Shown piece by piece: positions 1 through 53,047 of a stretch of 53,047 nucleotides of DNA. Location of the stretch: IMG/VR virus record IMGVR_UViG_3300021509_000001, positions 1-53,047 of that record. The stretch is one strand, 5' to 3'. Source of the DNA: a virus. Taxonomy: Duplodnaviria; Caudoviricetes. The notes beneath the pieces are model-generated. The model searched no databases, was not told where the DNA came from, and saw only the letters and a program-made list of their open reading frames with translations. A program made the translations under genes and the position numbers. The number at the start of each line of letters is the position of its first letter. Position 1 is the first letter of the stretch.

Positions 1-156
1 TCAAGATGGCGGGCGAGTGGCTCGCCGTCCTGGAGGACCAGCGCCTTGTCGGCGTTGCGAAGTTCAAAGCACCGAAGCCTTTAACGGTCGAACAGTTCCG
101 CAAAGCGTACGATCTCCATCGCATTTCCGAGGCAGAGAGACTGGCCTGGTGGATGG
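1..156. repeat. Terminal overlap with 52892-53047 (circular/terminally redundant assembly, unit length ~52,891 bp)
   Basis: 31-156 is identical to 52922-53047; the first 30 nt differ at 4 positions (4, 14, 27, 30). Confidence 0.95.
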
Positions 157-2609
157 ACAAGCGCAAGCTATGGCTTTACCCGGTCGAGGAGATGTGGGCC
201 TATCCGACTCCGATCGAGTATGATGTGCCGCCGGGAATACAGACTTTTCTCAAGGAAGTTGTCCTTCCCAGTCGGGAGAAACTCATAAAAGTTGAGCCGA
301 TTGAGAAGCTGCATCTCGAGGAGTTCAGGGCGGAGGGGATAGATGAGGATCTCAAACACCCCAAGGAGAGAAGACAGCAACTGATCGCTGATTTAAGATA
401 TTGCGGGAATTCGGCTTATCCACGACTGAAGGCCGGAAAGAAATGGGGAAATTGGACTCTTGACCTTGTCCTCCGTTACTTCGGAAAGATAGTTGATACG
501 TTGAGGACAAAAATCGACCCGTCTTACTTCCCTGAGCCGCCTCCAGGAGACCCGAAATGGAAAACCAGTTGGTGGCAATGCTATAAGGAAGCCAAAGAAA
601 AGGGCTACCTCAAGACGAAGCCTCAAGAGAAAGCCAGGCAAGCAGCCTTGGGCCTCGTCTACCGCGACGGCGAGATCCTCTTGATCAAGCGCAAGAACGA
701 GCCTCGCGTTTGGAGCCCGCCCGGTGGCTTCCTTTCTGGCCGCGATCCCGTAACTGCGGCTTTGGAGGAAGTCCAGGAGGAGACCGGCGTGCTGGCCGAT
801 CCCGTGATGGACGAGCCGTGGCGGGAGATCACTGTCGGAGGAGTGCGCTTGCATTTGGTTCCCATGCGCTGGATCGAGGGCGAGGGCGAGCCTTTGGCGG
901 AGGCCGACGAGGTTGGCTGGTTCGGGCTCGACGAGCTCCCGGAGCCGATCTCGCCTTCCCCCGAAGTCCTCCGCGCCGGCCAGGCCGTCGCGAAAGACGG
1001 GCTGGGCGAAGCGAAACTGAGGGAGGCGTTCGAGAAGCTCCCCGACGCCTTCGTTGTCGTTCCAGATTGGGCTTCCCTGACCGGGTCCGCGATTTACGGC
1101 AAGAACCGCAAGCCGCACGATATCGACATCGTCCTCCGGGCGGACGCGCCGTCCGGTTCGCTCCTCAAGCTGGAACGGGCCCTAAAAGAGGCGATAGGCG
1201 AAGGCTTGCCCGTGCAGTTCTCCCTCGAGCCCCAGGGTCCGACTTGGGCCTACTCGCCCCTTTACACCTTAGTTGCAGTGAAGAATCCGGAGTTCGAAAT
1301 CAGATCATTGCCGGAGCCTGGGTTTGCCGAGCGGTTTTACAAAGCGGCTGTGCAGGAGGACATTTCTCAGATCAAGCCGCTGGAGCCGGTAGCTCATTAC
1401 AAGGCGGCTGGAGAGTTCTACGGAGGAGAAGAGGAAGAACTTTGGGAGAAATGGGCCAGGCGGGCTGTCGAGCGTGGCGAAAAGATTTGTGTGCAGCCAA
1501 AAGCTGACGGTTTCAGGGTGCATCTTCATAAGAAAGGATCAGAGTTTGCAGTGTTCACCGAGAAGGGCCTCGAGCGCTCGGCCGTTTTCCCGGACTTCCC
1601 GAAGTTGATCGAAAAACTCCCTTGCCACGAATGCATCTTGGACGTGGAAGCGATGGCCTATAAAGATCCCGGATGGAAGCATCCCCAGAACCGGTGGGAG
1701 ATGGCCTGGATCGGGTCCGCGAAGGAACCGCATGACGAACCAGTCACGTTCTGGGCGCACGACATCCTGTGGCTCGACGGGAGGAACGTCTCCGGCCTCC
1801 CTTACCTCGAACGGCTGAAGCTCCTCCGAAAGCTGATCGGCGACGGCGTGACGGCGGGCAAGTTGCGGATCGTGGTCATGCCCACCAAGATCGCGACCGG
1901 CAAGCGAGGGCTCTTGGAGGCGCTCGAATGGGCCGATTCGCAGCGGCAATGCAACTCCGAAGGGGCGATGTGCAAGTTCCTGTCCTTCAAGTACGACACC
2001 GGGGTTCTGGGCGGAGTCGTGAAGTACAAGACGGTTCCGGAGCTGGACACGTTGGCCATCGGTTGGCGCAAGGTCCCGGCGGGCAAGCCTCCGCACGTGC
2101 ATTGGACCAGAGAGCAGGCTTTCAAGGAACTTCCCAAGTTGCTCGAGAAATCGAACACGTACATCTTCCGGTGCGCGCTCCGGAGCGAGGAAGACCCGAA
2201 CCTGTGGCTCCCGCTGGAAGGGGACCACGAGCTTTCGGAGTCCGACCTCAAGCTGGATTGGGACGAGGAGAAGCAAACGTGGAAGGGAACGGACGATCCC
2301 AAATACTGGACCATGCTCCCGGGCTGGCCGGAGCGCAAGGCTGGAGAGCTGGCGTACGGCAACACGTACGCCTGCAAGGTGGAGGACCCGTCCTGGCTCA
2401 AGAAGGGCCTGGTGATCACGGTCCGGCCCGCGGAACTCAGGCCGTTCAAAGGCGAAGACGGGAAGTGGCACATCTCTTGGCAGCATCCTCTGTCGCCGAA
2501 CCCCAAAGAACCCGGTTCGCCGGTCGGGAGCGTGGAAGCCGCCTTGCGCGCCTACAAGCTCGATCCGAAAGACTTCCAACCTTTGGCGTGGAGGAAGTGG
2601 AAGCTATGA
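6..2609 (+). CDS. Polyvalent protein: ASCH - unknown - NUDIX - minimal nucleotidyltransferase - ATP-dependent ligase (5' end lies across the junction at ~52795)
   Basis: Nudix box GGFLSGRDPVTAALEEVQEETG; nucleotidyltransferase motif TGS...HDIDIVL; ligase motifs QPKADGFR (Lys codon at 1500), ILDVE, FWAHDIL, EGAMCK, KYK; N-terminus resembles ASCH. Confidence 0.8.
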   Translation: MAGEWLAVLEDQRLVGVAKFKAPKPLTVEQFRKAYDLHRISEAERLAWWMDKRKLWLYPVEEMWAYPTPIEYDVPPGIQTFLKEVVLPSREKLIKVEPIEKLHLEEFRAEGIDEDLKHPKERRQQLIADLRYCGNSAYPRLKAGKKWGNWTLDLVLRYFGKIVDTLRTKIDPSYFPEPPPGDPKWKTSWWQCYKEAKEKGYLKTKPQEKARQAALGLVYRDGEILLIKRKNEPRVWSPPGGFLSGRDPVTAALEEVQEETGVLADPVMDEPWREITVGGVRLHLVPMRWIEGEGEPLAEADEVGWFGLDELPEPISPSPEVLRAGQAVAKDGLGEAKLREAFEKLPDAFVVVPDWASLTGSAIYGKNRKPHDIDIVLRADAPSGSLLKLERALKEAIGEGLPVQFSLEPQGPTWAYSPLYTLVAVKNPEFEIRSLPEPGFAERFYKAAVQEDISQIKPLEPVAHYKAAGEFYGGEEEELWEKWARRAVERGEKICVQPKADGFRVHLHKKGSEFAVFTEKGLERSAVFPDFPKLIEKLPCHECILDVEAMAYKDPGWKHPQNRWEMAWIGSAKEPHDEPVTFWAHDILWLDGRNVSGLPYLERLKLLRKLIGDGVTAGKLRIVVMPTKIATGKRGLLEALEWADSQRQCNSEGAMCKFLSFKYDTGVLGGVVKYKTVPELDTLAIGWRKVPAGKPPHVHWTREQAFKELPKLLEKSNTYIFRCALRSEEDPNLWLPLEGDHELSESDLKLDWDEEKQTWKGTDDPKYWTMLPGWPERKAGELAYGNTYACKVEDPSWLKKGLVITVRPAELRPFKGEDGKWHISWQHPLSPNPKEPGSPVGSVEAALRAYKLDPKDFQPLAWRKWKL

Positions 2610-4864
2610 TCGAAAAGCAAAAGGGACCTTCGATCGAGTATCCACCCAAGCCTAATGAGGTTAAGCGATTTATAGTACAATCTCATGCGAGGGGTCGGAG
2701 CAATCACTGGGACTTCCGCTTCGCGCTTAACGACGTCGCGGAAGGTTGGACCGTGAACGCGAACGTGGAAGGCACGATCGAGATCCCCATCGTGACCCTG
2801 GCGCAACTCAAAGCCCTCCACGAGGACCAAAGGGCGTGGAAGGTGGACCTCGAGACCGGCAAGATCCTGCCCCGCAAAGTGAGGACCACCATCCGGGGCA
2901 AGACCAGGATCGTGGTGCGTCCCGGCAACCTGTTCGCGACTCCCAAGGCGGCCGTGATCCCCAAGGAATGGATGGACGTCGAGGGGCGGACTCCCTTCCC
3001 TCCCGACTGGCCGAAGACGGTTCTGGAGTGGTGGGACAAATGGCCTAACTACGTCAGGGCCGAACTCCGAAAGGCGGGCTGGGATCCGGAACGGGCCCGG
3101 GCGATCCTGGACGGGAAGGAGAAATGGGAAGTCAAGGAGGTTCCGGTCGGGGCCACGCGTGCCTTTCCAGGAGTTTTCTACAAGTTCGAGGACGGTTTGT
3201 ACACGCCAGGCGCCCGTCGCCCGTGGTTCATGGAGTACCACATCGAGCAAAGCAGGTTCTTCCAAGGCAGGCTGTGTTTCCGCCTCGTGACGCGCGAAAA
3301 GGCCGAGAAATCCACGGCTTGGCAGGAGCTCGTGGCTTCCCGGTTCTTCATCGTGGACGGGCCAGGCGGGGCCAAGATCGTGAAGCAGGTCTTGCCGCCG
3401 GCCGAAGCGGAGGAGGAAGCCAAGCTTCCCGGTTTTTGGATGTTCCAGACTCCCGATCCTCTTGGAGAGATACATCCTTACGTCCTTTCGGAGGAAGCGA
3501 TCGAAAAGAAATGGCTGCCTCCGAGGCCTGCGTCGGCCTTGCCGCAGAAGTTCCAGAAGGAAGCCCCGAAGGAACTGAGGTTCTGGACGATCGAGGACAA
3601 GGAAAAGGCCCTCGAGGCCAGGGAAAAGCTGGCGGAGTTCTTTGAGTCGGGAGCCAAAAAGTCCTTCCCGGTCGTGAAGTTGCGAAAAGGAGAGTTCAAA
3701 CTTGTCGCCCAGCACTGGCGGGGTCCGGTCATCATCAGGTGGGGCCCGAGCGCTTCGCTTTACCATCTCCTGATCAAGGTCGGCTCCGATCGCTGGCTCA
3801 TCGGCTTGGATAACGATCCCCGGATAAGGGAGGCGGTGGCCGGTTTCTCGGAGGACATGGACCTATGGCGGGAGCTCTGGGAGACGAAGGAGCGCCGGGA
3901 CGTGGAACCCGGGACCGACCTCAACCCCACGAAGAACACGCCTTCCTGGATCGAGCTGGCCGACGAGGGATTGGTCGAGATCATGGAGCAAGAGGCGGGC
4001 TTTCTCAAGCTCAAGCTCGGGGGAAAGAAACTCGAGGGCCTTTGGGTCCTGACTGAAGAAGAACCCGGGGCCGGGATCTGGGCCTTCACGAAGGAGGAAG
4101 TCGCGCCCCTCGCCAAGGCCCTGAGGGCCGTCCTTCAACTCCACTCCTGGGAAGGCGGGAAGGAATACGACCTGCGGCTCGAGCGCCCCGAGGGCTGGAT
4201 CTGGGAGTTCCACTTTAAGGAAGATCCGCGCGAGGTCGAGGACCAACTCGCTCCCGGTAACAAGTGCTACGACCTGACTTGGCTCGAGATAAAGGAGCCG
4301 GAGAAGCGGAAAGTGCAGGGAGTCTGGACCCGAGTCGAGCCGCTGGAGTCCGGCTCTGTCGTTTGGGAAGAATTCGTGCCGGATTCGATCAGGTTCGCCC
4401 TGACCGGGATGGGAGCCCTGTCTGGCACTTGGACCGCCTCCCTGCGGGAAGGCGGCTGGCTAATCGAAAAGCTCGTGGAGAAAAGCCTGCCCGTCGAGAT
4501 CATAAGGAAGGACGCCAAGAAGCGGGTCGTGACCGGCATCGTGCTCGAACCGGGCACGAAGGATGCGCAGGGGGACATCATACCGGCGGAGGAGATCGAG
4601 AAGGCTGCATGGGATTTTTTGGCCAAGTGGAGATATACAGGACTGCACCATGAGGGCGAGCCCGATCCGCGCTTGCAGGTGGTGGAGAGCTGGATCGCCC
4701 CGGTCGAATTCAGTTTTCCCGAAAACAAGAAATTCGTGGTAAAGAAAGGGACGTGGCTCCTTTCGGTGAGGTGTCCGCCCGACGTTTGGGAGAAAGTCGA
4801 GAAAGGCGAGCTGAGGGGTTTCTCGATCCAGGGGATGGGCAAGCGAAAGCGGCTGGGTCGGTAG
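2606..4864 (+). CDS. LigD-type 3'-phosphoesterase-like domains fused to a C-terminal XkdF-like prohead serine protease
   Basis: ATGA overlap with the upstream gene; FIVQSH-x5-HWDFRF motif and two degenerate copies; C-terminal VTGIVLEP..DAQGD..HH..VESWIAP..KGTW..GELRGFSIQG. Confidence 0.8.
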   Translation: MIEKQKGPSIEYPPKPNEVKRFIVQSHARGRSNHWDFRFALNDVAEGWTVNANVEGTIEIPIVTLAQLKALHEDQRAWKVDLETGKILPRKVRTTIRGKTRIVVRPGNLFATPKAAVIPKEWMDVEGRTPFPPDWPKTVLEWWDKWPNYVRAELRKAGWDPERARAILDGKEKWEVKEVPVGATRAFPGVFYKFEDGLYTPGARRPWFMEYHIEQSRFFQGRLCFRLVTREKAEKSTAWQELVASRFFIVDGPGGAKIVKQVLPPAEAEEEAKLPGFWMFQTPDPLGEIHPYVLSEEAIEKKWLPPRPASALPQKFQKEAPKELRFWTIEDKEKALEAREKLAEFFESGAKKSFPVVKLRKGEFKLVAQHWRGPVIIRWGPSASLYHLLIKVGSDRWLIGLDNDPRIREAVAGFSEDMDLWRELWETKERRDVEPGTDLNPTKNTPSWIELADEGLVEIMEQEAGFLKLKLGGKKLEGLWVLTEEEPGAGIWAFTKEEVAPLAKALRAVLQLHSWEGGKEYDLRLERPEGWIWEFHFKEDPREVEDQLAPGNKCYDLTWLEIKEPEKRKVQGVWTRVEPLESGSVVWEEFVPDSIRFALTGMGALSGTWTASLREGGWLIEKLVEKSLPVEIIRKDAKKRVVTGIVLEPGTKDAQGDIIPAEEIEKAAWDFLAKWRYTGLHHEGEPDPRLQVVESWIAPVEFSFPENKKFVVKKGTWLLSVRCPPDVWEKVEKGELRGFSIQGMGKRKRLGR

Positions 4865-4869
4865 CGATC

Positions 4870-4898
4870 TTGACGGTTCCTTCGTTCAGGTGTAGAAT
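4870..4898 (+). promoter_or_regulatory. Sigma70-like promoter
   Basis: TTGACG-17-TAGAAT. Confidence 0.65.
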
Positions 4899-4915
4899 TC
4901 CTTGAGGTGGTGGTT

Positions 4916-5134
4916 ATGTACGTGTCGTTCCGTTCCTTTATCCGCAAACGGCACAACCGGGAAGATGAAATGGTTGTGAACGTGGCGACCCACGATATCA
5001 ACTTCTGGAAGAGCGCTCTGGTGCCTTCCGACGATTCTCCGACCGTGGTCTGGGCGAGCACCTGCTCATCTAACTCTTATACTGGAGGTGAAGTGAGCCA
5101 ATGGCTGATAGGTTCCGGAAGCTTTATGACGTGA
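4916..5134 (+). CDS. Small hypothetical protein
   Basis: Follows promoter, GAGGTG RBS; overlaps next gene. Confidence 0.35.
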   Translation: MYVSFRSFIRKRHNREDEMVVNVATHDINFWKSALVPSDDSPTVVWASTCSSNSYTGGEVSQWLIGSGSFMT

Positions 5135-5343
5135 TCGTGATCGACCCGAGGGAAGAGCGGGTCCTGGCCCGCGAGACGGTATTCGGCGATGACGAGAAGG
5201 AAGCCCTCGTGGCGGCCGACATCAAGAGCGTCGCCGAGAAACACGGCTTGAGGATCAAGGACTTGTCCATCGGCGTGGTGGAGTTGTGCGACGTGAAAGT
5301 GCCCGAGGAGGAAGTCAAGAAGGTCAAGATCGTGGAGGACTGA
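5101..5343 (+). CDS. Hypothetical protein (80 aa)
   Basis: GGAGGTG RBS, typical codon usage. Confidence 0.75.
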   Translation: MADRFRKLYDVIVIDPREERVLARETVFGDDEKEALVAADIKSVAEKHGLRIKDLSIGVVELCDVKVPEEEVKKVKIVED

Positions 5344-5384
5344 ATACTTGATGCTCGCAAACATGTTTTGTGAAAGGAGGGACC

Positions 5385-5483
5385 GTGCCTAAATGCCCCG
5401 GCGGCAAGATCCGCTCGCGAGGCAAAGGTCGCGGGCTAGGACGTGGGAAGGGCAAGGGTCCTATCGGAAGGCCGAATGGGTAG
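5385..5483 (+). CDS. 32-aa Gly/Arg/Lys-rich basic micropeptide
   Basis: AAAGGAGG RBS then GTG; MPKCPGGKIRSRGKGRGLGRGKGKGPIGRPNG; below the ORF-track length cutoff. Confidence 0.65.
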   Translation: MPKCPGGKIRSRGKGRGLGRGKGKGPIGRPNG

Positions 5484-5489
5484 GGAGAG

Positions 5490-6248
5490 TCAGATCCGCG
5501 ATAGGTGCCGGTAGAGCGGTCCGAGTTCTTGGCGGATCCTCCGTTCGATCTCCGGTTTGACGTTGTCCAGCGGCGGAGGCACCGGGCCCCTGACTTTCGC
5601 CGTCGCGGCGGTCATGGCTCCCTCGGGAATCGGTTCGCCGATGTGCGAGTAAATCGCTTCGACCCAGGCTTTGGGATCGAAAGCCCCGAGGTCCAGGATG
5701 AGGTCTTCCGACTTCATTTGGCTCAAGCAAGTTCGGTAATGCTGCTTTAATTTTTCTATGACCGTTTCCGGATCTTCTTCGGACGAGATTCCCGTCCGGT
5801 AACTGCGGTACTGGTCCAGCGGCGGCCTGACCGTGACGATGATCTTGGCTTCGGGAAACAGCGTCCGTATCAGGTCCAGGTGGAAGCACGAGATCGCCTT
5901 CCAGCCCCAGATGCGCTTCCTTTTGAGCAAGGTCCGGAAGAAGGTCCTGTAGGCTTCCAGTGCGGTTTCGCGCGGCGGCACGAGCCCGCCGGTCCATTCC
6001 GTCGCCAGGTTTTCGCCTTCGGCCAACCGTCCGTACAGTTCGCGGTCCCGATCCGCGAAGCTGTCGCGGAAGCGTTCCTGGCTGTTCCAGGATTCTGCCC
6101 AGTGGCGCTCGGCAAGCTCGAAGCCTCCGATTTCGCCCCAGATCCAGGCGTCCGGATGCGCGTTTATTATCCGCTGGACCAAAGTCGTTCCGGTTCTCGG
6201 TCCCGCGCCAGCGATGAAGACCGGCTTTTCTTTGGCTTGCATGTTCAC
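5490..6248 (-). CDS. Sulfotransferase family protein
   Basis: PAPS loop VFIAGAGPRTGTTLVQRII.AHP, WGWK, FPEAKII.TVR.P; own promoter TTGCTG-17-TAACCT just upstream. Confidence 0.85.
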   Translation of the reverse strand: MNMQAKEKPVFIAGAGPRTGTTLVQRIINAHPDAWIWGEIGGFELAERHWAESWNSQERFRDSFADRDRELYGRLAEGENLATEWTGGLVPPRETALEAYRTFFRTLLKRKRIWGWKAISCFHLDLIRTLFPEAKIIVTVRPPLDQYRSYRTGISSEEDPETVIEKLKQHYRTCLSQMKSEDLILDLGAFDPKAWVEAIYSHIGEPIPEGAMTAATAKVRGPVPPPLDNVKPEIERRIRQELGPLYRHLSRI

Positions 6249-6393
6249 GGTCAAAGGTTAAAGGCCCGAAAGCCTAACAGCAAGTCCGGACTGGGGAGCG
6301 TTGAGGCCAGCGTTTGAAACCTCTTCTCTTTGATATTCCCTTCTGTGAAAATCCTTGACTTGCCTTCCCACTATCCCTGACTATCAGGGTGCA

Positions 6394-7404
6394 ATGAGGG
6401 AACCTGCGGAACTCAAGGAAGAAAAGGAAGACCGGGCGACACTGCTCACCGATTTAGTAGTGCCCCGGGTCGATCTGGTTCGCTTTCCCGCGAACCTCCG
6501 AGAGTTCCTGGTTCTCAAATCCAGAGAAGGAGGTGTTAGCATGGCCGACACTAATGAGGTTCTCGACCTTGACGAGGCCTTGAAGGAAGAAGATCAGGCC
6601 GCGCCCGAGGTCGGGAAGGAAGAGGAACAGGTCGTCTCCAATGAGGCCAAGGCTACCGTTCAGCTAACTGACGATGAAAAAGCTAAGCTCAAGGACGCCC
6701 TCGAAGCCTTGTACCCGCTACGCGAGAAGTTTCCGCGCATTGTGAACTTCTTGGGCAGTCTCCTGGGCTATCCCAAGGCTGTGGAGACCGCCCCCGCTTC
6801 GCCTTACCCCTCTGTTTATCCGTACCCCAGGCCTTACTACGGCTATCCCAGCATCCGGAAGGCGATCGAGGACAAGCTTTCCGATCTTCCCGACGAGGTG
6901 CGGGAGCAGGTCTTGAAGGCTTGGGACGCCGAGGTCGAAAAAGCTGAGAAGGCTTTGGCCGAGCAGCAGGAGAGGATGGAGGCTCTTGTCAAGGCGGCCA
7001 AGCAGGAGGCCGCGGAACTCCGGAAGGAGCTTGACGAGCACAAGCGCAAGCTCCGCGAACGCGAGTACGTCGAGCTCGCCAAGTCTGAGTTCTCTGGCCT
7101 TCCCGGCATGAAGCCTGAGGAACTGGGCCGGCTCTTGATGCGGGCCGAGGAGTCCCTTGGCGAGGAGGACTACAAGAAACTCACCGGGCTTCTCAAGACC
7201 GTCTCCAAGGTCATCAAGAGCTCCGCGCTGTTCGAGGAGTTGGGCTCCGCTTTGGCGGAGGACTCTCCCGAGCGGGAGCTCGAGACCAAGGCGGAAGAGC
7301 TCGCGAAGTCCGAGAACATCCCGCTGGAAGTCGCCAGGGGCGAAGTGTTGAAGCGCGACAAGGAGCTGTTTAGGCGGCTCCGCGGTAGAGGGGGTGGTCG
7401 CTGA
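6394..7404 (+). CDS. Capsid scaffolding protein (possible second start at 6541)
   Basis: Coiled-coil, position before cement/MCP; N-terminal LTDL...VDLVRFPAN..FLVLKS segment; internal AGGAGGTG RBS before ATG 6541. Confidence 0.75.
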   Translation: MREPAELKEEKEDRATLLTDLVVPRVDLVRFPANLREFLVLKSREGGVSMADTNEVLDLDEALKEEDQAAPEVGKEEEQVVSNEAKATVQLTDDEKAKLKDALEALYPLREKFPRIVNFLGSLLGYPKAVETAPASPYPSVYPYPRPYYGYPSIRKAIEDKLSDLPDEVREQVLKAWDAEVEKAEKALAEQQERMEALVKAAKQEAAELRKELDEHKRKLREREYVELAKSEFSGLPGMKPEELGRLLMRAEESLGEEDYKKLTGLLKTVSKVIKSSALFEELGSALAEDSPERELETKAEELAKSENIPLEVARGEVLKRDKELFRRLRGRGGGR

Positions 7405-7784
7405 TGGCGCAGGCGTGGGAAGCTGGCCAAATTTTGGTGACGGGCGTCGCTGGCGCCGACCTGTCGGACAAGCAGTTCCGGTTCGTGCGCATCAGCGGCG
7501 ACAATACGGTGAACGCGATCTCGGCCACCTCGCAGGCTCCCGCCGGGGTCCTGCAGAACGACCCCGAGAGCGGGGAGGCGGCCGCCGTGGCCATCGCCGG
7601 GATCTCGAAGGTCGTGGCCGGGGGCACCGTCACGGCCGGGAACGTCGTGACGTGCGACAACCAGGGCCGGGTCGTTGACGCGACTTCGGGCGGCTATGAG
7701 GTCGGGATCGCTTGGACCGGCGCGTCGAACGCGGGGGAACTGTGCACCATCCAGATCCTCCCGTCCGGCGTACAGGCTTCTTGA
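7404..7784 (+). CDS. Capsid cement/decoration protein (DUF2190-like)
   Basis: AGADLS..QFRFV, GVLQNDP..GE.A.V...GISKVVAG; directly upstream of MCP. Confidence 0.85.
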   Translation: MAQAWEAGQILVTGVAGADLSDKQFRFVRISGDNTVNAISATSQAPAGVLQNDPESGEAAAVAIAGISKVVAGGTVTAGNVVTCDNQGRVVDATSGGYEVGIAWTGASNAGELCTIQILPSGVQAS

Positions 7785-7799
7785 AGGAGGTGAGACGGA

Positions 7800-8804
7800 A
7801 TGGCGCAGCCTACTAGCAGCCAAGTGCACGTGGACACCGCCCTGACGAACATCGCCATCGCCTACAAGCAGTCCGTGGACAAGCTGATCGCCGACAAGGT
7901 CTTCCCAGTCGTGCCGGTGTCCAAGCAGTCCGACAAGATCTTCAAGTTTGACAAGGACTATTGGATGCAGGTCAAGGCCGGCATCCGGGCGCCGGGCACC
8001 GAGTCCAAGGGCGGCGGCTTCGAGATCTCCTCCAGCCAGACCTACTTCTGTGACATCCACGCCTTCCACGTGGACCTCGCCGACGCGACTGTGAAGAACG
8101 CCGACATAGACGACCTCGAGCGCCAGGTCACGGAGTTCGTGATGTGGCAGCTCCTCCTCGAGCGCGAGGCGGACTGGGTCTCGAATTTCTTCGACGACAC
8201 CGGGAAGACTCCCGGGTCCGACTTCTGGACCGTGAAGACCCACGCTTCTTCGGGAGGGGACTATCTCCTGTGGACCAACGCCAGCTCCGACCCGGTCGAG
8301 GAGATCCTCGAACTCTGCGACGAGGTCGCCAAGAACACGGGCTTCCGTCCGAACATCTTGGTCCTTTCTCCGCCCGCGTTCCGGGCCCTGAAGATGCACT
8401 CCAAGATCCAGGCCCAGGTGGTCTACACGCCAACCGCCAAGACCGACGTCAAGGGCCTGGTGACGCCGGAAATGCTCGCCGAGCTGTTCGAGCTCGACAA
8501 GGTCCTCGTGGGCTACACCGCGCAGGCGACGCACGCCGAAGGGGCGGCCAGCTCCTCGTATTCCTTCGTGTTCGGGGACGACGCCCTCCTGGTGTACGCC
8601 CCGCCGAATCCGGGCCTTTTGATCCCGACCGGCGGCTACATCTTCGAGTGGACCGGGTACAACTCGGGCTACTCCGTGGCCGTGTCCTCGTTCTACATGG
8701 ACCACCTCAAGGCGACCCGGATCGAGGGCGAGATGGCGTACGACGCCAAGATCATGGCTCCGGACTTGGGAGTGTTCTTGAAGAACTGTGGATCCAAAAG
8801 CTGA
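7800..8804 (+). CDS. Major capsid protein
   Basis: VHVDTALTNIAIAY..IADKVFPVVPV, G.RPN.LVL motifs; strong RBS; synteny. Confidence 0.92.
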   Translation: MAQPTSSQVHVDTALTNIAIAYKQSVDKLIADKVFPVVPVSKQSDKIFKFDKDYWMQVKAGIRAPGTESKGGGFEISSSQTYFCDIHAFHVDLADATVKNADIDDLERQVTEFVMWQLLLEREADWVSNFFDDTGKTPGSDFWTVKTHASSGGDYLLWTNASSDPVEEILELCDEVAKNTGFRPNILVLSPPAFRALKMHSKIQAQVVYTPTAKTDVKGLVTPEMLAELFELDKVLVGYTAQATHAEGAASSSYSFVFGDDALLVYAPPNPGLLIPTGGYIFEWTGYNSGYSVAVSSFYMDHLKATRIEGEMAYDAKIMAPDLGVFLKNCGSKS

Positions 8805-8811
8805 TGACGCC

Positions 8812-8865
8812 ATGATAGGGGTCCATCTCAAGGACTGGGACATCGAGGTCGGTATCCAGGTATAA
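8812..8865 (+). CDS. 17-aa peptide MIGVHLKDWDIEVGIQV (or +1 extension of MCP)
   Basis: IGVHLKDW is identical to the N-terminus of ORF 26785, with 5 of 8 codons synonymously different. Confidence 0.45.
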   Translation: MIGVHLKDWDIEVGIQV

Positions 8866-8866
8866 T

Positions 8867-8907
8867 CCTCCAGGGCGGGACTGAACCGAAGAGTTCCGCC
8901 CTGGAGG
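8867..8907 (+). promoter_or_regulatory. Hairpin sequestering the RBS of gene 8915, preceded by TATAAT
   Basis: CCTCCAGGGCGGGACT / AGTTCCGCCCTGGAGG stem; TATAAT at 8861-8866. Confidence 0.6.
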
Positions 8908-8914
8908 TGACAAC

Positions 8915-9331
8915 ATGAGGTACCGCTTCACGGTCAGAAAGACCGTAGGGAAGAAAACGTACGGACCGGGAGAAGAAGCCGACGTGGGCGAGATCCTTTC
9001 TGCGATGCCGCACCTGGCTTGGCGGGGCCACGTGGTGCCGGTGGAAGCCGCGAGTCCCGACTACTACGTCCTTTACAGGTCGCTGACCACCGGCGCTAAT
9101 TGGTACGTCGCCGGGCAGATACTCGACGCCGAGGACGTCGAGCCGGAATGGATCAAAGTGGGCTACGCGGGCCCTGTGTCGGAGAGGACCGTGATGAACG
9201 CCTATGCTTGCGAGCAAGAGAACTGCAACGCGGTGTTCGTCACCAAAGAGGCCCGCCAGAAGCACAAAGAGATCACCGGCCACAAGCGCAAGTACTCGCC
9301 GCGTCGGAGGAAAGCGAGGACGAAAGCATGA
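8915..9331 (+). CDS. Hypothetical protein with C2H2-like zinc finger and basic tail
   Basis: C-x4-C-x12-H-x5-H near C-terminus; GGAGGTG RBS. Confidence 0.7.
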   Translation: MRYRFTVRKTVGKKTYGPGEEADVGEILSAMPHLAWRGHVVPVEAASPDYYVLYRSLTTGANWYVAGQILDAEDVEPEWIKVGYAGPVSERTVMNAYACEQENCNAVFVTKEARQKHKEITGHKRKYSPRRRKARTKA

Positions 9332-9714
9332 CCTGGACCTACGGGGGCAACCCGGCCGCTTCGGTGATCGACGCCATCCGGCTCGAGATAGGGGACACGA
9401 TAGAGGACGAGCAGCTCCTTCAAGACGAGGAGCTCGAGTACTTCTACGAAGAAGAAGGCTCGGTTCTCGGGGCGGCGGCCCGGGCTTGCGAGGCCATCGC
9501 GGCCAAGTTCGCCCGGGAGGCGGACCTGAAAGTCGGGGACCTCTCGCTCTCGGCCTCCCAAAAGGCCGAGCACTACAGGGAGAAAGCGAAAGCCCTGCGG
9601 GAACGCGCCCAGAAGAAAGGGTCCACGCTCGGGAAGCTGACGGCTTCCGCGATCAAGACTGACAAGTATTTCCTGAGGGACATGTTCAAGTATGACGGGA
9701 GGAGGACGGGATGA
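9328..9714 (+). CDS. Head-tail connector/adaptor
   Basis: MTWTY.G.P....DAIRLEIGDT....LLQDEEL pattern; synteny. Confidence 0.8.
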   Translation: MTWTYGGNPAASVIDAIRLEIGDTIEDEQLLQDEELEYFYEEEGSVLGAAARACEAIAAKFAREADLKVGDLSLSASQKAEHYREKAKALRERAQKKGSTLGKLTASAIKTDKYFLRDMFKYDGRRTG

Positions 9715-9965
9715 CGGAGATAATCATTTCGGTGATCGGATCCCTTATGGTCGCGCTCTACATAGCGCTTTTGCAGCAATTGTTCACCGTCAAGCGGGAG
9801 ATCACCAAAATGAGGTTCTGGTTGTTCGGGAACGGGAACCCGTCGGAACCGACCGGGCCTCTGTTCTTCAGGCTCCAAGAGCTGTCGGACCAATTGAAGG
9901 AACACTCGCGCAGGCTAGAAAGCATCGAGGAGGACCTTCGTGCCGCTCTCCCAAAGAGTCAATGA
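9711..9965 (+). CDS. Single-TM membrane protein with coiled coil
   Basis: Hydrophobic N-terminal helix; ATGA coupling. Confidence 0.65.
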   Translation: MTEIIISVIGSLMVALYIALLQQLFTVKREITKMRFWLFGNGNPSEPTGPLFFRLQELSDQLKEHSRRLESIEEDLRAALPKSQ

Positions 9966-10347
9966 AGCGCTTGACCACCTCAAGGTGCGGGTCGGGAAGG
10001 AGGTCACTTACAAGCGCTTCAAGGGCTACGAGTACGACCCGACCTCGGGGACGGTTCCCGCGTTCTGGGAAACTCCCACGTTCCGGGCGGTCGTGGGAGG
10101 GGTGTCGCACGACCTCATCGCGATCTCGGGGGGCCTCCTGACGTCGGGCGATAGGGCGATCTATTTCCCGAAGTCGGCCTTCACGAAGCAGGAGGGAGAA
10201 ACCTCTGATCCGCGGCCGGGGCCCGGCGATATCGTCGTCATCGATGGCGAGGAGTGGGGGACGGACCTCGGTGACGGCAAGGCCTTGTGGAACTTGGACC
10301 CGACGGGGACCATGTTCACGGTCTACCTGAGGAGAAGAAGTGGCTAG
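9940..10347 (+). CDS. Probable head-closure protein
   Basis: YDP.SG and P.PGD.VVIDGE.W pattern; synteny. Confidence 0.65.
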   Translation: MPLSQRVNEALDHLKVRVGKEVTYKRFKGYEYDPTSGTVPAFWETPTFRAVVGGVSHDLIAISGGLLTSGDRAIYFPKSAFTKQEGETSDPRPGPGDIVVIDGEEWGTDLGDGKALWNLDPTGTMFTVYLRRRSG

Positions 10348-10672
10348 GATCGTCTGGAATCCCGGATCCTTGCTCAGCGAAGTCAAGACCAAGGCCGCGC
10401 AGAAGATGTACCAGACGGTGACGGTCCTGGTTAACGAGGCCCGAAGGATCGTGCCTGTGAGGACGGGTTACCTTAGGAGCTCCTTGACGTGCGAGATCAC
10501 GGCGGACGGGAGGACGGGGTTCTACGGCAGTTTCCGGCCATGGGCTGGTGAGGAATCAGTTTCATACGCGATCCACGTCGAGTGCGGGACTCGCCGTATG
10601 TCTCCCAAGCCCTATCTCCGTCCGCCCCTCGAAACCAAACGGGAGGAGATCAAGCGAATATGGAGTGGTTAA
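10340..10672 (+). CDS. HK97 gp10-family neck protein
   Basis: PVRTGYLRSS, YAIHVE.GTRRM.PKPYLRP. Confidence 0.88.
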   Translation: MARIVWNPGSLLSEVKTKAAQKMYQTVTVLVNEARRIVPVRTGYLRSSLTCEITADGRTGFYGSFRPWAGEESVSYAIHVECGTRRMSPKPYLRPPLETKREEIKRIWSG

Positions 10673-10863
10673 CTTTCAAGGTGATAGAACGGGAACCGGC
10701 TTTCCGAGGCCAGGTCTTCGTCAAGGGCCTGGCGGTCCGGGAGGACGAGATCTCGCTCCTGGAAGAGCTCGCCGAAGGGCGGGCCCGGCTCGTCCTGAAA
10801 GGTGGGAAGACGTTCGAGCTCGCTGACGAGTTCGACGAGGCGGTGAGGAAGCTGAATGGCTAG
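10660..10863 (+). CDS. Small hypothetical protein
   Basis: Coupled to both neighbours; typical codon usage. Confidence 0.6.
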   Translation: MEWLTFKVIEREPAFRGQVFVKGLAVREDEISLLEELAEGRARLVLKGGKTFELADEFDEAVRKLNG

Positions 10864-11269
10864 CCTCGAGAAGGAACTGAAGGAAGCGATCTTCGACCTC
10901 CTGAAAAACGATCCCGACGTGTCGGCCATCGTGGGGACCAAGATCTTCGACACTCGGGTGCCTCCCGGCCCTTCGCCCCCTTGGGTGAGGTACTACATCG
11001 TGGCCGAGTCCGCGCTGAACGATTTCGCGGGCGCCTCTCCGGTGGGCTACCGGGTGCCGATCACGGTGGACTGCGCGGCCTCGGGCGAGGTCGCGACGGA
11101 CGCCGAGACTCTCGCCGAGCACGTTTTCGATGCGCTGGACGGGGCGTCGGGGACCACGGCCGACTTCTCTTGGAAGGCCAAGAGGACCGCGGTGAGGAAG
11201 ATCTACGATGACGGCGCGGGTGTGTGGATCGTGTCGGGGGATTATCTGTTCTTGGTCTCTCCAGTATGA
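10856..11269 (+). CDS. Tail terminator/completion protein (DUF3168-like)
   Basis: AIFDLL..D..V.AIVG.KIFD..P; position before tail tube. Confidence 0.8.
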   Translation: MASLEKELKEAIFDLLKNDPDVSAIVGTKIFDTRVPPGPSPPWVRYYIVAESALNDFAGASPVGYRVPITVDCAASGEVATDAETLAEHVFDALDGASGTTADFSWKAKRTAVRKIYDDGAGVWIVSGDYLFLVSPV

Positions 11270-11372
11270 GGGCGATTTTAGGGATGCTGAAAATCCTTGA
11301 ACTGCTCCGCTCTTCTCAAGATAGTCTAACGAAGGCTTCGGCCTTCATTACAAACTAGGAGGTGTTAGGAAA

Positions 11373-11789
11373 ATGGCAGAAATCTTCCGTGGTTTCGATG
11401 GCTACTGTATGGTAGGCGACAAAGTCATCGGGGGCCTGAACCACTGGACCATCACCATCACGGCCGAGACCCAGGAAGTGTCCGCGTTCAACCCGACCGC
11501 GGCCACGACCTGGGAGAAGCGGGCCCGGAAGTACGTCCCCGGCGCGATCGGCTGGACCGCCACGTTCGACGGCTTCTTCGACGCGACCGACGAGGGCCAG
11601 CAGGCGATCAAGGATGCCGTGGTGGAGGGCACCGAAGTTTCCCTGTACTTCCACCTCGACGGCGACCGTTACTACGCCGGAAAAGGGCTCCTCACCTCGG
11701 AGAACCCCGACGTGACCTGGGACGGCGTCGCGACCATAAGCTGGGACGTGCAGGGGACCGGTCCCCTCGAGAAGTACGGTTGGACGTGA
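11373..11789 (+). CDS. Major tail tube protein
   Basis: W.ITI.AET.EVS.F, Y.PG..GW.ATFDG, QGTGPL motifs; strong RBS. Confidence 0.85.
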   Translation: MAEIFRGFDGYCMVGDKVIGGLNHWTITITAETQEVSAFNPTAATTWEKRARKYVPGAIGWTATFDGFFDATDEGQQAIKDAVVEGTEVSLYFHLDGDRYYAGKGLLTSENPDVTWDGVATISWDVQGTGPLEKYGWT

Positions 11790-11868
11790 CGGCGAGCTAG
11801 GGCTACAATAGGACCGGCAGACACCCTGGCCCACCCTGGCTTTCTGCCTCCTTTCCGGGCGCGGCTCC

Positions 11869-11898
11869 TTGCGGGCCGCGCCTCGTTTTCCGTATAAT
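11869..11898 (+). promoter_or_regulatory. Sigma70-like promoter for the glycan cassette (leaderless)
   Basis: TTGCGG-18-TATAAT, ATG 7 nt downstream. Confidence 0.6.
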
Positions 11899-11905
11899 GG
11901 CCGAG

Positions 11906-13003
11906 ATGCTGGCGATACTGATGGGGACGCGTCCCGAAGTCATCAAGCTCGCCCCTGTGGTATGGGAACTCGAGCGGAGAGGAATCCCTCACGAGGTGTG
12001 GGCGGTCACCCAGCATTTCGAGCTCCTCGAGACCGCGCTGAAAGAGTTCCGGATCGAACCGGATTATCGGATCGAAGTTCCCCGTTCCGACTCTTCGCTT
12101 TTGAGCTTTTCGGAAGAGACCCTCGGCCGGCTCAAATTCCTGTTCAAGGCCCGCGGGCCGAGGGCGGTCATCGTGCAAGGCGATACCATCACGGCTTGGC
12201 TGGGAGCTTACGTCGCATTCCTCCGGAAGGTGCCCGTCTTCCACGTCGAGGCCGGGGTGAGGTCGCTTTGCCTGGCGGAGCCGTTTCCCGAGGAGGCCTT
12301 GCGCCGTTGGATAGACGAGGTCGCGGAAATCAAATTCTGCCCGACTAACCAGACCTGGATCAACCTATGGAACGAACATTTGGAGCACCACAGTTACCTC
12401 GTGGGGAACACGGGCATCGACGCCCTGAAGTGGGCGCTGGAAAAATCGGGTCCGGTTCCGGACAAACATCTGAAAATCGAGATCGATCTCCACCGGCGGG
12501 AACATTGGGGCAAGATCCCTTCCGTCATTCGGGCGTTGTCAGACCTGGCGCGGAACTTCCTGCGTTGGCGATTCTGTTTCGTGCTCCATCCTGCGGTGGC
12601 TTCCGATCTTCCTTCTTCGGCGCCTCCCAATTGCGAATTCCTCAAGCCGCTGTCCTACGCGAATTTCTGCCGGCTCCTCCGCGAAAGCCAGTTTTGCGTC
12701 ACGGACTCGGGAGGAGTCCAGGAGGAAGCCGCTTACCTCGGGATCCCGTGCCTCGTAGCTCGGGATCATTGCGATAGGCCGGAGTCGATAAACGAAGGGA
12801 TCGCGATCCAAGTCGGGAGCGACCCGGAAAACATCGCCAAGACCGCCGAAAAACTCATCAGGAACGAGGCGTGGAGGAAGAAGATGGCCAAGCCGTCCAA
12901 GGTCTTCGGGGACGGGACGGCGGCCAGGAAGATAGGCGAGATCCTGGAAGCGTGGGTGAAAGACTTCGAGAAAGGAGTGACGAAACGTGGAGAAAGTCGC
13001 TAA
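11906..13003 (+). CDS. wecB: UDP-N-acetylglucosamine 2-epimerase
   Basis: GTRPEVIKLAPV, VQGDT, HVEAGVRS, PFPEE, VGNTGIDAL, HRRE, TDSGGVQEEA, FGDG.AA. Confidence 0.93.
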   Translation: MLAILMGTRPEVIKLAPVVWELERRGIPHEVWAVTQHFELLETALKEFRIEPDYRIEVPRSDSSLLSFSEETLGRLKFLFKARGPRAVIVQGDTITAWLGAYVAFLRKVPVFHVEAGVRSLCLAEPFPEEALRRWIDEVAEIKFCPTNQTWINLWNEHLEHHSYLVGNTGIDALKWALEKSGPVPDKHLKIEIDLHRREHWGKIPSVIRALSDLARNFLRWRFCFVLHPAVASDLPSSAPPNCEFLKPLSYANFCRLLRESQFCVTDSGGVQEEAAYLGIPCLVARDHCDRPESINEGIAIQVGSDPENIAKTAEKLIRNEAWRKKMAKPSKVFGDGTAARKIGEILEAWVKDFEKGVTKRGESR

Positions 13004-13190
13004 AGCGGGGCCGATCGTGCTTTTGCGCGAACAAACGACGGAAGGGGCGGTCCTCAATTTCATCGTCCTTTCGGGAGGGAGAGTCCTCCAAGTCTTTTCG
13101 CTCCGGGAGCGCCACCTGATCGGCCACCGGAGCGCGGTCGAGCTCCTCTCGGAGTTCGTGGAAGACTTGAAAGAAAAGGAGGGCATGTGA
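12987..13190 (+). CDS. Small hypothetical protein
   Basis: AAAGGAG RBS; coupled between wecB and the glycosyltransferase. Confidence 0.55.
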   Translation: MEKVAKAGPIVLLREQTTEGAVLNFIVLSGGRVLQVFSLRERHLIGHRSAVELLSEFVEDLKEKEGM

Positions 13191-14251
13191 GGATCTGCTT
13201 CGGCATTTCGACGTACTCCTCGCTCCTCGAGCCTCGGATGGGCTCGGAGCGGGCCGTGATGGGAGCGGCCAAGGCCCTCGCCAAACGAGGCCACAAAGTG
13301 GACATCGTGCCCCTCCTGCACGACGCTCCCAAGGAAGGATGCGACGTTTACCACTGGTGGAACGCGGGAGGCCCCAAGGGGCCTCTCCTCGCGTTCGCCC
13401 GCTTCGCCCACGAGCTGGGCAAGCCTTGCGTGTGCACTCCGATCTACTGGCCGCCCACGCCCGGGTTTTACCGGCTCCTGGTCGAATGGAACGGGGAAGA
13501 GAAGGCCCTGGAATTCCTGCGGACCGTGTCGGCTTGGAACTCGTCTCTGGCCAAGGCCGTGGCTGAAACGGACTTCATGTGCCCCAATTCGGAGCGGGAA
13601 GGCGATCTGGTCCGGGCTTTGGTCCGTTCCGCGGAGAGGGAACCCCCGCCCGGCGAATGGGTCCCCAACGCGGTCGATCTTGACGAAATCGAGTCGGTCG
13701 AGCCGGTCCCGTGGGAAGAGAGGAACCTGATCGCTTGCGTGGCCCGGCTGGAACCGGCGAAAGGCCAGCACCGTCTCGCTTCGGCGTTCGGGGAATTCAG
13801 GAAAAAGCACCCCGAAGCCGGCCTGGTCTTGGCGGGCGAGATGCAGGACGGCTACCTTTGCCGTTACAGGAAGGCGTTTTATCAAGAGGGGATCAACCTG
13901 CCCGGCTTGCTCAAGCCTCTGAAGGTGATGGCGCTTTTGGCCGAGTCGAGGGTCCATGCCATGCTGTCCATGCACGACACGCCGGGACTGTCGCACCTGG
14001 AAGCCGCCGCCCTCGGTTGCGGGCTGGTGGTCTCGCTTCCGGACTACGGGACTTTCCGGGAATACTGGCCCAGGGAATGGCTGGTGGAAGTCGACCCGCT
14101 CGACGAGGGCTCGGTCTACGAAGGGCTGGAGCGGGCTTGGAGAAAACCTCCGCCCGAAGAGATGGCGGCTTTCACGCGGGAACGGTACAATTACGGCGTG
14201 GTCGCGGAGAAACTTGAGAAGATATACGATCGGTTACTTGGAGGTGGGTAA
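13187..14251 (+). CDS. GT4 (GT-B) glycosyltransferase
   Basis: G.ER....AKALAKRGHKV, PNAVD, VARLEPAKG, GLSHLEAAALG. Confidence 0.88.
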   Translation: MRICFGISTYSSLLEPRMGSERAVMGAAKALAKRGHKVDIVPLLHDAPKEGCDVYHWWNAGGPKGPLLAFARFAHELGKPCVCTPIYWPPTPGFYRLLVEWNGEEKALEFLRTVSAWNSSLAKAVAETDFMCPNSEREGDLVRALVRSAEREPPPGEWVPNAVDLDEIESVEPVPWEERNLIACVARLEPAKGQHRLASAFGEFRKKHPEAGLVLAGEMQDGYLCRYRKAFYQEGINLPGLLKPLKVMALLAESRVHAMLSMHDTPGLSHLEAAALGCGLVVSLPDYGTFREYWPREWLVEVDPLDEGSVYEGLERAWRKPPPEEMAAFTRERYNYGVVAEKLEKIYDRLLGGG

Positions 14252-14643
14252 TGGCAGTGAAAGATCCTGAGGTAGCCGCCGCCCTGGAGCGGGCCCGGCA
14301 GACCTATAAAACATTCCAGGTCGGGGAGGCCCGGCTCAAGTTCGGCCGTTTGACGCTCGAAGATAACATCGCGATTAAGGAAGAGACCGGCTTCGACTTG
14401 TTCGGCGAGTCCCTCGCCGCAGGAGAGGCGGGAGCGCCGAACGTCGCCCTCCGGCTTTCGCCCCAGGTCCAGCTCGCCGTCCTTTTCCGTTCCCTCAAGC
14501 GGTGCTATCCCGACATCACGAAACAAGAAGTCTCGGAGCTGTCGACTCTGATGCCTCTGAATGACATCCTCCGCGTCATCGTCTGGGCGTTGACGGGGAC
14601 CGAGCCTCCGCCCCTGGAGGAGACGGAGGGAAAAGCAGGGTAG
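14251..14643 (+). CDS. Tail assembly chaperone (G)
   Basis: Position before tape measure; ends in a slippery site. Confidence 0.75.
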   Translation: MAVKDPEVAAALERARQTYKTFQVGEARLKFGRLTLEDNIAIKEETGFDLFGESLAAGEAGAPNVALRLSPQVQLAVLFRSLKRCYPDITKQEVSELSTLMPLNDILRVIVWALTGTEPPPLEETEGKAG

Positions 14644-14894
14644 CGCCTCCTCGGAGGCGAGGCGTCCCGGTCCTCCGCTGGGACGTGTGGGCGCCCTTGA
14701 TCCTCCACGCCTATCCGGGCTACCGGGTCGAGCACCTGTTGAAAGCGAACCTGTCCGAACTCATGTTGCTCCTTGGCGGCTTGGGATGGGTCGAGAAATG
14801 GAACCTGTTGCGCGAGCCCATGATCGACAAGCAAACCAGACGCAAGCTGAAAATCCCAGGCATTGTGGATTATTATTACCCAAGGAAGCCTTGA
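14628..14894 (+). CDS. -1 frameshift extension of tail chaperone (GT)
   Basis: G GGA AAA at 14628-14634, hairpin CGCCTC-CTCG-GAGGCG at 14644; -1 frame open to 14894. Confidence 0.75.
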   Translation, partial: GKSRVAPPRRRGVPVLRWDVWAPLILHAYPGYRVEHLLKANLSELMLLLGGLGWVEKWNLLREPMIDKQTRRKLKIPGIVDYYYPRKP

Positions 14895-14929
14895 TTCTCA
14901 GCATAGTTTGTTATAAGCTTACTCTGCAC

Positions 14930-15044
14930 GAGTTGCAGGCTCCAAGCTGCGATTACTAAGGCGCCCACGCGGATAGAGCGAAGCAACCTGAGGTAGTGCG
15001 GGCTGCCCGAGTTCAGCAGGCGGCCTGCCCCTTACTTGTAGCCC
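14930..15044 (+). ncRNA. Candidate structured ncRNA (irregular rod-like hairpin), family unknown
   Basis: Promoter TTGATT-17-TAAGCT (14891-14919); nested end-to-end pairing; no convincing ORF. Confidence 0.4.
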
Positions 15045-15094
15045 CTTTCCGAAAATGCTTGAGCCGATCTCGCCTTCTTCCTTAAGCTGGCCTT

Positions 15095-18000
15095 GTGATG
15101 GCCGGCCAGCCTCTAGCTGAAGCGTATGTGCGCATCGGTCTGGACACCCGCGAGTTCGAAAGGGGACTAGCGGGCTCCAAAGCCGCTTTCGCAGCCACGG
15201 CCAATTCTATCCAGAACTCTGCTCGCCAACTTTCGGCCGGAGTGATGGCTGCTTTTGCCGGCATCGCCGCAGCTGCCGCTTCCTTGAAGAAAGTCACCCA
15301 AAGCGCTACCGAATTTGACCGGAGTATGCGCGAAGTCTGGACCCTCATGGACGTTTCCGAAAAAGAAATGCGCGAGCTGGCTAGCCGAGTCGAAGAACTC
15401 GGCGTGCGTTACGGCCAAACTGGCGCGAAATCTTTAAAGGCGTTCTACCAGATAGTCTCTGCATCATTTTCAGGCGCAGAAGGAATGAAAGTTCTGGACG
15501 TGGCCATGAAATCCGCCGTGGCTGGTATCACAGATGTCTACACTTCGGCTGACGCCTTGACTTCCATTTTGAATGCCTACCGAATGAGTGCGGATGAAGC
15601 TGAACATGTATCCGACGTGATGTTCCAGACCGTGAAACGCGGGAAAACGACTATGAGTGAACTGTCTGCTACTATCGGACGGCTCACCGGAATCGCCGCT
15701 CCTGCGGGAGTCTCGATTGAAGAATTGGGCGCAGCGATCGCGGCTTTAACTCGTGGAGGTCTCGCGACCGATGAAGCGGTTACAGCTTTAAGAGCGGCGA
15801 TCGTGGAACTCCAGAAACCTTCGGAAGCCCTCCAAGCCATTATCCAGGATCTTGGCTATGAAACGGGAACTGCCGCGATAAAAGCGGAAGGATTTTTCCC
15901 TCTGCTCCGGAAGATAGCCGAAAAAGCTGAAGAAGCGGGAATTCCGCTAACAGATTTGTTCGGTAACATCAGATCGCTGACCGCAGTCCTTCCTTTGGCC
16001 GGTGACCAGGCGGAGGCGGTTGCTAAAGATCTTGAGGCCATGCGGAATGCGGCGGGCTCGACCGACAAAGCCTTCCAGAAAATGGCCGAGGGCGTTTCAT
16101 TCCAGACGCAACAACTGTCCGCCGCATTCGATCAATTGTCTACTAAAATCGGAAGCTTGGTCATCCCAGTCTTTCTGGACTTGATGAACAACGTCCTCAA
16201 CCCCTTTATCGACACTTTGCGATGGGCCGCAGAAGGACTCCAAAGCGTCATAAATGTGTCGGTTGAAGTCACAGGTCTTGAAGACGCCGAGGCCAGCTTC
16301 GCTGAATTCACCGCTGGATTGGAGAGGATGCTGACGACTGGGCTCCTGGCTTGGGCCATGAAGGCCTTCGGCGGAAAAGTCTCTCCCCTCGCGGGACGGA
16401 TCGGTTTCTCCATTCCGCTGATTATCCAGTTCCTGACGGAGATCCGCTACGCGATCGAGAAACCTGAATTCGGCCCGCTCATTTCCGAGCTTTACAGGGC
16501 TCTGGAGGAAGCATTTCCGGGCGCTTTGATCGGGGGCTTGCTGTTCGGCTTGCCGGGAGCAGTTGCAGGAGCCGCGGTAAGCATTTTGATCCCGACCATC
16601 ATTCGCTTCGAAACCGACGTCCAGGCGGCTTTGGAAGAGCAACGAGCTGAGTTAGGGAAAACGTTGGAGCAGGTTCTCACGTTGGAAGTCGAGATAGAGC
16701 CCAAGTTGCCTGAGGTGGAGGCGCTTCCTTTCACGCTCGTTGAGCTCGGCATCACGGACATGCTGAACCAGGTCAGGACTGCCATCACGGAGTGGACCCA
16801 AGGTCGCTTGTCTCTCCAAAAAGCGGCCAGTGAAGCCGCATCGATCGTGAGTCGGGCGATGGCAAACATGGGCTTGGAGTTCCGTGACTTGGTTCCGTGG
16901 TTGTACCAAGAGTTCAAAGAAGTCCCCGCGGCATTCTGGGAAGCTTGGCTGTCCGAGATGGGGACTTCGGTCGCGGAATTCACAACCCTTCTCGCGCAGC
17001 AGGCGAAAAAGGTGACTCCGAAGGTCGAAGTGGAGGCGCCGCCGATCACTTTGCCGGGATTCGCGGCGCCGGAAGCCCCGCAAGCTCCGATCACGTTGCC
17101 GGGGTTTGCTCCCGCTGAAGTTCCTTCGTTAATAGACATTATTCGCCAATATCAGGCAGCGCAAAGCCAGGCTACTTCTGCGGCCGAAGGGGCGGCGCAG
17201 AGCAGTGAACAAGCGTCGAACGCGGCCCAGAAGGCGGCCTCGGCTGTCGAAGTTTGGGCACGGCAGGTCAAAGCGGGGACTTTGTCCGTGGCCGATTTTC
17301 TCGACAAGGTACGGCAAGCAGCCCAAGCTCAGGGAGTCACGGCCGAGAAACTGATTGAGTATTACGCGGTAGTCGCCGAGTTGTACAACTGGTTCCAAGA
17401 CCTTGGGGAAGCCCAGGCGGCATTCTTCGGTTCGTCCGAAAAAGCGAAAGCCGCGGCGGACTTGTTGGCGGACTTTCTTGGAATAGAGGTCGAGAAGCGG
17501 AGGCAGGCCACAGATGCGTTTACGAAAGAACTGGAGAAGATAACCCAACCCAGCGCCGAGGCGGCTCGAAAGCTGCTGGAACTCGCTCGAAACGCGACGC
17601 CAGAACAGTTGGTTCAGCTGAACCAGAAATTCCGGGCTCTACTACAGACGGGCAAGGAGCTCTACGAAGCCCAAAGCATTTACGGCGGTGCGACGGCACA
17701 AGTGACCGAGAACTTGCGTGCCTTTCTCCAGGTCCTCGGTTTCGGCCCGGCGAGAGTGGAAGACATCTTGGCCTCATTGGGCGTGCTCGAACAGGCGGGG
17801 CCCTCTCTCGCCGAGCAGTTGGAGAAACTGAGAGTCCCGACAGGAGCGACGGGCGCGGCCCTTGCATCCTTGGCGCGGCAAGCCGGCGGTGATTCATTAG
17901 CTCTAAAGGAAATTTACGACAAGGCACAGTCCCTGATTCAGTTGGCGCCCCAACTTATTAAGGCCTATGAATTTTTTGGGCTATCAACTGAAAAAGTCAC

Positions 18001-21000
18001 CGAAAACTTAAAACAGTTCCTATCCAACTTGGGTTTGGCTCCTGAGAAAATCAACGACATTCTGGTAAGCCTGGGTCTGCTCAAGACCCCCTTGGAAGAA
18101 TTCAAAGACAGGCTCGCAGCTTTACGAGAACCTTCCGCGGAAACCGGCCGGAAACTTGCGAGCTTGATTCCGGAAGCTTCCCAATTCCAAGGTGGTCTTG
18201 TCGAACTTTACGGAAAAACGCAAGCGCTCATTTCAGCAGCCAAAGAAGAGTATGAGGCTCGGAAGTTTTTCGGCTTGGCGACAGAACAACTTACTGAACA
18301 GCTTCGTGCATTCTTGAGCGAACTGGGCCTTGCGCCGGACCAGATCGACGACATCATCACGAAGATCGTAGGAGCCGGAGAAGATTTGACAAGAACGTTG
18401 AATGCGCTGGTCTCTCAAGCCGAGGCTCTCACTCTAGCGCAAGCTGACCAGGTGCTTGCTTTGCGGGAACAAGCCCTCGCCGTTTTGAGGTCGGGACAAG
18501 TCACTGACAAGGAGGGTAATGTCCGCGAAGCGACCATTGGAGAGCTTTTGGCCGCGGCAAGTGCAGTCCAGTCATTTTCTACGTGGCTGGATTCGGCTGT
18601 CACGACTCTGGAACGATTGATCACGAGCGGGGAAACAGAACTTCAACCTCTGTATGAACGCTTTAAACAACTTAAAGAAAGCATGGCTTTGGGTCCGACC
18701 TTCGAGGAACAACGGCGAGCGCTTCTGGAAAGCATCAAACTCCCTTCCGAAAGCGCAGGGCGAGAACTCCGACGCTTGGCTTTGGAAGGCGCCGGATCGG
18801 CTGAAGTCTTGGTGAAAGTCCATGCGAAAGCTCAGGACCTAATTTCGGTCGCGAAAGAACTCTACGAAGCCCAACGCTTTTTCGGCTTGTCGACAGAAGA
18901 GACGATTTCCAATCTAAGGAGTTTCCTTCTCGCTCTCAATCTCTCCGAACAAGACGTCGATGACATCGTTTCGGAAGTCACAGGAATCGCGAAGGACCTT
19001 TCATCGGTTTTCAGCTCGTTGGTTTCCCAGGCGGAAGCCTTCACCTTGGCCCAAGCCGATCAAGTGCTCGCTCTGAGAGAACAAGCGCTTGCGGTCTTGA
19101 AATCCGGGAAAGTAACTGATGAAGAAGGCAATGTTCGCGAGGCCACAATCAGCGAGCTCTTGGCCGCAACGAGTGCGATTCGGTCTTTTTCCTCGTGGCT
19201 AGATGCTGCTATCACAACCATTGAACAACTGATCACGTCAGGAGAAGAAAATCTTCGACCTTTGTATGAACAGTTCGTTCGGCTCAGAGACAGTATGGCG
19301 TTAGGACCCACTTTCGCGGATCGACTTAAAGCCACGCTGGAAACATTGACTGTACCCTCGGCGGAAGCGGGCGAAAAACTCAGGCAGCTTGCTTTGGAAA
19401 GCGGCCTTTCAGCTGAAGATCTGATTGCGATCCATTCCAAGGCCGAGAACTTGATCTCTGTCGCCAAACAACTTTACGAAGCCCAAAGTTTTCTCGGTCT
19501 TTCGGTTGAAGAGACGATTTCCGGTTTGACAGCATTCCTGACAGCTCTGGGACTGGGCGAGGAGCAGATTGAAAACATCATAGAAGGGATTACTGGAGCG
19601 GGCGAAGACCTTGTTTCGGTTTTGAATGCTCTGGTTTCTCAAGCTGAAGCCCTTACCTTAGCACAAGCTGACCAGATCTTAGCCTTGAGGGAGCAGGCAC
19701 TGGCAGTTCTCGAATCCGGAAGAGTCGTCACTGAAGAAGGCGAAGTCCGTCAGGCAACTATCGGAGAGATCCTCGCGGCTGCGAGCGCGGTCAGTTCCTT
19801 CGCGTCCTGGCTGGACGCCGCGATAACGGTGCTTGAACGGCTGATCACCGCAGGGGACGAAGCGGTCCGCCCGCTTTACGAACAGCTCGTGAAGCTCAAG
19901 GGCAAGATGGCCTTGGGCCCGACGTTCGAGGAGCAACGCAGGGCCCAAGAAGAAGCGAGGCGGGCGGCGGAAAGGGCCGCGGAGGAAGCGAGAAAGCGCC
20001 AAGAAGAGCTCGCCCGCAAGGTCAGGGAAGCGTGGGAAGAAAGTTTCAAGTCTCCGGCCAAGAAGGCCCTCGAATCTGGCGATTGGCTCAAAGCGGCTTT
20101 GGCCATCCGGGAGATCGCGAGACGGAAAGACGACCTCATCGCGGAGGCCCGGGCGCTGCCGGCCCTACAAGGCAAGACGGTCGAACTCGCGAAGGTCTAC
20201 GATCTTATCATCGGCGGACAGAGGGAACTTCTTTCGAATCTCGACAAGGCGATCAAGGTCCTCCAAATTGCGGGAGAAGACGCTACAAAACTGGAAGAAC
20301 TCAAGGCCCGGATAGAAGAGTTGTTCGACCCCTTGGGAGAATGGAAACGGGCGTTGCGGGAAGCCGTCAAAGCGATGGAAGAGGCTCCGAGAGAGACCGG
20401 CCTCAAGCTCAGGGAACTTTTCCTCAAGGCGAAAGGCTTCCAAAAGGGCGGCATCGTAACCGGGCCCACTCTCGCGCTCCTCGGCGAGGCCGGTCCGGAG
20501 GCCGTGATCCCCTTGGCCGAAGGCGGCGTGGTCGGAGGCGTCCCGGGAGAGGTCGTTTGCACGGAAGATTACTGCGCGGCCGTTCAGACGGCGTCCGACG
20601 CCCTTTCCGGCTTCGCCAAGACGTCCTCGAGCGCCATGGATCTGTTCGCCGAACACATCAACGCCCTCCGGGAAGTCGATCCGGAGTTCGCGCGGCGGTT
20701 TACGAAACCCTTGGCCAGTGGCTGCATGGCGTGCGCCAAAGCGGCTGAGGGCCTGACGGGAGAATTGACGTCGGCGGCGCAGGGCTCAAAGGTGATCGCC
20801 GAAATTTTGGAGGACAAATTCTGGAACGCCTTGGAGGATGTCCGGGGCGAGTTGGTTCCTTCCGCCGAAGCGGCTTCTCTCGTCGCGGACAAGGCGCGCG
20901 AACAGATCCAAGCCTACGAGTCGCTCATCGAGGACATGGAACTGTTCGGACTGGACACCAGGGACGTTCGCCGAGAATTGGAAGAGTTCAAAGCCGGCCT

Positions 21001-22453
21001 GCGTGGCTTGAGTCCCGAGTTGGCCCGCTTGGCGGAGGCTTTGGAGGACCTTTCCTCCGAATTGATCGACACCTTAGTCGGGGCCGCTTTCGACTTGGTC
21101 GAAAGCCTTTTCTCCCTGGAAGGAGCCGCCTCCGAAGCCTATTCCGCCTTGAACGTCCCGGCCGGATTCAAGGGCGCCCGTTACGAGTGGGCGGCGGCGA
21201 AGCCGGGCGAGCCTTACCGTCCTGTCGAGGAAACCGGCGAGGGGATCACCGATTTTCTCAAGCGCGTCGTCCAGACTTTTCTCGGTTGGCTCGAGGAACA
21301 GGTCAGCAGTTTCCTAAAGGATCTCTTGGCGGGCTTCTCTTGGGAGAATTTCGTTTCCCAACTCGACTGGGGCGCATTCGTCAGCTTTCTGGGATGGGAC
21401 GATTTCTTGTCGTGGCTCGATTGGGGCGACTGGGTCGGGGGCCTCGACTGGAACCGCTTCGTGTCGATCCTCGACTGGCATCGCTGGATTAATCCGCTCG
21501 AATGGCCCAGCCTGTTGGGCGACATCTCGGGGTCTTTAGTGGCTTTTATCAACTCCGGGATCGAAACGCTGTTGGGGTGGCTCGAAGACATGCTCGGGCC
21601 AGTCCTCGGCCCCATCGTAGGGGCTTTGGGAGAATTCCTGCAAGGCTTGGTGGCGGTGGTTGGTAGCTTGCTTATGCTCGGCACGGCTTTGGGCTTGGTC
21701 GAGGGCGTCGCAGCCATCATAGTCGGTGCATTGCAAGGCATCGGAGACTTGATCAACGCCTTTCTCACCCCGATCTCGGAGGAACTCGGCCGGTCTTGGG
21801 AGAAATTAACCCCTCTGATCGACGCGACGCGCCAGCTCTTTGCTTCCCTGTCGCCGGTGCTCCGGGCGCTCGGCGAAGTGGTCGCGATTGGGATCAGGCT
21901 CATGACCGACTTGTTCGCCGCCCTCGCGCCCCTCTTTTCGGCGATCGCGAAAGTTATTGGAGCCCTCGCCGAAGCTCTCGCGCCAGCGATCCGAATAATC
22001 GCGAAGCTATTTGAAACCGTACTGACTCCTGTCGTGGCCGTCCTCGCCGGCGGCCTGAAAGCTCTAGCTTGGGTCGTGGACCTCCTTGGGGACGTTGTCG
22101 AAGGCGTGATCAATTCCCTCAAATGGATCTTCAACATCTTCATTGGCGCTCTCAACATGTTCATTGACGCCGTCAACTTCCTGTTCGGCTGGGTAGGGGT
22201 TCACCTGGAGCATCTCCCTTACTTGCAGAGGGGCGGAATCGTCACCCGCCCGACCTTGGCCTGGCTCGGCGAAGCGGGCCCCGAGGCGGTCATCCCGCTC
22301 ACCGGTTTCAATTACCCGCGCCTCGGCCTTGCCGCGGCCGGGGCGTCCATCTCGATCGAGGTCGAGGGCCGCCTGGTCGGGGACGGGCGCGAGCTGGTTG
22401 GGGTGATCGAGCGCGTGCGGGTCAGAGACGAGATCGTGAGGGGCAAGAGATGA
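15095..22453 (+). CDS. Tape measure protein (TP901-like N-terminus) with internal repeats
   Basis: AEAYVRIGLDT..F, FDRSMREV.TL, TVKRGKTT..EL; 2452 aa; follows chaperones. Confidence 0.93.
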   Translation: MMAGQPLAEAYVRIGLDTREFERGLAGSKAAFAATANSIQNSARQLSAGVMAAFAGIAAAAASLKKVTQSATEFDRSMREVWTLMDVSEKEMRELASRVEELGVRYGQTGAKSLKAFYQIVSASFSGAEGMKVLDVAMKSAVAGITDVYTSADALTSILNAYRMSADEAEHVSDVMFQTVKRGKTTMSELSATIGRLTGIAAPAGVSIEELGAAIAALTRGGLATDEAVTALRAAIVELQKPSEALQAIIQDLGYETGTAAIKAEGFFPLLRKIAEKAEEAGIPLTDLFGNIRSLTAVLPLAGDQAEAVAKDLEAMRNAAGSTDKAFQKMAEGVSFQTQQLSAAFDQLSTKIGSLVIPVFLDLMNNVLNPFIDTLRWAAEGLQSVINVSVEVTGLEDAEASFAEFTAGLERMLTTGLLAWAMKAFGGKVSPLAGRIGFSIPLIIQFLTEIRYAIEKPEFGPLISELYRALEEAFPGALIGGLLFGLPGAVAGAAVSILIPTIIRFETDVQAALEEQRAELGKTLEQVLTLEVEIEPKLPEVEALPFTLVELGITDMLNQVRTAITEWTQGRLSLQKAASEAASIVSRAMANMGLEFRDLVPWLYQEFKEVPAAFWEAWLSEMGTSVAEFTTLLAQQAKKVTPKVEVEAPPITLPGFAAPEAPQAPITLPGFAPAEVPSLIDIIRQYQAAQSQATSAAEGAAQSSEQASNAAQKAASAVEVWARQVKAGTLSVADFLDKVRQAAQAQGVTAEKLIEYYAVVAELYNWFQDLGEAQAAFFGSSEKAKAAADLLADFLGIEVEKRRQATDAFTKELEKITQPSAEAARKLLELARNATPEQLVQLNQKFRALLQTGKELYEAQSIYGGATAQVTENLRAFLQVLGFGPARVEDILASLGVLEQAGPSLAEQLEKLRVPTGATGAALASLARQAGGDSLALKEIYDKAQSLIQLAPQLIKAYEFFGLSTEKVTENLKQFLSNLGLAPEKINDILVSLGLLKTPLEEFKDRLAALREPSAETGRKLASLIPEASQFQGGLVELYGKTQALISAAKEEYEARKFFGLATEQLTEQLRAFLSELGLAPDQIDDIITKIVGAGEDLTRTLNALVSQAEALTLAQADQVLALREQALAVLRSGQVTDKEGNVREATIGELLAAASAVQSFSTWLDSAVTTLERLITSGETELQPLYERFKQLKESMALGPTFEEQRRALLESIKLPSESAGRELRRLALEGAGSAEVLVKVHAKAQDLISVAKELYEAQRFFGLSTEETISNLRSFLLALNLSEQDVDDIVSEVTGIAKDLSSVFSSLVSQAEAFTLAQADQVLALREQALAVLKSGKVTDEEGNVREATISELLAATSAIRSFSSWLDAAITTIEQLITSGEENLRPLYEQFVRLRDSMALGPTFADRLKATLETLTVPSAEAGEKLRQLALESGLSAEDLIAIHSKAENLISVAKQLYEAQSFLGLSVEETISGLTAFLTALGLGEEQIENIIEGITGAGEDLVSVLNALVSQAEALTLAQADQILALREQALAVLESGRVVTEEGEVRQATIGEILAAASAVSSFASWLDAAITVLERLITAGDEAVRPLYEQLVKLKGKMALGPTFEEQRRAQEEARRAAERAAEEARKRQEELARKVREAWEESFKSPAKKALESGDWLKAALAIREIARRKDDLIAEARALPALQGKTVELAKVYDLIIGGQRELLSNLDKAIKVLQIAGEDATKLEELKARIEELFDPLGEWKRALREAVKAMEEAPRETGLKLRELFLKAKGFQKGGIVTGPTLALLGEAGPEAVIPLAEGGVVGGVPGEVVCTEDYCAAVQTASDALSGFAKTSSSAMDLFAEHINALREVDPEFARRFTKPLASGCMACAKAAEGLTGELTSAAQGSKVIAEILEDKFWNALEDVRGELVPSAEAASLVADKAREQIQAYESLIEDMELFGLDTRDVRRELEEFKAGLRGLSPELARLAEALEDLSSELIDTLVGAAFDLVESLFSLEGAASEAYSALNVPAGFKGARYEWAAAKPGEPYRPVEETGEGITDFLKRVVQTFLGWLEEQVSSFLKDLLAGFSWENFVSQLDWGAFVSFLGWDDFLSWLDWGDWVGGLDWNRFVSILDWHRWINPLEWPSLLGDISGSLVAFINSGIETLLGWLEDMLGPVLGPIVGALGEFLQGLVAVVGSLLMLGTALGLVEGVAAIIVGALQGIGDLINAFLTPISEELGRSWEKLTPLIDATRQLFASLSPVLRALGEVVAIGIRLMTDLFAALAPLFSAIAKVIGALAEALAPAIRIIAKLFETVLTPVVAVLAGGLKALAWVVDLLGDVVEGVINSLKWIFNIFIGALNMFIDAVNFLFGWVGVHLEHLPYLQRGGIVTRPTLAWLGEAGPEAVIPLTGFNYPRLGLAAAGASISIEVEGRLVGDGRELVGVIERVRVRDEIVRGKR
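17549..19950 (+). repeat. Intragenic TMP repeats, order B-B-B-A-B-A-B-A
   Basis: A units start at 18371, 18983, 19595 (612-nt period); B units at ~17549, 17837, 18131, 18743, 19355. Confidence 0.85.
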
Positions 22454-24180
22454 GGAGCGTCCCGAACGCCACCGACATCGTTCCGATCGAATTCCGGCTG
22501 ACCGTGAACGGGGTGGACCTGTCGGACCGGGTCCAGTCCTGGGAGCGGTCCTTCGACTTCGACGGCGGCTGCTACGTCCTCGAGGTGACCTTCACGAACC
22601 ACGAGCAACTGCGCGAAGCCGGACTAGGCCTCGACCCGCGCGACCCGAACTCGACCTACAACGAGACGGAACCCCTCCTCGGGGCTTACCACGAGGTCAC
22701 ACTGGACATCCGCAAGCAAGGCGTCTCGGAGTGGACCCGCTTCTTCACCGGCTTCGTAGGGCCCGCCGAAGTGTCCGGCGGCGAGACTTGGGGAGAGGCC
22801 GACACCGTATCCTGCACCTGCGTCGGCAAATCGCAACCGCTCAAAGACTGGATGATCGAGGAGAGGCTCGCCCTGAAGTACGAGAATGCCGTCATCTCTC
22901 CGACGGGCTCGCCGGACCTGCTCAACCGCATCCTGCAGGACCAAGGACTGCACTACACCGTGGTCTACCGGGATGATCCCGACTTTTCAGTGTCGGAATA
23001 CGTCGTCTCGGGGGTCTCGGCCTGGGAAGCCCTGGAAAACGCGCTCGCTCCGACCGGCTTCCGGTTGATCGAGTTGTGGAACGGTTCGTCTTCCGATTTC
23101 GAGATCACCATCGTGGATCCCATGCGGAACAAGACCGAACCCGACTTCGAGCTCGTCGGGGCCTTCTCCTCCCGCAGGCTTTCGGGCTCGGAGGCGGACG
23201 TGCGGACCTACGTGGCGGTCGCTTACCGGGACTTCGAGCGGAAAGAGGAGCGATACGTCTGGGCCGAAGCTGATTCCTCTATCGTGGCCAAATACGGAAT
23301 CCCGGATGGCTCGGGCGGACGCAAGCACCGCAAGATGGTGTACAAGACCCAAGACCGGAGCCTGATCGACTCGGAATCCGAAGCGCGAGAACTGGCCACT
23401 CTGATCCTTCACGACCTCCAGGAGCCGACTCCCGACTGCGAAATCAGGTTGCCGTACCTCGACCCGAGGTTCGAGCCGTTCGACTTGGTGCGGTTCACGG
23501 GCGAGTACTCGGTCGACGTGGGCGTCATGAGCGTCCGCGAGTCCTGGTCCTTCGAGCGCCAAGTCGGCGAGACCGTCATCTCGGGGACCGCAAACAAGAT
23601 CATCGGCGCGAAGCAACTCTGGCTTTCGAGGGACGCCAAGCGCCAGCCTCCGGCCGAGAGGAGACTCCAGGACCTGCCCGGAGAAGTTCCCCCGCGGCCT
23701 CCGGCTCCCGAGCTTGATCCGGCATGGTACGTGGGTCCCGACGGCACGCCGCAGCCTGTCGTGGACGCGGTCTTCCCAGGACCGGTCCCTTGGTGGGCTA
23801 AGGGCAGGGTTGTGGCGGTCGGCAAGTTCAAGGTCATGGCCACCGGGACGGCCACCGGAGGCACGGTGGATTACCTCGAGGACGTCGACAAAAGCTGGGA
23901 GCCGGGCCGGTTCTCCGGCAAGTCTCGGGACTACCTGTACATCTCGTCGGGGACAGGGGCCGGCCAGGCCAGGCGGATCAAGACGAACACCGCGACGCGA
24001 ATATACGTGGAGGCCCCGTTCGACACGGCTCCGGGTTCGGACTCCGTTTACGTCGTGTTGAGACGACTGCGGAACCGGAAGCAGGAGAATATCGACCTTT
24101 CGCCCTTCTATCGGGTGAAAGAATTTGAGGAAGGCAGCTTCGTTTACGTGGCTCACTCGCTTGTCCCTTCGGGGCGCTAA
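22450..24180 (+). CDS. Minor tail / baseplate hub-like protein
   Basis: Coupled to TMP; SI.AKYG and ARELA..IL.DL..P pattern of hub proteins. Confidence 0.75.
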   Translation: MRSVPNATDIVPIEFRLTVNGVDLSDRVQSWERSFDFDGGCYVLEVTFTNHEQLREAGLGLDPRDPNSTYNETEPLLGAYHEVTLDIRKQGVSEWTRFFTGFVGPAEVSGGETWGEADTVSCTCVGKSQPLKDWMIEERLALKYENAVISPTGSPDLLNRILQDQGLHYTVVYRDDPDFSVSEYVVSGVSAWEALENALAPTGFRLIELWNGSSSDFEITIVDPMRNKTEPDFELVGAFSSRRLSGSEADVRTYVAVAYRDFERKEERYVWAEADSSIVAKYGIPDGSGGRKHRKMVYKTQDRSLIDSESEARELATLILHDLQEPTPDCEIRLPYLDPRFEPFDLVRFTGEYSVDVGVMSVRESWSFERQVGETVISGTANKIIGAKQLWLSRDAKRQPPAERRLQDLPGEVPPRPPAPELDPAWYVGPDGTPQPVVDAVFPGPVPWWAKGRVVAVGKFKVMATGTATGGTVDYLEDVDKSWEPGRFSGKSRDYLYISSGTGAGQARRIKTNTATRIYVEAPFDTAPGSDSVYVVLRRLRNRKQENIDLSPFYRVKEFEEGSFVYVAHSLVPSGR

Positions 24181-24222
24181 ATCTCTTGAACTGGCGCTCC
24201 TTAATGTTATCTTAAACTCGAA

Positions 24223-26724
24223 ATGGCAACGTGGAAGAAATGGACAAGCACCGTGCTGGTCAACGGGCAGCCTGAGCCCAACGTGGAGGTCCATGTCTAT
24301 GAGCCAGGCACAACTAATGAGATCACGGTCTATGAAGACGAAGGCGTTACGCCGATAACCCAGCCTATTCTGACAGACTCCCAAGGGCGCTATGCTTTCT
24401 TTGTTGACGTCGCTTCGCATCCTGAGATAAGGATCTACCTTGAAAAGGATGGAGTTGATTTCTCCGAGGCCAATGAGGATCTTGACGGCGTGCCAGTTCC
24501 AGGAGCGGGCGGTACGTTCATTGCGCTTACCGACACTCCTTCGAGCTATTCCGGTAAAGGTGGCCATGTTGTCCTGGTCAAGACTACTGAGGATGGGATA
24601 GAAACTCAGCCTTGGCCTGTTACAGGATCAACTTTGAATTTCTTCCTGAGTGATGATGCTGCCGACGTCGGGAGCTATTACTACATGTATCCCACAGAGA
24701 GTGGCGACGGCTATTCGGAACTCACGAGCCCTAGCCTCTCGGCTGGAGATGACCAGCTTCTTTGGTCTTTCGTGACCGAAGCGGGAGAACCCGGGATTGA
24801 TCAGCTCGCGTTAGGAGCCTATACCGCAACCTTGTTCCTCAAAAAGACTGGCAAGAAAGACGTGCGCGTATATTGGAAGCTTTTCAAACGCGACACCGGA
24901 GGAACCGAAACCGAAATCCTGCAAAGCGCTGAGAGCAATCAGCTTACGACGGACAACAGTCAGTATTTGATCTCGGCTTACCTGAACGAAGATCAGAGCC
25001 TAGACTCGACTGATCGCCTCGTGTTCAAGCTCTACGCCAACGTCTCGGGAACCGGCACGGACGTGACCGTGACCTTGACGATGGAAGGCGATTACGACAG
25101 CCGGCTTGCTATCCATGTCTTGAGTTCCGCATTCAGCTTGGATCGGCTTTCCGACGTGACGATTACCTCTCCAGCGGACAATGAGCTTCTGGCCTACGAC
25201 TCTGGATCAGGGAAATGGATCAATCAAACGCCGAGCGAAGCTGGGGTCCTCGCTGCGGATGGTTCGGTCCCGCTCAGCGGGGATCTAGAAGCAAACGGGC
25301 ATTCAATTAATAATCTCTTGACTTGGCCTAGTGCTGGTGCATTTTACAATGTGCTGGCCCGCTCGGACGTGCAAGGAGACGGCACTAACGATGATACAGA
25401 AGGCATCCAGGCTGCAATAGATGCTGTCTATGCTATGGGAGGGGGAATCGTGTTTTTCCCCGCCGGGACTTATAAAGTGACCTCCACGCTAAATCTCAAA
25501 TCGGGGGTCACTTTGTGCGGTGCTGGTAGAGAAGTAGCCATCATTAAAAGGACGACAAGTGCGGCAAGCGGAGGAGCTAGAGTCATACAGAATGCTAGCT
25601 ATGGCGGTGAATACGATGAGAACATGGTCATACGGGACCTGACAATTCAAGGGTATTACGACCCCGCTGGATCTGCGCAGCATCATTGTATTGGATTTTG
25701 GAATGTGAGAAATGTCCGTGTAGTAAATTGTAAGTTACAGGACGCGAGTGGAGATGGCATCTTGGCCAGGAATGCCGAAAATGCCGTTTTTGAGTACAAC
25801 GAGATCTATCACTGTGGGCGAAATGGTATATCTCCGACATCGGGCAGTTTCACAATTCGGCGCAATCATATCTCTGAGATTACTGGCGATACCGGCCCGG
25901 GCAGTGGGATAGATGCAGAGCCTAATAATGTCTCGGAAAAGCTGATTATACGTATAGAAGACAACATCATCACCGGGACAATAGGAGGAAACGGCATTGT
26001 CTTGGCTGATCTTCATACCGACACTGATGGCACTACGATGATTTCTGGTACTATATCAGGCAATAAAATTGAAAGTGGCTACAGGGGGATATACATAAAG
26101 AGTTCGAACAGCATACAAGCACAAGCTATCACAATCGAGGGAAACGAAATCGACGGTGCGAACCATGCCTGCGTTATAGAAGGCATGAACGGCGTCTCTA
26201 TACATAGAAATTATTTAAAGGCTGGTAGCGGTAGCTATTTTGGATTGTCTTTTACTAGTCATGACCTTAGCATTACCGGGAATGTCATAGTTGGAGCTGG
26301 CTATTATAGTCTCCTCGCAGACGGAGCCAAACGAGCAAGAATCATAGGAAACATCGTGTTGAGTAATCCGGCTATACTAAAGAACACCATCAATTGTATC
26401 GTACAAAATAATGTATTCAAGCCCGAGGGCCTACAAGTCTGGGGGGCAGCAGCGGAAGGAAACATTATTGCACATAACGATTTTTCAGCTACTACAACTC
26501 CAATATCCTATGCGTTGGACGCCGATTCCGACAAACAGATTGAATTCAATAACCGGGGGTTGTCGAGTTTGCGCTTTGATGACAATGTTCCTGCATCGGG
26601 CACTTGGGCACAAGGGGATATTGTGTTCAATCGCGGCGCTACCGCGGGCGGCAAAGTGGGATGGGTATGCGTGGAAGGGGGCTCACCGGGCACCTGGAAG
26701 CCGTTTGGGGTAATTGATACGTAG
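24223..26724 (+). CDS. Tail spike with pectate-lyase-like beta-helix (putative depolymerase)
   Basis: GDGTNDDT..IQAAIDA...GGGIVFFPAGTY, repeated I.GN.I strands, C-terminal GWVC..GG.PGTWK; lower GC in the distal part. Confidence 0.85.
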   Translation: MATWKKWTSTVLVNGQPEPNVEVHVYEPGTTNEITVYEDEGVTPITQPILTDSQGRYAFFVDVASHPEIRIYLEKDGVDFSEANEDLDGVPVPGAGGTFIALTDTPSSYSGKGGHVVLVKTTEDGIETQPWPVTGSTLNFFLSDDAADVGSYYYMYPTESGDGYSELTSPSLSAGDDQLLWSFVTEAGEPGIDQLALGAYTATLFLKKTGKKDVRVYWKLFKRDTGGTETEILQSAESNQLTTDNSQYLISAYLNEDQSLDSTDRLVFKLYANVSGTGTDVTVTLTMEGDYDSRLAIHVLSSAFSLDRLSDVTITSPADNELLAYDSGSGKWINQTPSEAGVLAADGSVPLSGDLEANGHSINNLLTWPSAGAFYNVLARSDVQGDGTNDDTEGIQAAIDAVYAMGGGIVFFPAGTYKVTSTLNLKSGVTLCGAGREVAIIKRTTSAASGGARVIQNASYGGEYDENMVIRDLTIQGYYDPAGSAQHHCIGFWNVRNVRVVNCKLQDASGDGILARNAENAVFEYNEIYHCGRNGISPTSGSFTIRRNHISEITGDTGPGSGIDAEPNNVSEKLIIRIEDNIITGTIGGNGIVLADLHTDTDGTTMISGTISGNKIESGYRGIYIKSSNSIQAQAITIEGNEIDGANHACVIEGMNGVSIHRNYLKAGSGSYFGLSFTSHDLSITGNVIVGAGYYSLLADGAKRARIIGNIVLSNPAILKNTINCIVQNNVFKPEGLQVWGAAAEGNIIAHNDFSATTTPISYALDADSDKQIEFNNRGLSSLRFDDNVPASGTWAQGDIVFNRGATAGGKVGWVCVEGGSPGTWKPFGVIDT

Positions 26725-26784
26725 AGCTGTGGAAATGGATTGCATGGATGAGTTAATTGAGGGATTCCTGGAGAATCGAGGGCT

Positions 26785-28782
26785 ATGATGGACAAAGCGA
26801 TCGGAGTCCACCTAAAAGACTGGCACATCGTCCAGGGAGTCCGCACCGGGAACTCCCCTTGGTCCCCGATCGCCATCGCCCAAGTGCCGGTCAAGGAACC
26901 GGCCCCGTCCGCCCCCGTCATCGAGTCAGTGACCGCGCCCGAAGCCTCGGCGGGCGTCCTGGAGATCAAAGTCAGCTTGCCGGAAACCAACGCAGACGGC
27001 ACAGCTTTGGCCAGAGCGGAACTGGTCAGGCTCAGGCTGCACCACTCGACCAGCCCGGGCGTGGCGGAGTCCGATCCCTACGTCGACTTCCCGCCGTCCG
27101 AGACCTTGCTCTGGGCCCCGAACGACACGGCCACGCACTACGTGCGCGTGCGCGTCCAGGACTCGCACGGGCTGTGGTCCGAGCTTTCGAACGAGGCTTC
27201 CGGGCAAGCGCATGCCTCGACACCCCAAGAGGACTCGGGCCTCTGGGCCCACCGGCTCGGGGTCGAGTCGGTCTTCACGAACGACTCGCCGGAGCCCGGC
27301 TACGTGTCGTGGTCGAACGTCGTGCTTTACTGGAAAGACAACAAGTACGAAATAGAAGACGGGAGCACGAACAAGAAGTACATCTGGTGGGATTACTCGA
27401 CTTCCACCACGACCTTCCAGACTTCTGACACGCGGCCCGAGCTGGACCTCGAGGATGTGATTGTCGGCTACAACGACAACGGGACCTGGCGGCTCATGTG
27501 CTACCAGCCCACGGTCATGGCGGACTACGTGCGGGCCGGGGTCCTGCAGAGCTCCAACTGGGGCGCCACGACGGGCTCGCAGCTGGACCTCGACAACGGC
27601 ACGCTCAAGCTGGGCGGTTCCGACTCGCCGAAATTCCAAGTGGACGCGGACGGCGTGTTGCACGCGACGGGAGCCGTCATTTCAGGAAATGTCACCATCA
27701 CGGGAGGCACCGGCGTGGCGAATCTTTCTGACGCCGGAGCCCTCGCGACCTTAGACGTAGTGGGTACGGCCCAGATCGAGGACCTGGCAGTGACCGAAGC
27801 AAAAATAGCCAATGCGGCGATCACCAACGCGAAGATCGCGAACGCCGCGATCACGAACGCCAAGATAGCCGACGCCACCATCACGAGCGCGAAAATCTCC
27901 GACCTGACGTTCGACAAGATCACCGCCGGCACCAACACCGCCAGCCTGACGATCGGCTCGGGCGGGTACATCCAGTCGGCCAACTACTCGGCCGGGAGTT
28001 CGGGGTTCAGGATCAGCGGTTCGGGGGACGCGGAGTTTAATGATGTCACGGTGAGGGGGGCGCTGATCACCACAAGTTCAAATTCCAATATAAACGCTGA
28101 TTATATCAAGTCTGGAACGATCACAGGAAGGAAGATCCAGACTGCAGCTTCTGGTACACGGGCTGTCCTCGAGACAGGCGGCACATATAGCCATCATCTT
28201 ATATTCTATGATTCTTCCGGTTACATGCGTTTGTATTTAAGGACGAGCGGCATCATTGCAAGGGACACATCCAATATAGACGCTTTCTTCCTTGCCGGAC
28301 CAGATCGTGCCTTTTTCCTCTATGATAATTCAGGAAACAATTCAGTGGCTTTGGGTGGTGGTCCCTATCCTGATCTCACTTTTTACCGGGATGGAAAAAT
28401 CAGAGGGTACGGAGGAGCAACTGTCACTTTATCAACCGGCGTAAAAGGTCGCTTCTCTTATTCTGGCGCTCAAGTTTTTTCCGGGAATGCCCCCACTTCA
28501 TGGACCGATCTCGACCTTTCTTCTTATGTGGGCAGTGGGAGGGCTTTGGTGTTCTTAAAAGTGATAAATTCTAGCGGATTCACACGGCAATATGAGTTCA
28601 GGGCAAACGGCGATACCGATAGTTATTCCTACGGCGCTGACTGGCCACAGTGTTCAGCATGCACGATCGCAAACGGAGAGTGCGGTACAGTTTGGGCGAT
28701 AACCTCTGCATTGGGCGTCCTTGAGTGGAAATCTAACGGAACCGGCTCTGTAACAATTCAGCTTTTGGCTTACATCACATGA
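26785..28782 (+). CDS. Tail fibre / host-specificity protein
   Basis: FN3-like YVRVRVQD..G.WS.LS; tandem ITNAKIANAA repeats; GDAEFNDVTVRG. Confidence 0.85.
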   Translation: MMDKAIGVHLKDWHIVQGVRTGNSPWSPIAIAQVPVKEPAPSAPVIESVTAPEASAGVLEIKVSLPETNADGTALARAELVRLRLHHSTSPGVAESDPYVDFPPSETLLWAPNDTATHYVRVRVQDSHGLWSELSNEASGQAHASTPQEDSGLWAHRLGVESVFTNDSPEPGYVSWSNVVLYWKDNKYEIEDGSTNKKYIWWDYSTSTTTFQTSDTRPELDLEDVIVGYNDNGTWRLMCYQPTVMADYVRAGVLQSSNWGATTGSQLDLDNGTLKLGGSDSPKFQVDADGVLHATGAVISGNVTITGGTGVANLSDAGALATLDVVGTAQIEDLAVTEAKIANAAITNAKIANAAITNAKIADATITSAKISDLTFDKITAGTNTASLTIGSGGYIQSANYSAGSSGFRISGSGDAEFNDVTVRGALITTSSNSNINADYIKSGTITGRKIQTAASGTRAVLETGGTYSHHLIFYDSSGYMRLYLRTSGIIARDTSNIDAFFLAGPDRAFFLYDNSGNNSVALGGGPYPDLTFYRDGKIRGYGGATVTLSTGVKGRFSYSGAQVFSGNAPTSWTDLDLSSYVGSGRALVFLKVINSSGFTRQYEFRANGDTDSYSYGADWPQCSACTIANGECGTVWAITSALGVLEWKSNGTGSVTIQLLAYIT

Positions 28783-28783
28783 C

Positions 28784-29278
28784 TCATTTAGAAAATCGAA
28801 GGAACGTTCCTATGGGAGGCCAACCGGTTGGAGGAATCCACATACTGTCAAGCAAAAGAGGATAAAAAGCTTCCATCCACTGGCTAGTCGGAAGTGCTTC
28901 AATGGCTTTGATTTGGCTGTCTGTTAAGTGAGGCTCAAAGAATCTCGGATTCATGTTGTAAACGAAAGGGAACCAAGGTCCGAACGCTCGGCATTGTAAC
29001 ACATGCGTCAGTTCGTGAGCTATGACGTACTTTTCATGTTCGGGATCAAGACCTTCACAAACGACTGCTACGTTTCCGAAAGCAAAACCGCAAACGTCTT
29101 TTCCTGCGAATCGCCGAGCGGTATCGAAGTCCGTCCTCACCAGAAAAACGGGGTCCAGATTGATTTTAAGTTCCCCGTCGTACCGGAACGCGAGGTCGAC
29201 GTGGTGAACCTGGACAGACGAACCGGCCAAGGCCAGGGCGGCCAGGACCGCGAGCTGGACGTAACTCCACAAATTCAC
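28784..29278 (-). CDS. Signal-anchored HExxH metallopeptidase-like protein
   Basis: N-terminal hydrophobic helix; VIAHELTHVLQ; GGAGG RBS before GTG 29278. Confidence 0.65.
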   Translation of the reverse strand: MNLWSYVQLAVLAALALAGSSVQVHHVDLAFRYDGELKINLDPVFLVRTDFDTARRFAGKDVCGFAFGNVAVVCEGLDPEHEKYVIAHELTHVLQCRAFGPWFPFVYNMNPRFFEPHLTDSQIKAIEALPTSQWMEAFYPLLLDSMWIPPTGWPPIGTFLRFSK

Positions 29279-29360
29279 GTTCCGCCTCCGATCGCGAAGG
29301 GAAGGCCGGGCCACATCGCTTCCCGGATCACCTCCTTCCGGCCCGGCCTCTCCTTTCCGC

Positions 29361-29642
29361 CTACTTCTCTCGCTTTTTCGTCAGCGGGTACCAAGCCGAC
29401 GCGGTCGCGTAGATCGCGGTCCACGCGGCGGTGACGGCCTCGAGGCACTTGAGAGGATCCGTGACGTCGAACGTCAAGCCGGCGAATCCTCCCGTGACGA
29501 CGTTGTACCCGATCGCCACGAGAAGCGAGACGATCATGATGCCCCAAGCCGCGCTGACGTCGGACAAGTGCAGGCTGCGCTTGATCGCCTCGTAGACCCA
29601 GCGCAGGATCGTTCCCAACACGACTCCGAAGCCCACGTCCAT
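29361..29642 (-). CDS. Small multi-TM protein (holin-like)
   Basis: 2-3 hydrophobic helices, basic C-terminus KKREK. Confidence 0.6.
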   Translation of the reverse strand: MDVGFGVVLGTILRWVYEAIKRSLHLSDVSAAWGIMIVSLLVAIGYNVVTGGFAGLTFDVTDPLKCLEAVTAAWTAIYATASAWYPLTKKREK

Positions 29643-29658
29643 GTTATGTCACCTCCTC

Positions 29659-30459
29659 TTAACCGGGATAACCCACTTGGACGGTCCGCTCGATCACGAC
29701 CCGGCGCATGACGTTGTCGGAGACGTACAGGCGAACCCGGTAGGTCCACGTGCCGGGTCCCGACTCCGGGCACACCGGCCCGGGCAGGCCGTGCTCGAGT
29801 GTGAAGGTCTCGCCTTCGCGCCTGATAAATTCTGGCTCGGTCTTCCAGGGGTACGGGATCGGGTCCCCGGTCTCCGGGGCGATCCGCACGATCTCCCACT
29901 TGTACCAGAGGGGAGCGCCGTCGGGCGAATAGGAGCCAGTCGCCGAGAAGGTCAGCTTCTGCCAAGGCAAGATGGGCTCGTCTTCCGAGCACAAGCGGCC
30001 ACGGAAGTCCACGATCACGATGTTGGCGTGGGGCAAGCCCCCTTCGAGCAAGTTGACCTCCGTCACGAGCCAGGACTCCATCAGGCCGTCTCCGTCCGAG
30101 TCGACCCGGCCCTGCGAAGCCACGTCGAAGTGCAAGGGATCCGGAGGCCCGCCCGGAGGTCCGGAAGAACCGGACGCCAGTTCCTCCACGCACAGGCGGA
30201 CCCCGTAGACCCCTCTCTTTCCGTAAACGTGCGTCTCGACGGGCTTGCCCCTGACGAGGCCGCTCCCGTCCCCGAAATCCCACCAAAATGCGAGGCGGTC
30301 CCCGACAGAACCCGAAGCGTCGAAGATGACTGTCTTGCGGTCGGGAAGGACGGTGTAGGTGAGCTTTGCGACGGGACCCGTCTCCGAGTCGATCAGGCCG
30401 GTGCAACCGGCGAGACCCAACGCGAGCAAAACCAGCAGCAGGACAAAAACGCGACGCAT
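29659..30459 (-). CDS. PKD-domain lipoprotein
   Basis: Lipobox LAGC; FDASGS, WWDFGDG, H.Y...G.Y.V.L; second degenerate PKD domain. Confidence 0.8.
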   Translation of the reverse strand: MRRVFVLLLVLLALGLAGCTGLIDSETGPVAKLTYTVLPDRKTVIFDASGSVGDRLAFWWDFGDGSGLVRGKPVETHVYGKRGVYGVRLCVEELASGSSGPPGGPPDPLHFDVASQGRVDSDGDGLMESWLVTEVNLLEGGLPHANIVIVDFRGRLCSEDEPILPWQKLTFSATGSYSPDGAPLWYKWEIVRIAPETGDPIPYPWKTEPEFIRREGETFTLEHGLPGPVCPESGPGTWTYRVRLYVSDNVMRRVVIERTVQVGYPG

Positions 30460-30461
30460 GA

Positions 30462-30944
30462 TTAGAGGCCAGTCTCTGTCGGGCCGGCCTCGGGCGGATT
30501 CTCTTCAGGCGCCAGGAGGGCGTCCAGGTACAGCTTGGCTCCGACGGACAGGGTCGGAGCCCCGAACGGTTCGTCCTCCTCGAGGAAATTGAAGTAGTAG
30601 AGTTTCCCGAAGACGTCGAAGCTCCCGAAGGAGCTGGAGACCAGGAGGTAAGGGGCCCAAGCCGAGTTGGTCAGGCTCCAGTCTTCCCAGTCGATCAGCA
30701 GGAGGACGCCCCCGCCGAAGCCGAAGTTCCTGGCGATCTCGACCTCGCCCTCGCCGCCGAATCCCCACCAGCCGGAGAGGATGTAGGGAGTCCACTTGAT
30801 CACGTACCCGGAAAGGCCCGAGTCGGTGAAACCGACCTCGAACCCCAGGTTGCCCCAAGCGGCCTCCACCCCGGCGAAGGGCGAGGCGATGGCCGCGGCG
30901 GCCAAAACCGCCAAGGCCACGGTCGCTAGTGCGATTTTCCGCAT
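30462..30944 (-). CDS. Secreted, aromatic/Gly-rich protein, possibly a small outer-membrane beta-barrel
   Basis: Signal peptide; alternating hydrophobic strands. Confidence 0.55.
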   Translation of the reverse strand: MRKIALATVALAVLAAAAIASPFAGVEAAWGNLGFEVGFTDSGLSGYVIKWTPYILSGWWGFGGEGEVEIARNFGFGGGVLLLIDWEDWSLTNSAWAPYLLVSSSFGSFDVFGKLYYFNFLEEDEPFGAPTLSVGAKLYLDALLAPEENPPEAGPTETGL

Positions 30945-30964
30945 GATCCACCTCCTCGTTTCGT

Positions 30965-31237
30965 TTACGGATTTTTCTTTTCTTTTCTTCCGTCTGTCAA
31001 GCTCTTTTCTGGAACCTCCAAGCCTTTGAGCTGGAAGTTCTCGAAGATGGGTCTCACCGATCCCAGGTCCGCCGTCACCTCCTCCCTTTCGAGAACGTCT
31101 TTCACCGCGGAGCCGATCTGTCCTCCGAGGGCGTCGCGCTCCTGAATCAGGCGATTGATCTCCCGCTGGAGAAGTTCCAGCCTGAGATACATCGCCTCCA
31201 ACTTGACTCGTTTGTCCTCTTCCAGTCTTAGTAGCAT
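30965..31237 (-). CDS. Hypothetical coiled-coil protein
   Basis: 90-aa ORF directly downstream of the tRNA-like element. Confidence 0.6.
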   Translation of the reverse strand: MLLRLEEDKRVKLEAMYLRLELLQREINRLIQERDALGGQIGSAVKDVLEREEVTADLGSVRPIFENFQLKGLEVPEKSLTDGRKEKKNP

Positions 31238-31241
31238 AGCT

Positions 31242-31350
31242 AGCCGGAGACCGGGGACTCGAACCCCGAGGTCAGTCCTTCGCGGAAGGAGGACGAAACC
31301 GCGAAGGCGTCGGGACTCCGTACCCTACTCCCCGCACCGTGCTCCCCGGC
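31242..31350 (-). ncRNA. tRNA-like RNA without a canonical anticodon arm
   Basis: T arm CGGGG-TTCGAGT-CCCCG; 8-bp end pairing GCCGGGGA/TCTCCGGC; promoter TTGACT-18-TACACT (31410-31381). Confidence 0.55.
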
Positions 31351-31753
31351 CGCGCGCGCTGTATTTGGCATGTCCGCCATAGTGTAAGACCCTTCCGCCT
31401 TCGGAGTCAACTCCCGAGAGCAGGCTTCTGAGCGTTCGCGCTTCCTCGAGGGAAAGCTTTCGTTTCGTGGGGCGGAACCGCTTGCCCAGCAGGAGCTCGA
31501 GGCGTTCCTTCCCGAAGGCCCTCACCGTTTCCCCGAAAGCCTTCTCCAGGAGCCGGTCCGTCGGCCCCTGCCCGGATGCCTTCACTTCCCGCAGAATCCT
31601 CTCCGCGTCGGCCCTCAACTGGACCTCATCCTGCCACGCCAGTTCTTCCTCCAGGCTCCGGGGCGGCCGGCGGGCGAACCTTTCGTTCGCCAGTTTCCGC
31701 TCCCTTTCAACGTCGGGAGCCAGGAGGAGCGCCAGGAGTTCATCGTTCTTCAT
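31325..31753 (-). CDS. Hypothetical protein
   Basis: ORF coupled to upstream gene; its C-terminus overlaps the ncRNA promoter. Confidence 0.6.
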   Translation of the reverse strand: MKNDELLALLLAPDVERERKLANERFARRPPRSLEEELAWQDEVQLRADAERILREVKASGQGPTDRLLEKAFGETVRAFGKERLELLLGKRFRPTKRKLSLEEARTLRSLLSGVDSEGGRVLHYGGHAKYSARGRGARCGE

Positions 31754-32102
31754 GGCCTGTCCTTTTCGCGAGTCGCACGATCTTTTCCGCGCACTCCTTG
31801 CAGAGCTTGGTGGGCTCTCCTTGTTCGTCTTTGATCAGCTCGTCTGGCTCGCATTCCCTTCCGCACAACTTGCACCGAAAGGTCCGCTTTCCGACCCTGC
31901 ATTTTGGGCAATACTTCGCTTTCGTGAGTCGAGTCGTGAAGGGCGCGCCGCACCTTTCGCACGCCTTGCGGAAGACCGGAACCGGACCAGCCCTCGCCAC
32001 CAGCTGGTGCGCGCGTTGCCTCGACACCCCGAGCCGTTCCCCGATCTCCCGATAAGTCAGGCCCTTCTTCCTGAGCTCAAGCGCGAGTTCGCTTCTGTCC
32101 AT
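31740..32102 (-). CDS. HTH plus zinc-finger DNA-binding protein (possible transcription regulator)
   Basis: GLTYREIGERLGVSRQRAHQL; four CxxC pairs. Confidence 0.8.
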   Translation of the reverse strand: MDRSELALELRKKGLTYREIGERLGVSRQRAHQLVARAGPVPVFRKACERCGAPFTTRLTKAKYCPKCRVGKRTFRCKLCGRECEPDELIKDEQGEPTKLCKECAEKIVRLAKRTGHEER

Positions 32103-32238
32103 CGAGCCTCTCCTTCAGGGCCTGCCGTGCGAGTTCCTTGAATGCCTTGCTCCGTTTGCCTTTCGGCTGGGCCTCGAGGAACGCGATCAGGTCCTGATCT
32201 TCCTTCTCGGAAAGATAGATCGGGCATATCCTGATCAT
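32077..32238 (-). CDS. Small ribbon-helix-helix-like protein
   Basis: MIRICPIYLSEKEDQDLIAFLE..PKGKRS..FKELARQAL; GGAGG RBS. Confidence 0.55.
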   Translation of the reverse strand: MIRICPIYLSEKEDQDLIAFLEAQPKGKRSKAFKELARQALKERLDGQKRTRA

Positions 32239-33080
32239 AGTTCCTCCTTCCGCACGCCCCTGACGAGGGAGCCGCCCTTCAGGACCCAGGCTCCGGGCGG
32301 CACTTCGTCTTCCCACTTGCCTTCGGGATCGATCTCCACCTGCCTGATCTCGCCGGTCCCGATCCAGCCCTTGCGCTTCCTCGCCTTCTTGAGCTTGGCC
32401 TCGACCCAGCGCCAGAACTCGGGCGGCGGGACCGAAGTCGCGACGTCCAGGATCTCCTTGGCCCGGTCGGGATGCCTGCGGGCCAGGTCCACGACCTCGA
32501 AGGAGAGGTGCTGGAAGTCTTCTATGCCTCGCTCTCGCACGAACCGCGCGCAGCGGATCATCCGCTTGACCTCCGCGCTCGTGTAGCCGAGGTCGGCCCC
32601 GAAGTCGTAAACGTCCGCGCACGATCCCGACGTGGCCGTCGGAAGGAGACGGTTGGCTCGATGGAGCTCGTGAAGGGCCGCGGCCAAGGCCCACAGGTTG
32701 GCCCTGGCCTGGATCGATTGGAGCATCGCCATGTTCATCGTGTCCCTGACCAAAGAGATCATGCGCTTGCAATAGTACCACAACCGGTCTTTCGGGACCG
32801 GCTTGCCCCGGCAGGAGACGACTTCCAGTCCTTCGGGATCGCCGGGGATCCAACGCGTGATCCTGTAGGCGCCCCGGCCGTGGAGCTTCATATGGCAGGC
32901 ATGGCACACCAGGATGAGGTTGTCGGGCTGGTTCAAGGGCGAGTCTGGGGAATCGCCACCCATGCCCTGGTGCCTGATGTGGGCTATTTCGCTGGCCGGG
33001 ACCGGTTCGATGTGGAAAAGCTGGCACTCGCCGGCGTCCCGCTCCCAGACCTTTCGCCTGACTTCTTCAGAGATCGCCAT
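32235..33080 (-). CDS. HNH-domain protein
   Basis: VWERD..ECQ, AHI.H, N..DNLILVCHACH.K.H. Confidence 0.75.
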   Translation of the reverse strand: MAISEEVRRKVWERDAGECQLFHIEPVPASEIAHIRHQGMGGDSPDSPLNQPDNLILVCHACHMKLHGRGAYRITRWIPGDPEGLEVVSCRGKPVPKDRLWYYCKRMISLVRDTMNMAMLQSIQARANLWALAAALHELHRANRLLPTATSGSCADVYDFGADLGYTSAEVKRMIRCARFVRERGIEDFQHLSFEVVDLARRHPDRAKEILDVATSVPPPEFWRWVEAKLKKARKRKGWIGTGEIRQVEIDPEGKWEDEVPPGAWVLKGGSLVRGVRKEEL

Positions 33081-33089
33081 CGTTCTTCC

Positions 33090-33411
33090 TCACCACTCCG
33101 TCTCTACCGCCACGGGCCAGCCCCACTCCTGCAGCCATGTCTCCAGGTAGCCCTTCAGAGCATTCTCGCCGGGTGCGGCTTCGCTGACGTAGGCGATGTA
33201 CACCGCCCCATGTCGTTCGACGTGCGTGCACGCCAGATCGGCCCAATTGACAGCCGCGTCCTCCAGACCCGGGAATTCTTTTGCCCGGCTTTCGTCCACC
33301 TTGAAGATCGAAGCCGCGTCCGGCTCGTACGCGGATCACGTCCTCCGCCTTAGGGCGGAGGTCTTCCGGATACCTCTCCCAGTCCTCGCGCTTCCACAGA
33401 ACGAAATTCAT
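33090..33411 (-). pseudogene. Hypothetical gene apparently split by a 1-nt frameshift near 33335
   Basis: MNFVLWK..EDVI in one frame continues as AYEPDAASIFKVDESRAK..VETEW in another; may be an assembly error. Confidence 0.4.
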
Positions 33412-33638
33412 CCTTCCACCTCCTCCAGCGCGGCGAGGGCCTCGCGTAAGCGTTTCCCTGCCTCGCACACCTCCCGGCTTTCCATGATGTCCGGCCACGT
33501 TTCGTAGATATTCTTCTCGTTGCAGATCGCGTTGTAAAATTCCCGCGCTGCCTTGGCCACTCTCTCCAGCCTCTCTATCTCATCCAATAAGTCCTGAATG
33601 ACTTCTCTCCTCATTTTGTCCAACTTCTCACTTTGCAT
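33408..33638 (-). CDS. Hypothetical protein
   Basis: GGAGGT RBS; coupled to neighbours. Confidence 0.65.
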   Translation of the reverse strand: MQSEKLDKMRREVIQDLLDEIERLERVAKAAREFYNAICNEKNIYETWPDIMESREVCEAGKRLREALAALEEVEG

Positions 33639-34023
33639 TGCCCACCTCCATGGCCAAAAGGGCGGCGCGGCAGATGGCGAGGAGAGCAGAAGAGGCTTTC
33701 GCTCTAAAGTCGAGCTGCTCGCTCTTGGCAAAAATTACAAACCACTTATCGGCGTCCTCCAGTGCATAAGGGTTGTTCGGGCTGTATATCTCACATCCCC
33801 ATCCGTTTTCTAGCATCTTCCTTATCACTTCCCACGCCGCCGCGATGTCGGTGGAAGGGGACCACTTCCTACCTAAGACGTGATTACGAGATGGGTAGTA
33901 AATCAGCGGTCCTTCCTTACTACAGTCAAAGTCTTCGCCCTCCTTCCACCCCATTACCTTCTCGGCCATGTGCCGATTAAGCTCGGGGCCGGGTTCCAGG
34001 TTCAGGATCTCATCTCGGGTCAT
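33628..34023 (-). CDS. Phage ABA-sandwich-domain protein
   Basis: GPELN..MAEKVMGW, SPSTDIAAAWEV, AICRAALLA. Confidence 0.8.
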   Translation of the reverse strand: MTRDEILNLEPGPELNRHMAEKVMGWKEGEDFDCSKEGPLIYYPSRNHVLGRKWSPSTDIAAAWEVIRKMLENGWGCEIYSPNNPYALEDADKWFVIFAKSEQLDFRAKASSALLAICRAALLAMEVGNAK

Positions 34024-34077
34024 AAGTTCTCCCTTCGCTGGGGCGTGGGCCACCGCAAGGCCCGCGCCCTCGGCTCT

Positions 34078-34500
34078 TCAGAACGGCACGTCCGCTTCCT
34101 CTTCCTCTTTCTCGCCGAGCGGGAAATAGTCCGTGACGTTCGCATAAAGCTGGTCCTGGGGCCCTTTCCGGTGCTTGACCACGATCTTGAGCCCCTTGCC
34201 GGCCTTGAGTTCCCGGATCAAGGTGTTGGCCACGTCGCCGGGGCTTTCGAAATGGGTGTCTTCCGGCACGCCCAACGCCTTGAGCGCCAGGCAGGCCCGG
34301 AAGATGCCCCGGTCGGTCACCACGAAGTTGTCGATTATCCGCGAACCGACGTAGTCGCCTTCCGTGACCTCCCACGTGACCTTGACCATCGGGGATCCGG
34401 AGGACGCCTCCGCCTTGGTCCAGTCGGCCATAACGACCGCGTACTCCCCTTCGGGGAGAATCGCGCCCCGCTCCAATTTCTCTTTCAAGGTGAAGCCCAT
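34078..34500 (-). CDS. ssDNA-binding protein (DUF669-like)
   Basis: LPEGEY.V, SSG.PMV.VTWEV, acidic DVPF tail; adjacent to Sak4. Confidence 0.8.
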   Translation of the reverse strand: MGFTLKEKLERGAILPEGEYAVVMADWTKAEASSGSPMVKVTWEVTEGDYVGSRIIDNFVVTDRGIFRACLALKALGVPEDTHFESPGDVANTLIRELKAGKGLKIVVKHRKGPQDQLYANVTDYFPLGEKEEEEADVPF

Positions 34501-35249
34501 CACTCGCCTCCTTTATGTTCTTTGAACAAGGCCCGGATAGCCTGGAAGGTCGGCGGGCACGAACCAGCGGCGGCCAGGACCGGATGCCTTGAGCCCGCCT
34601 CGATGGCCGGCCCGGGGTTGAAAACGAACCTTCGCTCGACTCCGCCTCCCGGGAGTTCCTCCGCTTGGAGGTACATGGCGTGGCTCACGACGGCCATGAC
34701 TGCCCTGCCGAGCTTGCCGGGAAGGTCCAAGATCTTTGCGCCCATGCTAAACTCAGGATTGAAAGACGCGGTGTGGGCCACGAGCACGAGGTGGGTCGGG
34801 AAGGCCTGGAACTCCCGGATCAGGTTCAGGACCGCATCCCTGTGGGCAGCGAAGTCCGCGCCGTAGACTCCGGCTTCCCCGAGCTGGGTCGCTCCGAACT
34901 TGTGGGCGATCTCCTGCTCCAGCCACGAGGCGATCACGTCGATGGTGTCGAGCACGATGGTCTTCCAGGGAAAGCCTCCTTTCTGCTCGGCGTCCCTCAG
35001 TTCTTTGTACACGTTGCGGAGTTGGGCCAAAGCCCTGGCCCAACCGGGCTTGCCGTTTTTCGAGCGGGAGTCTATTTCCACGATGTAGCCTTCGATGTAA
35101 TCCGCGCCTCCAGGCTCGCATTCGATGATGAGGGGCTCGGGCCAGGTCGCAGCAGCGGTCGTTTTCCCGCACTTGGGAGGGCCGTACACGAGCCAGGTCG
35201 CTTGCTCGGGAAACTCGAGCTTCGGCTTTCTCTTCTCTTTAGGCAGCAT
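34500..35249 (-). CDS. Sak4-like ssDNA-annealing ATPase (AAA_24)
   Basis: YGPPKCGKTT, TIVLDTID, LVAH. Confidence 0.85.
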   Translation of the reverse strand: MLPKEKRKPKLEFPEQATWLVYGPPKCGKTTAAATWPEPLIIECEPGGADYIEGYIVEIDSRSKNGKPGWARALAQLRNVYKELRDAEQKGGFPWKTIVLDTIDVIASWLEQEIAHKFGATQLGEAGVYGADFAAHRDAVLNLIREFQAFPTHLVLVAHTASFNPEFSMGAKILDLPGKLGRAVMAVVSHAMYLQAEELPGGGVERRFVFNPGPAIEAGSRHPVLAAAGSCPPTFQAIRALFKEHKGGE

Positions 35250-35571
35250 CTTTCGCCTCCTTCACTTCGTAAAACAGGTCCTGGGCCACCACAGGATAGT
35301 CCGACCGGCTATCGCAATGGCAGCACTCGATCTCCACAAGGCCGACTTCGCCTTCCGGGTCCAAATGGCCGAGGGCCTTGGCGATGGCGGCGAGGAGTTC
35401 CTTGAGCTTTGCCACGACTGCCCGCCTGCTTCTCTCCGACTCGCCTGCGAATCCTTCCAGGGTCACTTCGTCTTGAGCGTGTTTTCCGATAAGGATGATC
35501 TCCACCGTCCCGTCCGGCCACACTTCGGCCTTTACCTTCTTGAGCTCTTCAATATCAATTCTCAAGTCCAT
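35239..35571 (-). CDS. Hypothetical protein
   Basis: AAAGGAGG RBS. Confidence 0.65.
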   Translation of the reverse strand: MDLRIDIEELKKVKAEVWPDGTVEIILIGKHAQDEVTLEGFAGESERSRRAVVAKLKELLAAIAKALGHLDPEGEVGLVEIECCHCDSRSDYPVVAQDLFYEVKEAKDAA

Positions 35572-36391
35572 CTTGCCTCCTTTCCAGCTTACGGAATCCG
35601 AGGGCCTCGGCTCGGCTCGAGTCATCGCAAATCAGCTCGTAAGGACAAGACCAGGCCAGACAAGCCCCGGGATTCCGGTAGATTCGACCTTCCTCGATTT
35701 CCCGGACCAGGACCGCCACGCGCTCGAGCGCGCGCCGGACGCGGTCCTCGGTCAGGACAATCGGAAACTGCACGATGTACTTCTCCTTGTTCTTGCTAAG
35801 CTCCTCTTCCCACCTCCTTCTAAATTGAACGGGACTCTCGCTTTTGCGTCCCCTAAGTGAAGCGCTCAAAGCCACCCACGCCGTCCTAATTTCTTCACCG
35901 GGCCACAGGTCCATCGCCGCGGCCCGGTACAGGGCAAGTTGATCGTCAAGCTCCCGCATCCGGTCGCAATCGGGGATTCTGGACACGGTTTTCCAGTCGA
36001 GGATTAGGACGTGGTCATCACGTCGGAGGACCAGGTCGAAGACGCCCACGAACTGGAACCGGACTCCGTCCACGTCCCACTTGAGGCCGAACCGCCGCTC
36101 GACGCCCAGGGTCTCGCCTTCCGGGATCTCGGTCGCCTCGACTAACGGCAAAGCCTTGGCTGCGATCCAGCGCCGCCGTTCGGGCGAGAGCGCGGACTCG
36201 GTTACGGCTCGGACGGTCGCGAGTTCGACGTCGTCTCCCTTCGCCTTCGCGGCCAGGCCCGCGTGGACGGCCCGGCCCAGCACGAGGGGCTCGGGATCCT
36301 CGGGCGGGAGCCAGCCTTCCCGGTAGCGGAGTTCCCAGCGCCTGCGGCACTGGGCGAACTCAGTCAGCTCCGAATAACTTACTTTGAGCAT
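35555..36391 (-). CDS. PD-(D/E)XK RecB/Cas4-like exonuclease
   Basis: SYSEL..F..C, G.AVH, GVFDLV..ILDWKT, QLALY, C-terminal C..SCPY..IC. Confidence 0.88.
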   Translation of the reverse strand: MLKVSYSELTEFAQCRRRWELRYREGWLPPEDPEPLVLGRAVHAGLAAKAKGDDVELATVRAVTESALSPERRRWIAAKALPLVEATEIPEGETLGVERRFGLKWDVDGVRFQFVGVFDLVLRRDDHVLILDWKTVSRIPDCDRMRELDDQLALYRAAAMDLWPGEEIRTAWVALSASLRGRKSESPVQFRRRWEEELSKNKEKYIVQFPIVLTEDRVRRALERVAVLVREIEEGRIYRNPGACLAWSCPYELICDDSSRAEALGFRKLERRQDGLEN

Positions 36392-36528
36392 GACTGAGCC
36401 TCCGCGTACTCGGCCTGCTTGCGGCACCAACTGGTCTTGGTCCAAGTGTCGCAGGCTTCGCAATAACACCAGCCGCAATCCATCTCTTCCACTTCAGCAC
36501 CGCACCTCGGGCAGATCAGCTTCTTCAT
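36379..36528 (-). CDS. 49-aa zinc-ribbon protein
   Basis: MKKLICPRCG...YCEACD; directly after a promoter-RBS cassette. Confidence 0.65.
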   Translation of the reverse strand: MKKLICPRCGAEVEEMDCGWCYCEACDTWTKTSWCRKQAEYAEAQSCSK

Positions 36529-36802
36529 CTCCTGCCTCCCTTCCACTTATAATATACACCCAGAACGGGCCTTTGTCAAGGGCGAAGGACAAATGTCCCT
36601 GAAGGCGTTTCGCAGCCAGCTCCGCGCTGCGCAAAGCCTGTTCGGGTTTGCCACCAGCGAGGGAAAATCGCATGAAAACGATTTGAGCGCGTTCCAGCCC
36701 ATATCCTTCCAGCACCATCACGAGATTCTCGACTGCCCGATACAACTCCTGACGATCCCCTTCCGCTTTCGCCCGCTTTGCTACCTCTACCAGCTCGTTC
36801 AT
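36494..36802 (-). CDS. Hypothetical protein
   Basis: Starts at cassette copy 2. Confidence 0.65.
   Translation of the reverse strand: MNELVEVAKRAKAEGDRQELYRAVENLVMVLEGYGLERAQIVFMRFSLAGGKPEQALRSAELAAKRLQGHLSFALDKGPFWVYIISGREAGDEEADLPEVRC
36526..36579 (-). promoter_or_regulatory. Promoter-RBS cassette, copy 1
   Basis: TTGACA-17-TATATT-ATAAGTGGAAGGGAGGCAGGAG-ATG. Confidence 0.8.
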
Positions 36803-36852
36803 CTCTGCCTCCCTTCCACTTATAATATACTACTTTCTGGGCAGGTTGTCAA
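36800..36852 (-). promoter_or_regulatory. Promoter-RBS cassette, copy 2
   Basis: TTGACA-17-TATATT-ATAAGTGGAAGGGAGGCAGAG-ATG. Confidence 0.8.
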
Positions 36853-36895
36853 GGGGGCGGGTGCCACCTCCTGGGCAGGTCATATGAGCAGGCCC

Positions 36896-36924
36896 TTGAC
36901 TTATCGCCATGGCCATGCTATAAT
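36896..36924 (+). promoter_or_regulatory. Divergent sigma70 promoter (extended -10)
   Basis: TTGACT-17-TATAAT with TGn. Confidence 0.75.
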
Positions 36925-36933
36925 ATAACTGCC

Positions 36934-37125
36934 ATGAAGAAAGACGGTGCTTACTGGCAAGCTCGTATTCGCAAAGCGCGTGCGCGTTGGCTTCGTGGGG
37001 AGATCACGCTTGAGGAGCTATATGCCATCGTGGACGAGTATATCGCTGCCTTAAAGGAGTATCGCCGCCGGACTGGCAAGAAGTTCCGCATTCCGTCACG
37101 CGGGTATATCCTCCGCGCCTTCTAG
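36934..37125 (+). CDS. Small basic hypothetical protein
   Basis: Near-leaderless start after the promoter. Confidence 0.65.
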   Translation: MKKDGAYWQARIRKARARWLRGEITLEELYAIVDEYIAALKEYRRRTGKKFRIPSRGYILRAF

Positions 37126-38080
37126 CTCAAAGCCACCTACTTCCACTGGCCCGCAGTCTTCCACAGCCTTGTGCCAGTCTCCTTTGACAAAGACTAGAAC
37201 ATTCTGATGTGTTTTCCCAAGCTTTCTAGCCGAAGAGAATTGTCGCCCCACGCGTATTGGCAAGCTACCAGCAGGCGTTACTAGAATGGCCTCATTGTAT
37301 AGCTTAGCTCCTGCGTCCTGAAAAGCCGCGATAGTGTCGCTTACGAAGTTACGGTAGTAGCCCCTCTCATCTCTGATGTCGCCAACTACGAAACAAGCAA
37401 AGCGGTTTGGTTTCAGCTCGGCAGCTTGCCGATAACCTCTCTGTCGCTCTGGCGCTCCCTGGAGCGCCAGAAGATCCTCCCCACGCCCCAGCTCGCTCTG
37501 TATTCCCAACGCCAACCATGCCCGCTTGCGCTCCTGCCAGTACCCTTTCCTGGCATCCAGAACGCTGAATGGTGGCACTACAAAGCGGTCTGTTAGACTA
37601 CCGCTCTTGACAGCCTTCTCCTCATTCTCTTCATCCAAATCGATATCAGGAAGATCATCTAGGTCGAATCCGGTCAACTCCAGCTCGAAATCTGCTTCCT
37701 GCAGTTCTGCTACCAACTCTCTCAACCGCCCAAAATCCCATTCGGCGAGGAGCGCCGACTGGTTGTCCATCAGGGCGTAACCGGTCGCCGTGGCGGGGTC
37801 ATCTTCCACGAACACCGCCGCGATGCGTTTCCAACCCAATTCCTTGGCAGCCCGCCACAGGCCATTGCCCGCAATGATGCGGTTGTCTTCGGACCGGTTG
37901 ACCACGATGGGCTTCCGCTGCCCGTAAGCCGAGAGGGACCGCTTCAGGGCTTCCACGTTGCGGGGCGGGTGGACGCGCGCATTCCCCGGGTCCGGCCGGA
38001 CGGAGTCGATCGGGACGGCCAACGGCCGCAAAGGCTCTATTATCTTTTCCCCGTTCGGCTTTCGCGCCTTTTCGCGCCAT
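37096..38080 (-). pseudogene. ParB-N / DNA-methyltransferase fusion with internal deletion
   Basis: ParB-N (PDPGNARVH, YGQRKPIVV, IIAGNG); MTase-flanking segments present but no DPF.G.G or PPY motif; RBS-led ATG 38080 is out of frame. Confidence 0.6.
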
Positions 38081-38237
38081 GGGGACCTCCCGCGATTTTC
38101 GGTGTCGCTTCCGGATTTTATCCTCCGGAAGGGCGGCCCGCCAGGCGCGGCGAAGGGAAACGCAAGGCCCGGCATTTCGGCCGGGCCTTGCCACTTCCGC
38201 GGGGCGGCTTTATAATCGCCCTCAGGAGGTGATTCCC

Positions 38238-38555
38238 GTGGAAGAGTATACTACAGAGCAAGCGGAAAAGCAAGAGGGGAGGATCTCGGTCCTCCCTTTT
38301 GTGTTGGAGCAACTAGAGCCGCTCCTAGGCGAGATCCTCGAAAAGCTCACCTGGCTTTCATTGCAGTACAACCGGACGGAACCCGCCATCGAAGAGCAAT
38401 TGATCAGGCTGGAAGACGCGATAGGCAGCCAAGCCGAGGACATATACGAGTTGAAAAGGGAAATAGAAAATTTGAAACGGGAGCTAGGCCTGGCACGAAA
38501 AGACCAGCCTCCCGAACCGAAAAAGAAGGTTCCGAAACCGAAAGGCTACGTTTAG
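38238..38555 (+). CDS. Hypothetical coiled-coil protein
   Basis: Promoter TTGCCA-17-TATAAT and AGGAGGT RBS. Confidence 0.7.
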   Translation: MEEYTTEQAEKQEGRISVLPFVLEQLEPLLGEILEKLTWLSLQYNRTEPAIEEQLIRLEDAIGSQAEDIYELKREIENLKRELGLARKDQPPEPKKKVPKPKGYV

Positions 38556-38567
38556 AAAGGAGTCTCA

Positions 38568-39797
38568 ATGGCAGAAGAAGGGAAAGCGATTTTCGAAGGC
38601 ACTGGCACCTCTTTCATTTATCGGTATCCGCCCGCGGAAGTCCGCATCAAAATTCGGATGCCGAAGATCCATTCCGATGGTCGGCTGACCGCGATATTGA
38701 GGTTCGAGACCGCGTCGGGCAGTCGAATCCCGGCGAGCGGAATCGTGAACCTGTCCGCGCCCAGGACAAGAGCGAGTTTGGCGAAAGATCTGGAAGACCA
38801 ATGCCCTACTGGAGTTTGGCCGTACATCTTGGACGATCTGTACCAACGATTAGAGACTGCATTATTAGAAGGAGAACCCGCCGAACTGATCCGCGCGGAC
38901 GCCGAAATCCTCGAAGTGCCTTATCTCGTCCGGCCCTTATTGCCTTGGCAAATGCCGACCGTGTTTTACGGCCCCGGCGGCGTCGGAAAAGGATGGCTGG
39001 CCCTGCTCATAGCCAAGGCCGTTACCACCGGTTTTCCCGCCCGGGGTTTGCCGGTCACCGTCGAGAGGACGGGTCCCGTCCTTTACCTCGACTGGGAATC
39101 CTCCCTCGAAGACATCCATGCCCGTTGGACGCGCATATGCCAAGACGATCCGAGTCGCGGGATCATCTACCGAAAGTGCGCGGGTCCGCTCATAAAAGAC
39201 CTCGAATACGTTCAAGGGTTGGTTTTGGAAAACGATCCCATCCTCGTGATAATAGATTCCGCCGGATTGGCCGCGGGAGGGGATCTGAACAAGGTCGAAT
39301 CCGCAACGGAATTCTTCAGGGCGGTCCGGGAACTGAAACGGACCGCGCTCATAATCGCCCACACGCCCAAGCACTCGGATTCCGTCTTCGGTTCGGTGTA
39401 TTTCACGAACCTTGCCCGCTCGGTTTGGGAAGTCCGGGCTGAGCCGAAAGAGGTCGAGGACGAACTCGTCATGGGCCTCGCCCACCGGAAATCCAACATA
39501 GGGCCTTTCCACAAACCTTTCGGGATCCTCTTGAAATTCCGCGATCGGTCGTTGGAGACGAGGCCCGCCAATCTGCAAGAGACCGAGACCTTGGCGAACT
39601 TGGAAGGCACGGCGAAAAGGATACTCTATTACCTCCGCCATGAAGGGAAAGCGTCCGTGAAGGATATCGCCCGCAGCCTGGGCGTGACGAACAAGACGGT
39701 GATGAACCATCTCTACACCCTGAAAAAGCTGAAGGCGGTCGTGAAGTTTCCCGACGGCCGGTGGGGCGCCCTGATCGAGGAGGAGGTTCCCTTTTGA
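38568..39797 (+). CDS. AAA_25/RepA-like replicative helicase with C-terminal winged HTH
   Basis: GPGGVGKG Walker A, VLYLDWE, LVIIDS, IIAH..K, FGS; C-terminal HTH. Confidence 0.85.
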   Translation: MAEEGKAIFEGTGTSFIYRYPPAEVRIKIRMPKIHSDGRLTAILRFETASGSRIPASGIVNLSAPRTRASLAKDLEDQCPTGVWPYILDDLYQRLETALLEGEPAELIRADAEILEVPYLVRPLLPWQMPTVFYGPGGVGKGWLALLIAKAVTTGFPARGLPVTVERTGPVLYLDWESSLEDIHARWTRICQDDPSRGIIYRKCAGPLIKDLEYVQGLVLENDPILVIIDSAGLAAGGDLNKVESATEFFRAVRELKRTALIIAHTPKHSDSVFGSVYFTNLARSVWEVRAEPKEVEDELVMGLAHRKSNIGPFHKPFGILLKFRDRSLETRPANLQETETLANLEGTAKRILYYLRHEGKASVKDIARSLGVTNKTVMNHLYTLKKLKAVVKFPDGRWGALIEEEVPF

Positions 39798-39808
39798 CAT
39801 GCGCAAAA

Positions 39809-39991
39809 CTTGCCCGGGGCAAATGCCCGGAGCGCGGGCAAAGGCCGCCCCGGGCATTGCCCGGCGAATCGCGGAAATGCAGACAGGAACGGTACCCTGT
39901 GCGGGCAGTCAGTCGGGCACGACTTGCCTGCCCGCTGGAAGGCCCCTTTTTAAGGGCCTTCCAGGCAGGGCAAGTTGCCCTGGGGCAAGTT
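39809..39991. repeat. Cluster of TGCCC/GGGCA direct and inverted repeats plus long hairpin (candidate origin)
   Basis: TTGCCCGGGGCAA and TTGCCCTGGGGCAA quasi-palindromes; CTGGAAGGCCC-8nt-GGGCCTTCCAG stem. Confidence 0.55.
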
Positions 39992-39999
39992 GATAGGTC

Positions 40000-40058
40000 T
40001 TGACAAGCGGGCGACAATGTTGTATATAGTAAGTGCGAGGAAAGGAGGCAGAGAAATG
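40000..40058 (+). promoter_or_regulatory. Promoter-RBS cassette, copy 3 (diverged)
   Basis: TTGACA-17-TATATA-GTAAGTG..AAAGGAGGCAGAGAA-ATG. Confidence 0.75.
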
Positions 40059-40244
40059 ATAGAGCGGCAGTTAATTTACACGTCTGGAACCGGATGCCGG
40101 ACTTGGCATGTTTTCGATCCGGCAACCGGTAAGTGCTGGATCGAGGAAGAGATCGGGTGGGATTGCAAGATCCAGAGACGCCCGTCTCCTCGACCGTGTC
40201 CCTACTGTCGGGAAAGGAGTGGAGATGGCCAAGATCAGCGCTAG
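40056..40244 (+). CDS. Small Cys-containing hypothetical protein
   Basis: Follows cassette 3. Confidence 0.6.
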   Translation: MIERQLIYTSGTGCRTWHVFDPATGKCWIEEEIGWDCKIQRRPSPRPCPYCRERSGDGQDQR

Positions 40245-40449
40245 AGGAGACCGGGAGCTGGAACGGGTGAAGTTCGCGGACGGCGCGACCTGTATCCTCA
40301 CGGAGAAGGGCCGGGTCCTGTTCAAGGACCCGGCGGACGGGAGGCTCCGTCTCATGGCGACCCGGAGCCAAGTTTTCGATCCGCGCGGCTTCTTCAACCG
40401 CCTCGTGAAGGCACGGTCGCGGCAAGTGGAGATCAAGGAGCGTCGCTGA
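40225..40449 (+). CDS. Hypothetical protein
   Basis: AAAGGAG RBS. Confidence 0.65.
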   Translation: MAKISARGDRELERVKFADGATCILTEKGRVLFKDPADGRLRLMATRSQVFDPRGFFNRLVKARSRQVEIKERR

Positions 40450-40643
40450 TGACAGAAGACCGAACCATCGCGGAAGCTATGATGGAGGACATAGCCTCTA
40501 TGGTCGACAGCCCTTTTGAATACGTCATGGTCTTGTGCGAGATTGGGTTCGGCAAAGTGTTCTCCGAGCGGAAGGCGGCGATCCGGATCTGGAACAGAGT
40601 CCATCCGGAGAAGAGGCTGCCTCTTCCGAGGAAGGAGGAATGA
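40449..40643 (+). CDS. Hypothetical protein
   Basis: Coupled start, AAGGAG RBS. Confidence 0.6.
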   Translation: MTEDRTIAEAMMEDIASMVDSPFEYVMVLCEIGFGKVFSERKAAIRIWNRVHPEKRLPLPRKEE

Positions 40644-40745
40644 TGAAGTGGGATGAAGACACCATTGTCGGTGGCTTGTGGTTCTTGGCTTTTCTGTTGT
40701 GGGCGGCCCTCGTCGGCTTGAGGCTGGCGGGTTGAGGAGGTGGAG

Positions 40746-41177
40746 ATGAGCTTACAGCCTAATTGCAGCGAACTGATCTTCTGGCTGGACGAGATCAATG
40801 AAGATCTCGACCCCAAAGAGGTCCTTCTCATGGCGGAGAGAGAGTTGCCGATCCTCAACGTGACCGAACCCGGGGCGGAAAGCCTTGAGTTCTTTGTCTT
40901 CGGAACTCAGGAAGAGAAGGAAAGAGCGGAAGAGCTCCAGGCCCAAACTGCCACCTCCGAAGAGCTATGGGACTTGTTAGTCGGAGAAGGGATCTATCCG
41001 GCATGCCTCAGCTTAGAAAAGAGAAGAGGCGTCATCTCCTATCATCAGCACTCCCAGTCGCAAGGGTACCCGGTCTTGGCTTGGCTCGAGGAGAAATTGG
41101 GTATCCAAGTGCGAGAAGACTACTCCGGCGGAAGCCTCGAGCCTTATCGAGAGTGGAAGGAGAGACATGCGGCCTAA
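40746..41177 (+). CDS. Acidic hypothetical protein
   Basis: GGAGGAGGT-like RBS. Confidence 0.7.
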   Translation: MSLQPNCSELIFWLDEINEDLDPKEVLLMAERELPILNVTEPGAESLEFFVFGTQEEKERAEELQAQTATSEELWDLLVGEGIYPACLSLEKRRGVISYHQHSQSQGYPVLAWLEEKLGIQVREDYSGGSLEPYREWKERHAA

Positions 41178-41865
41178 GTTCGAAGTCATCCATCTCGAAG
41201 TCTCGGGGCGGTGCCAGCTTGACTGTCCTTACTGTTATTCTAGGTCCGGGGCCGAAATGCCGGTCGGCGAGTGGCAGGCGTTGGTGAAAGAGCTCGCGCC
41301 TCTTACGAAACAATTCACGCTCGGAGGCGGCGAGCCTTTGCTCTACGGCGGCCTCGGGGACATCGTCGAAACGATACACGGGCTCGGCCTTCCCGTGAGC
41401 CTGACCACGAACGGCCTTCTTTTGGGCGCGAAACGCGACCTTGTCTCCGCTCTGGACGCAGTGTCGGTTTCGTACCACGGCGATTTGGAAGTGCTGCGGG
41501 AAGGCCTGGCCTCGCTCGAGCGGATGGGCGTCCAGCGCATGGTGAATTTCGTCATGCTGGACCGGGACAAGCCGCGCTTCGGAGAGATCCTGGAAGCTTG
41601 CAAAACCTTCGGGGCCGCGCTCGTCTTGCTCTCTCCCAAGCACACCGCGGAATACGACAAGGCCTGGTTCCTCGCCCGGGCGCTCGCGGCTCCGGGTATC
41701 CAAGTCGGTTTGGACGGGCTGGCCGTGGGGCGCTGCACGGCGGGGAACAGGTTCTTTACCGTGGCGAGTGATGGGCGATTTATGCAATGTTCTTTTGTGC
41801 GGGAACCTTGGGTGATTGGAGATCCAGTGCATGAATTCGGGTGTTGTCAGGAGGTGGCTACATGA
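41167..41865 (+). CDS. Radical SAM protein with twitch/SPASM-like C-terminus
   Basis: CQLDCPYC, GGGEPLL, TTNG, CTAG...DG....CSF. Confidence 0.9.
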   Translation: MRPKFEVIHLEVSGRCQLDCPYCYSRSGAEMPVGEWQALVKELAPLTKQFTLGGGEPLLYGGLGDIVETIHGLGLPVSLTTNGLLLGAKRDLVSALDAVSVSYHGDLEVLREGLASLERMGVQRMVNFVMLDRDKPRFGEILEACKTFGAALVLLSPKHTAEYDKAWFLARALAAPGIQVGLDGLAVGRCTAGNRFFTVASDGRFMQCSFVREPWVIGDPVHEFGCCQEVAT

Positions 41866-42164
41866 CTATCGCTGAACTGCTTCGGCGTCCGCGTCCCTGG
41901 AATTTCAAAGTTGAATTCCGATGGGATGCTTTTGAGACGAAAGTCTATGTTGACGGCGAGCCGCTGGAGAACTGTGCCGAAGTGAAGATCCGGGGCGGAG
42001 GCCGAACTCCAGAGATCGTCTTTGAAATTTGGGCATATGACCATGATTCCGACGGCGAGCCTTATAGTTGGTGTAAGGAGGTGACTGTGAAGTCCCATTT
42101 CGAAGGCACCTTGCAGGGTCGGGCGATCTCTTACAAGGAGGTTTGGGATGAAGTTGGGGAGTGA
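41862..42164 (+). CDS. Hypothetical protein
   Basis: AGGAGGT RBS; ATGA coupling. Confidence 0.65.
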   Translation: MTIAELLRRPRPWNFKVEFRWDAFETKVYVDGEPLENCAEVKIRGGGRTPEIVFEIWAYDHDSDGEPYSWCKEVTVKSHFEGTLQGRAISYKEVWDEVGE

Positions 42165-42450
42165 GCTGAAAGTTCCGTTTGAGCCTGGTGAGCTTGTGCA
42201 GACTCGAATTGGCGGAGAATCTGTCATCGGTGAAGTCAGGCGAGTTGAGGATGACGGAGTTGTGTTGCGTTGGGATTGCCCGAACGCTTGGCGACTTTGT
42301 TTTGCGCCTTGGTGGAGCGGGCTAACGCTTGTCAGACCTGCCATTCGCGGCTATCCTTACGAGCGGAAGGTGCCGGGCTTTGCTTGGGCCTGGTTCTGGA
42401 TTCGGCATTTCCCATACCGGCTATGGAGAGGACTAAGGTTCCGCCGATGA
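42148..42450 (+). CDS. Hypothetical protein
   Basis: AAGGAGG RBS. Confidence 0.6.
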   Translation: MKLGSELKVPFEPGELVQTRIGGESVIGEVRRVEDDGVVLRWDCPNAWRLCFAPWWSGLTLVRPAIRGYPYERKVPGFAWAWFWIRHFPYRLWRGLRFRR

Positions 42451-42725
42451 AAGAGAAGGAGTTCCTGCAGCAAGTGCGGGACCTGGCGAAGCTGTGCGGC
42501 TGGCTCGTCTACCATACCTACGACTCATGCCGCTCGCCGGAGGGCTTTCCCGATCTCGTGTTAGTCCGCGGAGACAAAGTAATTTTTGCAGAACTAAAGA
42601 GCGAGAAGGGGAGAGCGACGTCCGCGCAGCGAGGATGGCTTGACGCTTTGGAGAAGGTGCGGACGGTGGAAGCTTACTTGTGGAGGCCGAGTGACTGGGA
42701 CAGGATCATGGAGGTTTTGCAGTAA
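42447..42725 (+). CDS. VRR-NUC nuclease
   Basis: EKEF...V, GFPDLVL, FAELKSEKG....Q..W. Confidence 0.88.
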   Translation: MKEKEFLQQVRDLAKLCGWLVYHTYDSCRSPEGFPDLVLVRGDKVIFAELKSEKGRATSAQRGWLDALEKVRTVEAYLWRPSDWDRIMEVLQ

Positions 42726-42737
42726 AGGAGGTCTTTC

Positions 42738-43118
42738 ATGGGAATTGTTTTGATAGTCGGGGTGCCTTTCGGGTTAATTGGGCTTTATGCGCTATGGCAA
42801 AACTGGCGGTGGGGCGGAGAATCTGACAGAGTTTTTGGTGCCCTGCTCATTTTAGACGGTCTCCTTGCAGTGGTTTTCTTTGTCCTTGGAGTGAATCGGC
42901 TCGAAGAGAACGGGAAGATACAAGAGTTTCTGGCCATAAAAGCTACTGTCGAAGCAGCGAGGCAGAATGAGGATGTCTCCGAACTGGAACTGGCTGCCCT
43001 GCAACAGAAGGTCGTAGAGGCCAACAAGTGGCTTGCGTCCTCGCAGTACTATCGGAATCTGTTTTGGACCAGCGTTTTCTATCCGCCGGAGGTGCTCGAG
43101 CTGGAACCGATCAGATGA
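42738..43118 (+). CDS. Membrane protein
   Basis: Two hydrophobic helices; AAAGGAGGT RBS. Confidence 0.7.
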   Translation: MGIVLIVGVPFGLIGLYALWQNWRWGGESDRVFGALLILDGLLAVVFFVLGVNRLEENGKIQEFLAIKATVEAARQNEDVSELELAALQQKVVEANKWLASSQYYRNLFWTSVFYPPEVLELEPIR

Positions 43119-43294
43119 TGGCTTTCCTGATCTTTGCGGGAAGTTTCGCTGTGGCGGTAACCGTTTTCGCCGTTCTTTCTGACAAGGCGGAGCGGAGAGG
43201 AGAACTGCCTTTGTGGTGGGCTTATTTCTTTGCTCTGGCCGCGGTCATCGCTTGGCTGATCTTCTTCGCTGCGGTCATGGAAGCTTTCGGATAG
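43115..43294 (+). CDS. Small two-TM protein
   Basis: Hydrophobic; ATGA coupling. Confidence 0.55.
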   Translation: MMAFLIFAGSFAVAVTVFAVLSDKAERRGELPLWWAYFFALAAVIAWLIFFAAVMEAFG

Positions 43295-43354
43295 AATTGC
43301 TCGGGCAGATGGAATTCACAAGTCGGAGCGGGTAATGCGGAGGTGAAGGACGGA

Positions 43355-43957
43355 ATGGCCTGGGTCAAGTACGCCGCGCAGGTCGAGATAGCCCGCCAGC
43401 GCTACATCGAGGATCCCCGGAAGCCCACGATCCGGGAGCTGGCGGAAGAGCTCGGAGTGCCTGTCGAGTCTTTGTACAAGTATTCTGCAAAAGAGAAATG
43501 GCGAGAAAAGAGACGTGAGTACACTGAAAAAATGCTAGCAGAGACTCGCAAGCAACTCAGACAGGAAACTGCACAAGCCATAACCCGGAGCGAGGACTCC
43601 CGGGAAAAGTCGAAAGAAATTTTGCGATTTTTGCGCGACGGACTGACGAAAGCCTGGCAAGTCGCGCTCGCCCACATGGTCATGCCGAAGAATGCCAGCC
43701 CTGAAGAGAAGGCGGCCATCCTCCGTAGATGGGAGGAGCTTTCTCCTAACGAACTCCTGCGGTTCATCCACCAGGCCCCGAAGGCTTTGACGGACATCAT
43801 CAAGGCGCTCGAGCTCCTGGAAGGCGGGCCGACGGAGAGGTCGGAGAGCACGTTCTGGATCGAGGGCGAAGTGAAGGAGCGATTGAGCGACAAGGAGTTT
43901 CTCGAGGCGCTCGAGGAGTTTGCGAAGATGCGGAAGTTGAAGGTGGGGCTGTCGTGA
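43355..43957 (+). CDS. Terminase small subunit (probable)
   Basis: N-terminal HTH TIRELAEELGVP..SLYKYS..EKW, helical body, G.PTER; upstream of TerL. Confidence 0.65.
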   Translation: MAWVKYAAQVEIARQRYIEDPRKPTIRELAEELGVPVESLYKYSAKEKWREKRREYTEKMLAETRKQLRQETAQAITRSEDSREKSKEILRFLRDGLTKAWQVALAHMVMPKNASPEEKAAILRRWEELSPNELLRFIHQAPKALTDIIKALELLEGGPTERSESTFWIEGEVKERLSDKEFLEALEEFAKMRKLKVGLS

Positions 43958-44196
43958 GCGGAAGGAAGTGGAACAAACCTTGGATTCCTTGGCGGATCTT
44001 TCCTGATTGCGAGAATTGCGAGCATTGGGAATGGGCTGGCTGGGAGATTAAGGAAGACCATGAAGTCGGAAAGGGATGGTGCAGGTTAAAGGGAGAGAGG
44101 ACATACGAGCACGAATGTTGTATGGAGTGGGAGGACAGATGGGGCCGAGGGCTCAGGATGCAGTCCTGGGAAGACGAATGGAAGGGATCCCGGTGA
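43954..44196 (+). CDS. Cys/Trp-rich hypothetical protein
   Basis: CENCEHW..GWC..CC..WE. Confidence 0.55.
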   Translation: MSGRKWNKPWIPWRIFPDCENCEHWEWAGWEIKEDHEVGKGWCRLKGERTYEHECCMEWEDRWGRGLRMQSWEDEWKGSR

Positions 44197-44310
44197 AGCT
44201 GTTTCTGGGAAAGCCGAAAGAGGAGACTCAAGAGATCAACGAATGATCGAGGAGTTTATCAAGGTGGTTGAGCGGTTTGCAAAATTGCAAAAGCTGAAAA
44301 TGGGGTTGTC

Positions 44311-44673
44311 GTGAGCGAGGAGAAAGGCTTGCAGGTTTATTACTGCATCGAGACCGAAGAAGAAAGAGTAAAAGAGTTAGAGAAGGCTTTCGGGCGCCGT
44401 TTCTATCTTTCTGGTGATCCGGAGAGGATGTCTTACGCGTGGGCCGTAGAAGCAGTTTTCTGTTGCGAGGAGATGGAAAGGAATTGGAACGAGGAGTTCG
44501 TCTATTTCGACTTCAATTCGGATGGGGTTTTTGTGGGCGTGCGTCATCGCGAATCTTGGTACGATGGCGGAGAGATCGAGCGGGTAGTGCCGATAAGGTA
44601 CTGCCCGTGGTGCGGACGCGAGATCCGGTTGATTCGGGCGCCTTGCAATGAAGGGGAGAAAGATGCTCGTTAA
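44311..44673 (+). CDS. Hypothetical protein with zinc-binding Cys motifs
   Basis: CCEEM...IRYCPWCG. Confidence 0.7.
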   Translation: MSEEKGLQVYYCIETEEERVKELEKAFGRRFYLSGDPERMSYAWAVEAVFCCEEMERNWNEEFVYFDFNSDGVFVGVRHRESWYDGGEIERVVPIRYCPWCGREIRLIRAPCNEGEKDAR

Positions 44674-45082
44674 AGTCAGAACTGCCTACGGGACCTTCTG
44701 GAAGCAAACCGAGCTCGCGGACCTGATCCGCGAGGTGGACTCCTACCGGGGCAAACTTAGTCCGGAGACCGTGAAGAAGCTGGCGGAGAAATACGGCGAC
44801 ACCGAGGAGTACGTGTGGAGCCTGTTCCGGACCAGGCGCTACAGGAAAGGACGAAAGTGGAGAAAGCTGAGGAAAGAAGGCACGGCGCGGTTCCACGACG
44901 GCAAGAACGCGTGGCTCGAGGAAGAGATCGAGTTCCTGCGCGCCAACTTCCGCAAGATGAGCGATGCGGAGCTCGCGGAAGCGCTGAGCGAGCTGCCCTG
45001 CAACCGAGCGCGGGGCAAGGTGAGGACCCGGAGTTCCGTGGAGAAGAAACGGTGGCGGCTCGGGTTGAGGAGGAGGGCATGA
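44663..45082 (+). CDS. Myb/HTH-like DNA-binding protein
   Basis: W..EEIEFLR.N...MSD.ELAE.L...RT..SV..K..RLGL. Confidence 0.7.
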   Translation: MLVKVRTAYGTFWKQTELADLIREVDSYRGKLSPETVKKLAEKYGDTEEYVWSLFRTRRYRKGRKWRKLRKEGTARFHDGKNAWLEEEIEFLRANFRKMSDAELAEALSELPCNRARGKVRTRSSVEKKRWRLGLRRRA

Positions 45083-45291
45083 CGGGAGCTTTTACGGAAG
45101 AGACTCGTATCTGCCCACGGTGCGGAAAGCGGATGATCAAACGTTACGAATCGCGCGTGCTGGCTTCGTACCCGCCTCAATATCCTTGGTTCTGGTGGTG
45201 CAAATGCGGCCATACCGAGGAGGGAGGGATCGATCGAGGGATGACAATTGAAGAAGTCTATGAAAGGCTGTGGGAGGAAGCCAACCAATGA
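45079..45291 (+). CDS. Small zinc-ribbon protein
   Basis: CPRCGK..LASYPPQYP..W.CKCG. Confidence 0.7.
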   Translation: MTGAFTEETRICPRCGKRMIKRYESRVLASYPPQYPWFWWCKCGHTEEGGIDRGMTIEEVYERLWEEANQ

Positions 45292-45409
45292 ATGAGAAAG
45301 TGACTGAGAGCAACGCGCAAGCAAGTGATGAGGACAAAGAGAAGATCAAACGAAAGCCCTCTCCGCGCGAATGGGCGAAGTGGGCAGGGTACGACTGCGG
45401 AGAGTGAAC

Positions 45410-46804
45410 ATGGGAACCCTCACCATTGACCATCCCGCGTTGGACTTGGTGGACCCGGCCGGTTGGATTTGCAAAGTCACCGGTGCCGAGCCGTGGTCCC
45501 GCCAGGAAGAGATCCTGAAAGAGCTATTCCGTTCCCGACGCCTCGTGGTCCGGTCCGCGAACGCCGTGGGCAAGTCCTGGACCGCGGCCCAAGCGATACT
45601 CCTCTTTGCCACTCATTTTCATCCATCTGTTGTAGTGACAACCGCCCCGACGTTTCGCCAAGTGAGAGACGTCATTTGGCGCGAATTGCACCGGTCTTGG
45701 CGGTCGGCTTTAGAGCGCGGTTGGAAGTTAGGAAAGGAACCGTTACAGACGATATGGCGGCCTTTTCCAGACGTGCTCGTAGAGGGAATCGCGGTCCCTC
45801 ATTGGGCAGCTTCAAACATCCAAGGTCCTCATTCTGAACACGTTCTCGTCGTGGTGGACGAGGCGCAGGGTTTGACTTGGGAGGTATGGTCCGGGATCCA
45901 GACTCTCCTCCGGGGGCGGTTTTCGTTCCTGCTCATGATCGGGAATCCGACACGTGTGGAAGGACCCTTTTACGAGGCTTTCCGGGATCCTCAATTTTCC
46001 CAGATGAGCATTTCGGCCCTGGAGTCCCCGAACGTCGAGACCGGCAGGATCGTCATCCCGGGCCTCGTGACCAAGGAAGACGTGGAAGAGATCCGGCGAA
46101 GGTACGGCGAGGATTCCTGGGAGTGGAAGGTGTGGGTCCTGGGCGAGTTCGCGGAACGGAGCGAGGACGTTTTAGTCGCGCTGTCTTGGGTGGAAAAGGG
46201 AGGACTGAGGAATGAACCCGGGGAAGGAAGGGTGGAAGTCGGGGCGGACATAGCCCGTTACGGCGGTGATCACACGGTGTTCGTGGCCCGCAAGGGAGGC
46301 TGCGCTTTCGCGCTTCAGGAGTGCCCGCCGGGTAGCACGATGGAGACGGCGGGGCGTTTGATCGCGTTCGCACGCAAGGTCAAGGCCGAGCTGATCAAGG
46401 TCGACGTCACCGGAGTCGGCGCGGGAGTGGTAGACCGCTTGAAGGAGCAAGGCTATCCCGTCGTGGGGGTGGAGTTTGGAGGGCGGCCGATAGAAAGGGA
46501 GCGGTTCGAAAACAAGTCGGCCGAGATGTGGTGGAACCTGGCCGAGATGCTGCAGAAAGGAGAAGCTTGGGGTCCCGTGTTCAAGGACCGGAACGTCATG
46601 CGGGACCTGACCGGCCGAAAGTACAGCTACACGTCGGCCGGGAGGATAAAGCTGGAGTCCAAAGAGCAGATGCGCAAGAGAGGCGTACCTTCGCCGGACT
46701 GGGGCGACGCGGTGGCGTTGGCTTATGCGGCTGTGGACGCGTGGAGGCCGGACGTGCCCTTGCCGATAGGCATAGGGCGCAGATCGCCGTGGAGAGGGAG
46801 GTAG
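45410..46804 (+). CDS. terL: Terminase large subunit
   Basis: VRSANAVGKS Walker A, TAPT, VVVDEA Walker B, IGNP, nuclease GADIARYGGD, SPDWGDA. Confidence 0.95.
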   Translation: MGTLTIDHPALDLVDPAGWICKVTGAEPWSRQEEILKELFRSRRLVVRSANAVGKSWTAAQAILLFATHFHPSVVVTTAPTFRQVRDVIWRELHRSWRSALERGWKLGKEPLQTIWRPFPDVLVEGIAVPHWAASNIQGPHSEHVLVVVDEAQGLTWEVWSGIQTLLRGRFSFLLMIGNPTRVEGPFYEAFRDPQFSQMSISALESPNVETGRIVIPGLVTKEDVEEIRRRYGEDSWEWKVWVLGEFAERSEDVLVALSWVEKGGLRNEPGEGRVEVGADIARYGGDHTVFVARKGGCAFALQECPPGSTMETAGRLIAFARKVKAELIKVDVTGVGAGVVDRLKEQGYPVVGVEFGGRPIERERFENKSAEMWWNLAEMLQKGEAWGPVFKDRNVMRDLTGRKYSYTSAGRIKLESKEQMRKRGVPSPDWGDAVALAYAAVDAWRPDVPLPIGIGRRSPWRGR

Positions 46805-46806
46805 TG

Positions 46807-47046
46807 ATGCTCAGTAGCGAAGAAATCAGGCGGTGTGGTGGCGTTCGGGCGGCTCGCGAGGTCAGGCGGGCGTGCCGGAAGTTGACTACGTTGTTCGGGT
46901 GGCGTGAAGATCCTCCGTCGCCGGTATTTCACGCCGTCAACGGCGAACTCGGGCTCTTCGTGTGGGATGGATCGGGCTACCGGTTCGAGTGTTATATCGT
47001 CGATGAGGAGGATTCCGAGTCTTTAGAGAGGAGGGATGGACGGTGA
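46807..47046 (+). CDS. Hypothetical protein
   Basis: GGAGGT RBS. Confidence 0.6.
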   Translation: MLSSEEIRRCGGVRAAREVRRACRKLTTLFGWREDPPSPVFHAVNGELGLFVWDGSGYRFECYIVDEEDSESLERRDGR

Positions 47047-47369
47047 ACGATCTCAAGTCGGCTTGGGAGCGGATGCAAACGAGGTTTGCCGCCTACGCCA
47101 AGGCGAGAGAAGAGTTCGGCGAGGAACTGGAGGCGTGCCTCAAGTCGGTCGCGAAGGACATCGAGCTCCTGCCGCATTGGGAAGAAGTGTGGCACGAGCC
47201 CCTGTTCTTCGGGCGCGAGTCCGCGGAAGGGAACGTCCCGCTCGGGAACGTCGTCAATCCGATCTTCGGTTGCTACATCGCGGAAGGTGAAGCGCGGCTC
47301 ACCGAGGAAGAGAAAGGGAAGCTGGAGGAGCTTCTCGTGAAGCTCGGGTTCAAGAAGAAGGATGATTGA
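47043..47369 (+). CDS. Hypothetical protein
   Basis: GGAGG RBS; GTGA coupling. Confidence 0.65.
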   Translation: MNDLKSAWERMQTRFAAYAKAREEFGEELEACLKSVAKDIELLPHWEEVWHEPLFFGRESAEGNVPLGNVVNPIFGCYIAEGEARLTEEEKGKLEELLVKLGFKKKDD

Positions 47370-47491
47370 CTATCTGATATTCTATCCGCTCGAGCTGATC
47401 AGCCGGATCGTGACCGCTTGGTACCGTCGCCGACTGGAGCGCAATTCGCTTGCTTATCTCGAGAGGGGCGCTAGGATAGGAAGGAGGGACC

Positions 47492-47674
47492 ATGACGGAC
47501 GAGATATGGCCGTTCGGTGAAGGAAATGAATTCGAGGAGAACCTGGGCAAGTTCGCCCGCCTGCTTCGCTGTCTCTTCGACGCCCTAAAGGACGCGGGCT
47601 TCACTGAGCAGCAGGCGTTCGAGCTGATCAAAGACTTCCTGAAAAGTTCGCTGGCGGCGGCGAAAGGTGCGTGA
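47492..47674 (+). CDS. Small hypothetical protein
   Basis: AAGGAGG RBS; L.DAGFTEQQAFELI. Confidence 0.7.
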   Translation: MTDEIWPFGEGNEFEENLGKFARLLRCLFDALKDAGFTEQQAFELIKDFLKSSLAAAKGA

Positions 47675-48951
47675 TGGCGGAGAAGAAGGAGCCCGATTTC
47701 AAGACGCTCGGAGTTCCGGGCCTGTCGATCTGGTCCGGCGTCTTGCGCGAGGAGTGGCTTTCCGAGCTCCAAGGGAAGAAGGGCCGGAAAGTCTGGCGCG
47801 AGATGCGGGACAACGACTCGACCGTCGGCTCCATCCTCTTCGCCATTTCCCACATCCTCAGGGGCGCCCAGTGGTCCGTCGAGCCGGGCGGGGACTCCAG
47901 GGCGGACAGGGAGGCGGCCGATTTCCTCGAGCAATGCATGCACGACATGGAAACGCCCTGGACCGAGTTCGTTTCCGAGGTCCAAAGTTTTCTTGTCTAC
48001 GGGTTCTCGGTGTTCGAGATCTTGTGGAAAGTCAGGGAAGGTCCGGACGCCCCTCCGTCGGGCCGTTCCAAGTACAGCGATAAGCGCCTAGCTTGGCGGG
48101 ACTTTTCGATCCGGGCCCAGGAGACGATCGTCAGGTGGGACATGGACTCCTCGGGAAACCTCAAGGGACTGTGGCAAGTGGCTCCGCCCGACTATAGGGA
48201 GCGTTACATCCCGGCAGACAAGTTCCTTTTGTTCAGAACTGAAGCGCATAAAGGGTCGCCCGAGGGCCGCTCGGTCCTCCGCAACGCGTACCTCAGTTGG
48301 TACTTCAAAAAGAATTTGCAGATTTTGGAAGGGATCGGGGCGGAGAGGGATCTCGCCGGATTGCCTGTCCTGTACGTGCCTTACGATTATTTGACTGACG
48401 ATGAAAAAGAGAAAGACAGGGCATGGCTAGAGGATTTAGTGAAGAATATCCGCCAGGACGAGGAAGCTGGCCTGCTCCTCCCGATGGACCCGTACGCCGA
48501 AGGCGGGCCCCGGGAGCTCATGCGCCTGGAGCTGATCTCTTCGGCCGGAAGTAAGCAGTTCGACACGTCGGAGATCATCCAGCGGTACGACCACGCCATA
48601 GCGCAGACCGTCTTGGCGGACTTCGTTTTGCTGGGCCTGGAGAGCAAGGGCTCCTACGCCCTGGCCCGGGAGAAGCGCACGGTGTTTGAGACCGCGCTCA
48701 TAGCCTGGCTCGATTCCATCGCGGACGCGATCAACGCCAAGGCGGTACGTCAGTTGTTTGAATTCAACGACTTCGGCATCGACAATCCGCCCAAGCTGGT
48801 GGCCCGCTTGCCGCGCGTGCCGGACCTCGACGAGGTGACGAAGTTGATCGACGCCTTGGCGAGGGCGGGCGCGGAGCTGTTCCCCGACGAGGACCTGGAA
48901 AACGCCTTGAGGGCCCAAGTCGGGCTCCCGGCGAAGAAGACGGAGGCGTGA
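47674..48951 (+). CDS. Portal protein (DUF935/Mu gp29-like)
   Basis: EEWL.ELQG, YGFS.FE, PEGRSVLRNAY..WYFK, G.ERDLAGLP, GSYAL. Confidence 0.92.
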   Translation: MAEKKEPDFKTLGVPGLSIWSGVLREEWLSELQGKKGRKVWREMRDNDSTVGSILFAISHILRGAQWSVEPGGDSRADREAADFLEQCMHDMETPWTEFVSEVQSFLVYGFSVFEILWKVREGPDAPPSGRSKYSDKRLAWRDFSIRAQETIVRWDMDSSGNLKGLWQVAPPDYRERYIPADKFLLFRTEAHKGSPEGRSVLRNAYLSWYFKKNLQILEGIGAERDLAGLPVLYVPYDYLTDDEKEKDRAWLEDLVKNIRQDEEAGLLLPMDPYAEGGPRELMRLELISSAGSKQFDTSEIIQRYDHAIAQTVLADFVLLGLESKGSYALAREKRTVFETALIAWLDSIADAINAKAVRQLFEFNDFGIDNPPKLVARLPRVPDLDEVTKLIDALARAGAELFPDEDLENALRAQVGLPAKKTEA

Positions 48952-48952
48952 G

Positions 48953-51010
48953 ATGGCCCTCCGCTCTAGCCTCCTTTCCTCCGAGACGACCTCTTTAGGA
49001 GCGGAGGGCCTTTCCAAAGCGAGAGGCAGGAAGGTTTCGGTCGAGGAAGCCCGCGAAGCCTTCGTCGACGCCTTCGAGAAAATCCGGCACAAGGTCAAGA
49101 GCGAGGACATCAGGGAAGCTTTGGAAGAAGAGAAGCCGAACAAATTCATCAAGAAACTCGAGAAAGCGGGCATCGTGACCGCGGCCCTGCTCGGGGCTTG
49201 GAAGGTCTTCGATCCTCATTTCCTCTATCACGCCAACCGGGAGGTGGTCTACTGGGACTGGGACCGACGTTTGGTCCCCGGCGATTCTTGGGTCAGGGCT
49301 TGGCTAAAGAAGTACGGACTGAAAAGGGTCAAAGACTTATCGGCGGAGACGATCGAGGCCGTCAAGGTCGCCCTGGGCGAAGCGTTGGAGCGAGGCGAGA
49401 ACCCGCTCGTGGCGGCCCGGCGCATCAGGTCGATGATCGGGCCGAACTTCCGCCAGATGGGAGCCATCGAGCGGTACTACTCCAGATTGTTGGATCAAGG
49501 AGTCGCTCAGAGGAAGGCGAGGGAACTGACGCAGAAACTGGCGGATAGGTACGTCAAGCAGCGGGCCGAGACGATCGCGAGGACGGAACTGATCGCGGCC
49601 GAGAACCACGGGCGGCTGGAAGCTTGGGATCGGGCGGTGGACGCGAAGTTAATCGGAAAGGAATCCGAGAAGGAATGGGTAACGGCGTTCGATGAAAGAA
49701 CCTGTCTTCCCGGGTTTGTGATAGTCGAAACTCCCTCAGGACAGCGTCCTGTAGCGAGAGTGCGTCCGGGAGACTATGTGTTGACTCCCTTAGGTTTCCG
49801 GAAAGTTGTCGGAAAGAGTGCTCGATACAAAAAAGAACCTCTTATACGCATTCGAACGGCGTCTCGCGAGTTGGTTTGTACTCAAGACCATCTTGTTTTC
49901 ACAAACAGAGGATGGTTAGAAGCCCGGCAGGTGAGCAAAGGAGACATGCTTTTCCAGAAGCTCCATGATGATGAGGGGAAGGGCGTTATCAAAAGTGTTG
50001 ATGGTGCTTTCAGAGATTCTAATGACCTTCCAGCCGTGCTTTTCAAGAAATCGATCTTTGCGGGCGTCCCTCGCGGGATCTTTGTGCCAGTAGTCTCCGT
50101 CGACTTCGATCGCGATTTTGTGGCTCGGAATCGCGAAGTCAATCGAATACCGGCCGCACGAGGCCTCTTGGACGTAATTAAGTTTAAGTTTGGAAAGAGC
50201 TTGCCTGACTTTTCTTTCTATGGACGTTTCTCCTCGGAATTTTCGATAGCAGGAGAAGGAACAGAATTGGCGGGTTCCAAGTTCACTTGGGCAAACGCGG
50301 AAGCGTTTCCCGCACGTTTTGCACGTGGCGTAGTGAGGGGGGCGTCTGCATTCTTCCGAGCAATACTTTCGGTCTGGTCTGTTGGCTCGAAACACCTTTC
50401 CACAGCGGGCGCATTTCTTGTAAACGGTATTGGCAAGCCGGCATTCGCGACTGCAAACTGTGTACCGATCCGCTTCGGAAAGTCTGACCGTGAATTCCTT
50501 GCCGCATACCGGGCAGATCTTGGTAACTTTTGGAGTAGAACGAAGGTAGCATTCCCGAGAGCAAAACTTCTGCGAATCGCGACGGGGAAGAAATTCCTTG
50601 CCACAATAAGCGCAACGACGAGGCTTCCGTTTGCGTGTCGAAATATGGTAACAAGTCCGCGAACAGAATTTTTGCGTTGGGTAAGCGGGGCGGAAAGACT
50701 TCCCACACACGGGGCAAGTGCGAAGCGTTTCCATTTCCTGAGAAGCTTTGCTTGCACGACTGTTCTTGACCATTGCGCCATATTTTATCATAAGTGGGTC
50801 TGCACTCGCAAGGTTTTTGACTTGACGGTCGAAGGAGTCCATTGTTTCTATGCCAACGGGATTTTGGTCCACAATTGTGATATTTGCGCCCTCGAGGACG
50901 GCGTGCGGGTGAAGTTGGACGAGCCTTTTCCGGACGTTGGGGTCATGGCCCCGCCTGCTCATCCTCGCTGTAGGTGCAGCATGAACCTAATCCCTGCTCC
51001 CGCCCGATGA
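48953..51010 (+). CDS. MuF (phage minor head) protein interrupted by an intein
   Basis: RAETIARTE, KEWVTA.DERT|CDIC, PPAHPRCRC; spliced product ~294 aa. Confidence 0.92.
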   Translation: MALRSSLLSSETTSLGAEGLSKARGRKVSVEEAREAFVDAFEKIRHKVKSEDIREALEEEKPNKFIKKLEKAGIVTAALLGAWKVFDPHFLYHANREVVYWDWDRRLVPGDSWVRAWLKKYGLKRVKDLSAETIEAVKVALGEALERGENPLVAARRIRSMIGPNFRQMGAIERYYSRLLDQGVAQRKARELTQKLADRYVKQRAETIARTELIAAENHGRLEAWDRAVDAKLIGKESEKEWVTAFDERTCLPGFVIVETPSGQRPVARVRPGDYVLTPLGFRKVVGKSARYKKEPLIRIRTASRELVCTQDHLVFTNRGWLEARQVSKGDMLFQKLHDDEGKGVIKSVDGAFRDSNDLPAVLFKKSIFAGVPRGIFVPVVSVDFDRDFVARNREVNRIPAARGLLDVIKFKFGKSLPDFSFYGRFSSEFSIAGEGTELAGSKFTWANAEAFPARFARGVVRGASAFFRAILSVWSVGSKHLSTAGAFLVNGIGKPAFATANCVPIRFGKSDREFLAAYRADLGNFWSRTKVAFPRAKLLRIATGKKFLATISATTRLPFACRNMVTSPRTEFLRWVSGAERLPTHGASAKRFHFLRSFACTTVLDHCAIFYHKWVCTRKVFDLTVEGVHCFYANGILVHNCDICALEDGVRVKLDEPFPDVGVMAPPAHPRCRCSMNLIPAPAR
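49916..50773 (-). CDS. Zinc-finger-repeat DUF559/Vsr-like endonuclease encoded antisense inside the intein
   Basis: Five CxxCGK.F...CS..C repeats; TSIE..V...L, YSIDFA, IAIEVDGDYWH, D..KD..L...GWKVIRI.E. Confidence 0.88.
   Translation of the reverse strand: MVKNSRASKASQEMETLRTCPVCGKSFRPAYPTQKFCSRTCYHISTRKRKPRRCAYCGKEFLPRRDSQKFCSRECYLRSTPKVTKICPVCGKEFTVRLSEADRYTVCSRECRLANTVYKKCARCGKVFRANRPDRKYCSEECRRPPHYATCKTCGKRFRVCPSELGTRQFCSFSCYRKFRGETSIERKVRQALSKLKLNYVQEASCGRYSIDFAIPSHKIAIEVDGDYWHKDPARDARKDRFLEKHGWKVIRISESTINTFDNALPLIIMELLEKHVSFAHLPGF
50782..50811 (-). promoter_or_regulatory. Antisense promoter inside the intein for the endonuclease gene
   Basis: TTGCGA-18-TAAAAT with extended TGn; ATG 8 nt downstream. 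Confidence 0.65.
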
Positions 51011-51015
51011 GGGAC

Positions 51016-51044
51016 TTGACAACCGGGGTGCTCCGTCGTATAAT
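51016..51044 (+). promoter_or_regulatory. Consensus sigma70 promoter for Y-like RNA/Ro60
   Basis: TTGACA-17-TATAAT. Confidence 0.88.
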
Positions 51045-51049
51045 TTAGT

Positions 51050-51118
51050 TGTCGGGCCGGAGGCCCTGCGTTACCTCGGCTCTTGAAGGCTACTCGCAGG
51101 GCCAAATTTCGCCCGGCA
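51050..51118 (+). ncRNA. Y-RNA-like element (Ro60-binding stem) in the leader of the Ro60 gene
   Basis: GUCGGGC[C]GGA pairs with UUC-GCCCGGC; 3' bulge AAAU; upper stem GGCCCUGCG/CGCAGGGCC; begins at the predicted TSS. Confidence 0.7.
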
Positions 51119-51142
51119 CTTACGAAAGGAGGCAGAAGAATC

Positions 51143-52720
51143 ATGTACGAACGGCACTATCAAACCAGACGGACTCCCCAGAAGGAGAAGATCCCAGGCA
51201 CCACCCAGGTCCAAAATAACGCGGGGGGCTTTGCCTGGGCGGTTGACGATTGGGCTCGGCTGGACCGTTTCCTGGTTTTAGGATCCGAAGGCGGAACCTA
51301 TTATGTCCGGGAGCGCGAGCTCACGATCCAGAACGCGGAGGCGGTCCACCGGTGCATTCTGGCAGATGGACCTCGCGTAGTGAACCGAATCGTCGAGATT
51401 TCCGATTCCGGTCGGGCACCTAAGAACGACCCCGCTCTCTTCGCTTTGGCGATGGCCGCGTCCCTGGGTTCTCCGGAGACGAAAGCTGTGGCCTTAGAAG
51501 CCTTGCCCAAGGTTGCCCGGACCGGAACTCATCTTTTCCATTTCCTCCGCTATGTTGAAGCTTTCCGCGGTTGGGGCCGCAGCCTTCGCCGCGCCATCCA
51601 GAACTGGTACCTCTCGAAAGACGTTTCCCAGCTCGCCTACCAAGTTGTCAAGTACCAAGCTCGCGACGGTTGGTCTCACAGGGACGCTCTTCGTCTTGCG
51701 CATCCGAAGCCCGATTCTTCCGAGCGGGATGCCCTGTTCCGCTGGATTGTCAAGGGGGAGCCCGTTCCCAAAGTCGAGTCTCTGGCCCTGGTCGACGCGT
51801 TCGAGCGGGCCAAGCGGGCTTCTACGGCGAAGGAGATCTGCTCTCTCATCGCCGACTACGGGTTGCCGCGGGAAGCGATTCCGACGAAATGGCTCAAGGA
51901 GCCCAAGGTGTGGGAAGCGCTTTTGCCCCAGATGCCGATGACCGCCTTGCTGCGAAATCTCGGGAACTTGTCCAAGTACGGCGTGCTGACTCCGCTTTCC
52001 GAGGCGAGCAAGTTCGTGGTCTCTCGCTTCTCTGATGAGGCAGCCATCTGCAAGGCTCGGTTGCATCCGCTTTCCATTTTGCTCGCGCTTGTCACTTATG
52101 CTTCCGGCGGAGGATACCGAGGAAGCGGGACTTGGGAGCCAGTCTCCGAAGTTGTCGACGCGTTGGACCGCGCTTTCTATCTGGCGTTCCAAAATGTAGA
52201 GCCGACCGGCAAGCGCCTCGTTTTGGCTTTGGACGTGTCTGGTTCGATGTGGGAGACTTATATCGCAGGGTCGCTCCTTACGGCGGGGCAAGGTGCCGCG
52301 GCCATGGCGCTCGTGACTGCCGCGACCGAGCCTCAGTGCGAGATCGTCGCCTTCTCGCACGAGATGGTGCCTCTTGCCATTTCCCCGAGGGAGCGCCTCG
52401 ATGACGTTGTGAAGAAGCTGGACATGCCGTTCGGGGCGACCGACTGCGCCTTGCCCATGTTGTGGGCCTTGGAGAAAGGCGTGCAAGCGGATGCTTTCGT
52501 GATCTATACCGACTCCGAGACTTGGTATGGGAACGTGCATCCGGTCCAGGCATTACGGGAATATCGGCAAAAGACTGGGATCCCCGCGAAACTGATCGTG
52601 GTAGGGATGTGCTCCAACGGGTTCTCCATCGCGGATCCTGACGATCCGGGCATGTTGGACGTGGTTGGGTTTGACGCTGTGGTGCCAGCGGTCATAGCCG
52701 ATTTCATCCGCGACGGGTAA
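51143..52720 (+). CDS. rsr: Ro60 / TROVE-vWA RNA-binding protein
   Basis: QVQNNAGGF.W..DDW.RL.RFL.LGSEGGTYY, KYQ.R.GWSHRD.LRL.H, MPMTALLRNL, vWA LDVSGSM, TDC.LPM, TDSETW, MLDVVGFD. Confidence 0.95.
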   Translation: MYERHYQTRRTPQKEKIPGTTQVQNNAGGFAWAVDDWARLDRFLVLGSEGGTYYVRERELTIQNAEAVHRCILADGPRVVNRIVEISDSGRAPKNDPALFALAMAASLGSPETKAVALEALPKVARTGTHLFHFLRYVEAFRGWGRSLRRAIQNWYLSKDVSQLAYQVVKYQARDGWSHRDALRLAHPKPDSSERDALFRWIVKGEPVPKVESLALVDAFERAKRASTAKEICSLIADYGLPREAIPTKWLKEPKVWEALLPQMPMTALLRNLGNLSKYGVLTPLSEASKFVVSRFSDEAAICKARLHPLSILLALVTYASGGGYRGSGTWEPVSEVVDALDRAFYLAFQNVEPTGKRLVLALDVSGSMWETYIAGSLLTAGQGAAAMALVTAATEPQCEIVAFSHEMVPLAISPRERLDDVVKKLDMPFGATDCALPMLWALEKGVQADAFVIYTDSETWYGNVHPVQALREYRQKTGIPAKLIVVGMCSNGFSIADPDDPGMLDVVGFDAVVPAVIADFIRDG

Positions 52721-52794
52721 CTGGTGGGGCCTTCGGAGTCTGCGGTCAGGGCAAAAACATTTGCCGTCTTGACCACCTCGAGTAAACTCTTTTC

Positions 52795-53047
52795 GTGATT
52801 CCCGAGCGGGTTCGCGGACTGTACCTGGTCGCGCCGCACGGCACGCTGCTGGCGACGGGCGAGAAGCGGGCCGTGGTCAAGGCGCGCAAGTTCAGGATGG
52901 CGGGAGAGTGGCTCGCCATCTTGGAGGACCAGCGCCTTGTCGGCGTTGCGAAGTTCAAAGCACCGAAGCCTTTAACGGTCGAACAGTTCCGCAAAGCGTA
53001 CGATCTCCATCGCATTTCCGAGGCAGAGAGACTGGCCTGGTGGATGG
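52795..53047 (+). CDS. 5' end (ASCH domain) of the polyvalent ligase gene, continuing at position 6 onward
   Basis: GTG 52795 in frame with ATG 52897; GLYLVAPHG.LLATGEK.AVVK; promoter TTGCCG-16-TAAACT 6 nt upstream. Confidence 0.75.
   Translation, partial: MIPERVRGLYLVAPHGTLLATGEKRAVVKARKFRMAGEWLAILEDQRLVGVAKFKAPKPLTVEQFRKAYDLHRISEAERLAWWM

What the first reader, a model, noticed from the sequence alone, without database searches (positions are those of the whole stretch)
49703..50875. Intein whose endonuclease is a separate gene on the opposite strand, with its own internal promoter
Seen: the MuF intein has intact Hint ends (CLPG...TQDH...VFDLTV...VHN/C), but its ~280-aa middle has no recognisable domain. 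The reverse strand of that middle (50773-49916) encodes a clean 285-aa protein with five C4 zinc-finger repeats and a DUF559/Vsr-like nuclease. A TTGCGA-18-TAAAAT promoter with extended TGn lies just inside the intein C-terminal block. The two frames are codon-aligned and both are stop-free over ~860 nt. Known: intein homing endonucleases are normally in-frame domains of the intein polypeptide. Inference: this is a dual-coding mobile element in which the sense strand is a spliced-out spacer and the nuclease is expressed independently of the late MuF gene. The nuclease gene must avoid TTA/CTA/TCA codons to keep the host frame open. Antisense transcription could also regulate MuF.
Basis: partly seen in the sequence, partly recalled or inferred. 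Interest (0 to 1): 0.92.

Follow-up and report, generated by a model that had tools for sequence, protein, structure and literature searches.

The report
Intein with antisense homing-endonuclease gene
A phage head-assembly gene carries a self-splicing protein insert whose middle encodes, on the opposite DNA strand, a separate DNA-cutting enzyme with its own promoter; the layout is real and kept by selection, but was already described in 2025.

Summary
The MuF gene (48953-51010, +) holds a class-1 intein (49703-50875). Its Hint ends fold with confidence. The 266 residues between them have no fold or domain. The opposite, codon-aligned frame (50773-49916) encodes five zinc fingers plus a nuclease domain related to homing endonuclease I-Bth0305I and to Vsr.

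Nuclease-based scans gave 47 clusters (48 after inspecting L189) in which the sense frame is open through the nuclease gene, at GC 0.31-0.69. Two clusters carry 9 sense stops each and look like split inteins. In free-standing relatives, 10 of 13 clusters have such stops (Fisher p=1.6e-7). Codon-position variability shows selection on the nuclease frame in the middle and on the sense frame at the Hint ends. An extended -10 promoter sits at a fixed place on the antisense strand in most lineages. In the window the ATG lies 8 nt downstream, so the mRNA is probably leaderless. Intein-less alleles occur in other metagenomes.

The novelty was overstated. Gosselin, Arsenault and Gogarten (bioRxiv 2025) reported antisense VSR-like endonucleases in full phage inteins, and antisense LAGLIDADG cases date from 1998. 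This is a new member, with new quantitative support.

The parts
48953..51010 (+). MuF-like minor head (head morphogenesis) gene, read through the intein (685 aa precursor)
   Evidence: PF04233 at 41.7 bits; PHROG head morphogenesis at 3.8e-22. The portal gene lies upstream.
49703..50875 (+). Class-1 intein (391 aa): Cys1, block B TQDH, block G ...VHN, +1 Cys at 50876
   Evidence: Natural intein-less alleles join 49706 to 50885 in other metagenomes.
49703..50002 (+). Hint N-terminal subdomain (intein residues 1-100)
   Evidence: AF2 pLDDT is 78-94. In the sense frame the third codon position varies most, 0.475/0.433/0.680.
50006..50803 (+). Sense-strand spacer (intein residues 102-367): translated, but with no fold or domain
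   Evidence: AF2 pLDDT is below 50 throughout. There is no Pfam match. Sense amino-acid identity among homologues is 24%, against 43% for the opposite frame.
50804..50875 (+). Hint C-terminal strands (blocks F and G)
   Evidence: AF2 pLDDT is 88-93. Sense-frame position variability is 0.381/0.354/0.608.
49916..50773 (-). Homing-endonuclease gene (285 aa plus stop), codon-aligned with the intein frame. An alternative start is the ATG at 50734 (METLRTC...)
   Evidence: There are no TTA, CTA or TCA codons.
50249..50716 (-). Five CxxC...CxxxC zinc-finger units (presumed DNA recognition)
   Evidence: Cysteine columns are invariant or nearly so in 12 homologues. The AF2 model is confident.
49970..50230 (-). 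Vsr-like / I-Bth0305I-like catalytic domain (E-x-D-G-x-x-W-H)
   Evidence: DUF559 covers residues 182-268. The profile hits 3r3p at 1.4e-16. Foldseek gives 3r3p TMt 0.79. The motif is kept in 49 of 49 representatives.
50782..50811 (-). Promoter-like site: -35 TTGCGA (50811-50806), 18-nt spacer, TG (50790-50789), -10 TAAAAT (50787-50782). The ATG lies 8 nt downstream, which suggests a leaderless mRNA
   Evidence: for the window. The position is conserved in homologues.
49916..50002 (.). True double-coding overlap: the nuclease C-terminal tail and stop lie opposite Hint residues 72-100
50876..51010 (+). C-extein with the MuF CxxC...PAHPRCRC motif

Best explanation
This is a mobile intein at a conserved site of a phage MuF (minor head) gene, D-E-R-T | C-x-x-C. 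Its homing endonuclease is not a domain of the intein polypeptide. It is a separate gene on the opposite strand, placed where inteins normally carry their endonuclease domain.

Shown here: the late MuF reading frame runs through about 266 codons that encode no fold. These codons are the codon-aligned reverse complement of the nuclease gene. The nuclease gene contains no TTA, CTA or TCA, so the sense frame has no stops.

Inferred: the Hint ends splice the spacer out of the precursor and restore MuF. The nuclease has five zinc fingers plus a Vsr-like catalytic domain related to I-Bth0305I. It is transcribed from its own extended -10 promoter, which is embedded in the intein's C-terminal coding part. 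In this window the mRNA is probably leaderless. Nuclease expression would therefore be independent of late-gene expression. The nuclease would cut intein-less MuF alleles of co-infecting relatives, and repair would copy the whole element in.

The element most likely arose when a free-standing endonuclease gene of the kind found next to MuF genes invaded a mini-intein. Only copies that keep both frames open persist as contiguous inteins. Other copies become split inteins or lose the nuclease.
For: - **The nuclease gene is real.** Pfam matches DUF559 and MTES_1575. The profile hits I-Bth0305I (3r3p) at 1.4e-16. The AF2 model has pLDDT 86, and Foldseek gives 3r3p TMt 0.79 and also finds Vsr. E-x-D-G-x-x-W-H is kept in 49 of 49 cluster representatives.
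- **The sense middle is a spacer.** AF2 pLDDT is below 50 for residues 102-367, while the Hint ends score 78-94.
- **Selection switches strand.** In the middle, variability by codon position of the nuclease frame is 0.455/0.411/0.650, and amino-acid identity is 43% for the nuclease against 24% for the sense frame. At the Hint ends the sense third position varies most.
- **Both frames are kept open.** Of 97 loci in 72 clusters, 47 clusters are contiguous with 0 sense stops, including GC 0.31-0.35 lineages where 10.8-19 stops are expected (P 1e-7 to 4e-15). Two split clusters have 9 stops each, against 10.4 and 10.9 expected. Ten of 13 free-standing clusters have 1-9 stops. Fisher p=1.6e-7.
- **The promoter is conserved.** Among 49 representatives, 32 have a >=5/6 -10 hexamer with TGn as the best antisense site. 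The sense strand gives 0 of 49 and shuffles give 0-5. TATAAT is exact in 22, and the site lies 94-105 nt from the intein end in 34. About ten lineages, the window included, have an ATG 6-8 nt after the -10. At least 14 have a leader with a Shine-Dalgarno sequence.
- **There are signs of mobility.** Intein-less alleles (DERT|CPLC) were seen in contigs of runs X3 and X4. P0009 is 99%/95% identical to P0004 but lacks 226 residues of the middle. The intein GC is 0.50 against 0.60 in the flanks.
Against: - For the window alone, absence of TTA/CTA/TCA is only marginal against the phage's codon usage (2.83 expected, P=0.053).
- Three of 13 free-standing clusters also have none.
- No RNA data exist for this stretch.
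- The window's promoter is a 9-of-12 match with an 18-nt spacer.
- Fifteen of 49 representatives lack TGn, and 7 of 49 have no -10-like hexamer in the conserved zone.
- The window's nuclease has a 13-residue N-terminal extension that homologues lack, so the start codon (50773 or 50734) is uncertain.
- Splicing with a 266-residue unstructured insert, nuclease activity and the nuclease's target are all untested.
- L058 and L069 show that an open sense frame is not indispensable.
- The metagenome scan kept the best 80 of 117 loci, so 37 were not examined.
Confidence: 0.85

Rival explanations
1. The nuclease and the intein are two independent selfish elements. On this reading the nuclease behaves like a free-standing phage endonuclease that happens to sit inside the intein. 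It cuts somewhere else in competitor genomes, or at a site near but not at the intein insertion point, so the intein does not home as a unit.
For: Free-standing relatives exist. L001, L003 and L109/L129 lie antisense directly 3' of intein-less MuF genes. Thirteen free-standing clusters were found. The nuclease has its own promoter.
Against: In 47-48 clusters the nuclease sits at the same place in the same intein at the same MuF site. This fits co-transmission as one unit. Intein presence and absence are exact at the intein borders.
Confidence: 0.1
2. In this window the element is a relic. The intein still splices but the nuclease is silent or inactive, so both open frames are inherited and not currently selected.
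For: The window's -10 and -35 hexamers are weaker than in many homologues, and its N-terminus is atypical. The window-only stop statistic is marginal.
Against: All invariant nuclease residues are present. The ORF is intact. A 99% identical copy occurs in a second sample (L113). Intein-less alleles coexist with it, which is the situation in which homing is still selected.
Confidence: 0.04
3. The open sense frame is a chance by-product of GC-rich DNA, and the gene is functionally broken or split.
For: Codon-aligned antisense frames are often open in GC-rich DNA. With the phage's own codon usage P=0.053.
Against: The intein is only 50% GC. The sense frame is open in all 47 contiguous clusters, including GC 0.31-0.35. 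The exteins on both sides are in the same frame and carry the MuF motifs.
Confidence: 0.01

Closest known systems
Inteins with anti-sense VSR-like homing endonucleases in actinobacteriophages (Gosselin, Arsenault, Gogarten, bioRxiv 10.1101/2025.01.02.630785). I read the abstract, section 15 and passages of sections 3, 8, 12, 14 and 28; the supplements are closed.
   Same: A full (not split) intein. The endonuclease ORF lies on the antisense strand between the splicing blocks. The sense middle has no recognisable structure. The nuclease core is Vsr-like and is linked by HHpred to 3R3P. A long N-terminal extension has no structural match. The authors propose an origin by invasion of an intein by a free-standing endonuclease gene.
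   Different: This family comes from uncultivated viruses. The window is held mainly by hydrothermal-vent and sediment metagenome runs. The family has no full-length relative among 50,697 isolated phage records: 0 of 9 matching records cover 80% or more of the intein, and nuclease relatives there are at most about 28% identical over most of the query (up to 38% over shorter stretches). The two I inspected (H11, H18) are free-standing. The preprint text I searched does not mention a promoter (0 occurrences), and the passages and sections I read give no statistics on stop avoidance. Whether any of its VSR-like cases lies in a minor capsid gene is in supplements I could not see.
Anti-sense LAGLIDADG inteins. 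The citations to Gorbalenya 1998 and Gogarten 2002 are taken from the preprint and I did not read them. An example is the minor capsid gene of Gordonia phage Barsten.
   Same: A MuF-type host gene, an antisense ORF inside the intein, and a codon-aligned frame.
   Different: The insertion site differs (HEVIN|CRC, against DERT|CxxC here). The nuclease family differs too; the Barsten ORF gave no Pfam match, and its LAGLIDADG label comes from the preprint.
Fractured genes: split inteins with a free-standing Vsr-like endonuclease gene between the halves (Dassa et al. 2009, PMC2677866). I saw only the search listing and the start of the abstract; the further content is recalled.
   Same: The same nuclease family, a phage setting, and an endonuclease gene that brings its own control elements. 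L058 and L069 of this family fit that layout.
   Different: In the window the host frame is continuous and the nuclease is antisense.
I-Bth0305I, an intron-encoded homing endonuclease of Bacillus phage 0305phi8-36 (PDB 3R3P; Taylor et al. 2011, PMC3239194, seen as search listing only)
   Same: The catalytic domain matches (profile E=1.4e-16; TMt 0.79).
   Different: It is carried in a group I intron in recA. Here the N-terminal DNA-binding part consists of five zinc fingers.

Membership tests
Class-1 intein (Hint domain) | N-terminal Cys/Ser, block B TxxH, C-terminal HN, and a +1 Cys/Ser/Thr | tested here: met
   C251, TQDH, VHN641 and C642 of P0001. PF14890 scores 36.3 bits against a cut-off of 35.8.
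Class-1 intein (Hint domain) | Hint fold formed by the N- and C-terminal parts | tested here: met
   In the AF2 model residues 1-100 and 368-391 are beta-rich with pLDDT 78-94. I did not run a fold search on this model.
Class-1 intein (Hint domain) | An insert that is exactly absent from intein-less alleles | tested here: met
   Contigs of X3 (1 contig) and X4 (2 contigs) join 49706 to 50885 with CTCTC between, which gives DERT|CPLC.
Class-1 intein (Hint domain) | Protein splicing activity | not testable with these tools
   This needs expression of the precursor.
Vsr-like / I-Bth0305I ('EDxHD') homing endonucleases | Catalytic domain homologous to I-Bth0305I and Vsr | tested here: met
   3r3p at 1.4e-16. 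Foldseek finds 3r3p at 1.9e-6 with TMt 0.79, and 1cw0 at 7.6e-4. Pfam matches DUF559 and Vsr.
Vsr-like / I-Bth0305I ('EDxHD') homing endonucleases | Conserved acidic and His catalytic residues | tested here: inconclusive
   E-x-D-G-x-x-W-H is kept in 49 of 49 representatives. In the aligned 3r3p stretch I-Bth0305I reads E-V-N-G-V-Y-W-A. The mapping onto the motif name 'EDxHD', which I recall, was not established.
Vsr-like / I-Bth0305I ('EDxHD') homing endonucleases | Cleaves the element-less allele near the insertion site | not testable with these tools
   This needs a cleavage assay.
Intein with antisense homing-endonuclease ORF (Gosselin et al. 2025) | An intact endonuclease ORF on the opposite strand between the splicing blocks of an uninterrupted intein | tested here: met
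Fractured gene / split intein with free-standing endonuclease (Dassa et al. 2009) | The host gene is broken into two ORFs at the intein | tested here: not met
   The window's sense frame has no stop from 48953 to 51010. The feature is met in the relatives L058 and L069, with 9 stops each.
Phage MuF / SPP1 gp7 minor head protein | PF04233 domain, in a position after the portal gene | tested here: met
   PF04233 scores 41.7 bits against a cut-off of 29.6. A Mu-type portal lies at 47671-48951. Fourteen of 32 homologous N-exteins hit PF04233 on their own.

The most novel reading that the evidence does not exclude
The endonuclease travels as a complete antisense expression cassette. Its extended -10 promoter is written into the intein's own coding sequence and forces the sense codons (L/F)-Y-H. 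The mRNA is leaderless or carries a Shine-Dalgarno sequence. The host polymerase could then make the nuclease early, uncoupled from and convergent with late MuF transcription. This family has about 48 lineages from GC 0.31 to 0.69, all at one MuF site. It would then be a large natural set of roughly 800-nt antisense overlaps in which one strand is selected only for 'no stop'. Contiguous, split, nuclease-deleted, empty and free-standing states all coexist in it.
Probability: 0.55. Interest if true: 0.62.

Novelty: new member of a known kind. Interest (0 to 1): 0.5.

Why it matters
It shows that a reader without tools can recover a real and rare gene layout. It also adds numbers to a kind that has so far only been catalogued.

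- Selection demonstrably keeps about 270 codons open on a strand that encodes nothing foldable.
- The constraint switches strand at the Hint borders.
- The nuclease brings a conserved promoter that lies inside coding sequence.

For annotation, such MuF genes will be miscalled as truncated genes or as a 'hypothetical protein' on the wrong strand. For intein evolution, the family displays in one place the stages proposed by Dassa et al. and by Gosselin et al.: a free-standing nuclease next to the target gene, an antisense insert in an intein, a split intein, a mini-intein and an empty site. For tool builders, it is a natural intein that tolerates a 266-residue unstructured insert, paired with a zinc-finger-guided nuclease.

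Tried and rejected
- **RNA evidence.** The look-up of sequencing runs listed no RNA holder, so transcription could not be examined. This is no evidence either way.
- **Rfam.** A scan of the whole window at gathering threshold found nothing.
- **Pfam on the Barsten antisense ORF.** No match, so I did not verify its LAGLIDADG label.
- **Block G pattern.** My first pattern was too narrow and misfiled 14 contiguous loci as 'N end only'. Reading their translations and using a wider pattern corrected this. L189 still needed inspection by eye. L171 stays undecided, because its sequence departs after VYDLQ near the contig end.
- **Start-codon classes.** The rule 'first in-frame ATG/GTG/TTG after the -10' picks spurious TTG or GTG codons in some loci (for example L049 and L127), so the leader classes are approximate.
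- **Codon usage.** The flank codon usage used all open stretches of 200 aa or more on both strands, so it is rough. For the window I redid it on ten chosen ORFs.
- **Free-standing loci.** Loci are called free-standing from the lack of an N-Hint HMM hit and of block G. Only L001, L003 and L109 were read by eye.
- **Antisense regulation of MuF.** No data bear on it.
Full report
**What is in the window.** The window is a 53-kb record of an uncultivated virus. A Mu-type portal gene lies at 47671-48951. It is followed by a 685-aa ORF at 48953-51010 that matches Phage_Mu_F (41.7 bits) and Intein_splicing (36.3 bits, cut-off 35.8). PHROG head-morphogenesis families match only residues 29-251 and 640-680. 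The piece between them starts with Cys (49703), contains TQDH, ends with FYANGILVHN (to 50875) and is followed by Cys. That is a class-1 intein of 391 residues. Its GC is about 0.50 against about 0.60 in the flanks. On the minus strand the codon-aligned frame is open from 50986 to 49919. The ORF 50773-49916 (285 aa) has five CxxC...CxxxC units and matches DUF559 (7.5e-12), MTES_1575 (3e-12) and Vsr (8e-5). It also matches PHROGs annotated as HNH or homing endonuclease.

**Both products, judged on their own.** I built a profile of 12 homologous nucleases. It hits the catalytic domain of the homing endonuclease I-Bth0305I (3r3p) at 1.4e-16. The AlphaFold model of the nuclease has mean pLDDT 86. 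Foldseek ranks 3r3p first (TMt 0.79) and also finds Vsr (1cw0, 1vsr). I modelled the sense intein with 10 homologues. It is confident only for residues 1-100 and 368-391 (pLDDT 78-94, beta strands). Residues 102-367 stay below 50. So the Hint fold is encoded on the + strand at the two ends, the nuclease on the - strand in the middle. The two overlap in earnest only over about 29 codons (49916-50002).

**Relatives.**
- A protein search with the sense intein found four MuF proteins that align over all 391 residues at 27-32% identity. It also found P0009, which is 99%/95% identical to P0004 but lacks 226 residues of the middle. P0009 is therefore a nuclease-deleted mini-intein.
- Scanning viral contigs with the sense alignment gave 67 loci. 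Of the 31 I examined, 15 have a codon-aligned antisense ORF that matches the window's nuclease at 1e-44 to 1e-85.
- Nuclease-based scans do not depend on the state of the sense frame. They gave 4 loci in genome contigs and 80 in metagenomes, the best 80 of 117.
- After clustering at 90% amino-acid identity there are 72 clusters from 97 loci.
- In 47 clusters the nuclease is flanked by both Hint ends in one frame, with no sense stop. L189 joins them after inspection.
- All sit at the same MuF site, D-x-R-V/T | C-x-x-C.
- Fourteen of 32 N-exteins hit PF04233 on their own, and no other phage structural family appears.

**Is the open sense frame selected?**
- In the codon-aligned frame, sense stops correspond to TTA, CTA and TCA in the nuclease gene. 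The window has none.
- With the phage's own codon usage 2.83 are expected, so P=0.053.
- The comparative picture is decisive. Lineages with GC 0.31-0.35 also have none, although 10.8-19 are expected (P from 1e-7 to 4e-15).
- The same model is validated by the two lineages that do carry sense stops. L058 and L069 have 9 each, against 10.4 and 10.9 expected.
- Among free-standing relatives with enough flank, 10 of 13 clusters have 1-9 such codons and 3 have none.
- Comparing 47 open and 2 stopped clusters with 3 open and 10 stopped gives Fisher p=1.6e-7.

**Which strand is read by selection?**
- In a codon alignment of the nuclease genes, pairwise differences are 0.455, 0.411 and 0.650 at nuclease codon positions 1, 2 and 3.
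- The same columns give 43% identity in the nuclease frame and 24% in the sense frame.
- In the Hint N and C parts the sense third position varies most: 0.475/0.433/0.680 and 0.381/0.354/0.608.
- The constraint therefore changes strand at the borders of the insert. The sense middle is constrained mainly by 'no stop'.
- E-x-D-G-x-x-W-H is kept in 49 of 49 representatives. This argues that the nucleases are active.

**The split relatives.** L058 and L069 are 85% identical in DNA to each other. Both keep the two exteins and both Hint ends in frame and have an intact nuclease, but each has 9 sense stops. A conserved Met lies 56 codons before the intein end. I read them as split inteins with an antisense nuclease between the halves. 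Restart at that Met is an inference.

**The promoter.**
- The window's TTGCGA-18-TAAAAT with TG (50811-50782, minus strand) is a 9-of-12 match.
- In 49 cluster representatives, the best promoter-like site on the antisense strand has a >=5/6 -10 hexamer with TGn in 32. The sense strand of the same stretch gives 0, and 20 shuffles give 0-5.
- The hexamer is exactly TATAAT in 22. It ends 94-105 nt from the intein end in 34.
- It overlaps the sense codons for (L/F)-Y-H. GC-rich lineages use TTA and TAT there. That stretch lies outside the confident Hint model and is absent from the mini-intein P0009. A DNA-level constraint is therefore the better explanation.
- Downstream there are two layouts. 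In one, a leader of about 29-36 nt carries AGGAG-like sequences; 14 of the 18 leaders longer than 20 nt have one. In the other, an ATG follows 6-8 nt after the -10, in about ten lineages including the window at 8 nt. The second layout points to a leaderless mRNA starting at the ATG of 50773.
- A second ATG at 50734 aligns better with the homologues' N-termini. The start codon is therefore not settled.

**Mobility.** Contigs of other metagenomes were laid on 48900-51100. One contig in run X3 and two in X4 join 49706 to 50885 with CTCTC between. That is an allele reading DERT|CPLC, without the 1173-nt intein. In X4 this form has depth 34.9, against 5.1 for the intein-containing contig. Loose ends in X2, X4 and X5 read the same junction. 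These are contigs laid at 85% likeness with 36-54 letters on the shorter side. They show related phages without the intein, not the same genome. Free-standing relatives of the nuclease also lie antisense directly after intein-less MuF genes in L001, L003 and L109/L129.

**What is already known.**
- A full-text search led to Gosselin, Arsenault and Gogarten (bioRxiv 2025). I read its abstract, section 15 and passages of other sections.
- They report 63 non-canonical inteins among 784 in actinobacteriophages. These include 'anti-sense VSR-like' endonucleases in full inteins, with an unstructured sense middle and an HHpred link to 3R3P. They propose an origin from free-standing endonuclease genes.
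- They cite antisense LAGLIDADG inteins from 1998 and 2002.
- Dassa et al. 2009 described split inteins with free-standing Vsr-like nucleases. I saw only the listing and the start of the abstract.
- The kind is therefore known.
- This family is not in the isolated-phage collection. None of 9 matching records covers 80% or more of the intein, and nuclease relatives there are at most about 28% identical over most of the query (up to 38% over shorter stretches). The two inspected (H11, H18) are free-standing.
- The word 'promoter' does not occur in the preprint's main text.

**Verdict.** The element is a new member of a recently described kind. The new contributions here are the selection statistics, the strand switch of constraint, the conserved internal promoter with a probably leaderless message, the split derivative and the natural empty allele. 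Splicing, transcription and cleavage remain to be shown.

Noticed in passing
window 51016-52720: Directly after MuF lies a 545-aa Ro60-like gene (TROVE 2.8e-46, vWA_Ro60 1.6e-68). It is preceded by a perfect TTGACA-17-TATAAT at 51016-51044. No Y-RNA-like or other Rfam family was found in the window at gathering threshold.
   Followed up: partly
L183 and L189 (metagenome loci): These MuF genes carry two inteins. One is the antisense-nuclease intein at the CxxC site. The second sits at the HPN|CRC motif about 25-75 residues downstream.
   Followed up: partly
L195 (Gordonia phage Barsten, NC_055856.1) 1095-4214: The minor capsid gene has an intein at the HEVIN|CRC site with a 206-aa antisense ORF (2088-2708). 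That ORF is also codon-aligned with the sense frame. It gave no Pfam match. The 2025 preprint describes such minor-capsid inteins as antisense LAGLIDADG.
   Followed up: partly
L077 2531-3718 (minus strand of the sense orientation): In this relative the nuclease has an extra Cys/His-rich C-terminal extension of about 130 aa. Its ORF runs to within 30 nt of the intein start, opposite almost the whole Hint N-subdomain.
   Followed up: no
L001, L003, L109, L129: Free-standing relatives of the nuclease (31-49% identical) lie on the opposite strand directly 3' of intein-less MuF genes. In L001 the codon-aligned opposite frame is nevertheless open for 337 codons.
   Followed up: partly
L120: The C-extein after the intein stops after 18 residues, without the H..CRC motif. 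The gene may be interrupted again or frameshifted.
   Followed up: no
L193 (Mycobacterium phage KilKor, NC_053209.1) 1501-2247: A distant nuclease homologue lies unannotated on the opposite strand between gp54 and the DNA methyltransferase gp53. In sister phages the same place is annotated as hypothetical protein or endonuclease.
   Followed up: no
window 49916-50773 (-): Twelve of the nuclease's 15 Leu codons are CTT, and there is no TTG. The phage's other genes use TTG, CTC and CTG most.
   Followed up: no
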